A stretch of 8,031 bases of DNA, from assembly GCA_030668875.1 (NCBI GenBank), contig DAOVER010000086.1, positions 1 through 8,031 of the forward strand, read 5' to 3'. A model generated the notes under the pieces. It was not told where the DNA came from, did not search any database, and saw nothing but the letters and a program-made list of their open reading frames with translations. Below are positions 1-8,031 of this stretch, piece after piece. This DNA is from Candidatus Heimdallarchaeota archaeon. GTDB lineage: Archaea > Asgardarchaeota > Heimdallarchaeia > Heimdallarchaeales > Heimdallarchaeaceae. The stretch's first letter is position 1. Each line of letters starts with the position of its first letter. A program made the position numbers and the translations under genes.

Positions 1-2
1 AA

Positions 3-2549
3 CCTGAAAATGTTGCGACTTATTTTGCAAACAAAATAATCAAAGATTTTCTTGGAATGGGCTTCTCGATAGATGATACTAAACAGTTTACTACTGGTGA
101 TCTTGAATATAATAGATTCATTGAGTGGCAATATGGAATTCTCAATGAGAAGAACCTTATAACAAAGGGTAGTTATCCCATTCTATGGTGTGTAAATGAT
201 AAGAATGCTGTAGGTGAGGATGATATCAAAGATGGAGATGAACTTAAAGTCGAAGTTAACCAATTTGTGGGTATTAAGTTCCAACTAAATAATGGAATAT
301 TTCTAGTAGCAGCTACTTTGAGACCTGAAACTATTTTCGGAGCAACTAATGTTTGGATTCATCCTGATGCTAAATATGAAGAAATAAAGATTGAAGAAGA
401 ACGATGGATTGTTTCTGAAGAAGCAACCATGAAACTCTTGAAACAAAATCACAGTATAGAAGTTCTAAGGAAATTAAAAGGAAAAGAAATTGTTAATCAA
501 GAAGTTATAGTCCCGATAACTGGGTTAAAAATCCCTATATATCCTGCAACTTTTGTTGATACAGATCATGCAACAGGAGTCGTGTATAGTGTTCCTGCAC
601 ATGCCCCTTATGATTATGCAGCACTAGTAGATTTACAAAAAGATGAAGAAACTATAAGCAATTTTAACCTAAATAGAGATAGATTAGAAGAGATCAAACC
701 AATCTCACTAATTTCTGTCAAAGGATTTGGCGAGTTTCCAGCAGTAGAATTGTGTAATAAACTAGGTGTAAAGAGTCAAAAGGACAGAGAGAAGTTAGAG
801 AAAGCAACTCAAACAATCTACAAAGATGAGTTCTATTCTGGTATAATGAAAGAGAACACTGGAGAATTCAAAGGATTAAAAGTAGAACAAGCCAAGGATG
901 TTGTTGCTGATAAATTAAGAGAAACCAATCTAGCAGCCGAAATATATGAAACATCAAGAAAAGCTTTCTGTCGCTGTGGAGCTCAAATCATAGTAGCTGT
1001 TTTAGAAGAGCAGTATTTCCTAAATTATGGAGATGAAAAATGGAAAGAAACAGCTTTCAAAGCATTAAATTCTATGAGTATTATACCTGAAAAATATCGC
1101 TTAACATTCAAGAATACCTTTGATTGGTTGGATAAGAGACCATGTGTCAGAAAGAGAGGTTTAGGTACTGAGTTTCCTTTAACAAAAGGTGAAGGTTGGA
1201 TTATTGAATCTTTGAGTGATTCTGTCATTTACATGGCATTTTACACAGTTGTTCAAATTATAAGAGAAAATCAAATTAAACCCGAACAATTGAAGCCAGA
1301 GTTATTTGATTTTGTTTTCTTAAACAAGGGAAGTATAGAAAAAGTGATGAAAAGCACAGCCATTTCAGAGGGTTCTATCAATGAAATGAAAGAATCATTT
1401 GAATACTGGTATCCAAATGATTTTCGTCATACAGCAATAACGCACATCTCTAACCATCTCTCATTTACCATCTTCCATCATGTAGCTATTTTCCCAGAAA
1501 AATATTGGATTAAAGCTTTTTCACTAAATGAAAATTTGATTAACAATGGTGAAGCAATGAGCAAAAGTAAAGGAAATGTAATCCCAATTGCACACATACC
1601 AGAGAAATACAGTGTAGATCTGACAAGGTTACATTTGGCTTCTGTTGCAACAGCTGATTCAGTGCTAGATTGGAGAGAATCGGAGGTTAATTATGCTCAA
1701 CAACGATTAAAGAGGTTCTGGGAATATGCAACAAGTGTAACAAGTGTCGAGAATAAGGAGATTAATCTCGCATTTCCTTCGAAAATACTATTATCTTCAG
1801 TTAATTCAAATTTGAAAAAAGCTTTAGATGCAATGGAAAACTACAATGTTCGAGAATTCATTTTGAATGCATTTTTCACAAATCTAAAATCAATAGAGGA
1901 TTATGTAAAATTAACAGAATATATTCCAAAGGAAGAAACAAAAATTGTACTAAGAAAAATCCTTGAGAAAATGATTCTTGTTATGTCGCCGGTTATACCT
2001 CATCTATGTGAAGAACTAAATGAGAGAATGAAAAATGAACAATATATTTCATTAGCTGAAATCCCTGATATAAGTTTTAGTCAGGAGGATAAGTCGTATG
2101 CTTTACAAGCAAAGTATTTGGCTAATCTGCAGGAGGATATTGAACAAGTAATCAAATTAGTGAAATCAACTCCAAGGAAAATTCATGTCTACATTAATGC
2201 TGAATGGAAGAACAAGCTGTATGATTTAGCAAAACGAATTTTCGAAGATGAAGCAGTTAACATTGGCAAAATAATGACAGAAGCTAAACAAGTCTCTGAA
2301 TTAAGTAAATATATGAAAAATGTGTCAGAGATTGCAAAATTAATGATGAAAGATCCAAGCATCTTCAGAATTGAAATGATTAGCTCCTCACTGCAAAAGA
2401 AAGCCGTAGAAGAGTATAAAGATTTTCTGAGTCGAGCCTTCAATGGAGCTGAGATAATCATTCATATGGAAGATCAAAAAGTGAGTTATGATCCGCAAAA
2501 CAAAGCACGAAAATCTCGACCGATGAAACCTGCTTTACTCTTGGAATAA
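3..2549 (+). CDS. leuS: Leucyl-tRNA synthetase, archaeal/eukaryotic type; 5'-partial (N-terminus and HIGH motif lie upstream of the window)
   Basis: The frame is open from position 3 (PENVATYFANKIIKDFLG-MGFSID), so ATG 57 is internal. Motifs: FTTGD..Y..FIEWQ; CP1 editing motifs ATLRPET (312-332) and GVVYSVPAHAPYD (576-614); CRCG; GLGT.FP; WIIESLSDSVIYMAFYT; YWYP..NHL; MSKSKGN (1557-1577); PHLCEEL; and the archaeal LeuRS C-terminus YDPQNKARKSRPMKPALLLE. Several synthetic-site residues are non-canonical (see findings). Confidence 0.93.
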   Translation, partial: PENVATYFANKIIKDFLGMGFSIDDTKQFTTGDLEYNRFIEWQYGILNEKNLITKGSYPILWCVNDKNAVGEDDIKDGDELKVEVNQFVGIKFQLNNGIFLVAATLRPETIFGATNVWIHPDAKYEEIKIEEERWIVSEEATMKLLKQNHSIEVLRKLKGKEIVNQEVIVPITGLKIPIYPATFVDTDHATGVVYSVPAHAPYDYAALVDLQKDEETISNFNLNRDRLEEIKPISLISVKGFGEFPAVELCNKLGVKSQKDREKLEKATQTIYKDEFYSGIMKENTGEFKGLKVEQAKDVVADKLRETNLAAEIYETSRKAFCRCGAQIIVAVLEEQYFLNYGDEKWKETAFKALNSMSIIPEKYRLTFKNTFDWLDKRPCVRKRGLGTEFPLTKGEGWIIESLSDSVIYMAFYTVVQIIRENQIKPEQLKPELFDFVFLNKGSIEKVMKSTAISEGSINEMKESFEYWYPNDFRHTAITHISNHLSFTIFHHVAIFPEKYWIKAFSLNENLINNGEAMSKSKGNVIPIAHIPEKYSVDLTRLHLASVATADSVLDWRESEVNYAQQRLKRFWEYATSVTSVENKEINLAFPSKILLSSVNSNLKKALDAMENYNVREFILNAFFTNLKSIEDYVKLTEYIPKEETKIVLRKILEKMILVMSPVIPHLCEELNERMKNEQYISLAEIPDISFSQEDKSYALQAKYLANLQEDIEQVIKLVKSTPRKIHVYINAEWKNKLYDLAKRIFEDEAVNIGKIMTEAKQVSELSKYMKNVSEIAKLMMKDPSIFRIEMISSSLQKKAVEEYKDFLSRAFNGAEIIIHMEDQKVSYDPQNKARKSRPMKPALLLE

Positions 2550-2555
2550 ATTTGC

Positions 2556-2612
2556 TAGAGAAAATTGAAAAAAAGGAATTTGGAAAGGCATATTTTCAAT
2601 TTTTCTATTTTC
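2556..2612 (+). terminator. Putative leuS terminator: imperfect inverted repeat ending in an oligo-T tract
   Basis: AAAATTGAAAA (2561-2571) pairs perfectly with TTTTCAATTTT (2593-2603). The stem extends to TAGA/TCTA with one bulged G and has a 21-nt loop. The right arm plus TTTTC forms a T-rich run 44-63 nt after the stop codon, as in archaeal terminators. Confidence 0.5.
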
Positions 2613-2750
2613 GCCTCTATCTCCGTTATTCTAATGTTTTATGGCCATATAATATTGCTCAATGGATATATTTTTAAGTAAATCACTTGAGAGAGAGTTT
2701 GCACATAGGGCAGTTACAAAAATAACCCAATATTATATGCAGATATAAAC

Positions 2751-2767
2751 ACAGAAAGGTTAAATAT
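2751..2767 (+). promoter_or_regulatory. Archaeal BRE + TATA box for the DAK2 gene
   Basis: ACAGAAAGG (purine-rich BRE) is directly followed by TTAAATAT, about 60 nt upstream of ATG 2828. Confidence 0.65.
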
Positions 2768-2815
2768 AGCGCAATATTAATAAAATCCGTAACAATACAA
2801 AGCCCTTCTACGCAC

Positions 2816-2823
2816 GAGGATGA
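2816..2823 (+). promoter_or_regulatory. Shine-Dalgarno-like site for the DAK2 gene
   Basis: GAGGATGA, with GAGGA ending 7 nt before ATG 2828. Confidence 0.5.
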
Positions 2824-2827
2824 ACGA

Positions 2828-3511
2828 ATGATGTTACCTAATTCGAAAATCGACGGAATAACTTTAAAGAAAATGATGATTACAGCTGCAAGTAACTTGG
2901 AGCAAACCAAAGAAGAAATTAACTCAATAAATGTATTCCCAATACCTGATGGAGATACTGGTGTTAATTTATTTTTAACAATTAGAACTGTTGTAGAGCA
3001 GTTTAATGAAATTAATCCTTCTTCTATCCAAGAAGCAGCACAACTTATTACAAAAGGGAGTTTTCTAGGAGCTAAAGGCAATTCAGGAGTTATTATCTCC
3101 CAATTTTTCCAAGGTTTTAGCTCTGAAGTTGAAGAACATGAGGAAGTAGGAATTGAAGAATTCGCTAGTGCATTAGAAGCAGGAAGTGAATGGGCATATG
3201 AGGCAGTACTACATCCTACTGAGGGAACTATTTTAACAGTTATCAAAGATACCGCAGAAAAAGCTAAAACTATTGCAGCCAAGGGTGGAGATTGGACAGA
3301 AATGATTACAGAAACTTATGCCACAGCTCTCAAATCATTAGAAAACACTCCAAATCTTTTACCTGTGTTAAAAGAAGCTGGAGTTGTTGATGCTGGAGCA
3401 ATGGGATTTGTTAATGTCTGGTTAGGTTGGTGTTTCCAACTGATGGATAGTTTAGGCATTAAAATTGCTCATATCACAGAAGAATTCGAAAAACTACAAA
3501 ATGGCAACTAA
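2828..3511 (+). CDS. Stand-alone DAK2 (DhaL-like) domain protein of the FakA/YloV fatty-acid-kinase N-terminal subfamily
   Basis: FakA-type signatures: NSINVFPIPDGDTG (2921-2962), GAKGNSGVIISQFF, EGTILTV, TPNLLPVLKEAGVVDAG. At 227 aa it covers only the N-terminal ATP-binding domain of the ~550-aa bacterial FakA. The start could be 2828 or 2831. Confidence 0.9.
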   Translation: MMLPNSKIDGITLKKMMITAASNLEQTKEEINSINVFPIPDGDTGVNLFLTIRTVVEQFNEINPSSIQEAAQLITKGSFLGAKGNSGVIISQFFQGFSSEVEEHEEVGIEEFASALEAGSEWAYEAVLHPTEGTILTVIKDTAEKAKTIAAKGGDWTEMITETYATALKSLENTPNLLPVLKEAGVVDAGAMGFVNVWLGWCFQLMDSLGIKIAHITEEFEKLQNGN

Positions 3512-3569
3512 GTGCCACTTTTCTTTTCTTTTATTTGAAAAAAGAATAGAGCTGTTAAATCGTCTATTC
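3512..3569. terminator. Putative bidirectional terminator between the convergent DAK2 gene and thrS
   Basis: A T-tract TTTTCTTTTCTTTTATTT on + is followed by GAAAAAAGAA (a T-tract on -). Small hairpins: TTCTTTT/AAAAGAA and GAATAGA (3544-3550)/TCTATTC (3563-3569). Confidence 0.55.
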
Positions 3570-5483
3570 ATAATTTTCTATTTGATTTAACACTTGTTTT
3601 GCAAAGTCCTTTGGATTTATTCCAAATTCTACTTTGTTACCTCTTGATCTTACAGCTATTGTTTGTGATTCTATCTCTTTATCTCCAACATTAAGGATAT
3701 ATGGAATCTTTTGCATAGTTGCTTGTCTTATTTTGTATTCCATTCTATCTCCACTGAGATCAGTTTCAGCTCTGATTCCAACCCTTTGTAGATTAGCAAC
3801 TACTTCTTTTGCATATTCAATATGATTATCAGTAATTGGAATGACAATTGCTTGAATTGGACTCAACCAAACAGGTAATTTCCCTGCATAGTGCTCAATT
3901 ATGATTGCTAGAAATCTTTCAGTTGCACCATAAATTGTTCGATGAATAACAAATGGTCTGTGCTTCTGTCCATCTTCTCCTATATAGTTTATATCAAATC
4001 TATCTGGTAGATTGAAATCTACTTGAATTGTGGCAAGTTGCCATTTTCTACCAATTGCATCCTTGACATCAACATCAATTTTTGGACCATAAAATGCTCC
4101 TTCTCCTTCCTTAATTTTGTAATCAATGTCGACTCTTTCCATTGCTCTCATCAGAGATTTGGTTGCATGATCCCAACCTTCATCAGTTCCAATAGCGTAT
4201 TCAGGTTTAGTACTGATGAAGAACTCCCATTCTTTAAATCCGAAAGTTTTGTAGAAATGATTTACCATCTCAACAACACCAACAATTTCATCTTCAAGTT
4301 GATCTGGAAGCATGAATAGATGGGCATCATCTTGGGTAAAGCCCCTTATTCTAAATAATCCGTGTAAAGCACCAGATAATTCATACCGATAGACAGTTCC
4401 CATTTCAGAAAATCTAACAGGCAATTCACGATAAGAGTAGGATCGACGGTTATAAATCATCATATGTCCAGGACAATTCATTGGTTTTACATACCATTTT
4501 TCTCCTCGTAAATCTACAGGAAACATGTGTTCTAAGAAATATTCGGTATGACCACTAGTTTCCCAAACCAGTTCTTTAAAGATATGAGGAGTTTGAATAA
4601 TTTTATAACCAGATTTCTTGTGTTCTTTTTCCCAAAAATCACCCATAACCTTGAGAATTGTTCTCCCTTTGGGGAATATTAAGGGCATTCCTGGTCCCCA
4701 TTCATCTGCAGTATCAAAAAGATCAAGTTGCTTTCCAAGTACTCTATGATCTCTTTTCTTTGCTTCTTCAAGCATTTTCAAGTGCTTCTTGAGTTTTTTC
4801 TCCGAAGTAAAAGCTACACCATATACTCTTTGTAGTGATTCGCGCTCTGCATCTCCTCTCCAAAATGCTGAAGAAACATGCAGTATTTTGATTGCTTTTA
4901 CCTTACTGGAACTTGGGATGTGGGGTCCTCTACACAAATCTTTGAAATGTCCTTGATCATGAGAATAGAAAGACATTATTGCTTCTTCAGATTCTTTGAG
5001 AATTTCAACTTTGAATTTGTTCTTCTCTTCAGTCTCATAATACTTAATAGCTTCTTCTTTTGTAATTTCTTCCCTTAGAAAAGGAGCATCAGCTGCAATA
5101 ACTTCTTCAACCTTTTGCTGTATTTTTTCTAAATCCTCTTGAGTAAATGGTTCGTTAATATAGAAATCATAGTAAAAACCAACTGGATCAATACTTGGTC
5201 CTATCGTTGGACGGGCTTCTGGAAATAAATCAACAACAGCACCAGCCATGATATGAGCAGCACTATGATTAAGAACATGGAGGGATTCCTCTGACTTGTC
5301 TGTTAATATCTCAAGTTTGTCATTTTCCTTGATTTTCTTATTCAAATCAACAAGTCTTCCATTCATCTTTGCTGCAATCGCAGCTTCTGCTAACCGTGGG
5401 CTAATTTGTTGTGCCACATCATATACAGTTGCACCCTTTGGTACGTCAATTTTACTACCATCTGGTAGCTCTACTTTAACCAT
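3564..5483 (-). CDS. thrS: Threonyl-tRNA synthetase, bacterial type (TGS/N1 + N2 editing + class II catalytic + anticodon-binding domains)
   Basis: N-terminal TGS domain (VELPDGS); editing motifs HSAAH (H73/H77) and DLCRGPH; RDHRVLG; Zn ligands in KPMNCPGH, FTQDDAH and VIHR; GEGAFYGPKID; TIQVDFNLPDRF; C-terminal anticodon domain (KIRQATMQKIPY). 639 aa, complete. Confidence 0.97.
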   Translation of the reverse strand: MVKVELPDGSKIDVPKGATVYDVAQQISPRLAEAAIAAKMNGRLVDLNKKIKENDKLEILTDKSEESLHVLNHSAAHIMAGAVVDLFPEARPTIGPSIDPVGFYYDFYINEPFTQEDLEKIQQKVEEVIAADAPFLREEITKEEAIKYYETEEKNKFKVEILKESEEAIMSFYSHDQGHFKDLCRGPHIPSSSKVKAIKILHVSSAFWRGDAERESLQRVYGVAFTSEKKLKKHLKMLEEAKKRDHRVLGKQLDLFDTADEWGPGMPLIFPKGRTILKVMGDFWEKEHKKSGYKIIQTPHIFKELVWETSGHTEYFLEHMFPVDLRGEKWYVKPMNCPGHMMIYNRRSYSYRELPVRFSEMGTVYRYELSGALHGLFRIRGFTQDDAHLFMLPDQLEDEIVGVVEMVNHFYKTFGFKEWEFFISTKPEYAIGTDEGWDHATKSLMRAMERVDIDYKIKEGEGAFYGPKIDVDVKDAIGRKWQLATIQVDFNLPDRFDINYIGEDGQKHRPFVIHRTIYGATERFLAIIIEHYAGKLPVWLSPIQAIVIPITDNHIEYAKEVVANLQRVGIRAETDLSGDRMEYKIRQATMQKIPYILNVGDKEIESQTIAVRSRGNKVEFGINPKDFAKQVLNQIENYE

Positions 5484-5487
5484 TTTA

Positions 5488-5492
5488 TCACC
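5488..5492 (-). promoter_or_regulatory. Archaeal-type Shine-Dalgarno GGTGA for thrS
   Basis: The minus strand reads GGTGA-TAAA-ATG. GGTGA is complementary to the UCACC of the archaeal 16S 3' end. Confidence 0.7.
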
Positions 5493-5537
5493 AAAAAATT
5501 ATTTCTTAAGAGGATAAAAATCATACTTATCTGTAGG

Positions 5538-5544
5538 TTATAAA
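5538..5544 (-). promoter_or_regulatory. Candidate TATA box for thrS
   Basis: TTTATAA on the minus strand, about 55 nt upstream of the start codon. There is no convincing BRE, and an alternative TTTAAATA lies at 5609-5616. Confidence 0.35.
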
Positions 5545-5643
5545 CAAAACCATCAGGAAAGTGTTTCACATTCACCTAACATTATCCTCAAGATTCTTAT
5601 CAATAATATATTTAAAAAAGTTATTACTTATTCATTTCATAAT

Positions 5644-5657
5644 CACAAGATTTAATA
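5644..5657 (+). promoter_or_regulatory. Candidate BRE + TATA box for the MFS gene
   Basis: CACAAGA is followed by TTTAATA (5651-5657), about 78 nt upstream of ATG 5735. Confidence 0.45.
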
Positions 5658-5665
5658 CTCGTTCA

Positions 5666-5689
5666 GATTTTTCTTGAAACAGAAAAATC
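5666..5689. repeat. Perfect 9-bp inverted repeat (candidate operator or 5'-UTR hairpin)
   Basis: GATTTTTCT-tgaaac-AGAAAAATC, read directly from the sequence. Confidence 0.6.
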
Positions 5690-5734
5690 CATAATGCATT
5701 TAAATTCAGTTTTGGATAAGGGGTAACAGATAAA

Positions 5735-7141
5735 ATGCAAAGAAAACACTTCACAGGGCTCTCAGTTTTTCAGATGATGGCTATGTTTAGAAGAGGAATT
5801 TTCTACTTTTTCTTGAGCATTTATCTGTATGAGTTTCTAGGAGTCTCAACTACAGAGATGACGCTCTTTGCAACCCTACCAATGATTGCTAATATTGTTG
5901 CACAATCAGCTCTATGGGGGCGAATATCAGACAAATTCAAAAAACGTAGACTGTTAATCATTTTTGGTGAGCTTTTTGCTGCAATAGGTTATTTAATTAT
6001 ATTCTGGATACACAATTCTGTCAATAAGGAGAAGGTTGGAGTTGGACATATTGGAGACGTGCTTTTCTCCCAATCTGAGATACTATTACATTATTCGGAT
6101 CTAGCATCATCAGAAATCCAAAGCATACTTCGAATGTCAGCTTATACTATCATAATTGGTTTTACCATTGTTGAAGCTGGTTGGAGTAGCAGCAACCTTG
6201 GATGGTCAACACTAATAGCTGATTTAACAAAGGAATCTGAAAGAAGCAAAGTGATGGGATTATTACAGTTCATCGGAGGGATAGGGAACATTTTGGGAGT
6301 AACTGCGTGTGGATTTCTTTATCAGAATGGGTTAGGATTCTGGAATGGGAATCTGTTCTATGTTTCGTCTAGCATAATGATCTTCAGCTTATTTGCCCTT
6401 CTCATGATTCCAGAGTCGTATGCTGATTTAAAGAATGAATCGAAGGTAGATAAAAGGAACGATAAGAATGATAATGCCGAGACTAAGCCAAGAGTTGATG
6501 ATAGCACGAGTAGGGATTGGGCACGGAAGTTATTCATTTGGTTAATAATAGTCTTGGCAATTGTGAATATAGGTGGAAATAGTATTGGACAACTAATTCA
6601 GATATATGTAAGATTACCAGACACGTTTAATTCCACGGATGTTATAGTAGCACAATTAAGAAACATAAGCAGTATAGCTATGATAATTGGCGGACTAGTA
6701 ATTGGTTTGCTAGCGAAACGTTTTGGAGAAGTAAAGATTCTTTTAGTAGGATTTTTAGTACTTTTCATTGGAACAATATCCTTACCTTTTGCACCTCACA
6801 TCACCATATTCTTCATTTACATGGCGCTGAAAGGAACTTCAAGAGTTTGGATACAGACAACTTCATACGCAATGGTCAATAAAATAGTACCTCTTGAGAA
6901 AAGAGGGAAGATGATGGGATACTATAATTCAGCGTTTTATTTATCTTGGGGATTAGGAGGAACGATGATAACAGGTCCAATTGCAGATACTCTAATAAAT
7001 CAAAACTATAGCGTATCATTTTCATATGAAATTACTTTTTACGTAGCCGCATTTTTAGTATTGGTAGGAATACTGATCTATGTGTTAAAACGTCCAAACG
7101 ATTTTAAGCTATTAGCAGAAGCAACAAATGCAAAAAGATAG
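5735..7141 (+). CDS. Major facilitator superfamily transporter, substrate unknown
   Basis: About 12 hydrophobic segments in a 6+6 arrangement. Motif A WGRISDKFKKRR follows TM2 and its repeat GLLAKRFGEVK follows TM8. Other features: IADLTKESERSKVMG after TM4, VPLEKRGKMMG after TM10, and a charged central loop. Confidence 0.92.
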   Translation: MQRKHFTGLSVFQMMAMFRRGIFYFFLSIYLYEFLGVSTTEMTLFATLPMIANIVAQSALWGRISDKFKKRRLLIIFGELFAAIGYLIIFWIHNSVNKEKVGVGHIGDVLFSQSEILLHYSDLASSEIQSILRMSAYTIIIGFTIVEAGWSSSNLGWSTLIADLTKESERSKVMGLLQFIGGIGNILGVTACGFLYQNGLGFWNGNLFYVSSSIMIFSLFALLMIPESYADLKNESKVDKRNDKNDNAETKPRVDDSTSRDWARKLFIWLIIVLAIVNIGGNSIGQLIQIYVRLPDTFNSTDVIVAQLRNISSIAMIIGGLVIGLLAKRFGEVKILLVGFLVLFIGTISLPFAPHITIFFIYMALKGTSRVWIQTTSYAMVNKIVPLEKRGKMMGYYNSAFYLSWGLGGTMITGPIADTLINQNYSVSFSYEITFYVAAFLVLVGILIYVLKRPNDFKLLAEATNAKR

Positions 7142-7149
7142 CTTGTTTT

Positions 7150-8031
7150 TTATTCAATGAAGCTATAATCCTCAATCTTTATTCCTTTTTGGCGAACCAT
7201 ACTTTGCATCAATTCGTCTCCTTCAGCTTTCAGAATTCTAACTGGAATATCTGGAAAACGAGGGTGATTTGTTATTACTCTTGGTTTGAAGTTAACAATA
7301 GCCCTTATATCGTCAAGTAGAGATTTAAGAGAAGCTTGTGTCCCAGCATATTTTGATCCTGCACACAAAATGATTACCTTAGCACTATCCCAAGGATTTG
7401 GAAGTAATCCAATTATGCCTGTTAGTAAACCCAAATCTGAATGTTCGCTATATGTCTCATTTGTGAAAGAGCTGTAAATATTCTTGCTTTGAGGTGACAA
7501 AAAACGTATTGGAAGGCTATCACCATATAAATTCATAATCTCCGAAGTTATTTTATTTACTGCCCCTGAACCTATCACTAGCATATTTTCAGCTTTTGCA
7601 GGTCCTGTCTGATAATCTAATAACGATTCAATTAGTATCTTATCTATTGGAATTTTCTTAATTTTGTGTGCCCAATATGTAAACATTTGTGTTATTTCAG
7701 GAGTATAAAGAGCATCAATTGTACTTGCTGCATCTGTCATCCATGAACCAAAGACCACATTCAGTTGGAAACTATCACCAAGCATTAAACAATCTGGAAA
7801 ATCGTTCCAAGTATATTGAAAATCAAAACTAAGTTTTGCAGGCCACTCAATATCTTCATATTCAAGGAGTAGATTTCTGAAGAATTCACTAGAAAGAAGT
7901 TCATGATTTGGTGAGTAAAAGACTCTATTTGAGCTCCCCAGTTTAACTTCTTGTCTCTTAATCAGTTGTAACTCCGTAAGTCTGTCGAGGATATTGTATA
8001 TAGTGCTTCTGTTTGTTATTGGTAAACGATT
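7150..8031 (-). CDS. Putative transcriptional regulator: winged HTH plus a C-terminal S-layer-C-like alpha/beta domain; 5'-partial, at least 293 aa
   Basis: I translated the frame upstream of ATG 7785 and found no stop up to the window edge: NRLPITNRSTIYNILDRLTELQLIKRQEVKLGSSNRVFYS (recognition helix plus wing). The C-terminal part has NMLVIGSGAVNKIT..LPIRF..IYS..TY..GII..NPW..VIILCAGSKYAGT, which resembles the NLILIGGP..N motif family of S-layer C-terminal-like domains. There is no TM segment in the visible part. Confidence 0.75.
   Translation of the reverse strand, partial: NRLPITNRSTIYNILDRLTELQLIKRQEVKLGSSNRVFYSPNHELLSSEFFRNLLLEYEDIEWPAKLSFDFQYTWNDFPDCLMLGDSFQLNVVFGSWMTDAASTIDALYTPEITQMFTYWAHKIKKIPIDKILIESLLDYQTGPAKAENMLVIGSGAVNKITSEIMNLYGDSLPIRFLSPQSKNIYSSFTNETYSEHSDLGLLTGIIGLLPNPWDSAKVIILCAGSKYAGTQASLKSLLDDIRAIVNFKPRVITNHPRFPDIPVRILKAEGDELMQSMVRQKGIKIEDYSFIE

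Follow-up and report, generated by a model that had tools for sequence, protein, structure and literature searches.

Does the leucyl-tRNA synthetase (LeuRS) gene at the start of this Asgard contig encode an enzyme with a remodelled aminoacylation site, and if so, does that enzyme still charge tRNA-Leu with leucine? The stretch of DNA analysed (8,031 nucleotides, hereafter the window) had been read in an earlier note as carrying a LeuRS in which four normally conserved catalytic motifs deviate together, next to a canonical editing domain. Three explanations were offered there: a re-wired but active LeuRS, an enzyme with altered amino-acid specificity, or a trans-editing pseudo-synthetase. The open reading frame is very probably the one housekeeping LeuRS of a Heimdallarchaeaceae archaeon, belonging to a large archaeal subfamily here called form A.

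Positions 3 to 2,549 of the window (forward strand) hold the last 848 codons and the stop codon of a 975-codon archaeal-type leuS, as delimited by profiles and by alignment to the Pyrococcus horikoshii structure 1WZ2. The start of the gene lies outside the window, with codons 1–127, including the ATG, on a second contig (C46) whose end is identical to positions 1 to 141 of the window (forward strand; exact match). The C46 piece encodes MTFLDE...HLGHARTY and has 46 residues in common with the window protein at 100% identity. Merging the two contigs gave a 2928-nt gene of 975 codons and a 975-aa protein that aligned without gaps to 975-aa orthologues at 90% identity. The break within leuS is an assembly break and the gene is not truncated. 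The earlier description of an intact reading frame is thus correct once C46 is joined through the 141-nt overlap, but not for the window alone, which begins mid-gene. The upstream HIGH region, which the same note had proposed to retrieve, is canonical (HLGH).

Using the 848-aa window part only, the protein scored 905.8 bits against NF008957 (cut-off 677), 784.1 bits against TIGR00395 (cut-off 648.5) and merely 115 bits against TIGR00396; both of the first two, whole-protein profiles place it in LeuRS-A. HMMER alignment to the P. horikoshii LeuRS (1WZ2, with tRNA-Leu, and 1WKB) gave E = 1.5e-177, and the two proteins agreed in domain order from end to end, CP1 and the C-terminal domain included, and were alike in the N-terminal motifs HxGHARTY and PMA(F/W)HITG. 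The HIGH motif, the signature of class I synthetases, reads AFHLGHARTY on C46 and aligned to His60–His63 of human LeuRS. The leucine pocket was also retained: PYPY and ESLSDS (positions 1,206 to 1,223, forward strand) aligned to Tyr52, Tyr54, Leu594 and Ser597 of 9W01 chain A, the last two falling within ESLSDS, and these four residues form the pocket in the human LeuAMS complex (PMC7229842).

The editing side was equally regular. PF13603 (LeuRS editing domain) matched residues 91–206 of the window protein, and CP1, with ATLRPET and VPAHAPYD, occupies the archaeal insertion position. The threonine-rich ATLRPET (positions 312 to 332, forward strand) corresponds to Thr293/Thr298, the editing residues described for human LeuRS (PMC7229842). 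The second editing motif, GVVYSVPAHAPYD (positions 576 to 614, forward strand), was placed by alignment with homologues and contains the conserved Asp, and all three editing residues (human Thr293, Thr298 and Asp399) are kept. The archaeal tRNA-Leu-binding C-terminal domain is present, the alignment to 1WZ2 reaching the final residue of both proteins, and its tail RPMKPALLLE (positions 2,517 to 2,546, forward strand) lies opposite MPLKPAIFIE, the last residues of 1WZ2. The canonical state claimed for CP1 and the C-terminal domain was therefore confirmed, both being collinear with 1WZ2 to the last residue.

All four unusual strings were found in the frame at 3 to 2,549 (forward strand), opposite SVDWSR, GDHD, RCSGKDLIPNHL and KMSKS of P. 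horikoshii. SIDDTK (positions 66 to 83, forward strand; full-length residues 149–154; HMMER alignment) has Asp in place of Trp. Among the 120 nearest homologues, this Trp was missing from all those of Heimdall, Loki, Thor and Hod and kept in the more distant Bathy/Odin-type proteins; across about 120 LeuRS-A representatives the position was W in 93. GEDD, in the CP core (positions 213 to 224, forward strand; residues 198–201), lies opposite M249-D250-H251-D252 of human LeuRS (9W01 chain A, native numbering), so that its Asp occupies the His251 position. The third string, RHTAITHISNHL (positions 1,425 to 1,460, forward strand; residues 602–613), aligned opposite human R671-VSGKDLVPNHL. Its register, A-I-x-H-x-x-x-H-L, resembles the bacterial GGIEHAxxHL as read in haloarchaeal bacterial-type LeuRS and in PDB 6Q89/1H3N. 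Both GEDD and RHTA[IV]xHI[ST]NHL were present in 120/120 of the nearest homologues.

The fourth string, AMSKS (positions 1,554 to 1,568, forward strand; residues 645–649; alignments), corresponds to the KMSKS loop, in which Ala replaces the first Lys while the remaining four residues, among them the second, catalytic Lys, are retained. This variant was narrow, being confined to subclades of Heimdallarchaeaceae, and the first position was K in 106 of the approximately 120 LeuRS-A representatives. Several of these representatives also lack the first Lys (PMHKS, TMHKS, AMSKS, PMSKS, GMHKS), and the Thermus thermophilus loop is VMSKS (PDB 1H3N sequence); other active LeuRSs can do without the first Lys. 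In the AMSKS clade that includes this gene, the Arg two residues before the loop has been lost as well (NNGEAMSKS versus REGQKMGKS).

Given these frequencies, the four deviations exist as strings, but the premise that the motifs are normally conserved fails, and the proposed novelty did not survive alignment across archaea, where the variants were common among LeuRSs. The remodelled appearance arose because P. horikoshii, the sole reference used, belongs to a different LeuRS-A subfamily. Three of the four odd motifs are what members of a large archaeal subfamily normally carry, and the gene is therefore essentially ordinary. Leucine--tRNA ligases from Candidatus Heimdallarchaeaceae metagenome-assembled genomes (for example P0003, named as such by NCBI, P0002 and P0006) are 975 aa long, align gap-free at 89–90% identity and carry SIDDTK, GEDD, RHTAITHISNHL and AMSKS unchanged; they are sister-species orthologues without substantive difference.

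Among representatives at 50% identity, GEDD together with RHTAIxHISNHL marked one deep archaeal-type LeuRS clade, form A, with members in Asgard, Bathyarchaeia, Odin, Aenigmarchaeota, Diapherotrites and Desulfurococcaceae. An exploratory FastTree phylogeny recovered form A as one clade, with this gene inside it on a short branch. The signature of form B, the LeuRS-A subgroup resembling P. horikoshii and eukaryotes, (G/M)DHD with the pocket His plus SGKDLxxNHL, is absent from this gene, which has GEDD and RHTAITHISNHL instead. In 118 representatives the positions of human His251 and Leu677 were never both His: 75 had His at one, 38 at the other and 5 at neither. Form A has Asp at the His251 position and His at the Leu677 position, the latter matching the register of bacterial GGIEH. 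Scanning of contigs with the form-A alignment returned, among the matches listed, mostly bacterial LeuRS and at least about 10 archaeal loci, and these were used to assign taxa and to read off the register of the bacterial type.

Compared with human cytosolic LeuRS (6LPF, 6KQY, 9W01), this protein has identical leucine-pocket, HIGH and editing residues but differs in His251 to Asp, G674-K675-D676-L677 to A-I-T-H and Lys716 to Ala, and it is missing the eukaryote-specific insertions LSD1, LSD2 and UNE-L. Bacterial-type enzymes (T. thermophilus 1H3N/2V0C, Neisseria gonorrhoeae 6Q89, haloarchaeal LeuRS-B) have the I-x-H-x-x-x-H-L register in common with it (GGIEHAxxHLLY), whereas they carry Glu in place of its Thr, insert CP1 elsewhere and have a different C-terminal domain. 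The H251D substitution abolishes amino-acid activation by human LeuRS (PMC7229842). The equivalent Asp and the bacterial-like His are a subfamily trait and not peculiar to this gene; with that Asp, and with the Gly-Lys-Asp of SGKDL missing throughout form A, the form A pocket therefore differs from the two solved LeuRS-A structures. Within the literature searched, no paper describing the His split between forms A and B was found, nor was a form A enzyme that had been studied biochemically.

A second leuS, which the earlier note had suggested looking for, was not found in this genome in either archaeal or bacterial type. This locus alone exceeded the TIGR00395 cut-off, nothing exceeded that of TIGR00396, tblastn with a form-B LeuRS returned no further LeuRS, and the other class Ia matches were IleRS, ValRS, CysRS and MetRS. 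Genes for tRNA-Leu were present. Because the genome is 92% complete, the sole-copy argument rests on relatives and closed genomes. Form A was found in 20/20 Heimdallarchaeaceae genomes searched (own included), two of them closed single contigs, and none of the 20 had a second Heimdall-type LeuRS. It was also the sole LeuRS in a closed Hod-type genome and in the complete 1.33-Mb Thermogladius chromosome, which makes four closed genomes with form A as their sole LeuRS, the crenarchaeon among them being Thermogladius alone. A second LeuRS in one genome (G038) was considered as within-genus paralogy and rejected: it is a DPANN-like form C copy on a separate 37.8-kb contig, in an assembly with 8% contamination, and looks foreign.

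Constraint was estimated against the three closest orthologues, giving a dN/dS of 0.09–0.11 for the gene. The two halves of the Rossmann fold ranged from 0.04 to 0.12 and fell below every other domain in 2/3 comparisons, in which they were at or under CP1 (0.09–0.13 overall). The Rossmann-C/SC-fold segment containing the KMSKS loop was lowest or near-lowest (0.04–0.07).

As a form A housekeeping enzyme, the protein would activate leucine with ATP in the Rossmann-fold site, as in any LeuRS-A, transfer it to tRNA-Leu and proofread in CP1. In form A, GEDD takes the place of (G/M)DHD, and RHTAIxHISNHL that of SGKDLxxNHL, leaving the change of Lys to Ala at the first KMSKS position as the lone recent, local one. 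The single-copy status of the gene here and of form A in closed related genomes suggests that the enzyme leucylates tRNA-Leu, presumably at normal efficiency. The earlier option of a re-wired but active LeuRS is predicted to be essentially right, except that the re-wiring reaches beyond this gene and beyond any narrow lineage, as the signature of an old LeuRS-A subfamily found in several phyla.

The alternative that survives best accepts an active LeuRS and proposes altered kinetics, the AMSKS loop and lost Arg weakening ATP or transition-state binding or the handling of the tRNA 3' end; the subclade would then leucylate more slowly or under different regulation, partly compensated elsewhere in the protein. 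Its clade replaces the Arg before the loop, and a kinetic effect may therefore exist. In addition, three coupled residues of the loop switch together between QKMGKS and EAMSKS, and the tree requires a minimum of three such changes, a hint of selection on the loop. However, T. thermophilus LeuRS naturally has VMSKS, and in the human LeuAMS complex the adenylate analogue is not contacted directly by KMSKS (PMC7229842). LeuRSs with A/S-MSKS occupied 14/33 rows of the tree, each the sole Heimdall-type copy of its genome, and the low dN/dS of the loop segment also weighs against this alternative. We regard this explanation as improbable.

Far less probable still is an editing-only, tRNA-binding pseudo-synthetase acting as a trans-editing factor, analogous in spirit to LeuRS-I of Sulfolobaceae, likewise an archaeal-type LeuRS homologue with unusual motifs. 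Perfect CP1 motifs beside Asp for His251, AIT for GKD and Ala for the first Lys, all at substrate contacts of type-B enzymes, would suit such a role. The review PMC9437257, summarising Weitzel et al. 2020, describes LeuRS-I as having a disrupted CP1 and a divergent acidic C-terminal domain while still making Leu-AMP, and as an extra copy that accompanies a functional LeuRS; the contrast drawn earlier, that its substitutions lie on the editing side, agrees with this description. In contrast, the gene here is the only copy, with no coexisting canonical LeuRS, and has a canonical CP1 and C-terminus. No other LeuRS type was seen in the genome or its relatives, closed genomes included, the catalytic core is constrained at least as strongly as CP1, and nothing is lost from HIGH, from the second KMSKS Lys or from the leucine pocket. 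A synthetase of altered amino-acid specificity is just as improbable: His251, which adjoins the bound leucine in the human CP core, is Asp here, but all four human leucine-pocket residues are conserved, many archaeal lineages have the same Asp in their only LeuRS, the editing site, which in LeuRS clears near-cognate amino acids, is canonical, and tRNA-Leu genes are present with no alternative charging enzyme found. Conservation of the pocket, editing residues and C-terminal domain, with a dN/dS of about 0.1, therefore makes both options very unlikely; on sequence evidence, the sole leuS here and in closed genomes, with variants that are common, speaks against them.

The preferred reading, an ordinary form A LeuRS, gives the gene itself little importance, as it is the expected housekeeping enzyme and its copies in sister genomes are already annotated as such. 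It does carry a negative lesson, namely that motif "deviations" scored against one crystal-structure reference can simply be characteristic of a different subfamily. More broadly, a residue change that inactivates the human enzyme has its natural equivalent in a large, uncharacterised subfamily of LeuRS-A, and this suggests that form A has an alternative, bacterial-like leucine/adenylate pocket built on an archaeal scaffold. The point is relevant to any generalisation from the human and P. horikoshii structures, for instance in the design of orthogonal pairs or inhibitors.

Heimdallarchaeia are the closest archaeal relatives of eukaryotes. They always have a single LeuRS, of form A or of the eukaryote-like form B, and the form varies between families and even within one genus, a pattern that would imply that one design has replaced the other repeatedly. 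The exploratory FastTree phylogeny did not recover Heimdall form-B LeuRS as sister to eukaryotic LeuRS. Archaeal-type LeuRS might, as a tentative proposal to which we give rather less than even weight, comprise no fewer than two or three ancient, interchangeable active-site designs in which the pocket His was relocated and which were repeatedly swapped. The split between forms A and B bears on which form of LeuRS was carried by the archaeal ancestor of eukaryotes.

The leucyl-tRNA synthetase (LeuRS) gene, leuS, lies at 3..2549 (+), and its frame is open from the first base (848 residues). In profile searches these residues scored 905.8 bits against NF008957 and 784.1 bits against TIGR00395, both far above the curated cut-offs, and Pfam recovered the domain set typical of class Ia: the core, the editing domain of LeuRS and the anticodon-binding domain. 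The window forms the start of contig C51 in a 3.23-Mb genome (99 contigs, 92% complete), and its first 141 nt are identical to the final 141 nt of C46, a second contig of the same genome, which adds an ATG and 127 further codons with the class I signature AFHLGHARTY. When C46 and the window were joined, leuS comprised 975 codons, and its product matched 975-aa proteins, named by NCBI as leucine--tRNA ligase of Candidatus Heimdallarchaeaceae, at 90% identity with zero gaps. The gene is therefore intact, and the host is an Asgard archaeon. Judged from sequence, leuS very probably encodes an ordinary housekeeping LeuRS, intact and present in one copy, that belongs to a widespread archaeal subfamily.

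The earlier note had described four catalytic motifs as deviating together from a conserved norm, and all the strings it quoted were found in place. By alignment to P. horikoshii LeuRS, SIDDTK lies opposite SVDWSR, GEDD opposite GDHD, RHTAITHISNHL opposite RCSGKDLIPNHL, and AMSKS opposite KMSKS; the alignment reaches the last residue, and the editing (CP1) motifs and C-terminal domain are canonical, as had been stated. The letters are thus real, but the premise of deviation fails: GEDD and RHTA[IV]xHI[ST]NHL were present in 120/120 of the nearest database homologues (identity 90% down to 43%; Heimdall-, Loki-, Thor-, Hod-, Kari-, Sigyn- and Odinarchaeota, Asgardarchaeum and Bathyarchaeia by name), and the Trp of S.DW.R is retained in only 93 of ~120 representatives and by no member of the Heimdall, Loki, Thor and Hod clade.

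Three subfamilies of LeuRS-A, told apart by motifs, were termed forms A, B and C. When the whole library was reduced to representatives at 50% identity, the form A motif pair (GEDD with RHTA[IV]xHI[ST]NHL) also occurred in an Aenigmarchaeote, a Diapherotrites archaeon and the crenarchaeon Thermogladius, and the matches listed included further members from (as named) Desulfurococcales, Thermosphaera, Njordarchaeales, Methanomicrobia, Thermoplasmata and Nitrososphaerota. In an exploratory tree form A was a single clade, with the window protein deep within it on a short branch, inside LeuRS-A but outside the P. horikoshii/eukaryote-like subgroup. Form B ((G/M)DHD and SGKDLxxNHL) includes P. horikoshii, eukaryotes and Thaumarchaeota variants, and form C (SETD, GGKEHxTVHFP and KISKS) is found in, for example, Woesearchaeota. 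No description of the form A/B split was found in the searchable literature, and AARS Online handles LeuRS-A as one family. As a separate observation, form A LeuRSs of Desulfurococcaceae (proteins P0123 and P0276-P0344, locus L062) carry SEPSDAPYDY rather than SVPAHAPYDY as the second editing motif and are without a precomputed match to PF13603 (LeuRS editing domain); the Thermogladius enzyme, lacking this match, is nonetheless the sole LeuRS in a complete genome.

Human positions were assigned by alignment to human LeuRS (PDB 9W01 chain A, native numbering). The leucine pocket of the human LeuAMS complex (Tyr52, Tyr54, Leu594, Ser597; PMC7229842) is conserved at all four positions in the window LeuRS, as are human His60 and His63. 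GEDD aligns with M249-D250-H251-D252, and RHTAITHISNHL spans R671 to L682, with G674-K675-D676-L677 replaced by A-I-T-H. Human His251, in the CP core, lies within 4 Å of bound leucine and 2.6 Å from Tyr54, and H251D is reported to abolish activation (PMC7229842). Form A enzymes naturally carry Asp at this position and His at that of Leu677. The form A His shares the register of bacterial GGIEHAxxHL, taken directly from haloarchaeal bacterial-type LeuRSs and PDB sequences. His at the two sites never occurred together (one in 75/118 representatives, the other in 38/118, neither in 5/118), a mutual exclusion that would fit relocation of the His; the sequences fall into few clades, and independent events are therefore few. 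The Asp251/His677-type arrangement is a trait of the whole of form A, not of this gene alone.

AMSKS, whose Ala corresponds to human Lys716, is the only narrowly distributed motif of the four, a minor local variant with precedents in active enzymes. The first Lys is also replaced in other LeuRS-A representatives (PMHKS, TMHKS, AMSKS, PMSKS, GMHKS) and in the well-studied T. thermophilus LeuRS (VMSKS in PDB 1H3N). In a maximum-likelihood tree KMSKS was found in outgroups, KMGKS in the Heimdall/Loki group and A/S-MSKS in two Heimdallarchaeaceae subclades (14/33 rows, including the window gene). Within Heimdallarchaeaceae (loci L006-L019 and L050-L060) the loop, at 1554-1568 of the window, exists as two blocks, Q-K-M-G-K-S and E-A-M-S-K-S, in which three residues change jointly. 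The tree requires at least three changes of state, so the lineages would either have changed in parallel or have exchanged the site by local recombination.

In the source genome the window locus was the only one above the archaeal LeuRS cut-off; none passed the bacterial cut-off, tblastn with form B proteins returned no additional LeuRS, and weaker class Ia matches were IleRS, ValRS, CysRS and MetRS. The genome also has tRNA-Leu genes with anticodons GAG, CAG and TAG. A LeuRS was found in 49/50 Heimdallarchaeia genomes of at least 85% completeness, one form per genome, and form A in all 20 Heimdallarchaeaceae genomes searched (this one included). Two of these are closed, single-contig genomes (SIDDTR, GEDD, RHTAIAHISNHL, KMGKS), and another, 95% complete, has AMSKS. 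The only apparent second LeuRS was a DPANN-like form C gene (SETD, GGKEHQSVHFP, KLSKS) on a separate 37.8-kb contig of a congeneric genome (G038, locus L052, G038:C14:32200-35800); with bin contamination of 8%, the gene is probably of foreign origin and not a paralogue.

The earlier note had also entertained a trans-editing pseudo-synthetase. dN/dS of leuS was 0.09-0.11 against the three closest orthologues (dS ~0.48, unsaturated); the Rossmann halves (0.04-0.12) were below all other domains in two of three comparisons and overall at or below CP1 (0.09-0.13), the opposite of the pattern expected had aminoacylation been lost and editing alone kept, which argues against an editing-only enzyme. 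In Sulfolobaceae LeuRS-I, a case correctly cited in the note, CP1 is disrupted and the acidic C-terminal domain is divergent; the protein is an additional copy and forms Leu-AMP without charging tRNA (PMC9437257). None of its defining features is present here.

Elsewhere in the window, a stand-alone DAK2-domain protein (2828-3511, +; 227 aa; PF02734, 133 bits), with no adjoining DAK1 or other partner domain within the window, is convergent with a ThrRS gene (3564-5483, −; 639 aa). By Pfam only, the ThrRS has bacterial/eukaryotic architecture (TGS, tRNA_SAD editing domain, class II core and HGTP anticodon domain). A further ORF (7150-8031, −; ≥293 aa) continues past the window end and had zero Pfam matches at E ≤ 0.001.

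Across Heimdallarchaeia (genomes G001-G059; loci L023-L030 and L054-L057 versus L006-L021 and L050-L061) two deeply different LeuRS forms occur, one per genome: form A, 50-90% identical to the window LeuRS, and the eukaryote/P. horikoshii-like form B, at 33-37%. The split divides families and even one genus (g13, with 11 form A and three form B genomes), and therefore suggests that one form has repeatedly displaced the other. Form A is also the sole LeuRS in a closed Hod-type genome and in the complete 1.33-Mb Thermogladius chromosome, neither of which has a bacterial-type LeuRS; since closed genomes from several phyla have no LeuRS other than form A, we infer that form A would have to charge tRNA-Leu.

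What the first reader, a model, noticed from the sequence alone, without database searches (positions are those of the whole stretch)
1425..1460. SGKDL replaced by TAITH, giving a bacterial-like I-x-H-x-x-x-H register
Seen: R-H-T-A-I-T-H-I-S-N-H-L. Known: the acidic residue of this class Ia motif (D in archaeal GKDL, E in bacterial GGIEHAIMHL) contacts the adenylate ribose, and here it is Thr. Position-for-position, TAITHISNHL shares I, H and H-L with E. coli GGIEHAIMHL, so an archaeal scaffold carries the bacterial first His. Inference: convergence or retention of an ancestral pocket residue.
Basis: partly seen in the sequence, partly recalled or inferred. Interest (0 to 1): 0.6.

Follow-up and report, generated by a model that had tools for sequence, protein, structure and literature searches.

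The report
LeuRS subfamily with a relocated histidine
The odd TAITH motif is real, but it marks a large, ancient branch of archaeal leucyl-tRNA synthetases that appears to place a leucine-binding histidine where bacteria do, so it is a clade signature, not a quirk of this gene.

Summary
Observation confirmed. Window 1425-1460 encodes R-H-T-A-I-T-H-I-S-N-H-L in the single-copy archaeal-type LeuRS of a Heimdallarchaeaceae genome. It aligns without gaps to P. horikoshii RCSGKDLIPNHL and E. coli YIGGIEHAIMHL.

The motif is not peculiar to this gene. In 271 sequences from Asgard archaea, Desulfurococcaceae, Nitrosotalea, Thermoplasmatota and DPANN, the form is R-H-T-[AGS]-x-x-H-[IL]-x-N-H-L. The His is invariant. 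The former acidic position is free (A, P, G, H, T and others), and Thr occurs in only 9 of 271. These sequences form one supported clade.

Only two non-conservative columns separate this clade from the GKDL type across the protein. One is the priming-loop Leu/His. The other is the CP1-hairpin His/Asp (GDHD to GEDD, window 213-224). The His lost here is human His251, which lies within 4 A of the bound leucine, and H251D abolishes human LeuRS activity. The His gained corresponds to the bacterial His that hydrogen-bonds the leucine carboxylate.

Best reading: a functional housekeeping LeuRS (dN/dS 0.05-0.11) with a relocated substrate-contacting His. Whether the His is retained or convergent is unresolved. 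I found no prior description and no solved structure of this subfamily. Earlier scan notes on this same window proposed the same swap; none came from other DNA.

The parts
3..2549 (+). Archaeal/eukaryal-type leucyl-tRNA synthetase. It lacks its first 127 codons because the contig starts here. The N-terminus with HIGH (FHLGH) is on G000:C46 and overlaps the window by 138 identical bases.
   Evidence: NF008957 905.8 bits (cut-off 677) and TIGR00395 784 bits (cut-off 648.5). End-to-end alignment to 1WZ2, E 1.5e-177. N-terminus found. It is the only LeuRS in the genome.
1425..1460 (+). Priming-loop motif R-H-T-A-I-T-H-I-S-N-H-L: the end of a Rossmann-fold strand and the start of the following helix. 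This is the finding itself.
   Evidence: The AF2 model of the 89%-identical P0004 has a strand at 601-605 and a helix at 606-623, pLDDT about 90.
1443..1445 (+). His608 (CAC). It is invariant in the subfamily, stands at the position of Leu in GKDL, and aligns with bacterial Ec H533 / Ng H547.
   Evidence: 271 of 271 class-2 sequences have His, 133 of 134 class-1 have Leu, 21 of 21 class-3 have His. The role of the bacterial His is from PMC9424281.
1440..1442 (+). Thr607 (ACG), at the position of the D/E of GKD / GIE. This position is free in the subfamily.
   Evidence: Class-2 residues here: A 120, P 88, G 23, H 15, T 9, S 6, N 4, D 1. The Thr codon varies synonymously (ACG/ACA/ACT) among close relatives.
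213..224 (+). CP1-hairpin motif G-E-D-D, replacing G-D-H-D. Asp at 219-221 (full-length D200) takes the place of human His251 / P. horikoshii His196 and aligns with bacterial E169.
   Evidence: Column scans. hhalign to E. coli ...LANEQV. Numbering to human 251 derived. Human data from PMC7229842 and PMC4138327.
1554..1568 (+). KMSKS loop, here A-M-S-K-S. The first Lys is lost in this sub-lineage and the second Lys is kept.
   Evidence: the first Lys is Ala in 25 class-2 sequences, and the second Lys is present in 270 of 270.
72..83 (+). D-D-T-K in place of the widely conserved D-W-x-R. The Trp is lost in the Heimdall/Hod/Loki subclade.
   Evidence: Trp in 168 of 270 class-2 and 124 of 134 class-1 sequences. 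The own lineage has D/T/I/V at this position.
312..332 (+). Thr-rich A-T-L-R-P-E-T of the CP1 editing domain, intact.
   Evidence: Invariant columns A104-T110 in alignment A1. PF13603 editing-domain hit.

Best explanation
The gene encodes the cell's only, working leucyl-tRNA synthetase. It belongs to a deep subfamily of archaeal-type LeuRS, here called class 2. In class 2 the imidazole beside the bound leucine comes from the priming loop (His608, as in bacterial LeuRS). In P. horikoshii and eukaryotic LeuRS (class 1) it comes from the CP1 hairpin (human His251). In class 2 the CP1-hairpin position is Asp (D200, matching the bacterial acidic E169), and the priming loop has lost its carboxylate. 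The backbone amide of Ala605 (Gly in other LeuRS) can still hold the ribose hydroxyls. Thr607 is a lineage-specific filler at a position that is no longer constrained.

Shown: the register, the clade-wide pattern, single copy, purifying selection, and overall LeuRS-A fold and domains.

Inferred: that His608 contacts the leucine carboxylate or adenylate, and that the two substitutions are functionally coupled.
For: Register.

Clade: class 2 is one clade with the motif columns removed (FastTree support 100). In the IQ-TREE tree the core class-2 group has SH-aLRT 99.

Coupling: in 430 sequences, CP1-Asp with no acid and priming-loop His occurs 265 times. CP1-His with D/E and Leu occurs 125 times. 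His never occurs at both sites. Only four of about 975 columns sort the classes: 200 H/D, 206 E/D, 604 S/T, 608 L/H.

Literature: human His251 is within 4 A of the leucine of LeuAMS and 2.6 A from Tyr54 OH (PMC7229842). H251D abolishes activation and aminoacylation, and D250E is neutral (PMC4138327). Class 2 has E-D at these two positions. Ng H547 H-bonds the Leu carboxylate, the G544 amide binds the ribose OHs, and CP1-hairpin E169 packs on the helix after the priming loop (PMC9424281).

Housekeeping role: one LeuRS in the own genome. Each of the 71 (of 81) sampled genomes of the phylum with a match has one LeuRS-A gene, one of them in two pieces. Three class-2 genomes from other phyla, including Nitrosotalea, also have one each. 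HIGH, the second Lys of KMSKS, the editing domain and the C-terminal domain are intact. dN/dS is 0.11 and 0.05, with only synonymous changes in the motif. The AF2 model has pLDDT 91 and TM 0.81-0.86 to 1WZ2/1WKB and 0.84 to human LRS.
Against: No class-2 LeuRS has been assayed or solved, as far as I could find. I could not measure distances in the model because no coordinates are returned. The two diagnostic changes arose on a single branch, so their co-occurrence is one evolutionary event, not repeated covariation. A few class-1 sequences lack the CP1 His (A/S/N/G, about 7) and have no priming-loop His, so an imidazole at either site is not absolutely required. Nothing identified here replaces the catalytic role assigned to Ec E532. 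This sub-lineage also lost the DW.R Trp and the first Lys of KMSKS, so altered kinetics cannot be excluded.
Confidence: 0.68

Rival explanations
1. The CP1-hairpin Asp (D200) is the direct functional replacement of the lost priming-loop carboxylate. It would contact the ribose of the adenylate or of A76. This would be a true reciprocal His/Asp exchange, not a return to a bacterial-like layout.
For: There is strict reciprocity: H to D at column 200 and D/E to x, L to H at 607/608. Both sites border the same pocket according to PMC7229842 and PMC9424281. An earlier scan note proposed the same idea.
Against: The aligned bacterial residue E169 contacts Y554 and W223 of the helix and CP2, not the ribose (PMC9424281). 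Bacteria and class 3 have an acid at 607 whether or not position 200 is acidic. No distance could be measured.
Confidence: 0.25
2. The differences are historical accidents fixed on one branch. They would have no functional coupling and be kept afterwards only by ordinary active-site conservatism.
For: There is a single origin on the tree. About seven class-1 sequences manage without either His.
Against: These are the only non-conservative diagnostic columns in about 975. Both contact the substrate in solved relatives. The natural class-2 state at position 200 is the very substitution that kills human LeuRS, so some compensation must exist.
Confidence: 0.15
3. The protein is a diverged LeuRS-like paralogue with a non-translational role. 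It would resemble Sulfolobaceae LeuRS-I, which makes Leu-AMP but cannot charge tRNA.
For: Several catalytic-core motifs deviate together: the priming loop, GEDD, DDTK and AMSKS.
Against: No other LeuRS of any type is found in the genome, though it is only 92% complete. Relatives, including single-contig genomes, carry one copy. The editing domain and C-terminal domain are canonical, unlike LeuRS-I (PMC9437257). dN/dS is 0.05-0.11.
Confidence: 0.04
4. The His was gained convergently in an ancestor that had the GKDL state, not retained from the common ancestor of all LeuRS.
For: With bacterial outgroups, class-1 lineages sit at the unresolved base of LeuRS-A. By my recollection of the class Ia family motifs (not checked here), MetRS and ValRS have a hydrophobic residue after the Asp.
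Against: Bacteria, class 3 (GGKEH) and class 2 all carry the His. Class 2 and class 3 group together at SH-aLRT 93. If class 1 is one group, retention needs one loss.
Confidence: 0.35

Closest known systems
Pyrococcus horikoshii LeuRS (PDB 1WZ2, 1WKB) and human cytosolic LeuRS (6LPF, 6KID): class-1 LeuRS-A
   Same: The domain order, length, HIGH, KMSKS loop, CP1 editing domain and archaeal C-terminal tRNA-binding domain are the same. Identity is 37-40% end to end and TM-score 0.81-0.86.
   Different: The priming loop is SGKDL versus TAITH here. The CP1 hairpin is GDHD versus GEDD here. The substrate-proximal His is at human 251 in class 1 and absent at that position here.
Bacterial LeuRS (E. 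coli, N. gonorrhoeae, T. thermophilus): LeuRS-B
   Same: The His is at the same priming-loop position (Ec H533 / Ng H547). An acidic residue stands at the aligned CP1-hairpin position (E169).
   Different: It is a different family: TIGR00396 scores 115 bits against a cut-off of 548. The editing-domain insertion point differs and there is a leucine-specific domain. The priming-loop Glu (E532) is kept in bacteria and lost here.
Class-3 LeuRS-A (N-L-G-G-K-E-H-x-x-V-H-F), seen in Woesearchaeota-like genomes
   Same: It has the archaeal-type architecture and the priming-loop His. It groups with class 2 at SH-aLRT 93.
   Different: It keeps the Glu, has T/A/S/M at the CP1-hairpin position, and has a K[IL]SKSKGG loop.
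Sulfolobaceae LeuRS-I (duplicated, non-charging LeuRS)
   Same: It is an archaeal LeuRS with deviating conserved motifs.
   Different: LeuRS-I is a second copy with a disrupted CP1 and an acidic, divergent C-terminus (PMC9437257). The gene here is the sole copy, with both domains canonical.

Membership tests
Archaeal/eukaryal-type leucyl-tRNA synthetase (LeuRS-A; TIGR00395, NF008957) | Profile score above the curated cut-off | tested here: met
   NF008957 905.8 bits against 677, and TIGR00395 784.1 bits against 648.5, even without the first 127 residues.
Archaeal/eukaryal-type leucyl-tRNA synthetase (LeuRS-A; TIGR00395, NF008957) | HIGH signature | tested here: met
   PYASGAFHLGH is on the adjoining contig end (L002:1120-1638), joined by a 46-residue identical overlap.
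Archaeal/eukaryal-type leucyl-tRNA synthetase (LeuRS-A; TIGR00395, NF008957) | KMSKS loop with the second, catalytic Lys | tested here: met
   The loop is A-M-S-K-S-K-G-N. The first Lys is Ala. The second Lys is present, as in 270 of 270 class-2 sequences.
Archaeal/eukaryal-type leucyl-tRNA synthetase (LeuRS-A; TIGR00395, NF008957) | CP1 editing domain with the Thr-rich motif, and the archaeal C-terminal domain | tested here: met
   ATLRPET and SVPAHAPYDY are present and PF13603 hits. The alignment to 1WZ2 runs to its last residue, 967.
Archaeal/eukaryal-type leucyl-tRNA synthetase (LeuRS-A; TIGR00395, NF008957) | Overall fold | tested here: met
   The AF2 model of the 89%-identical P0004 (same motifs) has pLDDT 91. 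Foldseek gives TM 0.81/0.83 to 1WZ2 and 0.84/0.82 to human 6LPF.
Archaeal/eukaryal-type leucyl-tRNA synthetase (LeuRS-A; TIGR00395, NF008957) | Acidic residue in the priming loop (G-K-D/E) | tested here: not met
   It is Thr here and non-acidic in 270 of 271 class-2 sequences. This is a feature of the characterised members, not of the profile.
Archaeal/eukaryal-type leucyl-tRNA synthetase (LeuRS-A; TIGR00395, NF008957) | CP1-hairpin His (human His251, G/M-D-H-D) | tested here: not met
   It is Asp here, and Asp in 98% of class 2.
Archaeal/eukaryal-type leucyl-tRNA synthetase (LeuRS-A; TIGR00395, NF008957) | Leucine activation and tRNA-Leu charging | not testable with these tools
   This is inferred from single copy in the genome and relatives and dN/dS 0.05-0.11.
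Bacterial-type LeuRS (TIGR00396) | Profile score above the cut-off | tested here: not met
   115.4 bits against 548.4. Only the His and the CP1-hairpin acid are bacterial-like.
Sulfolobaceae LeuRS-I-like non-charging paralogue | A second LeuRS copy with a disrupted CP1 and a divergent acidic C-terminal domain | tested here: not met
   It is the sole copy. CP1 and the C-terminus align fully to 1WZ2. The description of LeuRS-I is from PMC9437257.

The most novel reading that the evidence does not exclude
Archaeal-type LeuRS exists in two mutually exclusive, epistatically locked active-site layouts. In one the His is on the CP1 hairpin and the acid is in the priming loop. In the other the acid is on the CP1 hairpin and the His is in the priming loop. 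The layout used by most Asgard archaea (Heimdall-, Hod-, Loki-, Thor-, Odin-type) is not the one eukaryotes inherited. The eukaryotic layout occurs in only one sampled Asgard family, of the same order as this genome. The two columns would then be both a natural experiment in active-site rewiring and a discrete marker for the origin of eukaryotic LeuRS.
Probability: 0.4. Interest if true: 0.6.

Novelty: new variant of a known kind. Interest (0 to 1): 0.42.

Why it matters
LeuRS is a drug target and a nutrient sensor in humans, and its active site is usually described from bacterial, Pyrococcus and human enzymes. A large archaeal branch includes cultured Lokiarchaeum, Thermogladius and Thermosphaera, and a Nitrosotalea MAG. 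In that branch, the residue that inactivates human LeuRS when introduced (H251D) is the native state. The branch also lacks the carboxylate considered important in E. coli (E532). This gives a ready-made test of epistasis in an essential enzyme, using double-mutant swaps in either background. It also shows that what counts as a conserved catalytic residue depends on which subfamily was crystallised. The same two columns give a simple marker of LeuRS type. Within Asgard archaea three types coexist: class 2, class 1 and bacterial. That bears on how far single aaRS trees can be used for eukaryote origins. For this window alone the result is ordinary: a normal housekeeping gene carrying its clade's signature.

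Tried and rejected
1. An IQ-TREE search with the site-heterogeneous mixture model on 85 rows did not finish in two 300-s runs. I fell back on LG+G4 with 59 rows and on FastTree. Deep nodes and the root therefore remain weak.
2. The predicted structure returns no coordinates. The His608-ligand and D200-ribose distances could not be measured. Proximity rests on the published human and Neisseria structures.
3. The Weitzel et al. LeuRS-I paper could not be opened by the DOI I recalled from memory, which may be wrong. I used the review PMC9437257 instead.
4. Literature searches for a prior description of this subfamily or motif found nothing relevant. Subscription journals are not covered.
5. Bacterial gene-fragment transfer was rejected. 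Only 4 of 10 motif residues match E. coli, of which only the two His and the Leu are conserved in the clade, and the flanks are archaeal-type.
6. Assembly artefact or contamination was rejected. The peptide is identical in independent assemblies, with synonymous codon differences where the DNA was read.
7. An RNA or opposite-strand feature at the site was rejected. There are no Rfam or tRNA hits in the window and no sizeable antisense ORF over 1425-1460.
8. Co-resident class-1 and class-2 paralogues were looked for and not found in 5 non-Asgard genomes or in the 81 sampled Asgard genomes.
Full report
WHAT IS THERE

The window begins at base 1 of contig C51 of a 3.23-Mb, 99-contig genome that is 92% complete. 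ORF 3..2549 (+) runs off the 5' end. It translates to 848 residues (P0002). It scores 905.8 bits on NF008957 and 784 bits on TIGR00395, both above the curated cut-offs for leucine--tRNA ligase of the archaeal type. It aligns end to end with P. horikoshii LeuRS 1WZ2 at E 1.5e-177.

The missing N-terminus, with HIGH as F-H-L-G-H, lies at the end of contig C46 and overlaps the window by 46 identical residues. The full protein has 975 residues. The nearest database proteins, at 81-90% identity, are labelled Candidatus Heimdallarchaeaceae. GC content is 32-37%.

THE OBSERVATION

Bases 1425-1460 read R-H-T-A-I-T-H-I-S-N-H-L, in frame. phmmer places this opposite RCSGKDLIPNHL of P. horikoshii and the corresponding GKDL segment of human LeuRS, without gaps. 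MAFFT and hhalign place it opposite YIGGIEHAIMHL of E. coli, also without gaps. The anchors are the invariant W-Y-P-x-D upstream and H-L downstream.

An AlphaFold2 model of the 89%-identical homologue P0004, which carries the same motifs, has mean pLDDT 91. It puts residues 601-605 in a strand and 606-623 in a helix. That is the expected strand-loop-helix position of this class Ia element. Foldseek finds 1WZ2/1WKB at TM 0.81-0.86 and human LRS at 0.84.

IT IS A CLADE SIGNATURE

All 120 best homologues carry R-H-T-[AGS]-x-x-H-[IL]-x-N-H-L. They include Heimdall-, Hod-, Kari-, Loki-, Thor-, Odin- and Sigyn-archaeota and Bathyarchaeia.

A search of one representative per 50% cluster, together with 80 named genomes, shows three motif classes in archaeal-type LeuRS:
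- Class 1, R-x-S-[GA]-[KR]-[DE]-L: Thermococci, Methanosarcinales, many Bathyarchaeia, Ignicoccus, Fervidicoccus and eukaryotic cytosolic enzymes.
- Class 2, the present form: Asgard archaea, cultured Thermogladius and Thermosphaera, Nitrosotalea, Thermoplasmatota, and Aenigm-, Nano- and Woese-archaeota.
- Class 3, N-L-G-G-K-E-H-x-x-V-H-F: Woesearchaeota-like genomes.

With the motif columns removed, class 2 is one clade. FastTree on 175 rows gives support 100. IQ-TREE LG+G4 on 59 rows gives SH-aLRT 99 for the core.

Within 271 class-2 sequences, R602, H608, N611 and H612 are invariant and T604 is 269/271. Position 607, the former Asp/Glu, is A 120, P 88, G 23, H 15, T 9, S 6, N 4, D 1. So the Thr on which the finding centres is a minority filler at an unconstrained position. 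The Ile shared with E. coli is also variable. The meaningful shared residue is the His.

A COUPLED SECOND CHANGE

I scanned every column for residues fixed in class 2 and rare in class 1. Only four of about 975 columns sort the classes cleanly:
- column 200: D versus H
- column 206: D versus E
- column 604: T versus S
- column 608: H versus L

Column 200 lies in the CP1 hairpin, where class 1 has G-D-H-D and class 2 has G-E-D-D (window 213-224). Across 430 sequences the combinations are as follows:
- CP1-Asp, no acid, priming-loop His: 265 sequences
- CP1-His, Asp/Glu, Leu: 125 sequences
- CP1-T/A/S/M, Glu, His (class 3 and bacteria): about 22 sequences
- His at both sites: none

By the alignment, the class-1 His is human His251. 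The human structure paper reports His251 within 4 A of the leucine of LeuAMS and 2.6 A from Tyr54 OH (PMC7229842). Mutagenesis showed that H251D abolishes activation and aminoacylation while D250E is neutral (PMC4138327). Class 2 has exactly E-D at these two positions.

hhalign aligns the class-2 Asp with E. coli E169 of ...LANEQV. [quoted passage not shown] H547 of that loop hydrogen-bonds the leucine carboxylate, and the amide of G544 holds both ribose hydroxyls (PMC9424281). E. coli E532, the acid missing here, lies close to the ribose hydroxyl in the aminoacylation complex and matters for catalysis (PMC5059758).

I saw the earlier scan notes on this window only, after my scan. They had proposed the same His/Asp swap from the sequence alone. 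My contribution is the test across 430 sequences and against the literature.

IS THE ENZYME FUNCTIONAL?

The own genome has no other LeuRS of either type. Among 81 sampled genomes of the phylum, 71 have a match. Each of those has a single LeuRS-A gene, in one case split into two fragments. Five genomes from other phyla each have one copy, of class 1 or class 2.

HIGH, the second Lys of KMSKS, the Thr-rich and Asp motifs of the editing domain and the C-terminal domain are all in place. dN/dS against two close relatives is 0.11 (dS 0.50) and 0.05. The motif codons differ only synonymously. This differs from Sulfolobaceae LeuRS-I, a second copy with a broken CP1 and a divergent C-terminus (PMC9437257).

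The sub-lineage does carry further deviations: D-W-x-R is D-D-T-K, and KMSKS is AMSKS. These are shared with many single-copy relatives.

MECHANISM, AND WHAT IS INFERRED

Shown:
- the register
- the clade-wide invariance of His608 and Asp200
- their mutual exclusivity with the class-1 pair
- single copy and purifying selection

Inferred:
- His608 does the job of bacterial H533/H547, contacting the leucine carboxylate or adenylate. This would make the CP1-hairpin His dispensable.
- Ala605 keeps the backbone contact to the ribose.
- The priming-loop carboxylate is either dispensable in this layout or replaced by something not identified.

Whether Asp200 takes over a ribose or A76 contact is possible but untested (rival 1). 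The aligned bacterial E169 does something else.

RETENTION OR CONVERGENCE

Bacteria, class 3 and class 2 share the His, and class 2 groups with class 3 at SH-aLRT 93. That favours retention with loss in class 1. However, class-1 lineages form an unresolved base with a long bacterial outgroup, and the mixture-model search did not finish. I leave this open at roughly 60:40 for retention.

COMPARISON AND NOVELTY

The protein is a member of LeuRS-A by profile, domains and fold. It fails two features that hold for every characterised or crystallised LeuRS-A: the priming-loop acid and the CP1-hairpin His. All solved LeuRS-A structures are class 1. I found no paper describing the class-2 layout, though the library lacks most subscription journals. 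I file it as a new variant of a known kind. For this window alone it is an ordinary housekeeping gene with its clade's signature.

WIDER CONTEXT SEEN IN PASSING

Within the phylum, one family of the same order as this genome carries class-1 LeuRS, with eukaryote-like T-G-[DE]-H-D-R, R-S-S-G-K-D-L and P-Y-x-N-G-x-L-H-L-G-H. Another family has no LeuRS-A match at E <= 1e-60 in 7 of its 9 sampled genomes. The five of these that I searched further carry a bacterial-type LeuRS instead. Eukaryotic sequences nest inside class 1.

Noticed in passing
window 1-138; L002:1120-1638 (G000:C46 end): The LeuRS gene is split by an assembly break. The first 173 residues, including HIGH, sit at the end of contig C46. 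The two contig ends share 138 identical bases, so C46 and C51 are adjacent.
   Followed up: yes
G008, G019, G030, G040, G065 (loci L101-L105): One family of the same phylum (f10) has no archaeal-type LeuRS match at E <= 1e-60 in 7 of its 9 sampled genomes. The five I searched further have none at all and carry a bacterial-type enzyme (LANEQV, YIGGIEHAIMHL, open frames of 854-939 aa). This resembles the known case of Halobacteria.
   Followed up: partly
G015:C31, G036:C99, G054:C9 (loci L098-L100): A family of the same order as the window's genome carries class-1 LeuRS (TG[DE]HDR, RSSGKDL, PY[IV]NG[KR]LHLGH). This is the layout of eukaryotic cytosolic LeuRS, whereas most Asgard genomes carry class 2. 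In my trees it is not the immediate sister of eukaryotes.
   Followed up: partly
window 72-83 and 1554-1568: There are further lineage-specific deviations in the same protein. D-W-x-R is D-D-T-K; the Trp is lost across the Heimdall/Hod/Loki subclade. KMSKS is AMSKS here and KMGKS in neighbouring lineages. The second Lys is always kept.
   Followed up: partly
P0140, P0176, P0201, P0204 and relatives: A third LeuRS-A group (N-L-G-G-K-E-H-x-x-V-H-F, K[IL]SKSKGG) keeps both the bacterial Glu and His and has T/A/S/M at the CP1-hairpin position. One member is labelled Woesearchaeota.
   Followed up: partly
L032 (Candidatus Hermodarchaeota): This is the only class-2 sequence with an acid back at the free position (RHTAYDH). 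It still has G-E-D-D in the CP1 hairpin.
   Followed up: no
window 2828-3511 (+): A 227-residue ORF consists of a DAK2 domain only (PF02734, E 1e-38). No partner kinase or binding domain lies beside it in the window.
   Followed up: no
window 3564-5483 (-): A threonyl-tRNA synthetase with TGS, SAD, class II core and anticodon domains, which is the bacterial/eukaryal layout. It lies convergent to the DAK2 ORF.
   Followed up: no
window 5735-7141 (+) and 7150-8031 (-): The first is an MFS transporter (PF07690, E 4e-55). The second is an ORF running off the window end with no Pfam hit.
   Followed up: no
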